The notes beneath the pieces are model-generated. The model was not told the origin of the DNA. It did not search any database and saw nothing but the letters and a program-made list of their open reading frames with translations. 60,910 nt of DNA from Pseudomonadota bacterium (GTDB taxonomy: Bacteria > Desulfobacterota > Binatia > UBA12015), in the NCBI GenBank assembly GCA_005777805.1, contig SXLG01000115.1, positions 1 through 60,910 on the forward strand. The letters run 5' to 3'. This document shows positions 1 through 60,910 of this stretch, piece after piece. How positions within the stretch are numbered: the stretch's first letter is position 1; every line of letters begins with the position of its first letter. The position numbers and the translations under genes were made by a program.

Positions 1-1178
1 ACGGCGATGTCGGGCAGGCGTTGCATGAGTTCGCGGAACATCACCGTGATCTCGCGCCGGGCGAGATGCGCGCCGAGACAGAAATGGGGTCCGGGGCCGC
101 CGAAGCCGACGTGCTCGTTGGGCTTGCGGCGGACGTCGAAGCGGTAGGGATCGGGGAAGACGGCCTCGTCCCGGTTGGCCGAGGAGTACCAGAGCACCAC
201 CTTGTCACCGGCGGCGATGGCCTGGCCGCCGATGGTGGTGTCGCGGGTTGCGGTGCGCCGGAAATGAATCACGGGGGTCGCCCAGCGGACGATCTCCTCG
301 ACGGCGGTCGGTGCGACAGCGTCGAAGTCGGCCTGCCAGATGGCGCGCTCTGTGGGATGCTCGTGCAGGGCCAGCAGGCCATGCGCGATGGCGTTGCGCG
401 TGGTCTCGTTGCCGGCGACCACGAGAAGCACGAAGAATGACGCCAATTCCTGGTAGTCGAGCTTTTCGCCATCGACCTCGGCGTGCAGCAGGGCCGAGGT
501 CAGATCGTCTCGTGGATCGCGTTCGCGCTCGGTGGCGAGCGCACGCATCAGCTCGGCCAGGTCGGCACCGGCCTGCAGCAGGGCGGGGATGATCTGGGCC
601 GGGTCGGAGACGTACTCGGGATCGCCGGCACCGAGGATGACGTTGGTGCGGTCGAAGACGAAACGGTGGTCGCTCGGCGCGATACCCATCATGTTGCAGA
701 TGACTTCGAGCGGGAGTGCGGCTGCGACGTCGGTGACAAAATCACAGCCACCGCGTTCGCTGATGTCGTCCACGACACGCGTGGCGACCCGCTGCACGTC
801 CGCATCCACCTGCGCCAACATGCGGGGCGTGAAACCCCGCGAGACGATCCGCCGCAGACGCGCGTGGCGCGGGTCGTCCATGTTGATCATCGAGCCGAAG
901 AACTCGACGAAGGGGATCGGCAGGTCGGCGATGTTCGAGCCGAGGCCTGAACAGAAGATCTCGGGCTGGCGGCTCGCCTCGAGGATGTCGGCGTAGCGGG
1001 TCAATGCCCAGTAGCCCGGGCCGGGGGGCAGGGGGCCGTAGTCCAGCTCCCTGTGAAAGGAGACCGGCCGCTCTCGGCGCAGCGTGGCAAACGCGGCCTC
1101 TCTCGCCGCGAGTGGGCCAATCCAGAGTTCAGGGTTCGAGAGGTTGACCTCATCGACCGAGGGTTTGTCCGCTGTCAT
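1..1178 (-). CDS. Cytochrome P450 (CYP124/CYP125-like), 3' end runs off the window
   Basis: Absent from the ORF track because there is no stop in the window. Manual minus-strand translation gives MTADKPSVDEVNLS..., I-helix LLVVAGNETTRN, EEIVRW (ExxR) and heme motif FGGPGPHFCLGAHLAR. SD-like AAGGA lies upstream of ATG 1178; alternative ATG at 1187. Confidence 0.92.
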   Translation of the reverse strand, partial: MTADKPSVDEVNLSNPELWIGPLAAREAAFATLRRERPVSFHRELDYGPLPPGPGYWALTRYADILEASRQPEIFCSGLGSNIADLPIPFVEFFGSMINMDDPRHARLRRIVSRGFTPRMLAQVDADVQRVATRVVDDISERGGCDFVTDVAAALPLEVICNMMGIAPSDHRFVFDRTNVILGAGDPEYVSDPAQIIPALLQAGADLAELMRALATERERDPRDDLTSALLHAEVDGEKLDYQELASFFVLLVVAGNETTRNAIAHGLLALHEHPTERAIWQADFDAVAPTAVEEIVRWATPVIHFRRTATRDTTIGGQAIAAGDKVVLWYSSANRDEAVFPDPYRFDVRRKPNEHVGFGGPGPHFCLGAHLARREITVMFRELMQRLPDIA

Positions 1179-1479
1179 TTGTTGCATCCTTCTCGCTGGT
1201 CGTCTTACCCGCCGGGGACGGCATCACCAATCCGCTGTGCGCCTGCATTCGACCTCCTCGGGGGACGCTGTGGGGCGGGTTCAAGCACACCGGCTCTGAC
1301 CCCGTTGTGCCGCCATCCGGCGGGACTGGCCCGTCGCGGTCGCGCCGTGCCCCGCTTCGCGCGTGTGGTGCCGGCGGGCGCGTCGCGCGGCAGTCCGACG
1401 CCGTGACGAGGCCGCACCGTGTCCTCCTTCGAGCCTATGGTGCTGGCTCGCGCCGCTGGCCTGTGGTTGGGGGGATGTC

Positions 1480-2490
1480 GTGGCCTCGTCGCGGCATCCG
1501 GCCTTGGCCTTCGCGATGGCTCCGGGCCTCGAGGCCGCAGTGTTCGAGTCCGGCGAGTTGGCGCGGCTCGCCGCTGTCGCGGAGATCCTCGACCCCCGCC
1601 CACTCGCGGATCTCAGCGAAGCGCGGGCGAGCGGGATCCTCACGCGGGCGGAGATTCTCGTCACCGGCTGGATGTGTCCGTTCCTCGATGCCGCAGTCCT
1701 CGCGCGGGCACCCCGCCTCGGCCTGATCGCGCACGCCGCGGGGACCATCCGCTTCACCGTGCCGCCCGAGGCCTTTACGCGCGGGATCCGCGTGGTCTCG
1801 GCGGCGGCCGCCAACGCCGTGCCGGTGGCCGAGTTCGCATTGGCGGCGATCCTGCTCGCCAACAAGCGTGCTTTTCGATTGCGCGAGATCTACCGCCGGG
1901 AAGCGCGTTCGGCGGCCTTTGAGATGCCGTGGATCGGCAATCGCAGGCGCCGCGTCGGTCTCGTGGGCGCCTCGCGTGTCGGCCGCTGCCTGATCGAACT
2001 CTTGCGCCCTTTCGAAATAGAGGTCTGGGTGACGGACCCGTTTCTCGATCAGGCTGAGGCCACAGCTCTCGGCGTGCGTCTGGCGAGTCTGCAAGACCTG
2101 CTCGCCGCTTGCGAGGTCGTGAGCCTGCACGCGCCGCTGCTCGACTCGACCCGCGGCATGATCGGCCCGCGCGAACTCGCACTGATGCGCTCCGGGGCCA
2201 CGCTGATCAACACGGCGCGCGGCGCTCTGGTCGATGAAGAGGCGCTTGTCCGCGAGGTGGCGAGCGGGCGCATCGATGCCGTGCTCGACACGGTCGAGCC
2301 CGAGCCACCGACCCGTGAATCCGCCCTCTACGCGACCGAGGGCATCTTCCTCACGCCGCATATCGCGGGGGCGATGGGCGCGGAGGTGGCGCGACTCGGC
2401 GCGCTCGTCGTCGACGAGATCGAGCGCTTCGTGGCGGGCCAGCCCCTCCGTCACGAGGTGCGGGCCGAGGATCTGCGGCGCCTGGCCTGA
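1480..2490 (+). CDS. D-isomer-specific 2-hydroxyacid dehydrogenase
   Basis: GLVGASRVG dinucleotide fold, SLHAPL, INTARG, D..EPEP, LTPHIAG. GTG 1480 chosen within ORF 1363..2490; start uncertain. Confidence 0.85.
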   Translation: MASSRHPALAFAMAPGLEAAVFESGELARLAAVAEILDPRPLADLSEARASGILTRAEILVTGWMCPFLDAAVLARAPRLGLIAHAAGTIRFTVPPEAFTRGIRVVSAAAANAVPVAEFALAAILLANKRAFRLREIYRREARSAAFEMPWIGNRRRRVGLVGASRVGRCLIELLRPFEIEVWVTDPFLDQAEATALGVRLASLQDLLAACEVVSLHAPLLDSTRGMIGPRELALMRSGATLINTARGALVDEEALVREVASGRIDAVLDTVEPEPPTRESALYATEGIFLTPHIAGAMGAEVARLGALVVDEIERFVAGQPLRHEVRAEDLRRLA

Positions 2491-2659
2491 GCCACAGCGC
2501 CTGTGTCGGGCGCGGGCGCCCCGTCGTGCCCGCCCGGGGATCGTGCTACCGCGCGTCAATCATCACTCCGTCGCCATCGTCGGCGCGGGGCGTGCTCCGT
2601 CGTTTCCGTCCGAGGACGCGCTGCCGCGTGTCCTCGGCATCGTTCGGCCGCGGGCGTTC

Positions 2660-3814
2660 TCAGTCGCGCCCGAGGATCGCGATGCCGCAGGTGGTGGGCG
2701 GGCCGCCGATGTTGTGGCTGAGCGCCAGCCGGGCATTCGGAACCTGACGCGGGCCGGCGCGTCCCTGGAGCTGGAGGGTGTTCTCGTAGATCATGCGCAC
2801 CCCGGTGGCGCCGGTGGGATGGCCGAAGGTCTTCAGTCCGCCATCGGTGTTGACCGGCAGTTCGCCGCCGATCTGGAAGGTGCCGCTCGCGATATGCTCG
2901 CGGGCGCTGCCGCGCGGGCACAGGCCGAGGTCCTCGTAGGTCAGGAGCTCGGTCAACGTGAAGCAATCGTGCACCTGACAGACGTCGAGTTCGCGGAAGG
3001 GGTCGCTGATCCCCGCCATGGCGTAGGCCGCCTTGGCCGCGTACTGGGTCGGCTTCCAGCCGAGGAAATCGAAGTTCGGGTCGCGCTGCGGATGCTCGCT
3101 GACCGCGATGGTCACCGCTTTGACCAGCACCGGGTCGTCGCGGAAGGAGCGGGCTCCCGAGGCGCGGGTCAGGATGGCCGCCGCAGCGCCGTCGGACTGC
3201 GCGGCGCAGTCATAGAGGCCAAAGGGCCACGAGATCATGCGCGCGTTCAGCGCGTCCTCGACAGTGATTTCGCGCTTGAGCATCGACTTGGGCGCGAGCG
3301 TGCCGTTGTGATGATTCTTGACGGCGATGCGGGCGAGGTCCTCGCGGCCGGCGCCGTAGGTCTCGAAGTAGCGCGCCGCACAGAGCGAAAACCAACCGGC
3401 CGGGGTGGAGGGCAGCCCGCGCACGCGGTCGAAGTTGATCGAGGGGCCGGAGACGCCGCGATCCTTGGGCTTGTCGAAACCCACCACCAGGACGGTGTCG
3501 TAGACGCCCGCGGCGACCGAGAAAGCCCCGAAGCGGAAAGCGTCGGTGCCGGTGTGGCAGTAGTCGGACACCATGCTGATCGGCTTGCCGAAGAGCTTGA
3601 GCGCCTCGGCCACTTCCGAGCTGCCATCGCGCGGGTAGACCGCGCCGCAGAAGACGGCGTCGATCTGTCGCGGGGCGTCCTCGATGCCGGCGTCCTCGTA
3701 GGCCTCGTAGACCGCATCGACGATCATGTCCTCGCGCGAGCGGTCCCAGTTCTCGCCGAACTTGCAGCAACCGACGCCGACGACCGCGACCTTGTCCCGG
3801 ATCGACTCGCTCAT
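2660..3814 (-). CDS. Thiolase-family protein (SCP2-thiolase/PhlC-like acetyl-CoA acyltransferase)
   Basis: VAVVGVG, SDYCHTG (catalytic Cys position), KNHHNG, VHDCF, GHPTGATG, HNIGG. ATG overlaps the upstream TGA (ATGA). Confidence 0.9.
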   Translation of the reverse strand: MSESIRDKVAVVGVGCCKFGENWDRSREDMIVDAVYEAYEDAGIEDAPRQIDAVFCGAVYPRDGSSEVAEALKLFGKPISMVSDYCHTGTDAFRFGAFSVAAGVYDTVLVVGFDKPKDRGVSGPSINFDRVRGLPSTPAGWFSLCAARYFETYGAGREDLARIAVKNHHNGTLAPKSMLKREITVEDALNARMISWPFGLYDCAAQSDGAAAAILTRASGARSFRDDPVLVKAVTIAVSEHPQRDPNFDFLGWKPTQYAAKAAYAMAGISDPFRELDVCQVHDCFTLTELLTYEDLGLCPRGSAREHIASGTFQIGGELPVNTDGGLKTFGHPTGATGVRMIYENTLQLQGRAGPRQVPNARLALSHNIGGPPTTCGIAILGRD

Positions 3815-5232
3815 GCGATTTCTCCCTGCGCGACGGGTCGGGCTTTCCAGAAATAGTTGGCCTTGCCGCCGGCGTCGTGAATCTTGCGGAAAACGTACTC
3901 GACCGGGAGGTCCAGGCGGACGTCCTCGGCGCGCACATCGACGAGCTGGATGTTCACCCGGCAGCCGTCGACCTCGGTGATGGTCATGATGGTTGGCGGC
4001 TCGGCCGCGGGGAAGAAGTAGTCGAAGGTGTAGGAGAGCACGCGGCCCACGGAGCCCGAGAGCCGGTGCGGCCGCCACTGGTCCTTGGCGCGGCAGCCGT
4101 AACAAACGCGCGGGCGCGGAAAGTGGACCAGCCCGCAGGCCGTGCACGCAGCTCCCACGAACGAGATGTCGGCGTCACGCTCGCGGAAGCGGATCGTGGC
4201 CGAGAGGCCGACGTCACCGCCCGCCGGCCATTCGCGGGCGTCGAGGCGTCTGCCGCGCAGGTAGGCGTCGTAGGAGCGCAAGGGGCGGCGTCGATCGAGA
4301 TGCCCCGCTACGCCACGGCGCGGCGGCAACTGGGCGATCCCCGGGAGCACTTCGAAAGCCATCGCGTGCGCACCGTCGCCGTAGCCGGCCACCAGCAGCA
4401 ACTCGCCGGCGCGTGCTTTCTCCAGTGCCGCGACGAGCAGCAGCGGCGCGAACGCCGCGCCGGCGTTGCCGACGCGGCCAAAGAGCGGATCCTGCAGTTG
4501 TTCGGGTTTGAGCCCGAGCGGGCGCAGGAGAGAGGCGCTGGCCCGCGCGTCGGGGGTGAAGAGGGCCGCACGGCTCACCTGTCCGGGCTCGAGCCCGCTG
4601 CGCGCGAAGAGCGCCCGCAGCGCCTCGATCATGTTGGGCGTGTAACCCTCCTGGATCGCGAAGCGGTCCTCCCAGGAATGGGTGAAATCCTCGCCCTCGA
4701 GTCGCCACAGGTCCTGCATCTCGTTCGAGATCGCCTGACTGCCGCGCAGCGTGGCAATGCCATCGCCGGCGCCGACGAGAAAGGCAGCCGCGGCGTCGCC
4801 GAAATTCGCCTCGAGTGCGCCGCGTGGCGCACCCATGCGGCAATCGCTCGCCAGCACCAGCACGTTGCGCGCGCGGCCACTGGCGACGGCGTCATGCGCC
4901 CATTCGAGCGCGGTCAGGCCGCAGCGCAAGGACCCGGAGAGGTCGGCCGAATGCACTTCGCGGCGCAGATCGAGCGCCTTGGCGATCACCGCCGCGCCCT
5001 GCTTCTCGCGCAGCGGATAGCTGGTCGAGGCGAAGAGGACGGCATCGACCTCGTCGCGGTCGATCGAGCCCAGGCAATCGATGGCGGCCGCGACCGCCAT
5101 GGTGATCGCGTCTTCGTCGTCGCTCGCGATCGCTTTCTCTGGGCCGCCGTCCTTGGCCGGCCGACCCGAGATCAGGGCCAGCGGCAAGCGAGTCAACGGG
5201 ATGTAGGCGCCGAACGCGCGGATTCCACTCAT
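3811..5232 (-). CDS. HMG-CoA-synthase-like (FabH fold) domain fused to a C-terminal Zn-ribbon/OB-fold (DUF35) domain
   Basis: N-terminal FGAYIP..EDAITMAVAAA..LFASTS..LVLASD..FGDAAAA..GNAGAA; C-terminal CTACG..FPRPRVCYGC..GRVLSYTF..VEYVFRK. Confidence 0.85.
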   Translation of the reverse strand: MSGIRAFGAYIPLTRLPLALISGRPAKDGGPEKAIASDDEDAITMAVAAAIDCLGSIDRDEVDAVLFASTSYPLREKQGAAVIAKALDLRREVHSADLSGSLRCGLTALEWAHDAVASGRARNVLVLASDCRMGAPRGALEANFGDAAAAFLVGAGDGIATLRGSQAISNEMQDLWRLEGEDFTHSWEDRFAIQEGYTPNMIEALRALFARSGLEPGQVSRAALFTPDARASASLLRPLGLKPEQLQDPLFGRVGNAGAAFAPLLLVAALEKARAGELLLVAGYGDGAHAMAFEVLPGIAQLPPRRGVAGHLDRRRPLRSYDAYLRGRRLDAREWPAGGDVGLSATIRFRERDADISFVGAACTACGLVHFPRPRVCYGCRAKDQWRPHRLSGSVGRVLSYTFDYFFPAAEPPTIMTITEVDGCRVNIQLVDVRAEDVRLDLPVEYVFRKIHDAGGKANYFWKARPVAQGEIA

Positions 5233-5354
5233 GCGCGGGTCTTCCTTCCGACGTCGAATGGGAACGACGAGCGAGTGCCCGCTAGCATCCCCGTTTTGTG
5301 AGGGAAACCGCGATTCCACTTGCGCGGCGCGTCGCGATCCACGACGCAGCGCGG

Positions 5355-6137
5355 GTGCGTGTTGCGAGCTGGAACGTCAACGGCATCCGGGCCCGGCTCG
5401 ACCACGTCCTCGAGTGGCTCGCCGAACGCGCGCCGGATGTCGTCGGCCTGCAGGAGATCAAGGCGGAGGCCGCGGGCTTTCCCGCCGCTGCTTTCGAGGC
5501 CGCGGGCTACCAGATGGCTCTCCATAGCCAGAAGGCGTGGAACGGCGTGGCGATCCTGTCGCGACATGCCATCGAGGGGATCGAATGCGGCCTGCCGGGG
5601 CGCGAGGCTCAGGGCGCGCGTCTGATCACGGCAGCCACGGCGGGTCTCGAGTTCACGAGCGTCTACGTGCCCAACGGCAAGACGCTCGATCACCCCGACT
5701 ACCCGCTGAAGCTCGCGTGGCTCGCCGCCTTGCGCGAACATTTTGCGCGGCGCGCCGTTGGCGTCGCGCCGCGCGTGGTTCTGGGCGACTTCAACGTCTG
5801 CCCGAGCGCCATCGACAGTTGGAACGAGGCCGCCTTCCACGGACAGATCTTCCATACCGAGGCGGAGAGGAGTGCGATCGCCGCTCTCCATGAGATCGGT
5901 CTCGTCGACGCGTGGCGGTTGCTCCACCCCGACGAGCCCGGCTTTTCCTGGTGGGACTATCGCGACGGGGCACTGCATCGCGGCCACGGCCTGCGTATCG
6001 ATTTTGTGCTGGTTGACGAAGTTCTGCGTGGCCGGGTCGAACGAGCCTGGGTCGATCGCGACTACCGCAAGAAGCGCGAGGGGCGGACGCCCTCGGATCA
6101 CGCGCCGGTGATCGTCGACCTCCGGGGGGAGGCCTGA
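5355..6137 (+). CDS. xth: Exodeoxyribonuclease III / AP endonuclease
   Basis: RVASWNVNGIR, LQEIK, NGVAILS, YVPNG, GDFN, SWWDYR, GLRID, SDHAP. Start GTG 5355 matches the canonical N-terminus; the ORF is open from 5298. Confidence 0.95.
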   Translation: MRVASWNVNGIRARLDHVLEWLAERAPDVVGLQEIKAEAAGFPAAAFEAAGYQMALHSQKAWNGVAILSRHAIEGIECGLPGREAQGARLITAATAGLEFTSVYVPNGKTLDHPDYPLKLAWLAALREHFARRAVGVAPRVVLGDFNVCPSAIDSWNEAAFHGQIFHTEAERSAIAALHEIGLVDAWRLLHPDEPGFSWWDYRDGALHRGHGLRIDFVLVDEVLRGRVERAWVDRDYRKKREGRTPSDHAPVIVDLRGEA

Positions 6138-7432
6138 TGGCCGGCGTGGTGCTGGCGTCGGCGTCGCCACGGCGCAGGGACCTGCTTGCGCGTGTGGTGT
6201 GGCCCTACACGATCCGGCCCGCGGATCTCGACGAGACCGCACTTCCCGGCGAGAATCCACGGGCCCATGTCGAGCGCCTCGCGCGCGAGAAAGCTTGCGC
6301 GGTGTCGCGCGAGCATCCCGGCGAATGGGTCCTCGGTGCCGACACGGTCGTGGTGCTGGGCGACCGGATTCTGGGTAAACCCGGAGACGAGCGCGCGGCC
6401 AGTGCGATGCTGAGCGCGCTCCAGGGCCGGACCCACGAGGTGCTGACCGGGGTGAGCTGGGTCCGCGACGGCTCGGTCCGCGCCAGCGGCGTGGCGTCAA
6501 GTAATGTACGGTTCCGGCCTATGACAGACGCCGAGATCGCGGCCTACGCCGCAACCACGGAACCGCTCGACAAGGCCGGAGCCTACGCACTGCAGGGCCG
6601 GGGCGGGGCTTTCGTCGCCGGAGTGGAGGGCGAGATCAGCAACGTGATTGGCCTGCCGCTCGAGTTCACGGCTCGGCTCTCCCGCGCGGCGGGCGTGCCC
6701 ATGCCCGAAGGTGAGCTGCCGCCCGAGGCCGTCGCGCCGCGCTGGCGCGCGGTGCGCGACGAGATCTGCGGTCTCGCCGTGGCCAGTGGCCGCACCCCAG
6801 GCGACGTCCGGCTCGTGGCCGTGAGCAAGGGCCAGTCCGACGCCCGGGTAAATGCGGCGACCCTCGCCGGTGCCGCCGATCTCGGCGAGAATTACGTCCG
6901 CGAGGGCGAGGCGAGGCGGGCTAGGTGTGACCCCGAGCATCGCCTGCGCTGGCACCTGATCGGGCCCCTTCAAACCAATAAATCAGGCGGCGCGGCGCGC
7001 GCTTTCGATCTGATCCACACGATCGATCGCGAGGCCGTGGCCGAGGCGCTGCTCCGGGCAGCAGAGGGCCCGCTCGAGGTGCTGGTTCAGGTCAACGTCG
7101 CCGGCGACGCGGCCAAGGCAGGCGTGACACCGGGCGATCTGCCGGGGCTGGTCGAGCGGCTGCGACAGCGGCCGGGCTTGTCGCTGCGTGGCCTCATGAC
7201 CATCGGCCGTGCCGGCGCGCCACCAGCCGAGACTCGCCAGACCTTTGTCGCTTTGCGCGAGCTGCGCGACTGCCTCTGCGAGTGTGGCCTCGGCCCGCTC
7301 CCCGAGTTGTCGATGGGAATGAGCGGAGACTATGCTCTCGCCGTCGCCGAGGGGGCGACCCTCGTGCGGATCGGTACGGCTATCTTCGGCCGACGCGGCG
7401 CGGGTCGGCGAGCGGAAAGTGCGGAGGGTTGA
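6137..7432 (+). CDS. Fusion of a Maf (YhdE-type nucleoside triphosphate pyrophosphatase) and a YggS/PLP homeostasis protein
   Basis: aa 1-190: LASASPRR, GADTVV, GKP, DKAGAYALQG, NVIGLP (Maf). Remainder: VAVSK, GENY, HLIGPLQTNK, QVNVAG..K.G, GLMT, LSMGMSGDY, VRIGTAIFG (YggS). One 431-aa ORF with no internal stop. Confidence 0.9.
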   Translation: MAGVVLASASPRRRDLLARVVWPYTIRPADLDETALPGENPRAHVERLAREKACAVSREHPGEWVLGADTVVVLGDRILGKPGDERAASAMLSALQGRTHEVLTGVSWVRDGSVRASGVASSNVRFRPMTDAEIAAYAATTEPLDKAGAYALQGRGGAFVAGVEGEISNVIGLPLEFTARLSRAAGVPMPEGELPPEAVAPRWRAVRDEICGLAVASGRTPGDVRLVAVSKGQSDARVNAATLAGAADLGENYVREGEARRARCDPEHRLRWHLIGPLQTNKSGGAARAFDLIHTIDREAVAEALLRAAEGPLEVLVQVNVAGDAAKAGVTPGDLPGLVERLRQRPGLSLRGLMTIGRAGAPPAETRQTFVALRELRDCLCECGLGPLPELSMGMSGDYALAVAEGATLVRIGTAIFGRRGAGRRAESAEG

Positions 7433-8241
7433 TGCGCATCGGGTTCGTTGGGGGCGGCAACATGGCATGCGCGCTGGCGGGCGGCCTGCGCCGGGCTGGG
7501 CCCGAAGGGGCGGTGGCCGTTTTTGCGATCGATCCTCTGGCCGCGGCAGCGGAGCGCTTTGCTGCCGAGACCGGTGGCGCGATTCTCCCCGATCTCGAAG
7601 CGCTCGTGGCGGCGACCGACGTGCTCGTTCTGGCGGTCAAGCCACAAGCGATGCCGGCTCTTCTGCCCGAGCTGGCCCGTGTACTCCCCGCGGGAGAACA
7701 CCTCGTCGTCTCCATCGCGGCCGGCATCACGCTTAGGACTCTCGCGCGTTCGCTCGGGGAGAGGGCGCGACTGGTGCGGGCGATGCCCAACACTCCGGCG
7801 CTTGTCGGGCGCGGCGCAACCGTTCTGGTCGCCGGCGCCAGGGCCACGTTGGGCGATGCCGAGCGGGCGCGCGAGATCTTCGCGGCCGTGGGCCAGGCCT
7901 GGGTGGTCGCCGACGAGGGCTTGCTCGATGCCGTCACGGCGGTGAGCGGCAGCGGTCCGGGCTTCGTTTTCGCCTGGGCCGAAGCGTTCATCGGGGCGGC
8001 CGAGGGGGTGGGCTTGCCGCCGGATCTGGCCGTGGAGTTGGTTCGTGCCACGTTGGTCGGCTCCGGGATTCTCTGGCAGGAGGGCGAGCGTACGGCCGGC
8101 GAGCTGCGCGCCATGGTGACTTCGCCCGGCGGCACGACTCAGGCGGGACTCGAGGCGCTGGCCGCGGGAGGATTCGCGGCGGCGGTTCGGGCCGCGGTCG
8201 AGGCCGCAGCGCGGCGCTCACGGGAACTCTCGGGCCACTGA
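7432..8241 (+). CDS. proC: Pyrroline-5-carboxylate reductase
   Basis: IGFVGGGNMA, LAVKPQ, SIAAGI, RAMPNTP, AVSGSGP, VTSPGGTT. TGATG coupling with the upstream gene. Confidence 0.97.
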   Translation: MRIGFVGGGNMACALAGGLRRAGPEGAVAVFAIDPLAAAAERFAAETGGAILPDLEALVAATDVLVLAVKPQAMPALLPELARVLPAGEHLVVSIAAGITLRTLARSLGERARLVRAMPNTPALVGRGATVLVAGARATLGDAERAREIFAAVGQAWVVADEGLLDAVTAVSGSGPGFVFAWAEAFIGAAEGVGLPPDLAVELVRATLVGSGILWQEGERTAGELRAMVTSPGGTTQAGLEALAAGGFAAAVRAAVEAAARRSRELSGH

Positions 8242-8257
8242 GAGCAAGGAGGATCAT

Positions 8258-8572
8258 TTGTTCATCGTCGCCAACTTCGTCACCGCGTTTGCCCAGCTTC
8301 TGCAGGCCCTCCTGCAGATCTATTTCTACGTCGTCATCGGTGCCGTGGTGGTGAGCTGGGTGCGAGCCGATCCCTACAACCCGATCGTCCGCTTCCTCTA
8401 CGGCGCGACCGAGCCGGTGCTGACGCGTTTGCGCCGGACGCTGCCCCTGGTCTTCGGGGGCATGGACTTCAGCCCCTTGATTCTCCTCCTCGCGATCCAG
8501 TTCCTGCAGGCCTTCCTCGTTCGTTCGCTCTTCCAGATCGGGGTGGGGCTTGGTGGACAAAGCGGGTTCTGA
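8258..8572 (+). CDS. yggT: YggT family membrane protein
   Basis: VSWV..DPYNPIVRFLYGATEPVL..LRR..P..GGMDFSPL. TTG start after an AAGGAGG SD. Typical yggS-proC-yggT synteny. Confidence 0.93.
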   Translation: MFIVANFVTAFAQLLQALLQIYFYVVIGAVVVSWVRADPYNPIVRFLYGATEPVLTRLRRTLPLVFGGMDFSPLILLLAIQFLQAFLVRSLFQIGVGLGGQSGF

Positions 8573-8607
8573 GGCCTAAGTTCCCGCCCGACCAGGAGCC
8601 GATCGCC

Positions 8608-8967
8608 ATGCCGATCTACGAATATCGCTGCCCCAAATGCGGGGACTTCGACGTCATGCAGAAGATCACTGAGGGTCCGCTCCGTAAGTGCCCAACCTGC
8701 AAGGCGAAGGTCACCAAGTTGATGTCCAGCACGGCGTTCCAGTTGAAGGGCAGCGGCTGGTACATCACCGACTACGGCCGTGGCGGCCAGAAGCCCGGCT
8801 CTGCTGAGGCGGCGAAGGCCGAGACCTCCGGCAGCACGGACGGCGGCTCGATCTCATCGGAGAAGAGTTCGGCCAGCACCGACACCAGCTCGACCGAGAA
8901 GAAGCCCGACAAGAAGCCCGGCAAGGCCAAGGCCAAGAGCGGCGGCGAATCGTCTGCTGCCGCCTGA
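8608..8967 (+). CDS. FmdB-family zinc-ribbon protein with a Ser/Lys-rich tail
   Basis: MPIYEYRCPKCG...CPTCK...FQLKGSGWYITDY signature; AGGAG SD. Confidence 0.9.
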   Translation: MPIYEYRCPKCGDFDVMQKITEGPLRKCPTCKAKVTKLMSSTAFQLKGSGWYITDYGRGGQKPGSAEAAKAETSGSTDGGSISSEKSSASTDTSSTEKKPDKKPGKAKAKSGGESSAAA

Positions 8968-8974
8968 AGCGGGC

Positions 8975-9078
8975 GGCTGAATCTCGTCGCCCCGCGATCC
9001 AGCGGCGGGTGCTGAACGCGCGACCAGCGCCTTGGCCCCGGGGGGCTGAATCTCGTCGCGCGGCAAGCCAGTGGCGGG
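8975..9078. repeat. Intergenic direct repeat: GGCTGAATCTCGTCGC twice, each within a ~35-nt imperfect unit
   Basis: Exact 16-mers at 8975-8990 and 9044-9059 (69-bp period), each followed by a similar CCAG(C/T)GGCGGG tail. Possible degenerate third copy near 9101. Confidence 0.7.
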
Positions 9079-9163
9079 GTTTCGAGAGGTGACGCCAGGG
9101 GGCAGCGATCTTGTCCCCTGAGGAGATCACCCCGCGGGTCCTGGCGGGCGCCCGGGGCGTCGC

Positions 9164-9200
9164 GTCGGCCGGGCCTCCGCTGGGCGGAGCTCCGGCCGAC
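9164..9200. terminator. Long GC-rich hairpin between convergent genes (probable terminator/stabiliser)
   Basis: GTCGGCCGG-GC-CTCCGC-TGG-GCGGAG-CT-CCGGCCGAC, just downstream of the phasin-like stop. No clear U-tract. Confidence 0.5.
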
Positions 9201-9218
9201 ACGTCAGCGTGCGGCTTC

Positions 9219-9647
9219 TCAGGCAGCCTGGGTCGAGCGCGTGAGTTCGCTGAGCTTGCGCTCGAGCGTCGCCACCTTGCGGGTGAGGCCGTCGAGATCG
9301 CTGTGGGTCGCGATCTGCAGGCGCTGGGCGGTCCGCTCGATGGCGGTGGTCCAGGTCTGGTCAAGCACGGCGATCTGCTTGCGCAGAAGCTCGGGCAGGC
9401 GACTGAGCTGATCGGCCTGGGCGAGAGCGACCCGCTGGGCGTCGGCCAGGTTCTCGCGCACTCGCTTGACGGTGGCCTCCGAGCGCGTCTGCGCTGCGTG
9501 GAGCGCGGCCTCGGATTGCGCGCGCAGTGTTGCGGCGGTGTCCTCGACCAATCGCTCGGCGCGGCCGCGCAGTTCGCGCGCTTGTGCCACGGCATCCGTG
9601 AGCGGTGTCCAGCGGTTGGCTTCGTGGGTCGTTTGCGTGGTTTCCAT
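9219..9647 (-). CDS. Coiled-coil protein, PhaI/PhaF-like phasin (polyhydroxyalkanoate granule associated)
   Basis: Strong AGGAGG SD before ATG 9647. Ala/Arg/Glu helical sequence with C-terminal IATHSDLDGLTRKVATLERKLSEL, resembling the PhaI/PhaF-type terminal motif. Confidence 0.55.
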   Translation of the reverse strand: METTQTTHEANRWTPLTDAVAQARELRGRAERLVEDTAATLRAQSEAALHAAQTRSEATVKRVRENLADAQRVALAQADQLSRLPELLRKQIAVLDQTWTTAIERTAQRLQIATHSDLDGLTRKVATLERKLSELTRSTQAA

Positions 9648-9765
9648 TGACGGTCCTCCTGCCTCCCGCCTAACACGACGCGTCATCATGGCAAGGGGGG
9701 GACGTGCTCGCACCAGCGGCGCTACCCGGCGCGGGGGGTCGTGCTACACGACAACGACCTCACCG

Positions 9766-10950
9766 ATGCTCCCCTACGCCAGACCCTCGATTACCGATGC
9801 CGAAGTCGCCGAGGTCGAGGCCTGCTTGCGCTCGGGCTGGCTCGCCACCGGGCCGCGCACGGCGCGCTTCGAAGCCGCCCTTGGCGAGCAGGTCGGTGGT
9901 CTCTCGGTGCTTGGGACGTGTTCGGGTACTGCAGCTCTCCATCTGGCGCTCGCCGCCCTCGGGATCGGCCCCGGCGACGAGGTGATCACCTCGCCGATGA
10001 CCTGGGTCTCGACGGCCAACGTCATCCTGCATGTCGGCGCCACACCGGTCTTTGCCGACATCGAGGCGAGAACGCTGAATCTCGATCCGGCGGCGGTTCG
10101 GGCGGCAGTTGGGGCCCGCACGCGCTGCATCCTGCCGGTTCATTTCGGCGGCGCGCCGTGCGACATGGACGCACTCTGTGGTCTCGCGCGCGAACACGAA
10201 GTCTTGCTCGTCGAGGACGCGGCGCACGCGCTCGGAGCGGCCTATGCGGGCCGGCCGATCGGTTCGATCGGCGATGCGACCATGTTCTCGTTCCATCCGG
10301 CGAAGAATCTGACCACGGGCGAGGGCGGGGCACTCGCCGTTCGCGACCCGGCGGTGGCCGCGCGCGCTGCCCGGCTGCGCTACCACGGCATTGCCCAGGA
10401 TCCGGGCGCGCGCTCGTCCGGGCGCGGCCCGGCCTCCTACGACGTCGTCGAGGCCGGTTTCAAGTATGCGATGAGCGATCTTCAGGCGGCGCTCGGCCTG
10501 GTTCAGCTCACCCGTCTCGAGGAGATGAACCGTCGCCGGGCCGAGCGGGCAGCGCTTTACCTCGACCGACTCGCCGACGTCGCGGGCGTGGCGCCGCTGG
10601 CGCTACCGGACGCCCGGCACCGCCACGCCTGGCACCTGATGGTCGTCCGGGTCGAAATCGAGCGGCTGCGGATCGAGCGCGATGAACTGGTCGGTCGCTT
10701 GCGCGAGGCCGGCATCGGCGCCGGGGTGCATTTCGTGCCGCTTCATCTGCAGTCGCTCTACCGGCCCTTCGTGCCGGCGGCTTCGGCACTGCCCGTGGCG
10801 ACCGACGCGCATCGGCGCATTCTCACGCTGCCGCTCTTCCCCGACATGGAGAGCACGGATGTCGAGCGCGTGGTCGAGATCCTGAACCGGATTCTGCGCG
10901 AGACAGAGCGTGGCACGGCGGTGCGCGCCGCGGCATCGGTGGAGGCGTGA
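9766..10950 (+). CDS. arnB: DegT/DnrJ/EryC1/StrS PLP aminotransferase, ArnB-like
   Basis: SGWLATGP, SGTAALHL, VEDAAHA, FSFHPAKNLTTGEGG (PLP Lys), LTLPLFP. First gene of the arn-like operon. Confidence 0.85.
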   Translation: MLPYARPSITDAEVAEVEACLRSGWLATGPRTARFEAALGEQVGGLSVLGTCSGTAALHLALAALGIGPGDEVITSPMTWVSTANVILHVGATPVFADIEARTLNLDPAAVRAAVGARTRCILPVHFGGAPCDMDALCGLAREHEVLLVEDAAHALGAAYAGRPIGSIGDATMFSFHPAKNLTTGEGGALAVRDPAVAARAARLRYHGIAQDPGARSSGRGPASYDVVEAGFKYAMSDLQAALGLVQLTRLEEMNRRRAERAALYLDRLADVAGVAPLALPDARHRHAWHLMVVRVEIERLRIERDELVGRLREAGIGAGVHFVPLHLQSLYRPFVPAASALPVATDAHRRILTLPLFPDMESTDVERVVEILNRILRETERGTAVRAAASVEA

Positions 10951-11954
10951 TGGACGGCGCGTGGCTCGCCTCGGCGGGGGCGCTCGACGCGGCGAGCGGC
11001 AGCATCGAACTCTCGGTCGTCGTCCCGGTGTTCAACGAGGAGGCGAATCTCCCACGGCTTCATGCCGCCGTGGTCCAGGCGCTGGAGGGTATTGCCTTCG
11101 AGCTGGTGCTGGTCGACGACGGCTCGAAGGATCGATCGGTCGAGATCATGCGGGCGTTGGCGAGCGCGCATCCCGAGGTCGCGGTGGTCGAGCTGGTCCG
11201 GAACTCGGGCCAGCACGCGGCGGTTCTCGCGGGCTTCACCGTGACGCGGGGCGATTACGTGGTCACCCTCGACGCCGACCTCCAGAATCCACCCGAGGAG
11301 ATTCCGCTCCTGCTCGCCGAATTGCGCCGTGGTCACGATCTCGTCGGGACTTTCCGCGAGCGCCGGCTCGACGGTTGGCTCCGCCGCCGCATCTCGGAGG
11401 CCGTCAATGTTGTCACCCGAGCGAGCCTCGGCGCGGGCATGCGCGACTACGGCTGCATGTTGCGCGGCTACCGGCGCGACGTGGTTCTGGAAGTGATCGC
11501 CCTCGCGGAGCAGGCGGCCTTTGTGCCGGCGCTGGCGATGACCATCGCGGCTGATCCGATCGAGATTCCGGTGCAGCATCGCGAACGGAAAGAGGGCAGC
11601 TCGCGCTACTCGCCGCTCAAGCTGATGCGACTCGGTCTCGACCTGATCACCGGATATTCGCTCTTGCCAATCCAACTCGTCTCTCTGCTCGGCGTGGCGG
11701 TGGCCGTGCTCGGTACGGCGTTCGCCGTGTTTCTCTTCCTGCGGCGGCTCGTGGTCGGCCCGGAGAGCGAAGGCGTCTTTACTCTCTTCGCGATTCTCTT
11801 CGCGGTGCAGGGCGTGCTGCTCCTCGCGGTGGGGCTGGTCGGCGAATATGTTGGCCGGATCTATGCGGAGGTTCGGCGGCGGCCCCTCTTCCGGATCCGG
11901 CGCGTGACGCGCGGTGGAGTCGAGGTGCCAGCGCCGGTGGTCGCGCGTGCGTAG
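10947..11954 (+). CDS. arnC: GT2 undecaprenyl-phosphate glycosyltransferase, ArnC-like
   Basis: VVVPVFNEE, VDDGSKD, RNSGQHAA, TLDADLQNPPEEIP, DYGCMLRGY; two C-terminal TM helices. Confidence 0.88.
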   Translation: MMDGAWLASAGALDAASGSIELSVVVPVFNEEANLPRLHAAVVQALEGIAFELVLVDDGSKDRSVEIMRALASAHPEVAVVELVRNSGQHAAVLAGFTVTRGDYVVTLDADLQNPPEEIPLLLAELRRGHDLVGTFRERRLDGWLRRRISEAVNVVTRASLGAGMRDYGCMLRGYRRDVVLEVIALAEQAAFVPALAMTIAADPIEIPVQHRERKEGSSRYSPLKLMRLGLDLITGYSLLPIQLVSLLGVAVAVLGTAFAVFLFLRRLVVGPESEGVFTLFAILFAVQGVLLLAVGLVGEYVGRIYAEVRRRPLFRIRRVTRGGVEVPAPVVARA

Positions 11955-12936
11955 CGTCCTCTTCGCCTACGGGGCCGTCGGCCATGCCGCGCTGGAAGAA
12001 CTGCTGGCGATGGAGTCGGATGTCGCGCTGGTGGTGACGCATGACGATTCGCCGGGCGAGAACATCTGGTTTCCCTCGGTCGCGGCACGGGCGCGCGACG
12101 CGGGAATCCCGGTGCGGGTGCCCGACGATGTGAACGGCCCCGCGGTCCAGGAGCAGCTCGCAGCGCTCGCGCCCGATCTGTTGCTCTCCGTCTATTTCCG
12201 CAGCATGCTCTCCCGTCCCGTCCTTGAATCTGCGCGCTACGCAGCACTCAACCTGCATGGTTCGCTCTTGCCCCGCTACCGCGGCCGCTGCCCGGTGAAT
12301 TGGGTGCTGGTCAAGGGCGAGAGCGAGACCGGTGTCACGCTCCATCACATGGACGAGAAGCCCGACCACGGCGACATCGTGGCGCAGCGTCGGGTGCCGA
12401 TTGGCCGCGCCCAAACGGCACTCGGGCTGACCCGGCAGCTCGCTGCGGCCGGGCGTTCGCTGCTGCGCGAGATCCATCCGCGACTGGTCGATCGGACAGC
12501 ACCGCGGATCCCCCAGGACCACACTCAGGCGAGCTACTTCGGTGGGCGAGGGCCGGCCGATGGCCGGGTCGACTGGGCTGCGCCGGCCGAGTCGATCCGT
12601 AATCTGGTGCGGGCGGTCACCCATCCGTGGCCGGGCGCGTTCACCGGGTTCCGTGGCTCGACCTTGCCGCTGTGGGCAGCCGAGACCCATCCGGCATGGA
12701 CGGGCAGCCGGCCGGGAGAGCTGCGCCTGATCGACGGGCGGGTTCTGGTCGCGACGGGCGAGGGCGCGCTCGAACTCTGTGCGCTTGCCGGCCGAGGCGA
12801 TGCACCGCTCGCCGGTGCCCAGTGGTGGGTCGAGAATGGGGTTCGTGCGGGCGAGCAACTCGGTGAACCCTCGCCGGCGAAATCGCTTGCTCACAGCGCG
12901 GTCGCTCCAGACGTCTCCCGGGTCAAGGGCGCATGA
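11947..12936 (+). CDS. arnA: Stand-alone sugar-nucleotide formyltransferase (ArnA N-terminal domain only)
   Basis: LFAYG.VG, VVTHDDSPGENIWFPSV, NLHGSLLPRYRGRCPVNW, GPADGRVDW, VTHPWPGAF. No NAD-dependent decarboxylase domain is fused. Confidence 0.75.
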   Translation: MRSVLFAYGAVGHAALEELLAMESDVALVVTHDDSPGENIWFPSVAARARDAGIPVRVPDDVNGPAVQEQLAALAPDLLLSVYFRSMLSRPVLESARYAALNLHGSLLPRYRGRCPVNWVLVKGESETGVTLHHMDEKPDHGDIVAQRRVPIGRAQTALGLTRQLAAAGRSLLREIHPRLVDRTAPRIPQDHTQASYFGGRGPADGRVDWAAPAESIRNLVRAVTHPWPGAFTGFRGSTLPLWAAETHPAWTGSRPGELRLIDGRVLVATGEGALELCALAGRGDAPLAGAQWWVENGVRAGEQLGEPSPAKSLAHSAVAPDVSRVKGA

Positions 12937-13907
12937 ACTCGCCGGGCCGACGCGCGCCGGGTGGGAGTCTTCTCCCGGCGCCTGAGCGGGGCGACGCAGG
13001 GAGCGCGGCCCTAGCGTGCTTCGCCCTCAAGGTCGATGTCGACACCTTCGAGGGCCTCGCTCACGGCGTGCCGCGACTCCTGCGGCTGCTTGACCGCCAC
13101 GGTGTTCGTGCCTCGTTCTTCATCGCCATGGGGCCCGACCGCAGTGGCGTGGCGGCGCTGCGCGCGTTCCGCCAGCGCGGCTTCCTCACCAAGATGATCC
13201 GCAGCCGCGCGCCCTCGATGTACCCCTGGCGCACCATGCTCGCCGGGACCTTGCTGCCTGCGAAAGCGATCGCGGGATCGCTCCCCGCGAGCCTGCGCGA
13301 GATCGCCAGCGCCGGCCACGAGGTTGGGGTGCACGGCTGGGATCACGTCCGCTGGCACGATCACCTCGTCTCGATGGCGCCCGAACACGTCAGCCGCGAA
13401 ATCGACGCTGCACGACGTCTCTTTGCCGACATCATGGGCGTCCCGCCGCGCGGCGTCGCCGCGCCGGGCTGGCAGTGTAGCGCTTCGAGTCTGCGCGCAG
13501 TCGATGCGGCGGGCTTTGCCTACCGCAGCGATTCGCGCGGGGAGCGACCCTGTCGCCCGGTCTGTGCCGATTACGTCGCCCGCGTGCCCGAGATCCCCAC
13601 CACCTTGCCGACCCTCGACGAAGTCCTCGGCCGGCAGGGCCGCGACCCGGCGGCACTCGCCGAGCGCTATGGCCAGTGGATTCACTGGGACGGGCTCAAT
13701 GTCCACACGATCCACGCCGAGATCGAAGGGGGCCCCTGTGCCGCGCACCTCGACTGCTTGCTCGCCCGTGTCGTGCCGCGTCTGCCCGTCGTGACGCTCG
13801 AGGATGTCGCAGCTCGACTCACCGACGTGGCCTTGCCCGAAGTCGAGCTGCGGCGTGGGCGGCTCCCCGGTCGGGGTGGCCTGGTGAGCGTGGCGGCTTC
13901 GACATGA
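12933..13907 (+). CDS. arnD: Polysaccharide deacetylase/deformylase, ArnD-like
   Basis: LKVDVDT..G...GVPRL, ASFFIAMGPDRSG, HEVGVHGWDH..WHD, AAPGW, EIPTTLPTLDE, VHTIHAEIEG. Confidence 0.88.
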   Translation: MNSPGRRAPGGSLLPAPERGDAGSAALACFALKVDVDTFEGLAHGVPRLLRLLDRHGVRASFFIAMGPDRSGVAALRAFRQRGFLTKMIRSRAPSMYPWRTMLAGTLLPAKAIAGSLPASLREIASAGHEVGVHGWDHVRWHDHLVSMAPEHVSREIDAARRLFADIMGVPPRGVAAPGWQCSASSLRAVDAAGFAYRSDSRGERPCRPVCADYVARVPEIPTTLPTLDEVLGRQGRDPAALAERYGQWIHWDGLNVHTIHAEIEGGPCAAHLDCLLARVVPRLPVVTLEDVAARLTDVALPEVELRRGRLPGRGGLVSVAAST

Positions 13908-15658
13908 AGCGAATGAATGTCCTGACCCTTTGCGGCGCGCTCGGACTGATCGCGCTCTACACGCTGGGGATTGCCGGCTACCCGTTGCAGGATCCCGACG
14001 AGGGTCGCTACGCGGCGATCCCGCTGGAGATGCTGCTGAGTGGCGACTGGGTGACGCCGCGCCTGAACGGCGCCAGTTACTTCGAGAAACCGCCGCTTCT
14101 CTACTGGTTGGTGGCGAGCTGTTTTTCCATCCTTGGCGTGAGCGAGGGCGTGGCCAGGCTGGTGCCCGCCTGCGCCGCAATCTTGACCGTCGCCATCGTG
14201 TGGCTGCTCGGGCGCCGGGAGGTGAGTGCGCGGGCAGGCGCGCTGGGGGCGGCCATTCTTGCCACGTCGCCCCTCTTTTTTGTGATCGGCCAGACGCTCG
14301 TGATCGACGGTCTGTTGACCCTTCTGTGGACCGCGACACTGGCGGCGACCTGGCTCGCGGCGACAGCACCCGACGAGAAGCGACGCGCCTGGGTACTGGT
14401 CGCGACGGCGGCCTGTGCGCTGGGCGTGCTGGCCAAGGGACTGGTCGCTCTCGCGGTGCCCGGACTCACCGCACTCCTCTGGCTCGCGCTCGAACGGGAC
14501 TGGCGGACCGCGCGCCTCTTTCTGCGCCCCAGCCCGATCGCCGTGTTTCTCGTCCTGACCGTGCCCTGGTTCGTGCGCGTGGCACAGGCCAATCCCGACT
14601 TTCTGGAATTTTTTTTCATACGAGAGCATTTTGGCCGCTACATGGCGGGTGTCGGCCACCGCGAGGGCCCGTGGTACTACCTGCCGGTGCTTGCGGCCGG
14701 GCCGTTGCCGTGGACGGCGCTGGCGGCGGGCCTTGCGTTGTCGCCTGCGGGTCGGGCCGCGTTCCGCAGTGTCCGGGGCGAGCCGCTGGTTCGCTTTCTC
14801 GGCCTCTGGTCCTTGACGGTCATCGGCTTCTTCGGCCTCGCTTCGTCGAAGCTCGCGCCCTATGTCCTGCCGGCCTTTCCGCCTGCAGCATTGCTGGCCG
14901 GGATCTGGCTCGACCGGGTCCTGCGCTTTGGCGATGGCCTGCGCGGGCCGCTCGGCTCGATCGGTGGCGGGATGGTTGTGTTGGGCCTGCTCGCCTCGGG
15001 CACAGGCGGCCTCGGACTCCTGTTTGCGGAGTGGAATGTCCTCGGGGCTCTATTCGACGCCGCAGATGTGTGGGCGGTCTCGCGCGCGACGCTGGCCTGC
15101 GGCAGTGCGGCCACGGTGGGGGGCTGGCTCGTGCGCCGTCTGGCGCGGACCGCGACCGACGGTGGTGCCGCTGCGCTGCGCGGACTCGTCGTGACGATGG
15201 GGCTCGTGCTGCTCGCGGTCACGGTGGGTCGCAGTGTGGGCAAGACCAGTCGGGCCATGGGCCTCGCGATTCGTGCGCAGGCCTCGCCCGACGCCGCGGT
15301 GGTCGCCTACGAACGCTTCATGCAGAGCCTCGGCTTCTACGCTGGGAGACGGGTCGTGTTGATCGACAACTTCGGCGAGCTCCGGCCCTCGGAGGCGTGG
15401 ACGCCCGATCGCGACGACTGGTTCTGGCACGGACGGGAGAGACTCCTCGCCCTCTGGGCTTCGCCGACGCCGGTCTTTCTGGCGACCGGCAACGACGAAC
15501 TCGCAGGCCTCACCGAGATTCTCGATCCGCCGCCGGTCGTGCTCGTGCGGGAGCATCGGCGCGTGCTGGTGACAAAGCCCGCGCCGCCGGGCCCCGCCGC
15601 TGCGACGACGCGACGAGATGAGGCGCAACGTCTGGCAGGTCCGCAGGACTCTCGTTAA
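13904..15658 (+). CDS. arnT: GT83/GT39 lipid-carrier-dependent glycosyltransferase, ArnT-like
   Basis: DPDEGRYA...EML.SGDW.TP.LNG..YFEKPPL.YW, KG.VA, EHFGRY, SKLAPYVLP; multiple TM helices. Confidence 0.88.
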   Translation: MKRMNVLTLCGALGLIALYTLGIAGYPLQDPDEGRYAAIPLEMLLSGDWVTPRLNGASYFEKPPLLYWLVASCFSILGVSEGVARLVPACAAILTVAIVWLLGRREVSARAGALGAAILATSPLFFVIGQTLVIDGLLTLLWTATLAATWLAATAPDEKRRAWVLVATAACALGVLAKGLVALAVPGLTALLWLALERDWRTARLFLRPSPIAVFLVLTVPWFVRVAQANPDFLEFFFIREHFGRYMAGVGHREGPWYYLPVLAAGPLPWTALAAGLALSPAGRAAFRSVRGEPLVRFLGLWSLTVIGFFGLASSKLAPYVLPAFPPAALLAGIWLDRVLRFGDGLRGPLGSIGGGMVVLGLLASGTGGLGLLFAEWNVLGALFDAADVWAVSRATLACGSAATVGGWLVRRLARTATDGGAAALRGLVVTMGLVLLAVTVGRSVGKTSRAMGLAIRAQASPDAAVVAYERFMQSLGFYAGRRVVLIDNFGELRPSEAWTPDRDDWFWHGRERLLALWASPTPVFLATGNDELAGLTEILDPPPVVLVREHRRVLVTKPAPPGPAAATTRRDEAQRLAGPQDSR

Positions 15659-15687
15659 AGGGCCGCCCGGAAGGGGAACGTCGGGGG

Positions 15688-16299
15688 ATGGCGATGGAAC
15701 GGCGGCAGGTGCTGCTCGGGGCCGATGCACGGCCTGGTGGCGCGGATCTGCGGGACTCCTTCTTTACGTCCCGCTACCAGGATGCACTGGCCTGGGCGCG
15801 GAAATTCGCCTTCTTCCAGTATCCCTTCGTGACCGCCTGTTGCGGCATGGAATACATGTCGGTCACCGGTCCGCGCTACGACACCGATCGCTTCGGTCTG
15901 ACACTGCCACGCTTTACGCCGCGCCAGTCCGATCTGCTCCTCGTCGTGGGAACCATCACACACCGGCAGGCGCCGATCCTGCGCCGGGTGTGGGAGCAGA
16001 TGGCGGATCCCAAATGGGTGCTCTCGTTCGGCAACTGCACCAACAGCGGCGGTCCTTACGACAACTACGCGGTGGTGCAGGGCATCGACACGATCGTTCC
16101 CGTCGATATCTACGTGCCGGGTTGTCCGCCGCGCCCCGAGGCTGTGATCGACGGACTCTTGAAGCTTCAGGAGAGAATCCAGCGCGAGCGAACGAACCAG
16201 CCGGTCGAGAACATCCACGGCAGCGTATCGGCGGCACAGTACGTCGGCGGTGCCGCCGTGCGCCTGGCTTCCGGCAACGTGGAGCCGCATCGTGACTGA
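15688..16299 (+). CDS. nuoB: NADH:quinone oxidoreductase subunit B
   Basis: TACCGMEY (tandem Cys of cluster N2), PRQSDLL.V.GT, QMADPKWV..FGNC..SGG, YVPGCPPRPE. Confidence 0.95.
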   Translation: MAMERRQVLLGADARPGGADLRDSFFTSRYQDALAWARKFAFFQYPFVTACCGMEYMSVTGPRYDTDRFGLTLPRFTPRQSDLLLVVGTITHRQAPILRRVWEQMADPKWVLSFGNCTNSGGPYDNYAVVQGIDTIVPVDIYVPGCPPRPEAVIDGLLKLQERIQRERTNQPVENIHGSVSAAQYVGGAAVRLASGNVEPHRD

Positions 16300-17932
16300 G
16301 GCGGGCGGGCCCGACGAAAAGCCCGCCACGGTCCGTGTCGTCATCGACGGCCGCGAGATCGAGGCCGAGCCGGGGGCGCCGCTGCTGCAGGTGGCGCTCG
16401 ACCACGGCATCCAGATCCCCCACTACTGCTACCACCCCAAGCTCTCGATCGATGGCAGTTGCCGGATGTGCCAGGTGCAGATCCAGGGACAGAAAAAACT
16501 GGCGATCGCGTGCAATACGCCCTGCACCGAGGGACTGGTGGTCGACACGCGCGGCGACGAGGTCGCCGATGCCCGACGTGGCGTGATGGAGCTTTTGCTC
16601 GTTAATCACCCGCTCGATTGTCCGATCTGCGACCAGGCGGGCGAGTGTCACCTCCAGGATTATTCCTTTGCCCACGGCAGCCACCACGCCCGCACCGAGA
16701 GCCCGCGGCGCAAGGGTTTGAAGCGCCACCCGATCGGGCCGCGGGTCGTCTTCGACCAGGAGCGCTGCATCCTCTGCCGGCGCTGCGTCCGCTTCACGCA
16801 GGAGATCACGCAAACCGACGAGCTGCGCGTGTTCGGGATCGGCGACACCTCGCACATCGGCACCCTCGAGAGCCGTCCGCTGGACAACCCCTACTCGGTC
16901 AACGTCGCCGACATCTGCCCTGTCGGCGCGTTGCTCTCGGCCGATTTCCACCACAAGCGGCGGGTCTGGTTCCTCGATACGACCGCGAGCGTGTGCGCCG
17001 GCTGCGCCAACGGCTGCAACATCGAAATCGGCACGTGGCGGAACGAGATCCAGCGTCTCACGCCGCGTCGCAACGACGCGGTCAACGACACCTGGATGTG
17101 CGATGCCGGGCGCCTGGGTTACGGCTTCGTCGGGGCGGCTGATCGGATCCGTGCGGCACGGGTTCGTATCGATGGCGAGCAGCGCGAGGTCAGCCTCCAG
17201 AATGCGCTGGATGCCGCCGCAGAGGCGCTACGGCAAGTACGCGCGACGCACGGCGCGGGAGCGATCGCCATCGTCGGCTCGGCACATCTCACCAACGAGG
17301 AATGCTTCCGGCTCGCCGCCGTCGCGCGCGACGAAGTGCAGACTCCACACCTGGACCTTGCAGTACCGCTCGGCACGAGCGATGCGTTCCTCGTCAAGGC
17401 GGAGAAAGCCGCCAACGCGCGCGGCGCACGCGACATGGGACTCGTGCCGGGCGAGGGCGGTCACGATCTCGCGGGGATCGCAGCGGCCGTGGAAGCCGGC
17501 GAGATCCGGGCGCTCTGGGTGGTGGGCAGCCGGGATCTCGAGGAAGTGATCGGCGGCGAGCGGGCCGCCAAGGTTGCTGCGGCTCTCGAAGTGCTTGTCG
17601 TGCAGGACGTTCAACCCTCGTACCTGACGGCAGCGGCAACTATCGTATTGCCGGGCGCGACCTGGGCCGAGAAGAGCGGCACCTTCACCAATCACGCGGG
17701 CCGCGTGCAACGGATCGGAGGGGCGGTCACGCCACCCGAGGGTGTCGTCGTCGATGGCGAACTCTTCGCGCGCCTGGCGTCGGCTCTGGCCGGTGGCGCT
17801 GTGGCGGCCTTCGAACCGGCACAGGTGTTCGATCAGATTGCCGCGGGCGTGGCGACCTACGCGGGGCTCTCGCACCTCGTTCTCGGTGCCGGTGGCCGCA
17901 ACGCCGGCGCCGCCGCGAACGGGGAGGCCTGA
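16292..17932 (+). CDS. nuoG: NADH:quinone oxidoreductase subunit G, short form (546 aa)
   Basis: HYCYHP..SCRMC..ACNTP (N1b), NHPLDCPICDQAGEC (N5), CILCRRC..CPVGAL (N4), CAGCANGC..MCDAGR (N7-type), followed by a truncated molybdopterin-oxidoreductase-like domain. GTG overlaps the end of nuoB. Confidence 0.85.
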   Translation: MTEAGGPDEKPATVRVVIDGREIEAEPGAPLLQVALDHGIQIPHYCYHPKLSIDGSCRMCQVQIQGQKKLAIACNTPCTEGLVVDTRGDEVADARRGVMELLLVNHPLDCPICDQAGECHLQDYSFAHGSHHARTESPRRKGLKRHPIGPRVVFDQERCILCRRCVRFTQEITQTDELRVFGIGDTSHIGTLESRPLDNPYSVNVADICPVGALLSADFHHKRRVWFLDTTASVCAGCANGCNIEIGTWRNEIQRLTPRRNDAVNDTWMCDAGRLGYGFVGAADRIRAARVRIDGEQREVSLQNALDAAAEALRQVRATHGAGAIAIVGSAHLTNEECFRLAAVARDEVQTPHLDLAVPLGTSDAFLVKAEKAANARGARDMGLVPGEGGHDLAGIAAAVEAGEIRALWVVGSRDLEEVIGGERAAKVAAALEVLVVQDVQPSYLTAAATIVLPGATWAEKSGTFTNHAGRVQRIGGAVTPPEGVVVDGELFARLASALAGGAVAAFEPAQVFDQIAAGVATYAGLSHLVLGAGGRNAGAAANGEA

Positions 17933-17934
17933 AA

Positions 17935-18480
17935 ATGGCGGCACGGGTGACCCAGGTCGACCGGGAGGCCGTTCGCCGATCGACCGGAGCGCTGGGCGTG
18001 GCGGCGACGCTGCGCGGCCTGAGAGTCACGAGTAGGCATTTTATTCGCAACCTCTGGGGATGGATGGTCGGCAAGCCTCAAGTCCGCACCGTGATGGTGC
18101 CGGAAGAGGAAGATCCGAAGCCCGCCGCATTTCGTGGGATGCCGGTGCTTGTCGCTCTCGACAGCGGCAAGGAGCGCTGCGTTGCCTGCGGGCTCTGCGA
18201 GTGGGCGTGCCCGGTCGACTGCATCCACATCGAGCCGGGTGAGACCGTCGACGAGGTCGAGCGCTACCCGCGGGTCTTCGACATCGACATGGGCCGCTGC
18301 ATGTACTGCGGCCTGTGCGAGGAGGCCTGTCCGGAGGAGGCCATCGTGATGAGCGCGCGCGTCGATATCAGCGCTTTCTCGCGGGCCGGTCTGCTCTGGC
18401 ACAAGGATCAGCTGCTCACACCGGCGAGCCAGCTCGCCCGCCGGCTCGCGTATATTCGCGAAGACTACGGGCGGCGCTGA
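17935..18480 (+). CDS. nuoI: NADH:quinone oxidoreductase subunit I
   Basis: FRGMPVL, CVACGLCEWACP, FDIDMGRCMYCGLCEEACPEEAI (two 4Fe-4S). Confidence 0.93.
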   Translation: MAARVTQVDREAVRRSTGALGVAATLRGLRVTSRHFIRNLWGWMVGKPQVRTVMVPEEEDPKPAAFRGMPVLVALDSGKERCVACGLCEWACPVDCIHIEPGETVDEVERYPRVFDIDMGRCMYCGLCEEACPEEAIVMSARVDISAFSRAGLLWHKDQLLTPASQLARRLAYIREDYGRR

Positions 18481-18485
18481 GGTCG

Positions 18486-19034
18486 ATGGTGGGTGAGTCG
18501 CAAACGGCAGGGCAGGGCGATGAGGCGGCAGCACAGCACCCGCTCCTGCGGGCGCTCGCGGGGCGGTTCGGCGCGCGCGTTCTCGGCACGCACGCCTGGC
18601 GCGGCGACGTGTCCGCCGTGATCGAGGCCGGGGCTCTGCTCGAGGTCGCCCGCTTCCTGCGCGATGGCGGCGAGGCGGGTTTCGACATGCTGCTCGATGT
18701 CACCGCGGTGGACTACCTCGGTCGCGCGCCACGCTTCGAGGTGGTCTACCACCTGGTCGCGACGACGAGCGGGGCACGCATCCGACTGAAAGTTCCGCTC
18801 GACGGGGCTGAACCGGCACTGCCGAGCCTGGTCTCGGTGTGGCCAGGCGCGAACTGGCTCGAGCGCGAGACCTTCGACATGTACGGAATCCGCTTCGAGG
18901 CCCATCCCGACCTCCGCCGGATCTACCTCTACGACGAGTTCGAGGGCCATCCGCTGCGCAAGGATTACCCCAAGCAGAAACGCCAACCGCTGATCGGTCC
19001 GGGGTCACGGGCTGAATCCGGGAGTACGCGGTGA
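18486..19034 (+). CDS. nuoC: NADH:quinone oxidoreductase subunit C
   Basis: LLDVTAVDY, RFEVVYHL, WPGANWLERETFDMYGIRF..HPDLRRI...GHPLRKDYP. Confidence 0.95.
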   Translation: MVGESQTAGQGDEAAAQHPLLRALAGRFGARVLGTHAWRGDVSAVIEAGALLEVARFLRDGGEAGFDMLLDVTAVDYLGRAPRFEVVYHLVATTSGARIRLKVPLDGAEPALPSLVSVWPGANWLERETFDMYGIRFEAHPDLRRIYLYDEFEGHPLRKDYPKQKRQPLIGPGSRAESGSTR

Positions 19035-20242
19035 ACCGCAAGGTGATCGAAGCCGGGCGCGACGTCCTCGATCTGCCCTCCGACGCTCTCGAGCTCAAGC
19101 TCGGGCCGTCTCATCCGGCCACCCACGGCACCGTGCGGATCCTGCTCCAGCTCGACGGCGAGCGCATCCGCAAGGCCGAGGTCGAGGTCGGCTACCTGCA
19201 CCGCGGTTTCGAGAAGGAGTGCGAGAGCGGGCAGTACTACCAGGTGTTCCCCTACACCGACCGGCTCAACTACGTCTCGCCGATGATCAACAATGTCGGC
19301 TACGCGCTGGCCTGCGAGAAACTCTTCGACCTGAAGACACCCGAGCGTTGTCAGTTCCTGCGGGTCATCGCGAGCGAGGCTTCGCGCATCGCCGATCACC
19401 TGACTTGCCTCGGGGCGTGCTCGCTCGAGCTGGGCGCGTTCACCGCTTTCCTCTACGCCGTCGAGGCCCGCGAGAGCGCCTGGGACATTCTCGACGCGAT
19501 GTGCGGTGCGCGCGTGACCACCAACTACGTTCGCATCGGCGGGCTCTCCCACGATACCGACCCTTCTTTCCCGGAACTCGCCCGCCACAAGCTCGCCGAC
19601 GTGGCTCGTTTGCAGAAGGATTTCGAGGACCTCCTGCTCGGCAATCCCATCTTCCGGGAACGGATGGAGGGCACGGGGATGCTGCCTGCGCCCGAGCTGA
19701 TCGCGCTCGGGGTCACCGGACCCGTGCTGCGGGCGGCCGGGGTGCCTTACGACCTGCGCCGGCTCGCTCCCTATCTGGTCTATGACAGGCTCGACTTCGA
19801 TGTCCCGGTGGGTGGCGCGGGCGACAACATGGACCGCTTCCTCGTGCGGACGGAGGAGATCCGCCAGAGCGCGCGCATGATCGAGCAATGTCTCGCGCGC
19901 CTGCCCGGTGGGCCGGTCGACATCGACGATCCACTCATCCGCCTGCCCGGCAAGGGCAAGGTGTTTGGGCGGATGGAAGAGCTGATCGGCCAGTTCAAGG
20001 TCGTCACCGAGGGACCGAAGCCACCTCCGGGCGAGGTCTACTTCGCGGTCGAGGGCGGCACGGGTGAGCTCGGGTTTTATCTTGTAAGCGACGGTACGGG
20101 GAAGCCCGTGAAGTGCCGGGCGCGTTCGCCCAGCTTCTCGAACACCCAGGCGCTGTCGCGGATGGTCGAGGGTTCGCTGCTCGCCGATGTGATTCCTACC
20201 TTCGACATGATCAACATGATCGGCGGCGAGTGCGACCGTTGA
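19031..20242 (+). CDS. nuoD: NADH:quinone oxidoreductase subunit D
   Basis: GPSHPATHG, GYLHRGFEK, DRLNYVS, GPVLRAAG, VEGGTGELG, LADV...D...GECDR. No Ni-binding CxxC motifs. Confidence 0.96.
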   Translation: MNRKVIEAGRDVLDLPSDALELKLGPSHPATHGTVRILLQLDGERIRKAEVEVGYLHRGFEKECESGQYYQVFPYTDRLNYVSPMINNVGYALACEKLFDLKTPERCQFLRVIASEASRIADHLTCLGACSLELGAFTAFLYAVEARESAWDILDAMCGARVTTNYVRIGGLSHDTDPSFPELARHKLADVARLQKDFEDLLLGNPIFRERMEGTGMLPAPELIALGVTGPVLRAAGVPYDLRRLAPYLVYDRLDFDVPVGGAGDNMDRFLVRTEEIRQSARMIEQCLARLPGGPVDIDDPLIRLPGKGKVFGRMEELIGQFKVVTEGPKPPPGEVYFAVEGGTGELGFYLVSDGTGKPVKCRARSPSFSNTQALSRMVEGSLLADVIPTFDMINMIGGECDR

Positions 20243-20253
20243 GAGGCGCAGGC

Positions 20254-20754
20254 ATGACCCTTTCGCAGCAGCTCATCGAACGCATTCGGGCCGAGTTCCC
20301 GAAGTACCCGGAGAAGCGGGCGGTTCTCCTGACTGCGCTGCATTTCGTCCAGGAGGAGCAGGGCGGCTGGGTGCCCCCCGAGCTGATCCCGGAAATCGCC
20401 GCACTGCTCGAGATCCACCCGATCGACGTCAAGGAAGTGGCCAGTTTCTATCATATGTTTCACGAGCACCCCGTGGGGCGCAGCCACCTGCAGGTCTGCA
20501 CCAACCTCTCCTGCGCGCTGCGTGGGGCGCGGGGTGTGGTGCGGCGACTCGAGGGCGTTCTCGGCGTGCGCCCGGGGGAGCTCAGCGCGGACGGCGAGTT
20601 CTCGGTCGAGGAAGTGCAGTGTCTCGGGTCGTGCGGATCGGCGCCGGTGATCCAGGTCAATAACGAGCCCTACCTGGAGAACGTCGCGCTGGGAGACGTC
20701 GAGACGCTCGTCGCCGGCCTGCGCGGGCGCCGGCTCGCGGCCGTGGGGGAATGA
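20254..20754 (+). CDS. nuoE: NADH:quinone oxidoreductase subunit E
   Basis: LHFVQEEQGGW, EVASFYHMF, VCTNLSC, VQCLGSCGSAP (2Fe-2S N1a). Confidence 0.95.
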   Translation: MTLSQQLIERIRAEFPKYPEKRAVLLTALHFVQEEQGGWVPPELIPEIAALLEIHPIDVKEVASFYHMFHEHPVGRSHLQVCTNLSCALRGARGVVRRLEGVLGVRPGELSADGEFSVEEVQCLGSCGSAPVIQVNNEPYLENVALGDVETLVAGLRGRRLAAVGE

Positions 20755-20758
20755 GCAA

Positions 20759-22045
20759 GTGACGATTCCGCGTCTCCTTCTCCCTCCCGAGGGCGAGAAC
20801 TGGTCGTCGCTCGAGACCTATCGGCGCAACGGTGGCTACAGCGCGGCCGAGAAAGCGATCGGCTCGATGGAACCGGCCGCGATCGCCGAGGCGGTCAAGG
20901 CCTCGGGGCTGCGCGGGCGTGGTGGGGCGGGCTTTGCCACCGGGATGAAGTGGTCGTTTCTGCCGAAGGACGGCAAGCGGCCCCGCTACATTGCCTGCAA
21001 CGCCGACGAGAGCGAGCCGGGCACCTTCAAGGATCGCCAGATCATGGAGCGCAACCCGCACCAGCTCGTCGAGGGGCTGCTCATCGCGGGCTTCGCCAAC
21101 GCCATCGATGCCGCTTACATCTACGTCCGTGGTGAGTACCGCGCTGCCTACGAGGCGCTGACCCGGGCGATCGGGGAGGCCAGGGCGGCCGGCTACCTGG
21201 GGCGCAATATCCTCGGGACAAGCCTCAACTTTGACGTGTTCGTGCACCGGGGTGCGGGGACCTACATCTGCGGCGAGGAACCCGCGCTGATGGAGTCGCT
21301 CGAAGGCCGCAAGGGCCAGCCCCGCAAGCGGCCACCGTTCCCGGCGATCGCCGGCTTGTGGCGGCGACCGACGATCATCAACAACGTCGAGACCATGAGT
21401 CACGTGCCGGGGATCATCGCACGAGGTGCGCAGGCCTTTCGCGAGATCGGTACCGAGAAGAGCGCGGGCACGACGATCTTCGGCGTGAGCGGGAACGTCC
21501 AGCGACCGGGCGCCTACGAGCTGCCGCTCGGAACGCCGCTCCGCGAGATCATCTTCGACCATGCCGGCGGACTGGCTCCGGGGCGCCAGCTCAAGGCGGT
21601 GATTCCCGGCGGTGTCTCGATGCCCGTGCTCACTGCCGAGCAAGCGATGACGGTCACCATGGACCATGACGCCCTGCAGGCCGCCGGCAGTCTGCTCGGC
21701 ACCGGTGCGGTCGTCGTGATCGACGACCGGCAGTGCGTGGTGCGTGCGGCTGCGGTGATCGCGAAGTTTTATCGGGTGGAGTCCTGCGGCCAGTGTACGC
21801 AATGCCGCGAGGGCACGGGCTGGCTGCACAAGCTCCTGCTGCAGGTCGAGAGCGGTCACGCCTCGGCGACCCAGCTCCAGGCCATCGAGGACGTCACCCG
21901 TTTCATGGAGGGCCACACGATCTGCGGGCTCTCTGATGCTGCCGCGTGGGCTTCAGGCTGGTTTCTGCGCCGGTTCCGAGCGGATTTTGAGGCTCACCTC
22001 GACGGGCAAGGTTGCCCGCACGACGGCACCTCGTTCGAGATCTAG
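20759..22045 (+). CDS. nuoF: NADH:quinone oxidoreductase subunit F
   Basis: SGLRGRGGAGF..G.KW, NADESEPGTFKDR, GAGTYICGEE, NNVET, ESCGQCTQCREG..TICGL. Confidence 0.97.
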   Translation: MTIPRLLLPPEGENWSSLETYRRNGGYSAAEKAIGSMEPAAIAEAVKASGLRGRGGAGFATGMKWSFLPKDGKRPRYIACNADESEPGTFKDRQIMERNPHQLVEGLLIAGFANAIDAAYIYVRGEYRAAYEALTRAIGEARAAGYLGRNILGTSLNFDVFVHRGAGTYICGEEPALMESLEGRKGQPRKRPPFPAIAGLWRRPTIINNVETMSHVPGIIARGAQAFREIGTEKSAGTTIFGVSGNVQRPGAYELPLGTPLREIIFDHAGGLAPGRQLKAVIPGGVSMPVLTAEQAMTVTMDHDALQAAGSLLGTGAVVVIDDRQCVVRAAAVIAKFYRVESCGQCTQCREGTGWLHKLLLQVESGHASATQLQAIEDVTRFMEGHTICGLSDAAAWASGWFLRRFRADFEAHLDGQGCPHDGTSFEI

Positions 22046-22047
22046 CC

Positions 22048-22356
22048 ATGTCGCACGCACCCTCAACACACCCAGCCGCGCCTCGGCGCAACGAGATCGT
22101 CGAGCGCCTCGGTACGCCCGATGAAACCGTCGGCAGCCTCAACGAGCCGCGGCTCGTTGAGGAGAACGGCTTCCGCTTCAACGAGAAGTGGATCTATCGC
22201 GCGCCGACCGGCGAGCTCTCGCGACCCCGCGAACGAGTGATCTACTGGCAACGCTACGATTTTCTCGGCTCGGTTCGCGTCGAGCGTGACGGGCGCAGGA
22301 TCCCCGAGTCGGCCGCCGAGTTGCTGGCGCGCGGAGCACGCGCCGGACACGGCTGA
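22048..22356 (+). CDS. Small hypothetical protein (102 aa), 2 nt downstream of nuoF
   Basis: Typical codon usage and tight coupling to nuoF. The IVERLGTPD...NEKWIY pattern recalls SmpA/OmlA-like small domains. Confidence 0.6.
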   Translation: MSHAPSTHPAAPRRNEIVERLGTPDETVGSLNEPRLVEENGFRFNEKWIYRAPTGELSRPRERVIYWQRYDFLGSVRVERDGRRIPESAAELLARGARAGHG

Positions 22357-22407
22357 CCCGCTGTCGCCCGCTTGCGGTTCGCCATGCCGGCCGCAGCAAG
22401 GGGATCC

Positions 22408-22430
22408 CGCACCCAACCTGAGGGGGTGCG
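22408..22430 (+). terminator. Possible hairpin at the end of the arn/nuo unit
   Basis: CGCACCC-N9-GGGTGCG. No U-tract. Confidence 0.25.
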
Positions 22431-22545
22431 CGGCCGGTGGGGCGCAGGCTCCCCGGCAAGCTCCCGGTGTGGGCATAACCTCTCGGTTGCTCACTCCGGC
22501 AGAGGGCTTTAGGCTTCACGGTGTTGCTCGCGCCTGGAGAACCCG

Positions 22546-23982
22546 ATGCTTGTTAAATCCCGGAGATGTCCTGATTCGGTGCGTGTCCTTGCTCTCGCCC
22601 TGGCCGTGTTCGCCTGCGGCAAGGGGAGCAGGGACGAGAAACCTCCTGCGCCGGGGGAGCTTCAGGTTCTGCTGCGCGACGGCGATGTCCTGCCGGGAGG
22701 CTTCGAGATCACCACGATCGAGAGCGCCAAGATGGCGACAGATCGGAGCGTCGCGTTCATCGCGTCGCAGTCTGGCGTGGATGCGCCGGGCGGCGTGTTC
22801 GTGCGCGCTCCCGGCGGCTCGACGCGCCCGGTCCTGACACCGACGGTTGGCGACAGCGGCGGACTGGCGCTCACCGTGGTGCGCAACCTGGTCATGGCGG
22901 CGGGGGGCGAGTTCGGCTTCGAGGTGGGTGACCAGATCGATGCTGACGGCTTTTTCGTCTTCGATGGCACGGCCCTGCACACGGCGGCTCATACCAGCGG
23001 TGCCGGGCAGCCCGAGAGCTTCCGGGTGCTCGGCGAAGCGCGGCTGAGTGCCGGCGGCGCGGTCGTGTTCAGTGCCGGCCAGGGCCCCTGCGAGGTGGAC
23101 TCCTCGACGGGAACCGAACGCATCACCTGTGACCTGGGTCTCTACGGTGGGCTGCCCGGTGAGATCCGGCCCATCGCCGTCCCCAATACCCTCTTGGCGC
23201 AAAGGCCGACCGCGATCACCGTTCAGGCCAACGGCAGCGGCCTGTTCGCGGTGGGGCTACCGGCACGCGGTTCCGAGCCACTGGTGGGGCTCGTACAGGC
23301 CGGCGAATTTTCAGGTGTGTTGAGTCGCCAGCAGGATCTGGCCGAACTCGGTGTCCTGCTCTCCGCCAAGCCGCGTGCCGTCTCGGAGTCTGGCGGGGTC
23401 GCGATCGACGGCAGCTTCGATCTCGACGGTGACGAGGAGCGCGACCTGGGCCGTGCTCTGCTGCTCGAGGCGGATGGTCGACTCAGCGCCATCGCCGAGA
23501 GCACGGGATCTTTTGAGGGCCAGCCGATCCAGGATGTCCGGGCCCGCGACATCGATGACAGCAACCGCGTCCTCTACAGTTTTAGCTTCGGTGAGGGCGA
23601 GCCGCGGATGGCAATCCGGGTCTGGGCGGCTGGCCAGACGAGCGAAGTCGCGCATGAGGGCAGGCCCTTTGGCGAGGACGATACGGGCAAACCGATACGC
23701 ATCCTCGAGATTGATCAGATGCGCATGACCCGCGCGGGCGACGTGCTCTTTGTGGCACTGCTGGGCAGCGTGGAGGAAGGGACCCGCCGCATCAGCCAGA
23801 CCGCGCTGATCCGTTGGCGCACGGGCCGGCTCGAGAAGGTACTCCGCACGCGCAGCACCGTCGAGGGCCGCACGCTCGTCGGCCTTTCGATCGCCGACGT
23901 CAATTCAGTCGGCGATCTTCTGCTGATCGGCGAGATCGAGCGGCGCGCAACACGAGCGCTGCTGCTTCTGCCCGCCGGTTGA
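22546..23982 (+). CDS. Predicted lipoprotein with repeated beta-rich units (beta-propeller-like)
   Basis: Hydrophobic signal with lipobox VFAC (start may be GTG 22579). Repeated units such as GSGLFAV, SGGVAI, SNRVLY, AGDVLF, NSVGDLLL, each preceded by P..G/G.P motifs. Confidence 0.7.
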   Translation: MLVKSRRCPDSVRVLALALAVFACGKGSRDEKPPAPGELQVLLRDGDVLPGGFEITTIESAKMATDRSVAFIASQSGVDAPGGVFVRAPGGSTRPVLTPTVGDSGGLALTVVRNLVMAAGGEFGFEVGDQIDADGFFVFDGTALHTAAHTSGAGQPESFRVLGEARLSAGGAVVFSAGQGPCEVDSSTGTERITCDLGLYGGLPGEIRPIAVPNTLLAQRPTAITVQANGSGLFAVGLPARGSEPLVGLVQAGEFSGVLSRQQDLAELGVLLSAKPRAVSESGGVAIDGSFDLDGDEERDLGRALLLEADGRLSAIAESTGSFEGQPIQDVRARDIDDSNRVLYSFSFGEGEPRMAIRVWAAGQTSEVAHEGRPFGEDDTGKPIRILEIDQMRMTRAGDVLFVALLGSVEEGTRRISQTALIRWRTGRLEKVLRTRSTVEGRTLVGLSIADVNSVGDLLLIGEIERRATRALLLLPAG

Positions 23983-24035
23983 GGCGTACCCGCCCAGAGA
24001 ACCAATTGGTTCGTCTGGGCGGGCGGCTTCGTTGG

Positions 24036-24440
24036 TCAGCGCGCGCTGCGGCGCTTGGCGACCGTCTTGCGCTTGGCGACGGTCTTGGTCTTGGCCTTGG
24101 CCTTGGCCGGAGCCTTGCGCGCCACGACCTTCTTGGCGACGGCCTTGCGCTTGGCCGGCTTGGCCACCGGCGCCTTCTTGCGATCGGCCGCCTTCCGCTT
24201 GGCGAGGTGTTCCTTCTCGATCTTCGCGAAGTCGACACCACCGACCTTGTAGCGACCGCGCACCTTCGGAATGTAGCGCAGACGCATCGCGATCTTGTGC
24301 TGCTCGTAGTGCTTCTCGCAGCGCCAGCCCTTGTAGGCCGGGAGACTGCAAAGCACACAGAGACCCAACGCACGATGTTTGCGCTGCCACCGGGCCTGCC
24401 GGCTGATCTGAGACTCGTCCTTCAGTTTTTTCTTGGCCAT
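24036..24440 (-). CDS. Very basic 134-aa protein with a CxxC-x9-CxxH motif and a Lys/Ala-rich histone-H1-like tail
   Basis: MAKKKLK...GLCVLCSLPAYKGWRCEKH...KRKAADRKKAPVAKPAKRKAVAKKVVARKAPAKAKAKTKTVAKRK. AGGGGG SD; AAG/GCC codon bias typical of an expressed gene. Confidence 0.8.
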   Translation of the reverse strand: MAKKKLKDESQISRQARWQRKHRALGLCVLCSLPAYKGWRCEKHYEQHKIAMRLRYIPKVRGRYKVGGVDFAKIEKEHLAKRKAADRKKAPVAKPAKRKAVAKKVVARKAPAKAKAKTKTVAKRKTVAKRRSAR

Positions 24441-24495
24441 GATCCCCCTACCCAGCCTCGTGGTCCACCCGAAGGTGGGCGAACCTTCCAAGGCC

Positions 24496-24524
24496 GGTTT
24501 AGAACTTAGTTAGAGAAGAGTCAA
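24496..24524 (-). promoter_or_regulatory. Putative sigma70-type promoter of the basic-protein gene
   Basis: TTGACT-N17-TAAACC on the minus strand within an AT-rich patch. The -10 match is only 3/6. Confidence 0.35.
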
Positions 24525-24664
24525 AGGCCTTGGAGAAGATTTCTCGTCGACCGAGCATCATCTTCTGGGCGTGACAGGCGAGGGGCCCGAGCACTCCCCC
24601 AGGCGTACCCGCGGCGGCGATGCCGGGACCCGAGGACTCGTGGCTTGCAAGCGGTGACCGATCC

Positions 24665-25114
24665 ATGCCTGCTTGGCGCATGGGAAGCGTGCTCATCGGC
24701 TTGGGGCTCCTGGTGGGTCTCGGGGTATCAGGGATTTCCAACCCAACCGAGGTCCGACTCGAGGGTTTTCTCGGAGGACATCCTCCAGGGGCTCGCATCT
24801 GGCAGAGGGTTCAGGTCCAGATTCATGAGGACAAACCCCGAGACTTTGAGGTGGTCAACCTGATCGTGCTGAGCCCGGGCCGGGAGTCGGGGGCCGATAT
24901 CCTCGCCTCGAGGCGACCGACGCGGCCGAATTTTATCCTCGCGGGTGACCAAAAACTGCTCGACCGGATCCGTGGGGCGGGGCCAGACGAATTCCTGCGG
25001 ATCCGAGGGAACCTGCTCCATGCCTCGCGCTGGATTCTGGTCAACGCCGTCGAGCGCAGCCCGCCCGGCCTCCCCGCCGCGCCGACCCTGCGTGAGCGTC
25101 TGCTCGGGTTCTGA
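24665..25114 (+). CDS. Exported/membrane-anchored hypothetical protein
   Basis: N-terminal hydrophobic segment VLIGLGLLVGLGV followed by a globular-looking region. Start uncertain (24620/24665/24680). Confidence 0.6.
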   Translation: MPAWRMGSVLIGLGLLVGLGVSGISNPTEVRLEGFLGGHPPGARIWQRVQVQIHEDKPRDFEVVNLIVLSPGRESGADILASRRPTRPNFILAGDQKLLDRIRGAGPDEFLRIRGNLLHASRWILVNAVERSPPGLPAAPTLRERLLGF

Positions 25115-25495
25115 GGCGCCCGGAGAGCGCCAGTGGGTGGGGATCTGCTCGGGCGGGAGGACGGCCGGGCCTCTGCGTGCGGGGCGAGGGGTTGGAGATG
25201 CCCCTTGGTAGACCTGCTGCACATCGTTGCGTGGCCACGCCGCCCGTGCCGCCGACGAATCGGACGGTTCTCGGTCCGCGGGTGGCGCCAGAAACACCGT
25301 TGCGTGGCTGCGCGAGCCGCGGCTAGAGTCCGCGGGGCGGCGGTCCGATAGCCCCATAGGGCCGGACGACCCGGTCCGACTGCCGGATTCCCTTCTCGTT
25401 CGAGACTCCTATTCCATGCAGCAGCGTTCCATCCCTCCATCGAGGCGCGAGGCCCCGGGGCCGGTCGCCCGCCCGTTGCCGGGCGAAGGTCGCTG

Positions 25496-27004
25496 ATGCG
25501 ACGCCCCAATATCGTTGTCGTCCTGCTCGACACCCTGCGGGCGGACCATCTCTCCTGTTACGGCCATTCGCGCGACACCAGCCCGGCGCTCTCGCGCTTG
25601 GCGGAAGAGGGCACGCTCTTCGAGCAGGCGGTCTCGCCTGCGGCGTGGACGCCACCCGCGCACGCCTCGCTCTTCACCGGCACTTTCCCCTCGCGGCACG
25701 GCGTGGACCGGAGCAATCTCGTCCTCGGGCCCGACCTCGAACCGCTGCCGCATGTGCTCCGGCGGCACGGCTATCGGACCTATGCCGTGTCGAGCAACTA
25801 CTGGCTGAGCCGCGAGACCTGCTTCGACCGCGGCTTCGATCGCTTCGTGCACAGTTGGCAGCTCGTCCAGACGAGCGGGACAAATGCACCGCTAGCTCGG
25901 CAGCAGGCCAAGAGTGCACTCGGACTGGAGCGGCTCGAGCGCGCTGCCGAGGAGGGCGGCTTCAGCCGCTGGTACGCCGGCCTCCTGAACTCGACCTACG
26001 AGAAGGCGACCCAGAAGCTGCGCAAGCGCTACAACGCCTGGGACGACGGCGCCTGGCGCGTGTGTGCCCAGGCACGGCGCTGGCTTGGCGAGTGGTCGTC
26101 GTCCGAGGAGCCTTTCTTCGCCTTCCTCCACTTCATGGAGCCGCACATCCGCTACGCGGCTCCGGGGAGTTACCGCCACCGCCACCTGCCGCGCGGCGTC
26201 CCCGGTGCACGGGCCGAGCGCGTCAACCAGGACCCGTGGAAGTTCCTCACCGGGCGCAGCGAGATGACCGAGGAGGATTTCGATCTCCTCGGCCGGCTCT
26301 ACGACGGTGAGATCAGCTACGTCGACCAGCGTGTCCGCCAGATCGTCGAGATGCTCCGGACCGCACGGCTGCTCGATGACACGCTGCTCGTGGTGACCAG
26401 CGATCACGGCGAGAACCTTGGCGATCATGGCTTCATGGACCATGCCTACTGCCTCTACGACACGCTGCTGCGCGTGCCGCTCATCATGCGCGGGCCCGAG
26501 GGTTTCTCCGGCGGCGGGCGGGTCACGGGGCAAGTCCAGTCGAACGAACTCTTCGCGACCGCGCTCGAACTCGCGGGCGTGCCGGCCGACGATCCCGCGC
26601 GCGGGCAGATCGAGACCACGGGGACGCTCTTTCCGAGCGACGCCGGCGCAGCCGATCATCTCGCGGTGGCCGAGTACCGCGAGCCGCAGCCCCCGCTCGA
26701 GGTCCTGCGCCGCCGTTTCCCTGGTTTTGACGGGCGGGGCTTCGACCGCTCGTTGCGCATGGCCCGCGGCGGCGGCTGGAAGTACATCCAGGCCTCCGAC
26801 GGCGCCGAGGAACTCTACGATCTGGCCGCCGACCCTGGCGAAACCGATAATCGCGTTCTCGTCGAGGGGCCGCGCGCCGATTGCCTCAAGGGCGAACTCG
26901 AGGCTCGGTTCGGTCCGATGGCGGCTGCGGACACCGGCGGCGAAGGGCTCGATCTCGACGCCGATACGGTGAAGAAACTCGAAGCGCTCGGCTATCTGGC
27001 CTGA
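25496..27004 (+). CDS. Sulfatase-like hydrolase (alkaline phosphatase superfamily), WTPPAH variant
   Basis: PNIVVVLLDTLRADHL, SPAAWTPPAHASLFTG, FLHFMEPH, YDGEI, TSDHGE..GDH...DH, ELYDL..DPGE, LEALGY. Confidence 0.9.
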   Translation: MRRPNIVVVLLDTLRADHLSCYGHSRDTSPALSRLAEEGTLFEQAVSPAAWTPPAHASLFTGTFPSRHGVDRSNLVLGPDLEPLPHVLRRHGYRTYAVSSNYWLSRETCFDRGFDRFVHSWQLVQTSGTNAPLARQQAKSALGLERLERAAEEGGFSRWYAGLLNSTYEKATQKLRKRYNAWDDGAWRVCAQARRWLGEWSSSEEPFFAFLHFMEPHIRYAAPGSYRHRHLPRGVPGARAERVNQDPWKFLTGRSEMTEEDFDLLGRLYDGEISYVDQRVRQIVEMLRTARLLDDTLLVVTSDHGENLGDHGFMDHAYCLYDTLLRVPLIMRGPEGFSGGGRVTGQVQSNELFATALELAGVPADDPARGQIETTGTLFPSDAGAADHLAVAEYREPQPPLEVLRRRFPGFDGRGFDRSLRMARGGGWKYIQASDGAEELYDLAADPGETDNRVLVEGPRADCLKGELEARFGPMAAADTGGEGLDLDADTVKKLEALGYLA

Positions 27005-27026
27005 GGCGCTGGGGAGAGCGAAAGCC

Positions 27027-28034
27027 ATGGCATTGTGGAATCGCGGCAAGAACGGATCCGGGGCGGCTCCCGTGAGCCAGGCTCCCCCGGCGGCAGCGTC
27101 GGCGGTGGTGCGACCGGCGGGGGCCGGAGGCGTGGTGCGGGCCGTGGCGTCGCGTGGCGCAGCGCTGCCCGATCCCGTGGCCGGGGCCAACAACTACATC
27201 ATCGTCATTCTCGACAGTTGCCGCTTCGACTCGATGATGGCGGCACAGCCGAAGAACATCGCCCGCCTCGGCGAGATCCAGCGCGCCTGGAGTTACGCCT
27301 CCTGGACGGCACCCTCGCACTACAACCTCCTGATGGGCCTCGTGCCCCATACCAGCCCGCGCCACGTCTACGCCTCGGATTATTACAAGAAGGATTTCCT
27401 CAAGTACCGCGAGCGGCTCGGAGTCGAGCGGGTCGAGTTCAAGAGTCTCGTACCGCAACTCTTCCTGCCGACCTTCCTGCGCGGCCAGCTCGGCTACCGC
27501 ACGCACGCGACGGTCTCGATGCCGGTGCTCAATCCCTCGACGATCCTCAATCACGACTTTGACAGCTTCACCCTGATGGACCGCCACAACGACATGTCGG
27601 GCATGATCGAGCGGATGAAGTTCGACCCCGACCGGCCCTCGTTCCATCTGCTCAACGTCGGCGAGACGCACTATCCCTATGCGCTGCCATCGGAGAAGGA
27701 GAACGACTGGCCGAAGATTCACGGCGTGCACGGCGTCTTCAAGCACCTCGACGACCTCGTCGTCGGGGGCAAGCTCGAGGAGGCTGCCGAAGACGAAGAG
27801 GCGGACTTCTTCGACGACGCGCGCATGGAGCAGCTCCGCCAGCGCCAGATCGAGACCATCCGCTACGTCGACGGGCTCTTCGAGCGCCTCTACGACCTGG
27901 TGCCGCCAAATACCTTTATCACCGTGACGGCCGACCATGGCGAGCTCTTCGGGGAAGAGGGCTACTTCGGGCACGGCCCGATCGCCCACGAGAAGGTCTA
28001 CGAAGTTCCATTCGTCGAGGGCAAGATTCGCTGA
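27027..28034 (+). CDS. Compact alkaline-phosphatase-superfamily metalloenzyme (sulfatase-like core), WTAPSH variant
   Basis: IVILDSCRFD, ASWTAPSH, NVGETHYPY, TADHGELFGEEGYFGHGP..HEKV.EVP. Confidence 0.85.
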   Translation: MALWNRGKNGSGAAPVSQAPPAAASAVVRPAGAGGVVRAVASRGAALPDPVAGANNYIIVILDSCRFDSMMAAQPKNIARLGEIQRAWSYASWTAPSHYNLLMGLVPHTSPRHVYASDYYKKDFLKYRERLGVERVEFKSLVPQLFLPTFLRGQLGYRTHATVSMPVLNPSTILNHDFDSFTLMDRHNDMSGMIERMKFDPDRPSFHLLNVGETHYPYALPSEKENDWPKIHGVHGVFKHLDDLVVGGKLEEAAEDEEADFFDDARMEQLRQRQIETIRYVDGLFERLYDLVPPNTFITVTADHGELFGEEGYFGHGPIAHEKVYEVPFVEGKIR

Positions 28035-28037
28035 GGG

Positions 28038-28772
28038 TTACCCCGGGGCGCCCGGCGAGCCCGCGGCTGCGGGGTCGGCGAGCACCAGTGCCGTGGCAAA
28101 CCGCGTTGCCAAGCGAGCCGGGCAGGTGAGCGGATCACCGCTGCCGTCACAGTAGAGCTGGAGCGCGGCGGCCTTGTCCTGGCCACGGAAGACGAGCAGG
28201 CCGAAACCTGCGGCCATGAGCAGCCGCCGCGAGGCGCTGGCCCGGAGCGGCGGTGGTTTGGGCGAGTCTTCGACCAGCACGAACCCCGGCGCTTCGTCGC
28301 GCACCGAGGGATGATCCGGGAAGAGCGAAGCGACGTGACCATCCTCGCCGGCGCTCAGCACGACGAGATCAAAGCGCCCCCCCAGGGCGGCAAGCGTGTG
28401 ATTGTAGGCGGCCACGGTGCCGGCCGGGTCCGTGGGCAGCCAGGGCAGGGGATGGAGGCGCGGCAGGGGCAGGCCGGCGGCCCGCAGCGGGTCAAGGAGG
28501 TCGGGCCGGATCACCGCGAGGTTGCTCGCCGGATCGTCGGGCGCGACCAGCCGCTCATCGGCCAGCATCACATCGACCCGATCCCAGGCGATGGCCGCGC
28601 CGTCGCCCGCGGCGAGGCGGCGGTAGATGCCGCCGACGCTGCGACCGCCAACCAGTGCCACCAGCGCGCGTTCGCGCCGGGCCAGCACCTGCCGCAACAC
28701 GTCGATGAACGCCTGCGCGGCGCGCGCGTCGAGTGTCGCGGGATCGAGGATGGTCGGCGGCGCTGCGCGCAC
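28038..28772 (-). CDS. pgl: 6-phosphogluconolactonase (glucosamine/galactosamine-6-P isomerase family)
   Basis: ALVGGRS, LADER.V..DDPASN, LSAGEDGHVASLFP, SPKPPP.R, G.DKA.AL. Confidence 0.8.
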   Translation of the reverse strand: MRAAPPTILDPATLDARAAQAFIDVLRQVLARRERALVALVGGRSVGGIYRRLAAGDGAAIAWDRVDVMLADERLVAPDDPASNLAVIRPDLLDPLRAAGLPLPRLHPLPWLPTDPAGTVAAYNHTLAALGGRFDLVVLSAGEDGHVASLFPDHPSVRDEAPGFVLVEDSPKPPPLRASASRRLLMAAGFGLLVFRGQDKAAALQLYCDGSGDPLTCPARLATRFATALVLADPAAAGSPGAPG

Positions 28773-28776
28773 CCGA

Positions 28777-29196
28777 CTACCAGGTCCCGATGTTGGGCAG
28801 TGAGGCCCAGGGCTCTCGTGCCGGAAGAGCCGGGCCGTCCTGGAGCAGCTCGACGGAGATGCCCTCGGGCGAGCGCACGAAAGCCATGCGGCCGTCGCGC
28901 GGCGGGCGGTTCAGGACCACGCCGCACGCGCGCAGATGCTCACAGGTGGCGTAGATATCCTTGACGCCGTAGGCGACATGGCCAAAGTTACGGCCACCGC
29001 CGAGATCCTCGGCATCCCAGTTCCAGGTGAGCTCGATCTGGGCGCTCGCATCGCCCGGTGCGGCGAGGAAGACCAGTGTGAAGCGTGCCGCGGCGACCTC
29101 GTGGCGAGCCACTTCCTCGAGCCCGAGGCCCGCGCACCAGAAGGCGAGAGCGCGTTCGAGGTCGGCGACGCGGACCATGGTGTGGAGGTATTTCAT
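28777..29196 (-). CDS. gloA: Lactoylglutathione lyase (glyoxalase I, VOC family)
   Basis: MKYLHTMVRV.DL, FTLVFL, IELTWNW, NFGHVAY.V.DIY, PRDGRMAFVRSPEGISVEL; GGAGA SD. Confidence 0.93.
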   Translation of the reverse strand: MKYLHTMVRVADLERALAFWCAGLGLEEVARHEVAAARFTLVFLAAPGDASAQIELTWNWDAEDLGGGRNFGHVAYGVKDIYATCEHLRACGVVLNRPPRDGRMAFVRSPEGISVELLQDGPALPAREPWASLPNIGTW

Positions 29197-29364
29197 CTCG
29201 GTTCTCCGGAGCCGGACCTTGGCTTGGGTGAGCGGCCGAGGCAAGCCAGGCGAGTGCTCCGGCGCGGCGGAACCCTCTGGGCAGCCGCAGCGATGCGACG
29301 GAGCACTGCTCCCACCGTCCCCTGCCTCCCGACGATGCGGGAACACCGCGGACCCGCCGCAGGG

Positions 29365-30684
29365 TCAGCCCCCGGCGGCACCGAAGAAGAGCCGGCACGC
29401 GACCACGGCACCGGCGAAACCCGCGACGTCGGCGATCAGGCCACAGGCCAGTGCGTGGCGGACATTGCGCACCTGCGCAGCGCCGAAGTAGAGCGCCAGT
29501 ACGTAGAACGTAGTTTCGGTCGAGCCCTGGATAGTGCTGACCAGCAGACCGATGGAACTGTCGGGACCGTGGGTCTTGAGCGTCTCGGCCATGACCGCGA
29601 ACGCGCCCGAGCCCGAGAGGGGCCGCAGCAGCGCCATCGGCAGGACCTCGGCGGGAATGCCGAGCGGGCCGACGAGCGGCCGCAAGGCGCCGACGGTGGC
29701 GTCGAGCAGGCCCGAGGCGCGCAGCATCGCGATCGCGCTCAGCATCGCGACCAGATAGGGCACGATGCGAACGGCGACCTCGAGTCCCTCGCGCGCGCCC
29801 TCGATGAAGACTTGATAGACACGCACCCGCCCGCGCAAGCCGACCAGCAGCAGGCCCGCCACGACCGCCGGGATGAGCACATGCTGGGCGCTCGCAGCGG
29901 GCGAGGTGAGCGCCCGCCACAACGCGACCAACACGGCAGCGGGCACCACGAACGTCGCCACGCCGACGAGCCCGCGCGAGAGTCCTGTCGCCGCAGGGAT
30001 CTGGGTAGAAGCATCGCTCGACGCGGCCGCGCCTGCCGGATCGAGGGCGGGCGGGGCCGCCTCGCGTGCCACACTCACGCCCACCCGGGCGTCCGCGTGG
30101 CGAAAGCGCGGCCGGGACCGCAGCGCGTAGTGTGCGGCCACGGCGGCGAGCGTCGAGCAGGTGGTCGCGATCAGCGTCGGCCCCCAGATCGCCGCCGGGG
30201 CCGTCGATCCCGCAGCGGCCCGGACCGCGATCGTGCCGAGGGGTGGCAGCAAGGTGACCGCCGAGGCGTTGATCGCGACGAAGAGGACCATGGCATCGGT
30301 CGCGACTCCGGGCGTGATCGAGAGGTGCCGCAACTCCTCCATCGCCTTGAGCCCGAAGGGCGTGGCGGCGTTGCCGAGCCCGGCGACGTTGGAGGCGAGA
30401 TTCATGACCATCGCCGACATCGCCGGGTGGTCGGCGGGCACTTCGGGGAAGAGCCGGCGCAGGAGCGGGGCGATGGCGCGCGCGATGGCCTCGCGCAGGC
30501 CGCCGTCGAAGGCGATCTTCATCAAGCCCAGGAAAAAGGCCATCGCTCCGCCGAGCCCGATCGCCAGATCGACCGCGGCGCGGGCGCCGACGAAGATTGC
30601 GTCGCCGAGTGCCTCGGTGCGGCCTGTGAGGCACGCCCACACGGTGGCGACGAGCACCAGCGAGGCCCAGATCATGTCCAGCAC
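29365..30684 (-). CDS. Fused SpmA/SpmB nucleoside-recognition (Gate) membrane protein
   Basis: MNLASNVAGLGNAATPFGLKAM..L, FVAINAS (SpmA half); VYQVFIEGAREG, YLVAML, LRPLSGSG, QGSTETTFYVLALYFG (SpmB half). Start GTG 30684 or ATG 30675. Confidence 0.88.
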   Translation of the reverse strand: MLDMIWASLVLVATVWACLTGRTEALGDAIFVGARAAVDLAIGLGGAMAFFLGLMKIAFDGGLREAIARAIAPLLRRLFPEVPADHPAMSAMVMNLASNVAGLGNAATPFGLKAMEELRHLSITPGVATDAMVLFVAINASAVTLLPPLGTIAVRAAAGSTAPAAIWGPTLIATTCSTLAAVAAHYALRSRPRFRHADARVGVSVAREAAPPALDPAGAAASSDASTQIPAATGLSRGLVGVATFVVPAAVLVALWRALTSPAASAQHVLIPAVVAGLLLVGLRGRVRVYQVFIEGAREGLEVAVRIVPYLVAMLSAIAMLRASGLLDATVGALRPLVGPLGIPAEVLPMALLRPLSGSGAFAVMAETLKTHGPDSSIGLLVSTIQGSTETTFYVLALYFGAAQVRNVRHALACGLIADVAGFAGAVVACRLFFGAAGG

Positions 30685-30882
30685 CCCGCCGTCGTGGCGG
30701 CTCGCCCGGGCTCGTGTCAAACGGCGCACCGAGGCCTCGCCCCGGGCCACAGCCGGGCTGCATCGCCCGCGGTGTTTTGCGCTCCGCGCCAGCGGACCCT
30801 CGCTCTCTCCATCTCGGCCGGCACCGAGCCTTGTCGTCACCCTTGCCTTGCGATGCGGAGCCGGGGACGGGAGGATGGGCCG

Positions 30883-31989
30883 GTGCGACTGGGGACGGGT
30901 GCAGGCCAGGGGCTCGTGTTGCTCGCAGCACTCGCGGCGGCTTGCGCTGACTCGAGTGCTCCCGCCGAGCGCACGACTGTCGCCGTGCCGGTCGAACTGG
31001 CGATCGTCGCGGCCGAGGACGTGCCCGTCGTGGTGCGCGCGATCGGCACGCTCGAGGCGACGCGCGCCGTCGAGCTGCGTGCCGAACGTTCGGGCCGGGT
31101 GGTCGAGTTGCACGCCGGCGAAGGCGGCGCCCTCAGCGCGAACACCGTGCTGGCCCGGCTGGATGACGCCGAGCCGCGTGCCGCGCTGGCACTGGCCGAG
31201 GCCGCGCTGGCCGAATCCGCGGCGCGTTCCGCCAGTGCGGCCAACACCCACCGCCGCACCAGCGCGCTACAGCGCCAGGGCGTCGCTTCGTCCGAGAGTC
31301 TCGACGAGGCCCGGCTCGCCCTCGACGCGGCGCGGGCCGGCGAGGAGTCCTCGCGCGCCCGGCTCGCCATGGCGCGTCTCGAGGTCGAGCACTCGGTTGT
31401 GCTTGCTCCTTTCGACGGTGTGCTCGGCCGCTGGCGGATCGACGATGGTGCCTTTGTGCAGCGCGGCGAGGTTCTCGGGCGCATCGTTGCCGACGATCCG
31501 CTCGAGCTGGTCTTCACCGTGCCTGACCGCTGGTCGAGCCGCGTCCACCCCGGTGCCGACGTGCGTGGCGATGTCACGGGAGAGCACGACGCGCCTTTCA
31601 CCGGCAAGGTACGGCTGGTCGAGCCCACCGTCGACCCCGAGAGCCGCACGGTGAAGGTCGAGGCCAGAGTTCCGAATAGCGGCCGCCGCCTGCGCCCCGG
31701 CCAGCTCGCGACCGTCCGTCTGGTCCTTGAAACCCATGGTGGCGCTGCCGTCGTGCCCGAAGAAGCGATTGTCGCGGTGGGTGAAGACCGCTTCGTATTC
31801 GCCGTCGAGAAAGGGCAAGCGCGGGCGATCGAGGTCGCGCTCGGGGTCCGCTTGCCGGGGCGCGTCGAGGTGACGGGCGCCATCCGGCCCGGCGCCACGA
31901 TCGTGCGGACCGGCCACCAGCAACTCTCTCCGGCAGCACCGATGCCGGTGCGCGAGGTCCGCCTCGCTGACGATCGCCCCGCGGGCTGA
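30883..31989 (+). CDS. RND efflux periplasmic adaptor (MFP) subunit, probable lipoprotein
   Basis: Lipobox LAAAC, GTLEA...VELRAE.SGRV, LAPFDG, VDPESRTVKVEA..PN...LRPGQ, VPEEAI. GGAGG SD before GTG 30883. Confidence 0.9.
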   Translation: MRLGTGAGQGLVLLAALAAACADSSAPAERTTVAVPVELAIVAAEDVPVVVRAIGTLEATRAVELRAERSGRVVELHAGEGGALSANTVLARLDDAEPRAALALAEAALAESAARSASAANTHRRTSALQRQGVASSESLDEARLALDAARAGEESSRARLAMARLEVEHSVVLAPFDGVLGRWRIDDGAFVQRGEVLGRIVADDPLELVFTVPDRWSSRVHPGADVRGDVTGEHDAPFTGKVRLVEPTVDPESRTVKVEARVPNSGRRLRPGQLATVRLVLETHGGAAVVPEEAIVAVGEDRFVFAVEKGQARAIEVALGVRLPGRVEVTGAIRPGATIVRTGHQQLSPAAPMPVREVRLADDRPAG

Positions 31990-31993
31990 CCCC

Positions 31994-34900
31994 ATGCCGC
32001 TCTGGGAGCTCTCGGTTCGCCGTCCGGTCCTTGCCACCGTGCTCTCGCTGGCGATTGTCGTCCTTGGCGCCATCGGCTGGAGCCGGCTCAGCGTCCGCGA
32101 GCTGCCCGACGTCGAGGTCCCGACCGTGAGCGTGCTCACGGTGCTGCCGGGTGGCAGCCCCGAGGTCGTCGAGAAAGAGGTCACCGAGATCCTCGAGGAG
32201 GCTGTCAATACAGTCGAAGGCATCCGGGTGCTGTCCTCGTCTAGCGCCGACGAAGTGAGCCAGATCACGATCGAGTTCGAGCTGGACCGCAGCATCGACG
32301 CGGCTGTGCAGGACGTCCGCGATCACGTCGCCGGCGTGCGCGGCGAGCTACCCGAAGAGGTCGAGGAGCCGGTCGTCAGCAAGAACGATCTCGACGATCA
32401 GGCGATTTTGTGGATGTCCCTCAACTCCGAGCGCGCGAGTCTGCGCGAACTCACCGATTACGCCGAGAACGCACTCAAGGAACGCTTGCAACGCCTGCCC
32501 GGCGTGGGGCGTGTGCTGATCGGCGGGCGCAAGCGCTTTGCTGTGCGGGTGCGGGTCGATGCCGACCGCCTGGCCGGGCATGGACTCGCCATCTCCGACG
32601 TGGTCCGCGCGCTCGATAGGGAAAACGTCGAAGTCCCTGCCGGGCGCATCGAGGGCCCCGAGCGCGAATTCGTGGTGCAGACCGAGGCCGCACTGGGATC
32701 GCTCGATGAGTTCCGCCACCTGCGCGTCGCCGACCGCGGGGGCACGAAGATCGAACTCGGCGAGGTCGCGACGATCGAGGCCGGCGACGAGGGCGAGCGT
32801 AATCTGGCGCGCTTCAACCTCCGGCCGCATGTCTCGGTCGGCATTGTCAAGCAATCGCGAGCCAACACCGTCACGGTGGCGCACGATGTGCGCGCCGAGA
32901 TCACGCGCGCTCAGGCCGAGCTGCCCCCGGACCAACGTCTGGAGCTGAGCTTCGACGCCGCCACCTTCGTCGAGGAGTCGATCTCCGAGGTCGAGGAGGC
33001 CTTGCTGCTCGCCTGCGTGCTGGTCGTGCTGGTGATCTGGCTCTTCCTGCACGACATCCAATCGGCGGTGATCCCGGCGCTGGCGATCCCGACGTCGGTG
33101 CTGGCGACCTTCGCGGTCATGGATCTGTTCGGCTTCACGATCAATACCCTGACGCTGCTCGGGCTGGCTCTTTCGATCGGGGTCGTGGTCGACGACGCGA
33201 TCATCGTGCTGGAGAACGCCCACCGTCACGTGCAGCGTGGGGATACTCCGGTGCGAGCGGCGATCGACGGTACCGGGGAGATCGCGTTTGCCGCGATGGC
33301 GGCGACCCTCACGCTGGTGGTGGTCTTCCTGCCCATGGCTTTCGTGAGTGGCGTGATCGGGCGCTTCTTCGTCGAGTTTGGGGTGACCGTCATGGCGGCG
33401 GTGCTGGCCTCGCTCTTCGTCGCGCTGACGCTCACGCCGATGCTCTGCTCGCGTCTCTTGCGGCGCGAGGTGGGCGCTGGCTGGTTCGCGCAGGGCTTCG
33501 AGCGTGAACTCGCCAGGTTGACCGAGGGCTATCGGCGCACCCTCGGGCGGGCGCTCGATCGCCCGCGTGCGACCGTCCTCGGCGCGTTCGCGGTGCTGGC
33601 CGCCACGGTTGGACTGGCGTTGATTCTCGGGCAGGAGTTCGTGCCGGCCGAGGACCGCGGCGGTTTCATGGTGGCGCTCGAGACCCCCGAGGGCTCGACG
33701 CTCGAGCACCACGACCGCTTGCAGTGGCAGGTCGAAAAGGTGCTTTCGGAGTTCCCCGAGGTGCGGGCCGCGACGGCGTTCATCGGTCTCTCGGCGGCCG
33801 GGCGGGGGGCGGTAAATCGTGGTTTGATCTTCGTCCGCTTGATCGATCGACGCACGCGCGAGCGCTCCCAGGACGAGGTGCTGGCCGACTTCCGTGTGCG
33901 AGCGGCGGCCCTTCCCGGCATTCGCGCCTTTGCCACACCTTTCTCGGGGCTACCCACCGGCGGCCGCGGCAAGCCGTTGCAGTTCGTGGTCCAGAGTCCG
34001 GATTTCGGGGCGCTACGGGAGGGCTCGGGGCGCTTGCTCGAGGCGATGGGGCAAGTGCCCGGTCTGGTCGGGACCGACACGGATCTGCGGATCAACAAGC
34101 CTGAGGTGGCGGTTTCCATCGACCGCGATCGGGCCGCAGCACTCGGTGTCGAAGCGGGCGAGATCGGCGACGCGCTGCGCGCGATGCTCGGCGGGCTGCC
34201 GGCGACCCGCTATCGCCGCGGCAACCAGCGCTACGACGTCATCGTGCAGTTGGAGGGCCGGGACCGTGAGTTGCCCGAGCAGATCCTCGGTCTCCAGGTC
34301 CGGGGCGCGGATGGAGATCTGGTGCCGCTCGGAAACCTGATCCAGATTCGCGAGGAACTCGGTCCGAGCGTGGTGAAGCACCACAACCGCAGGCGCTCGG
34401 TGGTCCTCGATGCGAATCTGGTCGGACGGCCGCTGGGCGACGCTCTCGATGATGTCCGGCGGCTCGCGCGGGAGATCCTGCCGGCCGGCTTCACCACCGA
34501 CGTGGCCGGCGAATCGCGCGAGTTCGAGGCGGCTTTCGTCAGTCTCGGCATCACCTTCCTGCTCGCCGTGGTTGCGGTCTACCTGGTGTTGGCGGCGCAG
34601 TTCGAGAGCTTCATCGATCCGCTGACTGTGCTGTTGGCTCTCCCGCTGGCGGTGTTCGGGGCTTTTCTATGCCTGGCGGTGCTGGGTCTGACACTCAACG
34701 TCTACAGCTTCGTCGGTTGCATCATGCTGGTTGGGCTCGTGACCAAGAACTCGATCTTGCTGGTGGACCGCGCCAACCGCTTGACCGACGTCGGAGTCGA
34801 GACCCGCGAAGCCCTGCTCGACGCGGGCGTGACCCGGCTCCGGCCGATCCTGATGACCACGCTCTCGACCGTGCTCGGTATCCTTCCGATCGCGCTCGGC

Positions 34901-35068
34901 CTCGGTGCGGGCGCCGAGAGCCGCCGACCCCTGGGCGTGGTGCTCGCCGCCGGCGTCACCACCTCGATGGTGCTCACGCTCTACGTCGTGCCGGTCTTCC
35001 ACCTGCTGCTGCGCCCATGGCATGAGCGCAAGACGGAGATGCCGCAGGCACCACACCCCGATGCTTGA
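31994..35068 (+). CDS. RND efflux permease (AcrB/AcrD/AcrF family)
   Basis: VRRPVLA, IGVVVDDAIIVLEN, LTLTPMLCS, LAAQFESF..P, GLVTKNSILLVD, RLRPILMTT; 1024 aa. Confidence 0.96.
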   Translation: MPLWELSVRRPVLATVLSLAIVVLGAIGWSRLSVRELPDVEVPTVSVLTVLPGGSPEVVEKEVTEILEEAVNTVEGIRVLSSSSADEVSQITIEFELDRSIDAAVQDVRDHVAGVRGELPEEVEEPVVSKNDLDDQAILWMSLNSERASLRELTDYAENALKERLQRLPGVGRVLIGGRKRFAVRVRVDADRLAGHGLAISDVVRALDRENVEVPAGRIEGPEREFVVQTEAALGSLDEFRHLRVADRGGTKIELGEVATIEAGDEGERNLARFNLRPHVSVGIVKQSRANTVTVAHDVRAEITRAQAELPPDQRLELSFDAATFVEESISEVEEALLLACVLVVLVIWLFLHDIQSAVIPALAIPTSVLATFAVMDLFGFTINTLTLLGLALSIGVVVDDAIIVLENAHRHVQRGDTPVRAAIDGTGEIAFAAMAATLTLVVVFLPMAFVSGVIGRFFVEFGVTVMAAVLASLFVALTLTPMLCSRLLRREVGAGWFAQGFERELARLTEGYRRTLGRALDRPRATVLGAFAVLAATVGLALILGQEFVPAEDRGGFMVALETPEGSTLEHHDRLQWQVEKVLSEFPEVRAATAFIGLSAAGRGAVNRGLIFVRLIDRRTRERSQDEVLADFRVRAAALPGIRAFATPFSGLPTGGRGKPLQFVVQSPDFGALREGSGRLLEAMGQVPGLVGTDTDLRINKPEVAVSIDRDRAAALGVEAGEIGDALRAMLGGLPATRYRRGNQRYDVIVQLEGRDRELPEQILGLQVRGADGDLVPLGNLIQIREELGPSVVKHHNRRRSVVLDANLVGRPLGDALDDVRRLAREILPAGFTTDVAGESREFEAAFVSLGITFLLAVVAVYLVLAAQFESFIDPLTVLLALPLAVFGAFLCLAVLGLTLNVYSFVGCIMLVGLVTKNSILLVDRANRLTDVGVETREALLDAGVTRLRPILMTTLSTVLGILPIALGLGAGAESRRPLGVVLAAGVTTSMVLTLYVVPVFHLLLRPWHERKTEMPQAPHPDA

Positions 35069-35093
35069 AGGAGGGCCAGCGGCCGGCCCTCCT
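35069..35093. terminator. Perfect 9-bp hairpin immediately after the RND stop
   Basis: AGGAGGGCC-N7-GGCCCTCCT between convergent genes. Confidence 0.45.
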
Positions 35094-35201
35094 GGGGGCC
35101 CAACCAAAGGCGCAGGGGCTGCGGCTCGCTGTTTGGGCCGCCGGACACCTGGAGCGCCCCGGCATGTCACGTCCGTCAGACGACGGGCTGACACTTGCGA
35201 A

Positions 35202-36074
35202 TCAATACTGTTGGAACAAGCTTCCGGCCTGCCAATCGAAGTCGCCGGGGGCAGTTCGTCCAGAACCGCCGCTCACTGAAGCATACTCACCACTAGCCTG
35301 GTTCTGGTGGCCCCCACTCACGGACGAGCCATGGTTGCTTGCGACGTTTTTCGAGCCGCCGCACACCGACGAAGTGTCTCCACTGGCGATGTTAAAGGAG
35401 CCGCCACTCACCGAGGCGACGTTCTTGCTCGCGGAATTTTGGCTGCCTCCGCTCACTGACGAAGCGATTCCACTTGCCACGTTTGCTCCGCCACCGCTGA
35501 CCGACGAATACATCCCGGTTGCCGAGTTATATCCTCCTCCGGTTACGGCGGAGAAGGCGCTCGTCGCCTGGTTGGACCATCCGCCCGCGATGTAGGACGC
35601 GCCCCCGGACGCGACGTTGTACTGACCGCCGGTCACCGAGGCGTAGATCTCCTTCGCCTGGTTGTACCGGCCGCCGACCACGGACGAGAACCAGCCGCTC
35701 GCGATGTTGTTGTCCCCGGCAAGTGCGGTCGCATAGTGCCCGGAGACCTCGTTGGTCGTCCCCGCCACGATACTGCCGAAGGAAGTGTAGTTGTTCTTGG
35801 TTCCGAGCACGAGGTTGTGCGAGCCGGTGCGCTGGTCCTGGCCGCCACCGCGCACCTCGTTGTAGCCGAGGATCAAGTTGCCGAGGCCATTGGAGGAGCC
35901 CTCGGTGTCCCCGGTGCCGTCCTTGATGATGACGTTGCAGCCCGTAAAAACGGCATTGTCGCCCTGGATCGTGAACGTACAGGCGGCATGTCCCGCGAGC
36001 GGCCTCAGGGCAAGCCAGCAGGCTGCGTGGAGGAAGGCGAGCATGGCCTTCGATCTGTTTCTGAGGCGGTTCAT
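35202..36074 (-). CDS. Exported Ser/Gly-rich protein with 15-aa tandem repeats (predicted beta-solenoid)
   Basis: Signal-peptide-like N-terminus (start 36074 or 36044), NGLGNLILGYNE/GSHNLVLG cap, 11 repeats N-x-A-S-G-x-x-S-S-V-S-G-G-x-x, ending DFDWQAGSLFQQY. Confidence 0.85.
   Translation of the reverse strand: MNRLRNRSKAMLAFLHAACWLALRPLAGHAACTFTIQGDNAVFTGCNVIIKDGTGDTEGSSNGLGNLILGYNEVRGGGQDQRTGSHNLVLGTKNNYTSFGSIVAGTTNEVSGHYATALAGDNNIASGWFSSVVGGRYNQAKEIYASVTGGQYNVASGGASYIAGGWSNQATSAFSAVTGGGYNSATGMYSSVSGGGANVASGIASSVSGGSQNSASKNVASVSGGSFNIASGDTSSVCGGSKNVASNHGSSVSGGHQNQASGEYASVSGGSGRTAPGDFDWQAGSLFQQY
35259..35753 (-). repeat. 11 x 45-bp coding tandem repeat (15 aa)
   Basis: Units from NEVSGHYATALAGDN and NIASGWFSSVVGGRY through NQASGEYASVSGGSG, counted by hand. 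Confidence 0.85.
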
Positions 36075-36226
36075 TGGGCTGATTCCCTTTCCAGGCTCCT
36101 CGGAGAAGAAGAGCGTTCATGATCTCGAAGAGTTGGCCGACCAATCTCGGCGGGGGCACGGTGCCATCGTTTGACGTGGAAGGAAAGTCTTCCAGAGCGA
36201 CCTCGTGGTTCCACGGGGAATGTCGC

Positions 36227-36660
36227 GAGGGCTGTTGATTTGACTAGTTGAGGAAGTGGCGGTTCCCTCCGCTGTCCCCCGAAGGGACGGTGTTCGACAA
36301 ACCAGAGACGAAAGGAACCGCCATGAAGGAATCTGCCAGAGGCTCTGCCTCTCTTCGAGCCCCGGTCGTCTCCGTCCAGATCCCGCTGCCCATCGTCGAG
36401 GCCCTGCGGACCGCACAGGGCGATCTGTTCGCACTCTTCGTCGACACGGCTCGTGCGGTGCTTCGGGCGATGATGGAGGAGGACCGCGTCGGCTTGTGTG
36501 GCCTGAAGGGCAAGCGGCTGCCCGAGCGCGCTGCGATACGCTCGGGCAGCGCGCCGAGCGAGGTGCCGCTCGGTGGCCAGAGGATCGCGATGCGCCGACT
36601 GCGGGCGGTGGCGAGCTCGTGCTGCCGAGCTTCGCCTTCGCGGCCGAACGTGCCCCGTTC
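36227..36660 (+). mobile_element. Degenerate IS256-family-like insertion sequence remnant (left end and 5' transposase fragment)
   Basis: ATG 36323 MKES...VLRAMMEEDRVGLCG.KG...AIRSGSAPSEV.LGGQRIAMRRLRA continues after a frameshift near 36605 as GELVLPSFAFAAE, which I recognise as an IS256-type N-terminus. No DDE core and no right end. Left boundary approximate. Confidence 0.6.
36323..36660 (+). pseudogene. Frameshifted, truncated transposase fragment
   Basis: Two frames are needed to read the transposase-like N-terminus, and similarity is lost after ~110 codons. Confidence 0.6.
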
Positions 36661-36894
36661 CACCGCCACTTCAACGACCCCAGGATCAACAGCAATCGGA
36701 ACATCCCCTGGTTCCTCGTCGGCGGACCAGCGGAGGCGGCGGGAAAACGCGAGGCGCTCCAAGGTCCACTTCTGATCTGGCCTCCCGAGCACTCTTTGCG
36801 CGCGAGGCACGGCCCTGCCAAAGGACCGGCCGCTCATGCGCTGGGGCGGAATCGCTCGAGCAGGACGCTTCAGGAAGGGGTGAGGGAGAAGAGG

Positions 36895-38031
36895 ATGGGA
36901 CCACTCGAAGGTATTCGGATTCTCGAAATCGCGGGCATCGGGCCGGGGCCGTTCTGCGCGATGATGCTCGCGGACATGGGCGCGGATGTGCTGCGGCTGG
37001 ATCGTGCTGATCGGGTGCGCCCCGGCGCGGGTCCGAACCTCGACCTGCTCAACCGTGGCCGGCGCAGCGTTGGCGTCGATCTCAAGAAACCCGAGGGCGT
37101 GAAGCTGGTGCTCGATCTGGTGACGCGGGCCGACGGTCTGATCGAGGGTTTCCGGCCGGGGGTGATGGAGCGTCTCGGGCTGGGGCCGGAAGTCTGCCTC
37201 GCGCGTAATCCCGGGCTGGTCTTCGGGCGGATGACCGGCTTCGGTCAGGAGGGGCCGCTGGCGCAGGTGGCCGGGCACGACATCAACTACATCGCGCTGG
37301 CGGGCGCGCTTGACCCGATCGGTCGTCGCGGCGGCCCGCCGGTGCCCCCGCTCAATCTGGTGGGTGACTTCGGCGGCGGCGGGCTTCTGCTCGCCTTCGG
37401 CATGGCGTGCGCGCTGGTCGAGAGGCAACGTTCGGGGAAGGGACAGGTGGTCGACGCGGCCATGGTGGACGGTGCGGCGGTTCTGACGACGATGTTCCAC
37501 GCTTTCCGGAAGATGGGGATGTGGCAGGACGAGCGCGGCACCAACATGCTCGATTCGGGCGCCCATTTCTACGATGTCTACGAGTGCAGCGACGGCCGCT
37601 ACGTCTCCATCGGGTCGATCGAACCGCAGTTTTATGCGCGACTGCTCGAGGGTCTCGGCGATGAGGCGGCTGGGCTGCCCGCCCAGATGGATCGCGCGCG
37701 CTGGCCCGAGGGGCAGGAGATTCTGCGGCGGGTTTTCCGCCGCCGCACGAGGGGGGAATGGTGCGCTCTCTTCGAGGGCACGGACGCGTGCTTCGCGCCG
37801 GTGCTCTCGCTCGGCGAGGCGCCCGAGCATCCACACAACCGCGTGCGCGAGACCTTTGTCGAATTCGCTGGCGTGGTGCAGCCGGCGCCGGCACCCCGCT
37901 TCGACCGCACGCCGGGCGGGATCCGCAGCGCACCGGCGGCCGCCGGGCAGCACACCGACGAGGGACTTGCCGACTGGGGCATCGGCGACGAGGAACGCGG
38001 CCGCCTCCGCGCTGCGGGCGTGATCGCCTAG
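36895..38031 (+). CDS. CaiB/BaiF CoA-transferase family, alpha-methylacyl-CoA racemase-like
   Basis: GPLEGIRILEIAGIGPGPFCAMMLADMGA, EGFRPGVMERLGLGP, GHDINY, NLVGDFGGG (racemase His/Asp), PAPAPRF. Confidence 0.93.
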   Translation: MGPLEGIRILEIAGIGPGPFCAMMLADMGADVLRLDRADRVRPGAGPNLDLLNRGRRSVGVDLKKPEGVKLVLDLVTRADGLIEGFRPGVMERLGLGPEVCLARNPGLVFGRMTGFGQEGPLAQVAGHDINYIALAGALDPIGRRGGPPVPPLNLVGDFGGGGLLLAFGMACALVERQRSGKGQVVDAAMVDGAAVLTTMFHAFRKMGMWQDERGTNMLDSGAHFYDVYECSDGRYVSIGSIEPQFYARLLEGLGDEAAGLPAQMDRARWPEGQEILRRVFRRRTRGEWCALFEGTDACFAPVLSLGEAPEHPHNRVRETFVEFAGVVQPAPAPRFDRTPGGIRSAPAAAGQHTDEGLADWGIGDEERGRLRAAGVIA

Positions 38032-38180
38032 CGCGCGGCGCCGGCTCGCGAGTTCGCCGACGAGGCCGAGCAGGCTTCGGCCCGGGCTCAGCGCCCGCTG
38101 CGCGCCAAAGCAGGCATGCTCTTGCCCCTGTGCGCGCCGTTTGCGGCGGTCGGCAGGGGGGCCGTGCTAGATCCCGAGGC

Positions 38181-39092
38181 ATGTCTGTGCGCCGCCCCGC
38201 CACCGTGCTCTCGGGCTTCCTCGGCAGTGGCAAGACAACCCTGCTGAACCATCTGCTCGCGGCCAACCACGGCCTCCGGATCGCCGTGGTCGTGAACGAA
38301 TTCGGCGAGATCGGGATCGACGGCCGGCTGCTCTCGGGGGCGGCGCGCTTCGTCGAGCTCGATAATGGCTGCCTCTGCTGTGCCATCAATGAGGATTTGC
38401 GGCGCACCCTGCTCGAGCTGGCCGAGTTTGCCGGCATCGACCACGTCGTGGTGGAGACCACTGGACTTGCCGACCCGCTGCCGGTGGGCTGGACCTTCGC
38501 GCGGCCCGAACTCGACGAGCACTACCGGCTCGACGCGCTGGTCACGGTGGTGGACGCGGCCGGTTTCGCGCGCGCGGCCGCCGAGGTGCCGGAGGCCTCG
38601 CTCCAGGTCGAACGCGCCGACCTGCTGGTGCTGGGCAAGCTCGATCTGGTCGACGACGATGGCCGCGCCTGCGAGGTCGCCCTGCGTGCCCTGAATTCCG
38701 AGGCGCCGATCCTGCGCGGAACTCGGGGTGATGTGCCGTGGCAAGCTCTGCTCGAGGCCCCACTCGAGCGGCGACCCGAGCGCTCAGGGCGGCCGGCCGG
38801 GCACACCGCGGGGACCTCGTTCGAGAGCTTCAGCGCTCGCCCCGAGGGTTACGTCGACCCCGAGCGCGTCGAGGATCTGCTCGAAGCGCTGGGCGCGCGG
38901 GTGTGGCGCGTCAAGGGCCTCCTCGCGAGTGGCCCCGGTCAGCGGATTGCGGTGCATTCCGTCGCGGGCAGGATCGAGATCGAACCCGCTCCGGAATCGG
39001 CGGCCGTGGGGCCGACGGGCCTCGTGTTCATCGGCCGGGATCTGGCCAGGCTGGGCCTCGCCGAGGCCTGCCGGCGCCTCGTTCGATCCTGA
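38181..39092 (+). CDS. COG0523/CobW-family G3E metallochaperone GTPase
   Basis: GFLGSGKTTLL, VVNEFGEIGIDG, NGCLCC, VETTGLADP, GKLDL; C-terminal RVKG...VFIG. Confidence 0.93.
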   Translation: MSVRRPATVLSGFLGSGKTTLLNHLLAANHGLRIAVVVNEFGEIGIDGRLLSGAARFVELDNGCLCCAINEDLRRTLLELAEFAGIDHVVVETTGLADPLPVGWTFARPELDEHYRLDALVTVVDAAGFARAAAEVPEASLQVERADLLVLGKLDLVDDDGRACEVALRALNSEAPILRGTRGDVPWQALLEAPLERRPERSGRPAGHTAGTSFESFSARPEGYVDPERVEDLLEALGARVWRVKGLLASGPGQRIAVHSVAGRIEIEPAPESAAVGPTGLVFIGRDLARLGLAEACRRLVRS

Positions 39093-39285
39093 GGGCGCGC
39101 GCCAGCCGGCAACCGGGGCGCGGCCCCGAGGGAGGCGCCGGATGCGGCGCGCCGAGGCGATCAGCCGCACGGTCGTGCGGCTCGGAGTCCGCCAATGAAT
39201 TGCGGAGGAAGGGCGGCGGTGGTGTCGAGAGGCCCATCACCGCCGACCCCAATTTACACAGGAATCAAATATAACTCGCACTCTC

Positions 39286-40107
39286 TCAGCCCAGGAGCTG
39301 CAGGGCGAGCTGCGGCTGCTGGTTGGCCTGCGCCAGCACGGCGACGCCGGCCTGCTGGAGGATTGTCGCGCGTGTCAAGTTTGCGGTCTCCTCGGCGACG
39401 TCCGTATCACGGATACGAGCCTCGGCGGCGGCGAAGTTCTCGCGGGCAACGCGCAGGTTGGCGATGGCGGTGTTGAGCCGGCTTTCGATGGCGCCGAGTG
39501 TGCCGCGGCGCTGGGCGATGGTCTCGATCGCCGAGGTGATGAGCGCCAGCGACGACTGTGCGCTGTCCTGGCTCGACACGGCTACGCCCGAGATACCCAC
39601 GCCGCTCGCCGAGCCGTCGACCGTACTGAAGGCGATCCGGCTGTTGGTCGTGCTGTCGAGTCCGACCTGGAGCGAGATCGTGGTGCCGGCCGAGAGCAGA
39701 TTGACACCGTTGAAGGTGGTCGAGTTCGAGATGCGGTCGATTTCCGACACCAGTGCCGAGAACTCCTGCTGCAAGGCACTGCGCTGCGTGTTGCTGACCA
39801 GTCCGCTGGCGGATTGCTGCGAGAGTTCCGAGAGCCGGGTCAGGATATCGCCGACCTTGCCGAGCGCTTTCTCGCCGATCGAGATCGCCGAGATGCCGTC
39901 GTTGGCATTGCGGATCGCCTGACTGGCGACCCGAGTATCGGCGCGCAGCTTGTCGGCGATGGCCAGACCGGCGGCGTCGTCGGACGCCGAGTTGATGCGC
40001 AAGCCCGACGACAGTCGCTCGAAAGACTTGGCCAGTGATTCCCCCGAGATCGCCAGTTGCCGCTGGGCGTTCAGCGAGGGGGCGTTAGTATTGACGTTCA
40101 GTGCCAT
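39286..40107 (-). CDS. fliC: Flagellin, minimal 273-aa type (copy 1, monocistronic, sigma54-type promoter)
   Basis: INSASDDAAGLAIA, QAIRNANDGIS, TTFNGV.LL, RGTLGA.ESRL, RIRDTDVAEE, QQAG..VLAQANQ.PQ; GGAGGA SD. Confidence 0.97.
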   Translation of the reverse strand: MALNVNTNAPSLNAQRQLAISGESLAKSFERLSSGLRINSASDDAAGLAIADKLRADTRVASQAIRNANDGISAISIGEKALGKVGDILTRLSELSQQSASGLVSNTQRSALQQEFSALVSEIDRISNSTTFNGVNLLSAGTTISLQVGLDSTTNSRIAFSTVDGSASGVGISGVAVSSQDSAQSSLALITSAIETIAQRRGTLGAIESRLNTAIANLRVARENFAAAEARIRDTDVAEETANLTRATILQQAGVAVLAQANQQPQLALQLLG

Positions 40108-40181
40108 TCGTCCTGTTCCTCCGTGGGCCGGCGGTCCATCGCCGGCGGTTCCAAGGGGCGCCGTGCCCCGATCGGGCGGAG

Positions 40182-40198
40182 CGCAGGACTCGTGCCAG
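40182..40198 (-). promoter_or_regulatory. sigma54 (-24/-12) promoter for flagellin copy 1
   Basis: CTGGCACGAGTCCTGCG on the minus strand vs consensus YTGGCACGNNNNTTGCW, with exact GG-N10-GC spacing, ~75 nt upstream of the ATG. Confidence 0.75.
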
Positions 40199-40312
40199 CG
40201 TCAAAGCCTCACAAATAGGGGCCACGGACGCCGCGCGGTCATTGAAGGGGGGCCTGGGGGGCCTTGGCCGGGCAGGAATTTCCGCCCCCGGCAGGCGCAT
40301 GAGGGTTTTCCC

Positions 40313-40340
40313 TCAAGTTTGTCTCCCGTCGTGACGAATC
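40313..40340 (+). promoter_or_regulatory. sigma28 (FliA)-type promoter for flagellin copy 2 and the flaG operon
   Basis: TCAAGTTT-N12-GACGAATC vs TAAAGTTT-N11/12-GCCGATAA. Same geometry as the site at 48213. Confidence 0.6.
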
Positions 40341-40436
40341 CCGGAGCGAGACATCAACCGTCCCGGGCCACGTGCCGGGGCACAAAGCGAGCCCGGCATG
40401 GACGTCGGGCTCCGGAAGGACACGGAGGACAAAGAT

Positions 40437-41258
40437 ATGGCTCTCACGGTGAACACCAACGTGCCGTCACTCTCGGCACAGCGCCACCTGGCGACTTCCT
40501 CGAGCTCACTCGGACGATCGTTCGAGCGGCTCTCGTCAGGCTTGCGCATCAACTCGGCGTCCGACGACGCCGCCGGTCTGGCCATCGCGGACAAGCTGCG
40601 CTTCGACGTGCGGGTCGCCAGCCAGGCGATTCGTAACGCCAACGACGGCATCTCGGCGATCTCGGTCGGCGAGAAAGCGCTCGGCAAGGTCGGTGACATC
40701 GTCGCCCGGCTGGCCGAGTTGGCCGAGCAGTCGTCCAGTGGATTGGTCAGCAACAGCCAGCGCAGTGCCTTGCAGCAGGAGTTCACGGCACTGGTGTCCG
40801 AGATCGACCGCATCTCGAACACGACGACTTTCAACGGCGTCAGTCTGCTCTCGTCCGGCACGACCGTGAATCTCCAGGTCGGCCTCGATGGCACGACCAA
40901 TAGCCGGATCTCCTTCAGCACGGTCGACGGCTCGGCGAGCGGCATCGGCCTCAACGCCGTGGCGGTGTCGAGTCAGGACGCTGCCCAGTCGGCCATCACC
41001 TCGATCACGTCGGCGGTCGAGACCGTGGCTTCGCGCCGCGGTACCCTGGGTGCGGTCGAGAGCCGTCTCAACACGGCGATCTCGAACCTGCGTGTGGCTC
41101 GTGAAAACTTCGCCTCCGCCGAGTCGCGCATCCGCGACACCGACGTGGCCGAAGAGACCGCGAACCTGACGCGGGCCACCATTCTCCAGCAGGCGGGCGT
41201 GTCGGTTCTCGCTCAGGCGAACCAGCAGCCGCAGCTGGCCCTCTCGTTGCTGCGGTAG
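40437..41258 (+). CDS. fliC: Flagellin, minimal 273-aa type (copy 2, head of the flaG-fliD-fliS-fliT operon)
   Basis: Same flagellin motifs; 46 substitutions in 273 aa vs copy 1 by hand count (~83% identity); GGAGGA SD. Confidence 0.97.
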   Translation: MALTVNTNVPSLSAQRHLATSSSSLGRSFERLSSGLRINSASDDAAGLAIADKLRFDVRVASQAIRNANDGISAISVGEKALGKVGDIVARLAELAEQSSSGLVSNSQRSALQQEFTALVSEIDRISNTTTFNGVSLLSSGTTVNLQVGLDGTTNSRISFSTVDGSASGIGLNAVAVSSQDAAQSAITSITSAVETVASRRGTLGAVESRLNTAISNLRVARENFASAESRIRDTDVAEETANLTRATILQQAGVSVLAQANQQPQLALSLLR

Positions 41259-41265
41259 GCGTGAG

Positions 41266-41304
41266 GTCCGTGCCGGGGCGGTGACAGAACGCCCCGGCAC
41301 GGAC
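41266..41304 (+). terminator. 15-bp perfect hairpin between fliC and flaG (attenuator/mRNA stabiliser)
   Basis: GTCCGTGCCGGGGCG-GTGACAGAA-CGCCCCGGCACGGAC followed by TT. Confidence 0.7.
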
Positions 41305-41317
41305 TTGCGGCTGTCGC

Positions 41318-41689
41318 ATGATCGACATCAGAAAAGACGAGGCGTCGCCCGCCACCGGACCTGAGCCACCAGCGGTTCCACGCGAGCCGTTGGGGCGGGT
41401 GAGAACGCCAGAACCCAAGGCCCCGCCTGCGGCCGAGACTGCGGTCGCGGGCAGAGCCGCGGGTGCCGCGGAGCGTCTGGCGGAGTTGCGCGAGAGGCTC
41501 GCCCGGCTCCCTGGAGTCCCCGGACGTGAACTCGCGATCCGCGTCGAACCGGGCAGCCAACGCATCGTGATCGAGGTGCGAGACGCGGAAACAAAGGACG
41601 TGGTCCGGCAAATTCCGCCAGACGAAAAGCTGGCGCTGCTGCGGGAACTCGCCCCTGGTCCCGGCACGCTGGTGGACCGGGAGGGATAG
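41318..41689 (+). CDS. flaG: FlaG flagellar protein
   Basis: RELAIRVEPGSQRIVIEVRDAETKDVVRQIPP.E.L...G.LVD; sits between fliC and fliD. Confidence 0.9.
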   Translation: MIDIRKDEASPATGPEPPAVPREPLGRVRTPEPKAPPAAETAVAGRAAGAAERLAELRERLARLPGVPGRELAIRVEPGSQRIVIEVRDAETKDVVRQIPPDEKLALLRELAPGPGTLVDREG

Positions 41690-43063
41690 ATGGCGCTGAT
41701 CACTTTCGGCGGGCTGGCCACCGGGCTCGACACCAACTCGATGATCGACAAGCTGGTCGCGCTCGAGCGCCGGCGCTCGGTCGGCTTTCTCGAACTCGAG
41801 CAGGCCGAGAATCAGGCGACCCAGGCCGCGCTGGGCTCGTTCGAGTCGAAGCTCGCGTCGTTCCTCGCCGCGGTGAACGGACTCCGCGACGCGCAGAGCG
41901 CGTTCAGCCGCACGGCGACTTCGAGCGACACCGCTGTTCTCGCAAGCACCGCCGGCAGCGGCGCACTCAACGGCTCGACGACCATTACCGTCGGCGCCCT
42001 TGCCCGGGGCGCCATCGGCACCTCGGCGACCGGAGTCGCCACCAGCACCAGCACGATCGCCTCGGGCAGCGGCACCTTCCAGTTCCAGGTCGGTACGGGT
42101 GCCACGCAGAGCGTGGCCGTCAGCGCCACGACGACGCTGGAGGAGCTGGTCGCGGCGGTCAACGAACTCGATGCCGGCGTCACGGCTTCCGCCGTCAATG
42201 TCGGCACCTCGGCGGCCCCCGACTACCGGCTCCGCATGGCGACGACGGGAACCGGCACCTCCAACGCGCTCAGCATCCTCGCCGATCCGACCGCGATCGG
42301 CGTGACGGTGACGCAGGCCGCGACCAACGCGAGTGTCAGCGTGAGCGGTTTCGCGACGGCCTTCACGCGCGAGAGCAACGTGATCGGTGACATCATCCCC
42401 GGGGTCACGCTGGCGCTCAAGTCGACCGGGGGCCCGGTCGACGTCACGGTCAACACCAATGCCACGGCGATCGGCGACCGAGTCGATGCCGTGGTCAAGG
42501 CGTACAACGATATCGTGAGCTTCGTCGAAGAAAACAGCAGCGTCGAGCAGGACACCGCCAGTGATGAGGGCACCGTCACCGCCGGTCCGCTCGCCTTCGA
42601 CGGGACCGTGCGCTCGATCCTGAGCGGCCTGCGAACAAACCTGACCGGCGCACTCGAAGGTCTCTCGGGGTCGTACTCGCTGCTCGCGGAAGTCGGGGTG
42701 ACCTCGACCCAGAACGGCCGCCTCTCCTTCGATCGCGGTAAGCTCGAGGCCGCGCTGGCCGAGGATGAAGACGGTGTCCTCGAACTCTTCGCGGGTAGCC
42801 AATCGAGCAGTGGGCTCTTCGACGGGGTGCATGCCTGGGTGACCGAGATCACCGGTTCCGGTGGCCTCCTCGAAGCTCGTCAGGACGGCATCAAGTCGGT
42901 GCTCACGACGCTGGAGGAGCGCATCCAGGCCGGCGAACGTTCGGCCACCGCTTACGAAGGGGAGTTGCGCGCCACCTTCGCGAGTCTCGAGGTGCTGGTG
43001 AACAGCCTGCAGACACAGGGCTCCGTTCTGCTCGGAGCGCTGGGAGGACTCAAGACATCATGA
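41690..43063 (+). CDS. fliD: Flagellar filament cap protein
   Basis: ITFGGLATGLDTNSMIDKLVALE, SN...DIIPGVTL.L, VKAYNDI, L.EVGV...QNG.LSFD..KL..AL, F..LE.LV..LQ.QG. Confidence 0.93.
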   Translation: MALITFGGLATGLDTNSMIDKLVALERRRSVGFLELEQAENQATQAALGSFESKLASFLAAVNGLRDAQSAFSRTATSSDTAVLASTAGSGALNGSTTITVGALARGAIGTSATGVATSTSTIASGSGTFQFQVGTGATQSVAVSATTTLEELVAAVNELDAGVTASAVNVGTSAAPDYRLRMATTGTGTSNALSILADPTAIGVTVTQAATNASVSVSGFATAFTRESNVIGDIIPGVTLALKSTGGPVDVTVNTNATAIGDRVDAVVKAYNDIVSFVEENSSVEQDTASDEGTVTAGPLAFDGTVRSILSGLRTNLTGALEGLSGSYSLLAEVGVTSTQNGRLSFDRGKLEAALAEDEDGVLELFAGSQSSSGLFDGVHAWVTEITGSGGLLEARQDGIKSVLTTLEERIQAGERSATAYEGELRATFASLEVLVNSLQTQGSVLLGALGGLKTS

Positions 43064-43470
43064 CGGCGTACCAGGCGAGAGCCCGACAATATCAGGAAGT
43101 CGAGTTCAACACGGCCGATCGTGGACGGATCCTGCTGGCGATGTACGACGGCGGTCTGCGCTTCCTCGCGCTGGCGGAGCGCGGGCTCGAGGTCGGCGAT
43201 TACGAGGTCTTCGGGCACAACCTCGGCCGTGCTCAGGCGGTGGTCGCCGAGTTGCTGCACACGCTCGACCACGAGGCGGGTGGCGAGATCGCGGCGAATC
43301 TCGAGCGGCTCTATCGCTTCCTGCTCGAACACCTGGTCGAGGCCAACGTGCAGAAGAGCGCCCGCCACGTCGCGGATGCGCGCCGCATCTTCGGGATCAT
43401 CGGCGGGGCCTACCGTGAGATCCTGGCCAACGGGCTTCCGGCGGTGATGGGGGATCGCAGTGCAGCCTGA
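43060..43470 (+). CDS. fliS: Flagellin export chaperone
   Basis: Y.E....TA..GRILLAMYDGGLRFL, RAQAVV.EL..TLD.E.GGEIA.NL.RLY; ATGA overlap with fliD. Confidence 0.93.
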   Translation: MTAYQARARQYQEVEFNTADRGRILLAMYDGGLRFLALAERGLEVGDYEVFGHNLGRAQAVVAELLHTLDHEAGGEIAANLERLYRFLLEHLVEANVQKSARHVADARRIFGIIGGAYREILANGLPAVMGDRSAA

Positions 43471-43879
43471 CCAAGCCGCGATACGGGCCAGCGAGCGCTC
43501 GCTCGAACTCTGGCAGGATCTGGCCGAAGCGTATGGCGAGATCGAATTGGCACTCGTCAGCGGACGCCCCGAGGCCGTCACTATAAAGTGCCTGACGACA
43601 CGCATCATGACTCTCGAGCGCGAACTCCTGGGACTCCTGGGGCCGATCGCGGCCTGGCGCAGCGACCCCTCGGCGGGCGAGGAACTGACTGGCCTCTGGG
43701 CCAGCACGGATCAGATCATCGCGGATCTGAGCAAGCGCCATCCGGCGCTGGTCCGGGCGGCGGTCGTGGCGCGCGACGGAGTGGGGGAAGAGCTGCTGCG
43801 CGTCGGCGAGCGTCGCCGTACGGCGGCCGCCTATGGCCGAGGGTCCCGCCGGTCGGCTCTGGCGTCGCGCGTGGTCTAG
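43460..43879 (+). CDS. Helical flagellar chaperone, FliT/FlgN-like
   Basis: 139-aa helical sequence overlapping the end of fliS, in the position normally held by fliT. No strong motif. Confidence 0.55.
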   Translation: MQPDQAAIRASERSLELWQDLAEAYGEIELALVSGRPEAVTIKCLTTRIMTLERELLGLLGPIAAWRSDPSAGEELTGLWASTDQIIADLSKRHPALVRAAVVARDGVGEELLRVGERRRTAAAYGRGSRRSALASRVV

Positions 43880-44020
43880 GCTCGCGGCACGTGTTGCGGC
43901 CCGTGGACCGAGGGCCGGGGCCGCGCTCCACGGGCGTCGCACGCGGTGGTCAGGGCCGCTTCGCGTGGCCGGCATTCCTGACAGGGCCTCGGACGTGGCC
44001 TGCCCCGCGTGGGCCGCGCC

Positions 44021-44037
44021 GTGGCATCGGCATTGCT
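44021..44037 (+). promoter_or_regulatory. sigma54-type promoter upstream of the glycosyltransferase genes
   Basis: GTGGCATCGGCATTGCT with correct GG-N10-GC spacing. Confidence 0.6.
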
Positions 44038-44049
44038 CGACAGGGGCGT

Positions 44050-45882
44050 GTGGATCGGAGCGCCTTCCGTTCGGCAAACCTCGGGGTCATCGCGCAACGC
44101 TGGCCCGAGCTCGCGCGGGCTCTTGCGGCGCATCGAGGTCCGCCGCCTGTGGGCTGGAGCGTCGCGCGGACGGCCGTCGGCGATCCCGTACTCTCGGTCG
44201 AGGGCCAGCGGATCGATCATCCCGCGGATCCGGCGGCCGGCGCACGCCGCTGGGCCATGGGGGTCGTCGAGCGGGCCGACACGATCAGTGCATCAAGCAT
44301 CGTTCTGATCGGCTTCGGGCTCGGCCATCAAGTCACCGCCCTCCTCGAACTGGGCCAGCGACCAATCGTGGTGATCGAGCCACGACTCGACCTTCTGGCC
44401 TGTGCTCTTGGTGAGCGAGATCTCCGGACGGTCCTCGAATCTCTGGCGGAACTCCGCGCGGGTGACGACGCCGTGTCCGACTTCGCCGCCGAGTCTGCCG
44501 CCGGCCGCGAGTGGGTCGATGCTCTGCCGGGGCTTTTGACGACTTCCCAACGCGACCACGCCGACGCGCTCGAGAAAGTGCGCCGGCGGCTCGGTCTCGG
44601 TGATCAGCGTCCGCTTCGGATCTCGATCGTTTCGCCGCTCTACGGGGGCTCTCACCCGATCGCGCTGGCGGCGGCACGTGGTCTGAGCCGACTCCGCCAT
44701 CAGGTGGAACTCCTGGATCTTTCTCGGTTCCAGGCAGCAAGGCAGGCGCTCGACCTCTTCAGCACCAAGCCATCGGCACGGCTCGGCCTCGAGGCCGGCC
44801 TGACGCAGGTGCTCGGCCGTGGCGTGTTGGCGCACGTCCGCCAGCGGCGGCCCGACGTTCTGCTCGCGTTGGCGCAGGCGCCTCTGGACGCCGAGGTCCT
44901 CCAACAGATCGGCCGCGAGGGGGTCCTGCGCGCAATGTGGTTTGTCGAGGACCACCGTCTGATGGACTACTGGCGGACGGTCGCGCCACATTACGACGCG
45001 TTCTTCTCGATCGAGGGCCCCGCCGCACTTGCCGCGATCTCCGCCCATGGCGGGGGTCTGGTGGCGCATCTGCCCTGCGCGGCCGACCCGGAACTCCATC
45101 GCCCGCTCGAGATCGGGCCCGGCGAACGGCGGCTCTGGGGAAGCGACGTCTCGTTCGTCGGGGCGGGCTACCGCAACCGCCGAGAGGGCTTGCGCCGTTT
45201 CGCCGATTTCGACTTCCGCATCTGGGGCAACGACTGGAACCAACCCGGTCCGCTCGCCGGTTTCCTCCAGCGTGGCGGACGCCGCGTCTCGAGTGAAGAG
45301 GCGGTCCGGATCTTCAATGCGACACGGGTCAACCTGAATCTGCACTCCTCGGCGTGGTGCGACGGCGTCGATCCGCAGGGTGATTTCGTCAATCCACGTA
45401 CCTTCGAAATCGCTGCTTGTGATGCTTTTCAGGTCGTGGATCGGCGTGCCGGCCTCGCCAGCGTCTTCGCCGAGGGCGATGGGATCGCCGTCGCGACAAG
45501 CATGGACGAGATGCGTGAGCTGACCCGGCATCATCTTGCCCGGCCAGAAGAGCGCCGCGCGCATGCTGCGAGAGCTCGCCGCCGCGTGCTGCGCGATCAT
45601 ACCTACGAGCACCGCATGGCCGACCTGGTCGCGGCGTTGCGGACGCGGTGGCCCGAACGATTCATGGGAGCGCGCGCTCTGGCCACGGTGGCCGACGCAA
45701 AGGGCCGTGCGCCGGCCGGATTGCGCGAGTTCCTGGCGCGGCTGCCCGGGGAGACACCCTTGCGCCTCGATGCGCTGGCGCGCGGGATCGGTCAGGGCAG
45801 TGGCGATCTCGACGACGCCGAGGGCCTGGTCCTCTTCCTGCATCAGTTCTCGGACCTCTACCTGGCGGAGGCGGGCCGATGA
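44050..45882 (+). CDS. Glycosyltransferase: N-terminal motility-accessory-factor (DUF115-associated)-like region plus CgeB/DUF3880-type GT domain
   Basis: N-terminal NL..I..RWPEL...G.PVL.VEG.RI.HP.DP...A..W...LIGFGLGH..VIEP; C-terminal P.YGGS.P, MWFVED, LP.AADP..H, SFVGAGY.NR, NPRTFEIAAC, HTYEHRM. Start GTG 44050 inferred; the ORF is open from 43588. Confidence 0.8.
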   Translation: MDRSAFRSANLGVIAQRWPELARALAAHRGPPPVGWSVARTAVGDPVLSVEGQRIDHPADPAAGARRWAMGVVERADTISASSIVLIGFGLGHQVTALLELGQRPIVVIEPRLDLLACALGERDLRTVLESLAELRAGDDAVSDFAAESAAGREWVDALPGLLTTSQRDHADALEKVRRRLGLGDQRPLRISIVSPLYGGSHPIALAAARGLSRLRHQVELLDLSRFQAARQALDLFSTKPSARLGLEAGLTQVLGRGVLAHVRQRRPDVLLALAQAPLDAEVLQQIGREGVLRAMWFVEDHRLMDYWRTVAPHYDAFFSIEGPAALAAISAHGGGLVAHLPCAADPELHRPLEIGPGERRLWGSDVSFVGAGYRNRREGLRRFADFDFRIWGNDWNQPGPLAGFLQRGGRRVSSEEAVRIFNATRVNLNLHSSAWCDGVDPQGDFVNPRTFEIAACDAFQVVDRRAGLASVFAEGDGIAVATSMDEMRELTRHHLARPEERRAHAARARRRVLRDHTYEHRMADLVAALRTRWPERFMGARALATVADAKGRAPAGLREFLARLPGETPLRLDALARGIGQGSGDLDDAEGLVLFLHQFSDLYLAEAGR

Positions 45883-47627
45883 GCGCGGTCGCGGCCGTGC
45901 CGTGGCCAGCGGAGTTTTCGCTCGGCTCTGGCGTGGTCGCGCCGGCGAATGCCCCGGGGCCGCGGCGGCGCAGCGCGCGGGTCGAACGCATCCTGATCTT
46001 GAATCTGACTCGGCTCGGCGATCTGCTCCAGACCTCCCCGACCATCGCGACCCTGCGCGCCCTCCACCCGGACGCCAGCATCACACTCGTCGCCGATCGC
46101 AATTTCGCAGCAGTGGCGCGCGGCATTCCGCATCTCGACGAGGTGCTGGAGGTCTCTCTCGACGACATGGGCCGCCAGATCCTCGAGGGTGGCGAGGGAT
46201 TGCTCAGCGCCTGGACCATGGCACGCGACCTCGTCGAGAGCCTGCGCTGCGCCCGCTTCGATGTCGCGCTCAATCTCTCGAGCTCGCGTATGAGCGCGAT
46301 ATTGATGGGTCTCGTCGGCGTGCCCGATACACGCGGCTGGTCGGCAACCCCGGACGGTTGCAGGGTGATTTGCGGGCGCTGGTCGAAGCTCTTCGCCGCG
46401 TCGTGCCTCCACCGTGCGGCCGCACCCTTCAATCTGGTCGACACCTATCGCTTGATCGCCGGTTTCGCCGCGGGGCCCGAGGCGCTCGCTTTCTCGGTCG
46501 GCGCCCCGGCGCGCGCCCAGGCGCGGGAGCTTCTGGCAGGGAGCACAGCACCGCGGGTGGCCTTTCAGCTCGGCGCCAGTCGTGAGATCCGACAGTGGCC
46601 GGTGGCGAGCTTTGCTGCCGTGATCCGGGCGCTGGCGGGCGTGGGCATCGAGGCCGTGTTGATCGGTGCGGCCGGCGATCACGGCCTCGCGGCGACCGTG
46701 GCGCAGCTCGCGGGCGTGCCGGTGCGCGATCTGACCGGGGCGACCGACATTTCCGGTCTTGCCGCCGTGCTCGGTGAGTGTGGCCTGCTCGTCACGGGCG
46801 ATACCGGCCCGATGCATCTCGCAGCGGCGGTGGGGACGCCCGTGGTCGGGCTCTTCTTCGGACCGGCTCTGCCGCACGACACCGGCCCCTACGGCCGTGA
46901 CCACCTTCTGGTCCACGCCGCGGTGCCGTGCGCCCCGTGTGCCCATGCGGCGGATTGTGGTGCGCCGTACTGTCGCCAGGAGATCTCGCCCGATTTGGTC
47001 GCCGCTCTCGTGCGCGACCGCCTCGCCGGCCGCTGGGAAGCGATCGAGCAACGCGCCCGTGCCGAGGCCATCGCACGGGTTCATCGAACAGATTTCGACG
47101 CTGCGGGATTCTTCCGCGCCACACCCCTGGATGGCCGCAGCGGCACGAACGATCTCCTCAGGCTCGCGCACCGGACGCTCTTCAGTGAGGAGTCCGGTGC
47201 GCCGGTGATATCGGACGCAATCGATGCCCCCGACGGAGTCGTGGTGCCATGGGCTGCGGGCGCAGCGGTTTTTGCGCGACTCGGCCTGCTGGCGCGCGAG
47301 GCTGCGGCCTGCGCGCAGCAGCTGGCCCGGGCGGGGAGCGCCGCGTCGTTCGATTCGGTGGAGCACGCGCACGCGAAGCTGCTCGCCGCCGAGGAGTCGA
47401 TCGCCACCCTGGCCGCTACTGCGCCCGAGATTCGTCTGCTCACCACGCTCACCGGCTTCGAGCGCGAGCGTCTGGACTCGGGAAGCGTCGAGTACCTCGC
47501 GCATCAGACCGCTGCCCTGCAGACCCGGCTCGCGCGCCGGGCGCTTCACGTGGCTCGCCAGCTCGCGGGCCCACTTCAGCAAGAAGGAGATTCGACATGG
47601 ATGTCTACCGCAACGGCGACCCTCTGA
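45879..47627 (+). CDS. GT9 (heptosyltransferase-like) glycosyltransferase with a C-terminal helical extension
   Basis: ILILNLTRLGDLLQTSP, QLGAS..IRQWP..SFA, LVTGDTGPMHLAAAVGTP, F.GPA...DTGPY, CAPC....C....C; ATGA overlap. Confidence 0.85.
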   Translation: MSAVAAVPWPAEFSLGSGVVAPANAPGPRRRSARVERILILNLTRLGDLLQTSPTIATLRALHPDASITLVADRNFAAVARGIPHLDEVLEVSLDDMGRQILEGGEGLLSAWTMARDLVESLRCARFDVALNLSSSRMSAILMGLVGVPDTRGWSATPDGCRVICGRWSKLFAASCLHRAAAPFNLVDTYRLIAGFAAGPEALAFSVGAPARAQARELLAGSTAPRVAFQLGASREIRQWPVASFAAVIRALAGVGIEAVLIGAAGDHGLAATVAQLAGVPVRDLTGATDISGLAAVLGECGLLVTGDTGPMHLAAAVGTPVVGLFFGPALPHDTGPYGRDHLLVHAAVPCAPCAHAADCGAPYCRQEISPDLVAALVRDRLAGRWEAIEQRARAEAIARVHRTDFDAAGFFRATPLDGRSGTNDLLRLAHRTLFSEESGAPVISDAIDAPDGVVVPWAAGAAVFARLGLLAREAAACAQQLARAGSAASFDSVEHAHAKLLAAEESIATLAATAPEIRLLTTLTGFERERLDSGSVEYLAHQTAALQTRLARRALHVARQLAGPLQQEGDSTWMSTATATL

Positions 47628-48160
47628 GTGGCTTTGTGCCAAGTCCGGCGGCTACCCTCGGGCAGGTCCTCGAGGCGCTCGACCTCTGGCTCGAGGCAGG
47701 CGAGGTGATCTTTGCGATCGAGGTCGACGGCGAGGCCTTCGCCGCTGGTGATCCGGCGCTTGCCGGTGCGCGTCCGGTCACTTCGATCTCCCGACTCGAT
47801 ATTCGCACCATGCCCACGGAGGCGGTCGTGACCCGGCTCGAGGAAGATGCTCGCGCCGCCTTCGAGATCATTGCGGCCAAGCTCCGGCGTGTCCGCCAGG
47901 GGCGCGCACAGCCGGATCCGGCACGCGAGCGTCTCCTGGCCGAAGCCATGGTCGAGCTTAAACTTGCACTCGAACTCGATCAGGGAATCCTGGCCCTTGG
48001 GGGGAGGGCCTGCGGTCCGACGCTGGGCGAGTTGGAGGGGCCCATGACCGCCGCACTCCACGCGCGGGAGGCGGGTCGCGGGGACGAGGCCGGGCGGGCA
48101 CTCGGTGCACTCGAGGAGATCCTCTCGCGGAGCACGCAGGACAGCGCGCGAGCGAGCTGA
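47597..48160 (+). CDS. Hypothetical protein (187 aa)
   Basis: AAGGAG SD; N-terminal EVIFAIEVDGE beta region followed by helices; overlaps the end of the GT9 gene. Confidence 0.75.
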   Translation: MDVYRNGDPLSGFVPSPAATLGQVLEALDLWLEAGEVIFAIEVDGEAFAAGDPALAGARPVTSISRLDIRTMPTEAVVTRLEEDARAAFEIIAAKLRRVRQGRAQPDPARERLLAEAMVELKLALELDQGILALGGRACGPTLGELEGPMTAALHAREAGRGDEAGRALGALEEILSRSTQDSARAS

Positions 48161-48212
48161 CGCCAGGGCGAGTGCCGAGGAGAACACCCTAAGGGTTTTC
48201 CCAGGGCGAGAC

Positions 48213-48240
48213 TCAAGTGGCGCCGGAGGCCGGCCGAAAC
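48213..48240 (+). promoter_or_regulatory. sigma28-type promoter of the chemotaxis operon
   Basis: TCAAGTGG-N12-GCCGAAAC, with spacing identical to the flagellin-2 site. Confidence 0.6.
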
Positions 48241-48252
48241 CGGGACAGCCAG

Positions 48253-48705
48253 ATGGAGATTACACACACGACGGTGGAGCAGGCGACGCGCGAGGTGCTC
48301 GAGACAAGCGCGCACGCCCCGGTCCTCCAGGTGCGCCATACCAGCAGGGCGGATCATGATTTCGCGGAATTGATCGCGACTCTCTCCCTCATGGGGACAC
48401 GCGGCGGAACGCTCGTGGTCTACTGCGGCTGGCAACAAGCGGTGGAGTTGGCGAACGGAATGCTCGGTGGAGGGCCCGAGCCCGATCGCGAGACGGTACA
48501 TGACGCGGTCGGCGAGATGGTCAACCAGATCGGCGGCTCCATCAAGCGGAATGTCGGGGCCAGTGGCAGCGAGATCATGCTCTCGCCGCCCGTGGTCATC
48601 TCCGGATCGCCGCTGCGGCATTGTGTGCGTTCGAGTGCCGAACCTCTCTCGGTCGAGCTCGAGACCGCGACCGGTGCGCTCTGGGTAGGCTTGTGGCCAT
48701 CTTGA
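48253..48705 (+). CDS. cheX: CheX-like phosphatase (copy 1)
   Basis: LSLMG..GG.L, D..HDAVGEMVNQIGG (E-x2-N motif), LSPP.VI.G. Confidence 0.8.
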   Translation: MEITHTTVEQATREVLETSAHAPVLQVRHTSRADHDFAELIATLSLMGTRGGTLVVYCGWQQAVELANGMLGGGPEPDRETVHDAVGEMVNQIGGSIKRNVGASGSEIMLSPPVVISGSPLRHCVRSSAEPLSVELETATGALWVGLWPS

Positions 48706-48730
48706 AGAGCTTTGCGGGGGCGTGGTTGTC

Positions 48731-49831
48731 ATGAAGACGGTTCTCACGATCGACGACAGCAAGGTGGTGCGGACGATGGTCGGCCGTGCCCTGCAGACCT
48801 TCGGGGTGCGCGTGCTCGAAGCGCAGCACGGCGGCGAGGGCCTGACGCTCGCGCGTGCCGACCGCCCCGATCTGATCCTGCTCGACGTGACCATGCCGGT
48901 CATGGACGGGCGCCAGACCCTGGCCGAGATCCGCGGCGACGCGTCGATCCATGACGTGCCGGTGATCATGCTGACGGCCGAAAGCGGCAAGGACATCGTG
49001 ATCGAGATCGCCCGCCTCGGGGTCACGGGCTACATCGTCAAGCCCTTCAAGCAGGAGACCTTCGAGAAGGAAGTCGCCAAGGTTCTGGGAAGTCCCGAGG
49101 CCGCCGCCGAGGGGGCGGTCGATCCGACCGCGGTTCTGGTGGTCGACGACAGCGAGAAAGTCCTCGACGTCGCGCGCGCGGCGCTGGCGCACAACATGAA
49201 GGTGCTCACCGCGTTGAGCGGTGCCGAAGCGCTCGAGACCTACCGCAACAGCCGACCCGGCGTCGTGGTGGTCGATCTGGCCATGCCCGATATGGACGGG
49301 TTCGCCACGCTGGCGGAGCTGCGCAAGCTCGGCCGCAGCGGCTACGTCGCGCTCTCGGTGCGCGGTGACGACGCGGCGCAGGAGAAGGCGCGCAAGGCGG
49401 GCTACCACGGCGTGGTGGGCAAGCCTTTCCGCGAGGGAGAGCTGCTTGACCATGTCCTGACCGCCGCGAGCAGCGTGGTGGCGCCCGAGGACCTGGTCAA
49501 ATGCTGCCTCGGCGACGAGGACGGCTGCCCCGTCTTCGCGATTCCGCCGGCGCGAGTCCTGTCGCGACTCCTCCCCGAATTCGCCAAGCGGCTGCGTTCA
49601 CTCGCCGAGGACGGCAACGATAGACTGATCATCGACGTGGCCCGGCTCGAGGAACTGAGTTCGGACCACGTTACCTCGCTGGCCCGCATGTTGGCCGAGG
49701 CGAGTGGCGTCGGGCTGCGGACCGCAATTTGCACAACCAATGCCGGGGTCATCGCAACGCTGCGCGAGCTGGCCGAGGCGGGAGAGGCCCGCTGGGCGGA
49801 CACTCGCGGCGCGGCACGCGCCTGCCTCTAG
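48731..49831 (+). CDS. Response regulator with two receiver domains and a C-terminal STAS-like domain
   Basis: REC1 IDDS..LILLDVTMP.MDG..LT..YIVKPF; REC2 VDDS..VVVDLAMPDMDG..LS..VGKPF; tail RLIIDVARLEELSSDHVTSL...AIC...VI..LR. Confidence 0.8.
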   Translation: MKTVLTIDDSKVVRTMVGRALQTFGVRVLEAQHGGEGLTLARADRPDLILLDVTMPVMDGRQTLAEIRGDASIHDVPVIMLTAESGKDIVIEIARLGVTGYIVKPFKQETFEKEVAKVLGSPEAAAEGAVDPTAVLVVDDSEKVLDVARAALAHNMKVLTALSGAEALETYRNSRPGVVVVDLAMPDMDGFATLAELRKLGRSGYVALSVRGDDAAQEKARKAGYHGVVGKPFREGELLDHVLTAASSVVAPEDLVKCCLGDEDGCPVFAIPPARVLSRLLPEFAKRLRSLAEDGNDRLIIDVARLEELSSDHVTSLARMLAEASGVGLRTAICTTNAGVIATLRELAEAGEARWADTRGAARACL

Positions 49832-49868
49832 GCCGGTTTCGAGAGACGAGGACACGGGAGTCGGGGTC

Positions 49869-50744
49869 ATGAACGCATCGACGACTTGGGAAGCCGGAGC
49901 CGATCCGACGGATACGCGGGCGCGCGTTGCGGGCACGCTGAAGAGGCTCTCGCGGACGGGCGCCCTGCCCACGCTACCCGCAGTGGCGAGTGCCGCGCTC
50001 GCGCTGGCGCGCGACCCCGATGCCGACATCGACCGGATGTGCCAGATCGTCCGCACGGATATTGGCTTGTCGGCGCGAGTGCTCCGGCTGGCGAACTCGG
50101 CCGCACTGGGCCGGCGCACACCGGCGCGCCGACTCAACGAGGCTGTCGTGACCATCGGCTTGCGCAAGACCACCGATGTTCTGGTCGCGGCTTGCGCGCG
50201 CCAGCTCTATGACACGGGCTCGCCACTTGCCGAGGCTCAGTGGCGGCACGCGCTGGCGACGGCGGTCGCGAGTGAGAAGATCGCGCGCGCCTCGCGCCGT
50301 GCCGATCCGAGCCGCGCATTTCTGCCCGGACTTTTCCACGACGTCGGCCGGGTCGCTTTCCTGCTCGCCGATGAGGTCTCGCTGCGCGTGATCGACCGCA
50401 TGGTCGACGAATGCGCCGGCGACCGCGCTACCCTGGAAGAGGAGTGGTACGGCTTTGACCACGCGCAGGCAGGGGCGGAGCTCGCCGAGGACTGGGGCCT
50501 CGCTCTCGAACAATGCGACGCGATCCGCTGGCACCACGACCCCGGCACGGCCGGTGCCGCCGCCGATCTGGCGGCCGTGATCAATGCCGCCGACGGCGTT
50601 GCGTATGCGATCGGGCAGGGTGTCGCGCTCTGGCCGCCGGAAAGCGTGGGCCTTGCGGCACTGGGCCTCGACGCCGAGGCCGGGCAGAAACTGACCGAGG
50701 AGATCGGTGAAGCGTTTCAGGAGAACCTTGCCGTCCTTGGTTAG
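49869..50744 (+). CDS. HDOD domain protein
   Basis: LPTLP.VA, D..LSARVLRLANSA, L.EAVV.IG, WRHALATA, GLFHDVGR, DHAQAGA.LA..WGL, AIRWHH. Confidence 0.93.
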   Translation: MNASTTWEAGADPTDTRARVAGTLKRLSRTGALPTLPAVASAALALARDPDADIDRMCQIVRTDIGLSARVLRLANSAALGRRTPARRLNEAVVTIGLRKTTDVLVAACARQLYDTGSPLAEAQWRHALATAVASEKIARASRRADPSRAFLPGLFHDVGRVAFLLADEVSLRVIDRMVDECAGDRATLEEEWYGFDHAQAGAELAEDWGLALEQCDAIRWHHDPGTAGAAADLAAVINAADGVAYAIGQGVALWPPESVGLAALGLDAEAGQKLTEEIGEAFQENLAVLG

Positions 50745-50807
50745 GCCGGCACGAGGCACGGTCGTTCATGGCGAGCACGAGGCAGATGACACCGCGGAGA
50801 GTGAGAG

Positions 50808-53135
50808 ATGAGTCTGGACAATGATCTCGAGGAGGTCGTGCACGAGTTTCTGGTCGAGAGCTACGAGAATCTCGACCAGCTCGATCGCGACCTGATCGAG
50901 CTGGAGCGCGATCCCAAATCCGCCGAGCGACTGGGGAGCGTCTTCCGGACGATCCACACGATCAAGGGAACCTGTGGGTTCCTCGGCTTCGAACGCCTCG
51001 AGGGCGTGGCTCACGTCGGCGAGAGTCTGCTCAGTCGGCTGCGCGACGGCCGTCTTTTGCTCGACGCCGACATCACCAGCGGGCTGCTCGCGATGGTGGA
51101 CGCCGTGCGGATCATGCTCGCGCGGATCGAGTCCGAGGGGAACGACGGCGAGGATCACTACCCGAGCCTGTGTGCGCGGCTCGAAGCGCTGCAGGAAGAG
51201 GTCGCCGCCAGCGCGCGGCCCGCGCCGCATGAGGCCGAGAGCATGATGGAGACCGGCAGCCCGAGAGAAGAGACGCCGTTCTCGACGGAAGAGGAGATGA
51301 GCGAGATCGAGACCACGGGCGTGGCCACCCCGGCCGCCCCGCTTCCCGTGGCGACCGAGCGGACATTCAGCGAAGAGCTCGAGGAGGGTCGCCGCGAAGG
51401 GGCTGATCCGGAGGTGCGCAGCTCGGGCGGTGTCGCCGAGAGCACCATCCGCGTCGACGTCCATCTGCTCGATCGCTTGATGAATCTGGTCGGCGAGCTC
51501 GTGCTCTCACGCAATCAAGTGCTGCAACACACCCAGCAGCGCAGCGAGGCGGGTCTCGCCGCGACTGCACAGCGCCTGAATCTGATCACCACTGAACTCC
51601 AGGAGGGCGTGATGAAGACCCGCATGCAGCCGATCGGTGGCGTGTGGGGACGCTTCCCGCGTGTCGTGCGCGATCTCGCCGTGACCTGTGGCAAGCAGGT
51701 CGATATCGAACTCGATGGGCGCGACACCGAACTCGACCGCTCGATCATCGAGGCCATCAAGGATCCTCTGACGCATGTCGTTCGCAACTCGATCGACCAT
51801 GGCATCGAGGGCCCCGCCGAGAGGCTGGCGGCAGGCAAATCGGCCACGGGCCGCCTCCGCATGCGCGCCTTTCACGAGGGCGGCCAGGTCAACATCGAGA
51901 TCAGTGATGACGGCCGCGGCATCGATCCCGAGAAGCTGCGCGAGCGGGCGGTCGCACGTGGCTTGTTGACGCACGAGCAGGCAAGTCGGCTCAACGATCG
52001 CGAGGCCATTCAGCTCATCTTCCTGGCCGGTTTCTCGACCGCCGAGAAGGTGAGCAATGTCTCGGGCCGCGGCGTGGGCATGGACGTCGTGAAGACGAAT
52101 GTAGAGCGGATCGGCGGCATGGTCGACGTTCAGAGCACGGTCGGGGCGGGCACGACGCTGCGCATGAAGATTCCCCTCACGCTGGCCATCATCCCGGCAC
52201 TCCTGGTCACGACGGCGGGCGACCGCTTCGCGATCCCACAGGGCAGTCTGCTCGAACTGGTCCGTCTCGAGAGCGACGTTGCGAAGCGCGCCGTCGAGAC
52301 AATTCGCGGGACCCGGGTCTACCGCCTGCGCGGCGAACTCCTGCCGCTGGTGGATCTAAAGCATATGCTCCGAATCCCCCAGGAATCGGATACGGGTAGC
52401 GAGGCCGTGAACATCGTGGTCTTGCAGGCCGACGGGCGGCGCTTCGGACTGATTGTCGATGCCATCAACGACACCGAGGAAATCGTGGTCAAGCCCCTCG
52501 GCAAGAGCCTGAAAGCGCTCTCGTCGTATGCCGGGGCGACCATCATGGGGGATGGTCGGGTCGCGCTGATCCTCGACGTGCTCGGTCTGGGCCAGGAGGT
52601 GGGGCTCGTTGGCCGCTCGCACGACCAGGGCGTGGGAGCGCAGGCGCGGACGCCCGGCGAGGCGGGCGAGGCCGGTAGTGGGGACGAGGCGAAAGCCACG
52701 GACGCGATCCTGGTCGTCGGCGTCGGCGAGACGGGAAGGCTCGGACTGAGTCTCTCCGCGGTCGATCGGCTCGAGGAGTTCCCTGCCGAGCGCATCGAGA
52801 TCTCCGGGGGTCAGGAGGTCGTCCAGTACCGCAACGACTTGCTGCCCTTGAAGCGTCTCGCCGACCTGCTCGGGAACTCCCTGCGCGCGAGTTCCGACGG
52901 GGAAGGGGCCGGGGTTCTTCAGGTCGTGGTCTGCAGCCGCGACGGCGAGAGCGTGGGGCTCGTCGTCGATCGCATCCTCGACATCGTCGAGGAGAATATC
53001 GAATTGCGCCGACGTCTCTCCCAGCCGGGCCTTCTCGGCTCGGTCGTCCTGCAAGGCAAGGTCACGGATCTCGTTGACGTCGGGACCCTCATGGATGATC
53101 TGGCCAGCGACACGCCGACGCGCGTGGCGGCCTGA
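50808..53135 (+). CDS. cheA: Chemotaxis histidine kinase CheA (P1-P3-P4-P5-P5, no P2)
   Basis: FRTIHTIKG (phospho-His), IRVDV.LLD.LMNLVGELV, HVVRNSIDHGIE, DDGRGI, GFSTA..VSNVSGRGVGMDVV, two CheW-like domains. Confidence 0.97.
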   Translation: MSLDNDLEEVVHEFLVESYENLDQLDRDLIELERDPKSAERLGSVFRTIHTIKGTCGFLGFERLEGVAHVGESLLSRLRDGRLLLDADITSGLLAMVDAVRIMLARIESEGNDGEDHYPSLCARLEALQEEVAASARPAPHEAESMMETGSPREETPFSTEEEMSEIETTGVATPAAPLPVATERTFSEELEEGRREGADPEVRSSGGVAESTIRVDVHLLDRLMNLVGELVLSRNQVLQHTQQRSEAGLAATAQRLNLITTELQEGVMKTRMQPIGGVWGRFPRVVRDLAVTCGKQVDIELDGRDTELDRSIIEAIKDPLTHVVRNSIDHGIEGPAERLAAGKSATGRLRMRAFHEGGQVNIEISDDGRGIDPEKLRERAVARGLLTHEQASRLNDREAIQLIFLAGFSTAEKVSNVSGRGVGMDVVKTNVERIGGMVDVQSTVGAGTTLRMKIPLTLAIIPALLVTTAGDRFAIPQGSLLELVRLESDVAKRAVETIRGTRVYRLRGELLPLVDLKHMLRIPQESDTGSEAVNIVVLQADGRRFGLIVDAINDTEEIVVKPLGKSLKALSSYAGATIMGDGRVALILDVLGLGQEVGLVGRSHDQGVGAQARTPGEAGEAGSGDEAKATDAILVVGVGETGRLGLSLSAVDRLEEFPAERIEISGGQEVVQYRNDLLPLKRLADLLGNSLRASSDGEGAGVLQVVVCSRDGESVGLVVDRILDIVEENIELRRRLSQPGLLGSVVLQGKVTDLVDVGTLMDDLASDTPTRVAA

Positions 53136-53147
53136 GGAGCGATTACC

Positions 53148-53594
53148 ATGGCTCGACAGTATGCCACCTACTACCTTGGTGACGAGTATTTCGGGGTCGA
53201 GGTCAAGCAAGTGCAGGAGGTCCTGCGCTACCAGGAAATGACCCGCGTCCCGCTCTCGTCGCCGGTGATTCGGGGTCTGATCAATCTGCGCGGCCAAATC
53301 GTGTTGGCGGTGGATCTCCGGCGGCGCCTGGGCCTGCCCGACCGCCCCGAGGGTACGTTGCCGATGAATGTTGTGCTGCAGACCGACGACGGTGCCGTGA
53401 GTCTGCTGGTCGATCGCATCGGCGATGTGATCACCGTGGCCGACGAGGACTTCGAGCTGCCACCGGAGAATCTGCGGGGCGTCTCGCGTGAGATCGTGCG
53501 TGGGGTCTTCAAGCTCGACGGCGCGTTGCTCCTGGTCGTCGATCCCGCGCGTGTTCTCGACTTCGAACGCCGCGCCGAGACGCTGGCGGCTTAG
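53148..53594 (+). CDS. cheW: CheW adaptor
   Basis: VQEVLRYQEMTRVP..I.GLINLRGQIV, LLVDRIGDVI. Confidence 0.96.
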   Translation: MARQYATYYLGDEYFGVEVKQVQEVLRYQEMTRVPLSSPVIRGLINLRGQIVLAVDLRRRLGLPDRPEGTLPMNVVLQTDDGAVSLLVDRIGDVITVADEDFELPPENLRGVSREIVRGVFKLDGALLLVVDPARVLDFERRAETLAA

Positions 53595-53607
53595 CTCGGG
53601 AGGCTTC

Positions 53608-53979
53608 ATGCGAGCGCTCGTGGTCGATGACTCCAAGGCAATGCGAATGCTGCTCGGGCGTCAGCTCCGACAGCTCGGGTTCGAAGTCGGCGAGGCCGGC
53701 GACGGACTTCAGGCGCTCGAGGTGCTGCGCGCCGAGAGCCAGTGGTCGGTTGTTCTGGTCGACTGGAACATGCCCCGCATGGATGGCCTGAGCTTCGTGC
53801 AGGAGGTGCGCGGGGAGCCCGACTGGGCGGGCATCCAGCTCATGATGGTGACGACCGAGACCGAGACCGATCAAGTCGTCCGGGCGCTCGAGGCCGGGGC
53901 CAACGAGTATCTGATGAAGCCTTTCGTGGGCGGTGCCCTGGCCGAGAAGCTGGCCCTGCTCGGCGTGCTGGCGGCCTGA
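53608..53979 (+). CDS. cheY: CheY response regulator
   Basis: LVVDDS, LVDWNMPRMDG, MVTTE, GANEYLMKPF. Confidence 0.93.
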   Translation: MRALVVDDSKAMRMLLGRQLRQLGFEVGEAGDGLQALEVLRAESQWSVVLVDWNMPRMDGLSFVQEVRGEPDWAGIQLMMVTTETETDQVVRALEAGANEYLMKPFVGGALAEKLALLGVLAA

Positions 53980-53986
53980 GTTGGCG

Positions 53987-55072
53987 ATGCTTCCAATTCG
54001 TGTGCTGGTCATCGACGACTCGGTCGTCATCCGTCGTCTCCTGCAGGATGCGATCACGAGTCAGCCCGATTTCGAGGTGGCCGGTGTCGCCGCCAATGGT
54101 CCGATCGGACTGGCGCGCCTGGTGCAGCTCGCGCCCGACGCGGTGACGCTCGATGTCGAGATGCCCGGCATGTCGGGACTCGATGTCATCACCGAGATTC
54201 GCCAGCGCTGGCCCCGTCTACCGATCGTGATGTTCAGCACCCTGACCGAGCGGGGCGCGGTGACGACGCTGGAGGCCCTCGAGCGGGGCGCCAGCGACTA
54301 CGTGACCAAGCCGCGCGCGGGCAAGACGCCCGCGGAGGCGCTGGCCCAGGTCGCCGCCGAGTTGCTGCCGAAGCTGCGTGCTCTCTGCCGCCCCGGTGTC
54401 GCTCCGCCACAGGTCGGGAAGGTGCCCGTCCCCCGCGCCCCGCTGGCTCGGCCCTCGCGCCCCGTCGAGTTGGTCGTGATCGGCGTCTCGACCGGCGGGC
54501 CCAATGCGTTGGCGCGGGTCGTGCCCGCGCTGCCGGCGGATCTGCGGGTGCCGGTCGCAATCGTGCAGCATATGCCGCCGGTTTTTACGCGCACGCTGGC
54601 GCAACGCCTCGACGGGAACTCGCCGCTGGCGGTGGCGGAGGTCGGCAACCTGGCACCACTCCTCCCCGGGCGCGTCTGGGTCGCGCCGGGAGGTTTCCAT
54701 ATTTCTGTGCGACGATTGGCCACGGGATGGGGACTGGTCACCACCGAGGATCCGCCCGAGAACTCCTGCCGTCCGGCCGTGGATGTCCTGTTCCGCAGCG
54801 CCGCACGAACGGTCGGTGCGGGCGTGCTCGGAGTCGTGCTCACCGGGATGGGTCAGGACGGCATGCTCGGTGCGCGCGAGATCGTCGCGGCGGGCGGGCA
54901 GGTGATCGTGCAGGACGAGGAGAGTTCGGTGGTCTGGGGAATGCCCGGTTTCGTCGCGAATGCTGGCCTTGCCGATGCGGTGCTGCCGCTCGATCAGATC
55001 GCCCTCGACATCCGCCGCCGGGTCGATGCGCGCACAGCGCACAAACGGGTTCTGGCGGGAGGGGCGGCATGA
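53987..55072 (+). CDS. cheB: CheB methylesterase with receiver domain
   Basis: TLDVEMP; catalytic GVSTGGP, QHMP and LTGMGQDG; RPAVDVLF. Confidence 0.97.
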   Translation: MLPIRVLVIDDSVVIRRLLQDAITSQPDFEVAGVAANGPIGLARLVQLAPDAVTLDVEMPGMSGLDVITEIRQRWPRLPIVMFSTLTERGAVTTLEALERGASDYVTKPRAGKTPAEALAQVAAELLPKLRALCRPGVAPPQVGKVPVPRAPLARPSRPVELVVIGVSTGGPNALARVVPALPADLRVPVAIVQHMPPVFTRTLAQRLDGNSPLAVAEVGNLAPLLPGRVWVAPGGFHISVRRLATGWGLVTTEDPPENSCRPAVDVLFRSAARTVGAGVLGVVLTGMGQDGMLGAREIVAAGGQVIVQDEESSVVWGMPGFVANAGLADAVLPLDQIALDIRRRVDARTAHKRVLAGGAA

Positions 55073-55923
55073 GCGCGCTGGGAGCAGGGGCAGCCGGCGC
55101 GATCGACGTGGCCGAGTTTCGCTTCATCTCGGAACTGGTCCGCGACCGCTCGGCCATCGTGCTCGAGCCGGGCAAGGAATATCTCGCGGAAGCCCGTCTG
55201 ATGCCGCTCGCGCGGCGCGAGGGCCTGAGCCGCGTTGGCGATCTCGTGACACGCCTCAAGCGCGAGAAGGACGGCCCGCTCCACCGTCGGGTGGTCGAGG
55301 CGATGACCACCAACGAGACGTCGTTCTTCCGCGATCAAGCGCCTTTTGCGGCCCTCCGGGAAGTGGTGCTGCCCGCGCTGATCGAAAAGCGGCGCCAGCG
55401 CCGTCGACTGCGGATCTGGTCGGCCGCCGCCTCGACCGGGCAGGAGGCGTACAGCATCGCGATGGTGCTGGCCGAGAGCTTCGCACGGGAGCTCGCCGGC
55501 TGGGATGTCCGGATCATCGGTACCGACCTCAACGCCGAGGTGCTCGAGCGAGCGCGGGAGGGCTCTTACTCCCAGCTCGAGGTCAATCGGGGTCTCCCGG
55601 CCGCGATGCTGGTCAAGTATTTCGAACGGGCCGGGATGAGTTGGCGGATCGGTTCCGCCCTGCGCGAGCGGGTCGAGTTCCGGGAGTTGAACCTCGCGGA
55701 GCGCTGGCCCGCATCGCTCGAGCTCTTCGACGTGATCTTCATGCGTAATGTACTGATTTATTTCGACATCCCAACCAAGCGCACCATCCTCGGACAGGTG
55801 CGACGGACACTGGCACCCGACGGCGTGCTCTTTCTCGGCGCCGCGGAGACGACACTTCAACTCGACGACCATTTCGAGCGGATCAAGGTGGAGCGGGCGG
55901 GCTGTTACGGCGTCAGGCCCTGA
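55069..55923 (+). CDS. cheR: CheR methyltransferase
   Basis: TTNETSFFRD, IWSAAASTGQEAYS, GTDLN, NLA, IFMRNVLIYFD, GAAE. Confidence 0.97.
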   Translation: MSALGAGAAGAIDVAEFRFISELVRDRSAIVLEPGKEYLAEARLMPLARREGLSRVGDLVTRLKREKDGPLHRRVVEAMTTNETSFFRDQAPFAALREVVLPALIEKRRQRRRLRIWSAAASTGQEAYSIAMVLAESFARELAGWDVRIIGTDLNAEVLERAREGSYSQLEVNRGLPAAMLVKYFERAGMSWRIGSALRERVEFRELNLAERWPASLELFDVIFMRNVLIYFDIPTKRTILGQVRRTLAPDGVLFLGAAETTLQLDDHFERIKVERAGCYGVRP

Positions 55924-55953
55924 TTCGGAAGGGCTGGGCAGGAGGGTTCAGGC

Positions 55954-56388
55954 ATGGAGAACGCGATTCGCGAAGTGACCTGCGCGATTTTCGAGATGAT
56001 GCTCGGGCAGACTCTCGAGAATGGACCGGGGGGCGTCTCGGAGGAAACGAGCGATCTCGTCGGGGAGATCCGCATCACGGGCGCCTTCGAGGGCATGGTC
56101 CGCCTGGGCTGCTCGCAACGCTTCGCGCGGCAGGCCGCGGAGATTGTCTTTGGCGAGAGCGACGCGCCCGAGCTGGCGACGTCGGTTGTCGCGGAGTTGA
56201 CCAACATGGCGGGCGGCAACTTGAAAGCGCTGCTTGCAGGGCCGAGCCGACTCTCCCTTCCCTGCGTGACCAGTGGAGCAGGGGAGGCCCAGCACCCGCT
56301 GCGTGCGGGCTGTCTCGGCGCGGTTGAAATGCGCTGCGGTGACGAGCCGATCATCGTCTCGCTCTACGCAAGCCCCGCCGGGCACTGA
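55954..56388 (+). CDS. cheX: CheX-like phosphatase (copy 2)
   Basis: G.IRITGAFEG.V, SVVAELTNMAGGNLK (E-x2-N), LSLP.V. Confidence 0.85.
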   Translation: MENAIREVTCAIFEMMLGQTLENGPGGVSEETSDLVGEIRITGAFEGMVRLGCSQRFARQAAEIVFGESDAPELATSVVAELTNMAGGNLKALLAGPSRLSLPCVTSGAGEAQHPLRAGCLGAVEMRCGDEPIIVSLYASPAGH

Positions 56389-56567
56389 GGGCTCCGCCGC
56401 TGTAGCGATCCGGGCGGCACGCGAGGCCAGGGACGCGCGCTGCGCGGTCGCTCGCTGAGGTTCCCCCGGGACGAGGCTTGGCTGTCAGAGTCCTGACCGG
56501 GAGGACGCCACGCGACCCTGGATGGCGGGCGTCATGACCGGTTTCGCTGTGGCCCGCCGATAGCTGC

Positions 56568-56584
56568 GTGGCACCCACCTTGCT
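56568..56584 (+). promoter_or_regulatory. sigma54 promoter of the TPR-kinase-regulator operon
   Basis: GTGGCACCCACCTTGCT = TGGCAC-N5-TTGCT, a near-perfect match. Confidence 0.75.
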
Positions 56585-56615
56585 CCCTCCTCTCTCCGTG
56601 ACACTGGGGCGAGGC

Positions 56616-59276
56616 GTGGCGACAGGGCATGGGAGAGGCCTGCGCACCCTCGTCTTGATGGGAGCTCTCGCGAGTCCGGTTGCCCTGGCGCCCGCTGCAC
56701 TCGCGGCGACAGTCGTGGAGGGCCCTGCTGTTTTCGAGGGGCCGCCCCATCTTCTCTGGCGTGAAGGTGGAGCGACTGCGGTCCTGCTGGCGCGCGGTCG
56801 CATCCGCGGCGCGTTGGCGCGGATCTCCAAGGCGGGGCAGGGCGAGGTCGTGGTGCCGGGTGCCACGTTCGATCGCCACTCGTTCCCGGCCACCGTCATG
56901 GCCCAAGCGGGCTTGCCTGGGCTGAAACTGAGCGAGACGGCAGATGGCGCGGTCCGGATCGAGGTCAGCGGCTATGCCCTCACGGAACTCGAGCCGCGCG
57001 TCGCCACAGCACCCGCGCGCCTATTGCTGCGCATCGGCGGCAGCCCGCGCGAAGCCGTGCCCACCGCCGGAGCTCTCGCCTCCGGGTTTGACGCGGGGCA
57101 GGAAGTGGCGCGCGCTACCGGGCCGGCACGCGGCGAGACCAAGTCGGCCGCACAGCCGCTCGAACTCGGGACCATCGCAGCGCAGGAGGTCGCGGTCGCC
57201 ACCGCGCCGGTACTCGGCGAGACCACGTCGGCCGCACAGCCCCTCGAACTCGGCCCCCCCCCAGCGCAGGACGCGACGCGCACCACCGCATCTATCGTTT
57301 CCGAAACATTGCTTCCCAGAGCAACGTCCGTATCTGACGACGCGGCGTTGGGTGCGCGAGAAGCTGTCGTTTCCGAAACATTGCTTCCCACAGCAACGCT
57401 CGCACCCTCGAGTCCGCCAGCACAGGGGGATCTCGTCGCGGCCGTGCTGCCCTCGGACGAACGGGGACCGACTCCCGAGGATGCCGCCCTCCCCGATGGT
57501 GCACCCGAGGAGGATTCGCGCGTCGCCATGGCGGGTGCCGGCGAGGTCGTGCCACTCGCGTCGACCGAGATCGCTTCCTCCGCAGACGCGCAGGTTGCGG
57601 CGCCGGCCCTCGCCCCGGTCGCGGAGCGGGCAGTGCCGGGTCCGGTCGCATCCCCGAGGCTCGAATGCCGCTGGCGCCGTCTGGCAGGGGTCGCCCTGTG
57701 TGCGCCCGACCCCAGCCTTTCGGTCTACCGCGCGACGCCCGAACTCGCGGCCGTCGCCGGTGCACTGAGCGAGGCTCGAGCGGCCCCACCGCCACGAATC
57801 GAAGCGGGCCAGATCGGGGCCGCGGCTCACTATCTTGCGGCCGACCGCGAACTCGTTGCCGCGGGCACCAGCGGATACCCCCACGCCGCCGTCGCGCTCT
57901 ACGAACGCGCGCTCAGGCTGCACCCCGATTTTGCCGACGCCCCGCGCGGCGTCGCGAATCTACTCCTGCTCTATCGCTCCCTCGGCTTCCGACCTGAACT
58001 CGAGCGCGAGGCTCGGCGCTCGGGCAGCGTGGGGCAGGGACTGGCGCAGGCTCTGCTCGGCGAGCTCACGCTCGAAGACGGCCACATTGATGAGGCACTT
58101 GATGGGTTCGGAGACGCCGCCGTGGCCGGCGGGATCGGGGCGTGCATCGCCCTTCGGGGACGCAGCCGTGCCGAGTTGGCGCGCGGACGCTCTGCCGAGG
58201 CGCGCACGGTCGCGGCCGGATTGTCCGAGATCTGTTCGTCCACCTTCCTCGAGGATCCGGCCAGTGAAGCGCTCGGGGTGTTGCTCGACGCGAACCTGAG
58301 TGGCGAGCGCGGCGTGGCCGCACGCCTCGTCGCGATCGCCGGGCGTCTCGCCGGCCGCGAGCAGGACGAGATCCTGAGACATGCGGTGCGCCTGGCTGCC
58401 TCCGACGAGAAAGCGGCGGGCGAAATCTGGCAGGAGATCGGCCGCCGCGGCGGGGCCTCGGCTGCGGGCCGGGCCGCGATCGAGGCGCTGGCACGGCGCG
58501 ACGCGCTGGGCGGGACTCCCGAGCGCGCCTTTGCCCGACTTTTGACCTTGCCACCGACCGCGGCCGACGCGGCTCGTCGGCGCGTCGAGCTGAGCCTTGC
58601 GGGAGCGGCGATCGATCGCGGCGCGTACGCAAAAGCATTCGGTCAGCTCTTCGAATCCGGGGCGGCCATCGACGAGCTCTCGGATCCGCAGGCGCGGGCG
58701 TTGCGCGATCACCTCGACCGACTCGGGGTGAGAACGGGCGGCACGAGGCCCGGTGCTGCAGCTCCTCCAGGCTCCGATACGACGGGCTTCGCCGTCGCGG
58801 CCCGAACGGCGGCTCTCGCCGGCTTCGGACCGGAGGTTCTCTCGAATACCCGTGCGCTGATCTCGCTCGATCCCGGTGCGGGAGCGGCGCTGGCGCTGGA
58901 ACTCGGCGAGGCTCTGGCCGTCGCCGACCCCGGTGTGGCCCTCGATCTGGTCGGACTCGGCGATCGAGCCGACCCACGCGCCCGCTGGCTCGAGGCGCGA
59001 GTCGCGCAACGCGCGGGCGAGAATGCGCGCGCGCTGGTGGCCTATGAGGAGCTGGCCCGCAGTCGCACGCAGCATCCCTTCAGCGGAGAGGCCGCGTGGC
59101 GCGGTGCGTGTCTGGCCGAGACGGCGGGTCGCGTGCAGCTCGCGCTCGAACTCTATCGCCACGCCGAGCGCACGGGCGATGAAATCACGCGGCGGCTCGC
59201 GGTCCTCGGTCGGCGGCGACTCGAGCGTGGCCCCGGCATGGCGGCGGGTGCCGCGGGAGGAGGCAGGGTCGGATGA
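56616..59276 (+). CDS. Large exported protein: signal peptide, beta-rich N-domain, repetitive Pro/Ala/Thr linker, TPR-like helical region
   Basis: RGLRTLVLMGALASPVALAPAALA signal; helical repeats such as AVALYERALRLHPD, ARALVAYEELA, ALELYRHA. Start moved from 56568, which lies inside the sigma54 site, to GTG 56616. Confidence 0.7.
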   Translation: MATGHGRGLRTLVLMGALASPVALAPAALAATVVEGPAVFEGPPHLLWREGGATAVLLARGRIRGALARISKAGQGEVVVPGATFDRHSFPATVMAQAGLPGLKLSETADGAVRIEVSGYALTELEPRVATAPARLLLRIGGSPREAVPTAGALASGFDAGQEVARATGPARGETKSAAQPLELGTIAAQEVAVATAPVLGETTSAAQPLELGPPPAQDATRTTASIVSETLLPRATSVSDDAALGAREAVVSETLLPTATLAPSSPPAQGDLVAAVLPSDERGPTPEDAALPDGAPEEDSRVAMAGAGEVVPLASTEIASSADAQVAAPALAPVAERAVPGPVASPRLECRWRRLAGVALCAPDPSLSVYRATPELAAVAGALSEARAAPPPRIEAGQIGAAAHYLAADRELVAAGTSGYPHAAVALYERALRLHPDFADAPRGVANLLLLYRSLGFRPELEREARRSGSVGQGLAQALLGELTLEDGHIDEALDGFGDAAVAGGIGACIALRGRSRAELARGRSAEARTVAAGLSEICSSTFLEDPASEALGVLLDANLSGERGVAARLVAIAGRLAGREQDEILRHAVRLAASDEKAAGEIWQEIGRRGGASAAGRAAIEALARRDALGGTPERAFARLLTLPPTAADAARRRVELSLAGAAIDRGAYAKAFGQLFESGAAIDELSDPQARALRDHLDRLGVRTGGTRPGAAAPPGSDTTGFAVAARTAALAGFGPEVLSNTRALISLDPGAGAALALELGEALAVADPGVALDLVGLGDRADPRARWLEARVAQRAGENARALVAYEELARSRTQHPFSGEAAWRGACLAETAGRVQLALELYRHAERTGDEITRRLAVLGRRRLERGPGMAAGAAGGGRVG
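57099..57287 (+). repeat. 84-bp (28-aa) in-frame tandem repeat, 2 full copies plus a partial third
   Basis: QEVARATGPARGETKSAAQPLELGTIAA / QEVAVATAPVLGETTSAAQPLELGPPPA / QDATRTT, starting at 57099, 57183 and 57267. Confidence 0.85.
57295..57398. repeat. 32-bp repeat / 40-bp unique spacer / 32-bp repeat inside the CDS
   Basis: TCGTTTCCGAAACATTGCTTCCCA(G/C)AGCAACG at 57295-57326 and 57367-57398, one mismatch. Confidence 0.85.
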
Positions 59277-60160
59277 TCACCGAAGCGCTGATGACGGGCG
59301 ATGTCGAAAATCTGCACGCAGCCTTTCGTGTCTTTACCGACGCGACCGCGAATCTCGAGCGCGAGTACCGCCGGCTTCAGATTCACGCCCGCGCCCTCAA
59401 TGACGAGCTCAGCGAGAAGAACCGCGCGCTCACCGAGAGCCTCGCGCGCCAGCGCGAGCTCGAGGCGCGTGCTCTCCGCCAGAGTCGACTGGCTGCGATG
59501 GGAGAGATGGCCGCGACGCTCGCCCACGAGGTGCGCAATCCACTCGGTGCTACCGAACTCTTCGCGCGACTCCTGCTCGACGAGATTCGCGGCAATCCGC
59601 GTGCGGAAGGGCTTGCCGAGCAGATCTCGCGCAGCGTCGCCGATCTCGATCACCTGGTCTCGAACATTCTCGACTTCACCCGTTTGCCCCAACCGGCGTT
59701 TGCCGACGTGCGGCTCGATCGCCTGCTCGACGAAGCCCTGCTCGCGGCCGGGGCGTTGCACGATGAGAACTATGCCATCGTGCGCTCGGTCGGTGCTGCC
59801 GTGCCCTGGAGTGCCGACCGCGGCCTGATCCGGCAAGCCCTGGTCAATCTCATCCGCAACGCGATGGAGGCGATGCCCGCAGGCGGGCAGATCCAGGTCG
59901 GCGCGTGGAGCGAGGGGCGCATTGCCCGGATCTCGGTCGCCGACGAAGGCCCTGGCATCGAGAGCGGCCAGGAGGACAGCATCTTCGGCGCTTTCGTCAC
60001 CACCAAGGCGCGCGGCACGGGTCTCGGGCTGGCGGTCGCGCGTGCTGCCGCCCTCTCCCACGGTGGCGCTCTCGAACTGGTCGGCGCGGCGCGCGGCGCG
60101 CATTTCGTTCTTTCCTTGCCGGCACAGCAGTCGCCGGCAGGCCTGGAGGATCGGTCATGA
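59273..60160 (+). CDS. Cytoplasmic sensor histidine kinase without a PAS domain (FleS/FlrB/FlgS-like)
   Basis: Coiled coil leading directly into [20 protein letters not shown]; [30 protein letters not shown]. No TM segment. Confidence 0.92.
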
Positions 60161-60910
60161 AGCAAATCATTCTGGTTGTCGATGACGACGTGCGAATGCG
60201 CATCGGCGTGGCCGAGGTGCTGAGTCGGGGTGGCTACGAGGTCGAGCAGGCCAGTGATGGTCGGGCCGGCCTCGATGCCCTCACCCGCAGGCTGCCGGAT
60301 CTGGTGGTCTCCGACATGCGTATGCCCGGCATGTCGGGCAGCGAGTTGCTGGCACGGATCCAGGAACGTTGGCCGGGTCTCCCGGTCGTCCTGATCACGG
60401 CCTATGGCACCGTCGAGGACGCGGTCTCGGCGATGAAGTGTGGGGCTCGCGAGTTTCTGACCAAACCCTTCTCGCCACAGGACCTTCTGCATCTCGTGCG
60501 CGGTATCCTCGAGGACGGCCTCGCCGAGCCGACGTCGCGTCCGCCCAGCGCCAACCGCGCGATCCTGACCCGGTCGCCCGCGCTGCAGCGGGTGATCGAG
60601 ATTGGCGCAGGTGTCGCCGCGAGCCGGGCGCCGGTCCTGCTGCAGGGCGAGAGCGGCACCGGCAAGGAGCTTTTTGCGCGTTTCCTGCACGAGGCCGGTC
60701 CGCGCGTGGGGCAGGCATTCGTCGCCGTCAACTGCGCGGCCCTGCCCCGGGAACTGCTGGAGAGCGAACTCTTTGGTCACGAAAAAGGCGCGTTCACCGG
60801 CGCTGTGACACGCAAGCTCGGGCGTTTCGAGCTGGCCCATCGCGGCACCTTGCTGCTCGACGAGATCAGCGAGATGGAGCTCGGCTTGCAGGCCAAGCTG
60901 CTGCGCGTGC
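60157..60910 (+). CDS. sigma54-dependent response regulator (FleR/FlrC/FlgR-like), truncated by the window end
   Basis: REC ([23 protein letters not shown]), then AAA+ [40 protein letters not shown]; ATGA overlap with the kinase. Confidence 0.95.

Follow-up and report, generated by a model that had tools for sequence, protein, structure and literature searches.

Head-to-head flagellin genes with predicted sigma-54 and sigma-28 promoters in an uncultured Binatia bacterium

Two closely similar flagellin genes that diverge from a single short spacer raise the question of how the pair arose and whether the two genes are read by the same sigma factor. The pair is located in the window (the whole stretch of 60,910 nucleotides that was analysed), which comes from the MAG of an uncultured Binatia bacterium (G000; 69% GC, 70% complete). 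The leftward gene is called L and the rightward gene R, and the features of the locus are listed in Table 1. The first-pass annotation had described two head-to-head 273-aa flagellins, about 83% identical, with a 329-bp spacer between them, and this description was borne out by the ORF coordinates, BLASTP and Pfam: the two proteins aligned without gaps with 227 of 272 residues identical (83%), and both contained Flagellin_N and Flagellin_C (E-values of 1e-40 and 1e-23). The NCBIfam flagellin models also matched L and R, but below their equivalog cut-offs. L converges on a cobW-like gene, while the filament cap/chaperone genes flaG, fliD and fliS follow directly downstream of R, which places the pair in a flagellar locus. 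R is the orthologue of the single flagellin in related genomes, and its start codon is backed by the conserved N-terminus MALTVNTN and a ribosome-binding site. In a flagellin scan of named genomes, the closest named relative was Candidatus Binatia with 76% identity, the other matches being mostly distant.

Table 1. Positions of the flagellin pair, its predicted control elements and related features in the window.
Feature	Positions	Strand	Sequence or remark
Flagellin L	39286..40107	-	273 aa, D0-D1 only; predicted sigma-54-dependent, monocistronic
Spacer between L and R	40108-40436		329 bp
L leader	40117..40146	-	Ribosome-binding site GGAGGA (40117-40122) and hairpin GCCGGCG-AUGGAC-CGCCGGC (40127-40146); candidate CsrA sites BS2 and BS1
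Sigma-54-type promoter (predicted)	40182..40198	-	CTGGCACGAGTCCTGCG; -24 GG, -12 GC
Inter-promoter region	40199..40312	.	~115 bp, poorly conserved
Sigma-28 (FliA)-type promoter (predicted)	40313..40340	+	TCAAGTTT GTCTCCCGTCGT GACGAATC, i.e. TCAAGTTT-N12-GACGAATC
R leader	40389..40429	+	Hairpin GAGCCCGGC-AUGGAC-GUCGGGCUC (40389-40412) and ribosome-binding site ACGGAGGA (40422-40429); candidate CsrA sites
Flagellin R	40437..41258	+	273 aa; predicted sigma-28-dependent
GC-rich hairpin between R stop and flaG start	41251..41318	+	-54.1 kcal/mol, z -7.6
flaG	41318-41689	+	Pfam FlaG
fliD	41690-43063	+	Pfam FliD_N/C
fliS	43060-43470	+	Pfam FliS
139-aa ORF	43460-43879	+	No Pfam or NCBIfam family match
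Second sigma-54 consensus site	44022-44037	+	TGGCATCGGCATTGCT; ahead of the glycosyltransferase gene
Glycosyltransferase with Maf-N-like region	44050-45882	+	Sigma-54 consensus site ahead
Sigma-28-type promoter (predicted)	48213..48239	+	TCAAGTGG-N12-GCCGAAAC; ahead of the che operon (cheX, response regulator, HDOD, cheA, cheW, cheY, cheB, cheR)
Histidine kinase and REC/sigma-54-activator response regulator	59273..60909	+	Kinase 59273-60160; REC-AAA+ regulator 59905-60909, cut by the contig end

Most flagellated Binatia have one flagellin, and the divergent pair was found in three of the 43 flagellin-bearing Binatia genomes; in G005, G010 and G043, a flagellin gene is interrupted by a contig end. 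In the background set of named genomes, tandem arrangement was the rule for multi-copy flagellins. A synteny survey in related MAGs, which had been proposed as a check, recovered the head-to-head pair in two other MAGs (G001 and G017) with the common flanking order AcrB, CoA-transferase, cobW, L, R, flaG and fliD. The concern that the duplication was an assembly artefact did not hold, as G001 and G017 assemble the identical layout independently and the copies in this genome share only 79% nucleotide identity. Phylogenetic analysis showed that the L and R clades are sisters (support 90/97), that the L orthologues of G001 and G017 fall within the L clade and that the single-copy relatives lie outside both. 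We propose that the ancestor carried one sigma-28-driven flagellin gene followed by flaG-fliD-fliS, and that this gene would have been duplicated once before the three Binatia genomes split, the duplicate being placed head to head with the original and acquiring a sigma-54 promoter. Taken together with the promoter and leader comparisons below, a head-to-head duplicate of a sigma-28 flagellin that gained a sigma-54 promoter, with split expression of the two copies, is probably the best explanation of the locus.

L could also be a superfluous copy that is drifting and has no role of its own, its different promoter being of no functional consequence. One flagellin suffices for most flagellated Binatia and the divergent pair is limited to three genomes, which is in line with redundancy, but L is intact in all three. 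The proteins of L and its orthologue in G001 are 93% identical, whereas the third positions of the conserved codons are only 59% identical, which indicates purifying selection on L. In addition, L still has a ribosome-binding site, a CsrA-type hairpin and a promoter block of its own, and we regard mere redundancy as improbable.

The two flagellin genes form an 819-bp inverted repeat with 79% identity and identical runs of 47-50 nt, across which recombination could in principle flip the promoter cassette, swap the sigma factor that reads flaG-fliD-fliS and generate chimeric flagellins, as in phase variation. Signs of local gene conversion were observed: nt 135-225 of the G001 pair were 97% identical between paralogues, compared with 83-89% between orthologues, and the synonymous-site identity in G000 was 80% in codons 30-90 versus 63% overall. 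However, a single orientation was found in all three genomes, with the sigma-28 promoter toward flaG-fliD and the sigma-54 promoter toward cobW, and no recombinase gene or short crossover site was evident in the spacer. The N- and C-terminal windows of G000 and G001 both kept L-L and R-R orthology, and such flipping is highly improbable.

The site upstream of L, which is read here as a sigma-54 promoter, is positioned 90 nt ahead of the ATG with its GG and GC 10 nt apart, and the predicted transcription start (~40171) would give a leader of ~64 nt. Set against the consensus YTGGCACGR-N3-TTGCW, the sequence CTGGCACGA-GTC-CTGCG is perfect in the -24 half and keeps TGC with two flanking mismatches in the -12 half. 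The -12 region, with CTGCG, CTGCG or GTGCA in the three genomes against TTGCW in the consensus, counts against the sigma-54 reading. Genome-wide, the pattern TGGCA[CT]-N5-[TC]TGC had 44 matches against ~33 expected by base composition and was thus barely enriched; since matches of this kind are not rare here, a lone one is weak evidence. When both promoter motifs were searched for across the genome with loose regular expressions, the matches were mostly noise, and only tighter patterns read together with gene context were informative. By composition neither motif weighs much, and the weight comes from conservation across genomes. The distance from the site to the ATG was 90 nt in G000, 90 nt in G001 and 99 nt in G017, and the flanking spacer has diverged.

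Alternatively, one sigma factor could in practice express both genes, the sigma-54-like site ahead of L being a conserved sequence with another role, for example a regulator site, or a weak accessory promoter. The off-consensus -12 element and the commonness of the sigma-54 pattern in a GC-rich genome would agree with this, as would the failure to find an activator binding site in the spacer: neither the three-genome alignment nor the inverted-repeat search of the spacer revealed a conserved dyad or activator binding site between the two promoters, the latter search yielding leader hairpins and weak dyads only. DNA binding is dispensable for some flagellar activators (FlgR), and FlrC can occupy sites downstream of the transcription start. 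Expression by a single sigma factor is nevertheless unlikely, for none of the three genomes shows a sigma-28-type or sigma-70-type motif ahead of L, while the TGGCACG and TGC blocks keep the exact GG-N10-GC spacing and the distance to the ATG in surroundings that have diverged. A sigma-70 promoter scan of positions 38900-41800 gave none. Further flagellar genes of this genome also have sigma-54 sites, such as flgF-flgG, which is preceded by TGGCACGGCCGTTGCG just after flhA-flhG-fliA.

The predicted sigma-28 site upstream of R would start transcription at ~40346-40348 and give a leader of ~90 nt. Relative to TAAAGTTT-N11/12-GCCGATAA, its -35 element has one change, the TCAAG variant, and its -10 element keeps G-CGA and loses TAA; the departure of this element (GACGAAT) from GCCGATAA counts against the sigma-28 reading. 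The TCAAG variant of the -35 element is known from Pseudomonas. The motif is kept at fixed spacing in G001 and G017, and a motif of the same type precedes each complete single flagellin that was inspected across the class, grading into the canonical TAAAGTT-N12-GCCGATAA, with the flagellin of G023 showing TAAAGTTG-N12-GCCGATAA. This gradation among orthologous sites supports the homology of the R site. Both members of the tandem flagellin pairs of family f9 are of the sigma-28 type. In this genome, TCAAGT-N14-(G/A)CCGA(A/T) is found ahead of the che operon and of motA (C34:4916; motA confirmed by Pfam), and the canonical TAAAG...GCCGATA precedes a gene for a methyl-accepting chemotaxis protein (C77:17983).

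Every factor required for such a division of labour was present in the genome. The rpoN gene is located on contig C113, and rpoN was also found in G001 and G017; fliA lies on C190 in a flagellar context after flhA-flhG, and flgM lies on C6 upstream of flgK. Among the 15 Sigma54_activat matches in the genome, one is inside the window, in the REC-AAA+ regulator at its end. This kinase/regulator pair is a candidate for activating flagellar sigma-54 promoters in the manner of FlrBC/FleSR/FlgSR; its specific naming as FlgSR, FlrBC or FlbD was rejected, since all matches to the specific models (FlgR and FlbD) were below the cut-offs. Counting against the attribution of the R promoter to this FliA, three FliA/WhiG-type sigma factors of the genome exceed the family cut-off, and C104 encodes another FliA-like/FlgM-like pair. 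The 70% completeness of the MAG also weighs against the explanation. Phylogenetic footprinting, the regulon logic in the genome and the presence of rpoN, fliA, flgM and sigma-54 activators thus support the first-pass assignment, and on this comparative basis L is apparently read by sigma-54 and R apparently by sigma-28.

Alignment of the spacers from the three genomes showed that conservation was limited to a few blocks: TGGCACG...TGC, TTTTYCTCAAGT-N-CGAAT, the ribosome-binding sites and, for each gene, a single hairpin in the leader. The Rfam scan of the window gave nothing at gathering thresholds. Across the three genomes, 106-118 bp separate the -24 from the -35 element. Promoter interference or a compact switch, suggested at first as possible, was not borne out; the core promoters are ~115 bp apart without overlap, and therefore nothing points to interference. 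The sequence AGGGTTTTCCC (40302-40312) abuts the sigma-28 -35 element, and a second copy of this 11-mer lies at 48192-48202, ahead of the che promoter. Seen from the sigma-54 start, the AGGGTTTTCCC/GTTTTYC box is ~130-140 bp upstream, and the spacer might be imagined as a bidirectional unit in which a shared factor at the box hands expression over from the sigma-54 to the sigma-28 flagellin, or as a cassette flipped by recombination that would swap the sigma factor for the fliD-fliS side; that either holds is very doubtful.

The leaders of both genes carry CsrA-type sites, a probable third layer of control that was absent from the earlier reading. Each leader contains two GGA sites, one in the loop of the hairpin and the other overlapping the ribosome-binding site. 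The A-N-GGA loop was invariant in all 16 Binatia flagellin leaders compared, and all seven stem pairs showed compensatory changes in the same leaders, a covariation score that none of 500 shuffles reached. The genes csrA and fliW are adjacent on C6 (2088-2835), beside flgK. With both regulators encoded in the genome and CsrA sites predicted in both leaders, the translation of L and R is probably under FliW-CsrA control.

From these features, a sequence of events can be proposed. RpoN and an NtrC-type activator, possibly the kinase/regulator pair encoded next to the contig end, would transcribe L together with the rod/hook genes (flgFG) and the glycosyltransferase gene during basal-body assembly. 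R, like the che and mot genes, would be transcribed only after the export of FlgM frees FliA. The mRNAs of L and R would each present a two-site CsrA target, consisting of the A-N-GGA hexaloop hairpin and the GGA-rich ribosome-binding site, and the FliW-CsrA partner switch would tie the translation of L and R to flagellin export. The net effect would be a ready-made pool of L mRNA for the first subunits of the filament, followed by the bulk supply of R. By analogy with Shewanella and Campylobacter only, L may be the hook-proximal or minor flagellin and R the late or major one.

The flagellin genes of C. jejuni are in tandem, those of H. pylori are unlinked and V. cholerae has five flagellin genes in two loci, whereas here two genes for minimal flagellins (273 aa) stand head to head in one locus, in the phylum Binatota. 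The division of flagellins between two sigma factors is a known strategy in Campylobacter, Vibrio and Shewanella, and what is new here is the phylum and the gene layout. In H. pylori and C. jejuni, FlaB and FlaA are divided between RpoN and FliA, and this split also takes in FlaA of Vibrio (PMC3930126); in the first two species FlaA depends on sigma-28 and FlaB on sigma-54 (FlgSR-dependent), and the paralogues here are likewise split by their predicted promoters. The RpoN class of these species includes rod/hook and flagellin glycosylation genes (PMC3930126), and here sigma-54 sites stand ahead of flgFG and the Maf-like glycosyltransferase. In V. cholerae, flaA is sigma-54-dependent (FlrC) and the other flagellins sigma-28-dependent, with the flhA-flhF-flhG-fliA organisation and an NtrC-type two-component activator as further likenesses (PMC3930126), but there the core flagellin, which is essential, is the one that depends on sigma-54. 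The filament of Shewanella consists mostly of FlaB, which depends on FliA, and FlaA, which does not, is concentrated close to the hook, at the motor-proximal end (PMC6299084). The two promoters, the sequential production and the hook-proximal and bulk flagellins of S. putrefaciens and S. oneidensis are the model we infer here (PMC6299084), although flaA lies upstream of flaB there rather than back to back, and the spatial sorting demonstrated in Shewanella is only predicted for the present pair.

The proposed translational control also has precedents. In C. jejuni, CsrA recognises ANGGA loops of the flaA leader and binds the flaB leader as well (PMC4894983), and the CsrA-FliW control exerted there through these loops (PMC4894983) is predicted here from the leaders; C. 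jejuni CsrA binds flaB more weakly than flaA, whereas both leaders here keep an equally good two-site target. The likeness to the Hag-FliW-CsrA system of Bacillus subtilis lies in the adjacency of csrA and fliW beside flgK/flgL and in a leader with two CsrA sites, of which the first sits in the loop of a hairpin and the second overlaps the ribosome-binding site. B. subtilis, however, has one flagellin read by SigD only, and here the module would serve two mRNAs from different sigma factors. The flagellin pair does not reveal a new regulatory principle; it would extend the sigma-54/sigma-28 division of flagellins and FliW-CsrA control from Campylobacterota, Vibrio and Shewanella to uncultured Binatota, where the split would have originated from one head-to-head duplication of a sigma-28 flagellin gene with a new promoter gained by the copy. 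The promoter and leader motifs can be used for annotating flagellar regulons in Binatia MAGs, and the compact 329-bp fragment is suited to reporter testing.

Downstream of R, the glycosyltransferase behind the second sigma-54 site probably acts in flagellin glycosylation. R had been described as the leader of flaG-fliD-fliS-fliT; flaG, fliD and fliS were confirmed downstream of R, and the name fliT for the 139-aa ORF was rejected for want of a family match. The hairpin between R and flaG was very stable, none of 200 shuffles folding as well, and a joint operon of R with flaG-fliD-fliS would therefore depend on read-through. This hairpin probably serves to terminate or attenuate transcription or to stabilise the 3' end.

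The first-pass annotation had described two 273-aa flagellins diverging from a 329-bp spacer, and the left (L) and right (R) genes were recovered as such, with both flagellin domains in each ORF and 83% identity between the proteins without gaps (79% at the DNA level). L is convergent with a cobW-like gene, and flaG, fliD, and fliS lie downstream of R as proposed; the next ORF, previously called fliT, had no family match in Pfam or NCBIfam. A 17-bp GC-rich hairpin (-54 kcal/mol, z -7.6) without a U-tract occupies the interval from R to flaG (41251-41318) and probably serves as an attenuator or a 3'-end stabiliser. Owing to this stable hairpin, R may be largely monocistronic, with flaG-fliD-fliS expressed via read-through. 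The MAG (G000; 3.6 Mb, 194 contigs, 69% GC), of which the window is contig C100, has an estimated completeness of 70%.

Coordinates of the flagellin pair, its control elements and related features
Feature	Position	Strand	Remarks
Flagellin L	39286-40107	-	273 aa ORF; Flagellin_N + Flagellin_C
L leader hairpin	40127-40146	-	AUGGAC hexaloop; fold
Sigma-54-type motif CTGGCACGAGTCCTGCG	40198-40182	-	ahead of L
11-mer AGGGTTTTCCC	40302-40312 and 48192-48202		identical copies upstream of the R and che sigma-28-type promoters
Sigma-28-type motif TCAAGTTT-N12-GACGAATC	40313-40340	+	ahead of R
R leader hairpin	40389-40412	+	AUGGAC hexaloop; fold
Flagellin R	40437-41258	+	273 aa ORF; Flagellin_N + Flagellin_C
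Perfect sigma-54 consensus TGGCATCGGCATTGCT	44022		after fliS; immediately precedes a glycosyltransferase gene (to 45882) containing a Maf-N-like segment
Sigma-54 consensus TGGCACCCACCTTGCT	56569		ahead of an operon ending in a histidine kinase and a REC/sigma-54-activator regulator (to 60909)
FliA/WhiG-type sigma factors	C104:42198-43621, C138:3489-4313, C190:3431-4096		TIGR02479; other contigs of G000

The closest named relative of the flagellin belongs to a Candidatus Binatia MAG (76% identity). This flagellin type was found in 43 of the 401 genomes sampled from the class, as a single copy in most of them and as tandem pairs in family f9, while the head-to-head pair was restricted to G000, G001 of the same genus, and G017 of the same family. 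The survey of synteny in related MAGs suggested earlier thus recovered the pair in two further genomes, and the flanks in G017 (AcrB, CoA-transferase, cobW, L, R, flaG, fliD) match those of the window, so the arrangement was inherited and an assembly artefact is ruled out as its source. In the maximum-likelihood tree, the six L and R proteins of the three genomes formed one clade (support 90/97), which divided into an L clade (83/72) and an R clade (83/73) with the single-copy relatives outside, a topology that points to one duplication. Sliding-window comparison revealed local concerted evolution of L and R in the conserved N-terminal part, with an identical run of 50 nt in G000 and one window in G001 that was 97% identical between the paralogues, exceeding the identity between orthologues. 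In codons 30-90 of both genes (39286-41258), there are indications that the inverted copies have undergone local gene conversion. In G005, G010, and G043, contigs break within flagellin genes, which suggests additional copies that were collapsed or left unresolved.

The sigma-54 motif ahead of L and the sigma-28-type motif ahead of R were both located where the first-pass annotation had placed them. In the GC-rich genome a motif match by itself is weak, as TGGCA[CT]-N5-[TC]TGC occurred 44 times genome-wide in G000 vs about 33 expected from composition, so the case was built on cross-genome comparison and gene context. Alignment of the three spacers showed near-random divergence outside a few blocks, which included both ribosome-binding sites and one hairpin per leader. 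One conserved block, GCA...CGTGCCA, reads TGGCACG-N-TGC on the L strand and lies at -90, -90, and -99 from the ATG of L. In the f9 tandem pairs, each of the two genes has a sigma-28-type motif, which confines the sigma-54 site to L in the divergent pairs. A contig-end-truncated flagellin of G005 (locus L120, G005:C463) has the sigma-54 consensus TGGCATCCCGGTTGCT at -223 and a CsrA-type hairpin, with the sigma-28 motif absent, and is a possible further sigma-54 case. No sigma-70-like promoter was detectable in a scan of 38900-41800.

Loose sigma-28 patterns searched across G000 gave mostly noise. The spacer block TTTTYCTCAAGT, followed by CGAAT at a fixed 22 nt, was conserved in all three genomes, and each complete single flagellin that was examined in the class had a block of this R type upstream. 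These blocks form a graded series, from TCAAGTT-N12-CTCGAAT or GACGAAT in the window's own family, through TCAAGT...CCGATA or GACGATA in G027, G031, G039, and G114, to the canonical TAAAGTTG-N12-GCCGATAA in G023, which indicates that the R promoter is a diverged FliA-type promoter representing the ancestral state.

The factors required are encoded as well. The rpoN gene is present in all three genomes, G000 has 15 matches to sigma-54 activators, and one of its three FliA/WhiG-type sigma factors above the TIGR02479 cut-off lies in a flagellar context; flgM is upstream of flgK on contig C6. A second FlgM-like ORF follows the sigma factor of contig C104, outside any flagellar context. Other sigma-28-type sites in G000, all at late motility genes, were TCAAGTGG-N12-GCCGAAAC ahead of the window operon cheX, response regulator, HDOD, cheA, cheW, cheY, cheB, cheR, TCAAGTCG-N12-GGCCGATG ahead of motA, and the canonical TAAAG...GCCGATA ahead of a methyl-accepting chemotaxis protein gene. 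Sigma-54 sites were found ahead of flgF-flgG, directly after flhA-flhG-fliA (C190), and ahead of a type IV pilin gene. The Maf-N-like glycosyltransferase and the GT9 enzyme after it (45648-47627) probably serve flagellin glycosylation and belong to the RpoN class, a grouping also seen in Campylobacter and Helicobacter. The large ORF (56616-59276) that comes first after the sigma-54 site at 56569 had no family match; the HisKA kinase and the REC/sigma-54-activator regulator, cut by the contig end, that follow it are a candidate flagellar two-component system. The head-to-head pair with its conserved elements is real, and the comparative footprint, gene context, and encoded factors suggest that the assignment of L to sigma-54 and R to sigma-28 is probably right.

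Promoter interference or coupling had also been proposed, and no sign of either was found: the core promoters do not overlap, with 106-118 bp from -24 to -35 in the three genomes, and the intervening sequence shows little conservation. The 11-mer AGGGTTTTCCC abuts the -35 element of R and lies 10 bp further from -35 at the che promoter; with at most one mismatch it had 3 matches in the window vs 0.37 expected, and G001 and G017 retain only GTTTTYC at its position. By analogy with Shewanella, Campylobacter, and Helicobacter, L could lie beside the hook or be a minor flagellin; Shewanella is the precedent for the hook-proximal role (PMC6299084), and Campylobacter and Helicobacter for sigma-split roles (PMC3930126). 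In V. cholerae, the core flagellin is the sigma-54 one (PMC3930126).

Both genes also appear to be controlled in their leaders. In L and R, ACGGAGGA stands at the ribosome-binding site, 15-27 nt after the leader hairpin. The hairpin and the GGA-rich ribosome-binding site recur in flagellin leaders throughout the class, as noted for the window and for loci L012-L021 and L121-L129. Among 16 distinct Binatia flagellin leaders, loop positions A, G, G, and A were invariant, and the stem showed compensatory changes at 7/7 pairs with 84% of cells paired, falling to 45-54% when the register was slid by one column. The observed covariation was reached by 0/500 shuffles. The csrA gene adjoins fliW on C6 (2088-2835), beside flgK and downstream of flgM. 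The FliW-CsrA switch is already known, and B. subtilis hag is a CsrA target of the same two-site architecture. The CsrA targets of C. jejuni flaA share this architecture (PMC4894983). Judging from these sequence features, the FliW-CsrA partner switch probably acts on flagellin leaders in Binatota, and L and R would both be held translationally until flagellin export frees FliW, in which case earlier transcription of L need not mean earlier L protein.

The RpoN/FliA division of flagellin paralogues is textbook knowledge in Campylobacterota, Vibrio, and Shewanella; the split is shared here, whereas the phylum and the head-to-head layout are new. New as well is the clear evolutionary polarity, from a sigma-28 single gene to a pair whose copy gained a sigma-54 promoter. 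Full-text literature searches found no description of a divergent sigma-54/sigma-28 flagellin pair, which is weak negative evidence. Among 80 diverse flagellin loci fetched, 28 were multi-copy, almost all of them tandem and only 2 divergent, so the head-to-head layout is uncommon and not unique. In one of the two, from a Rhodoferax MAG (L071, JANXVI010000351.1), the head-to-head genes are separated by a spacer of 363 bp that lacks a sigma-54 site; the other, from a Chromatiaceae MAG (L044, JALSSC010000051.1), has divergent 2+2 flagellins with an ORF in between, and one of its sides carries a strong sigma-54 site, TGGCATTGGCCTTGCA.
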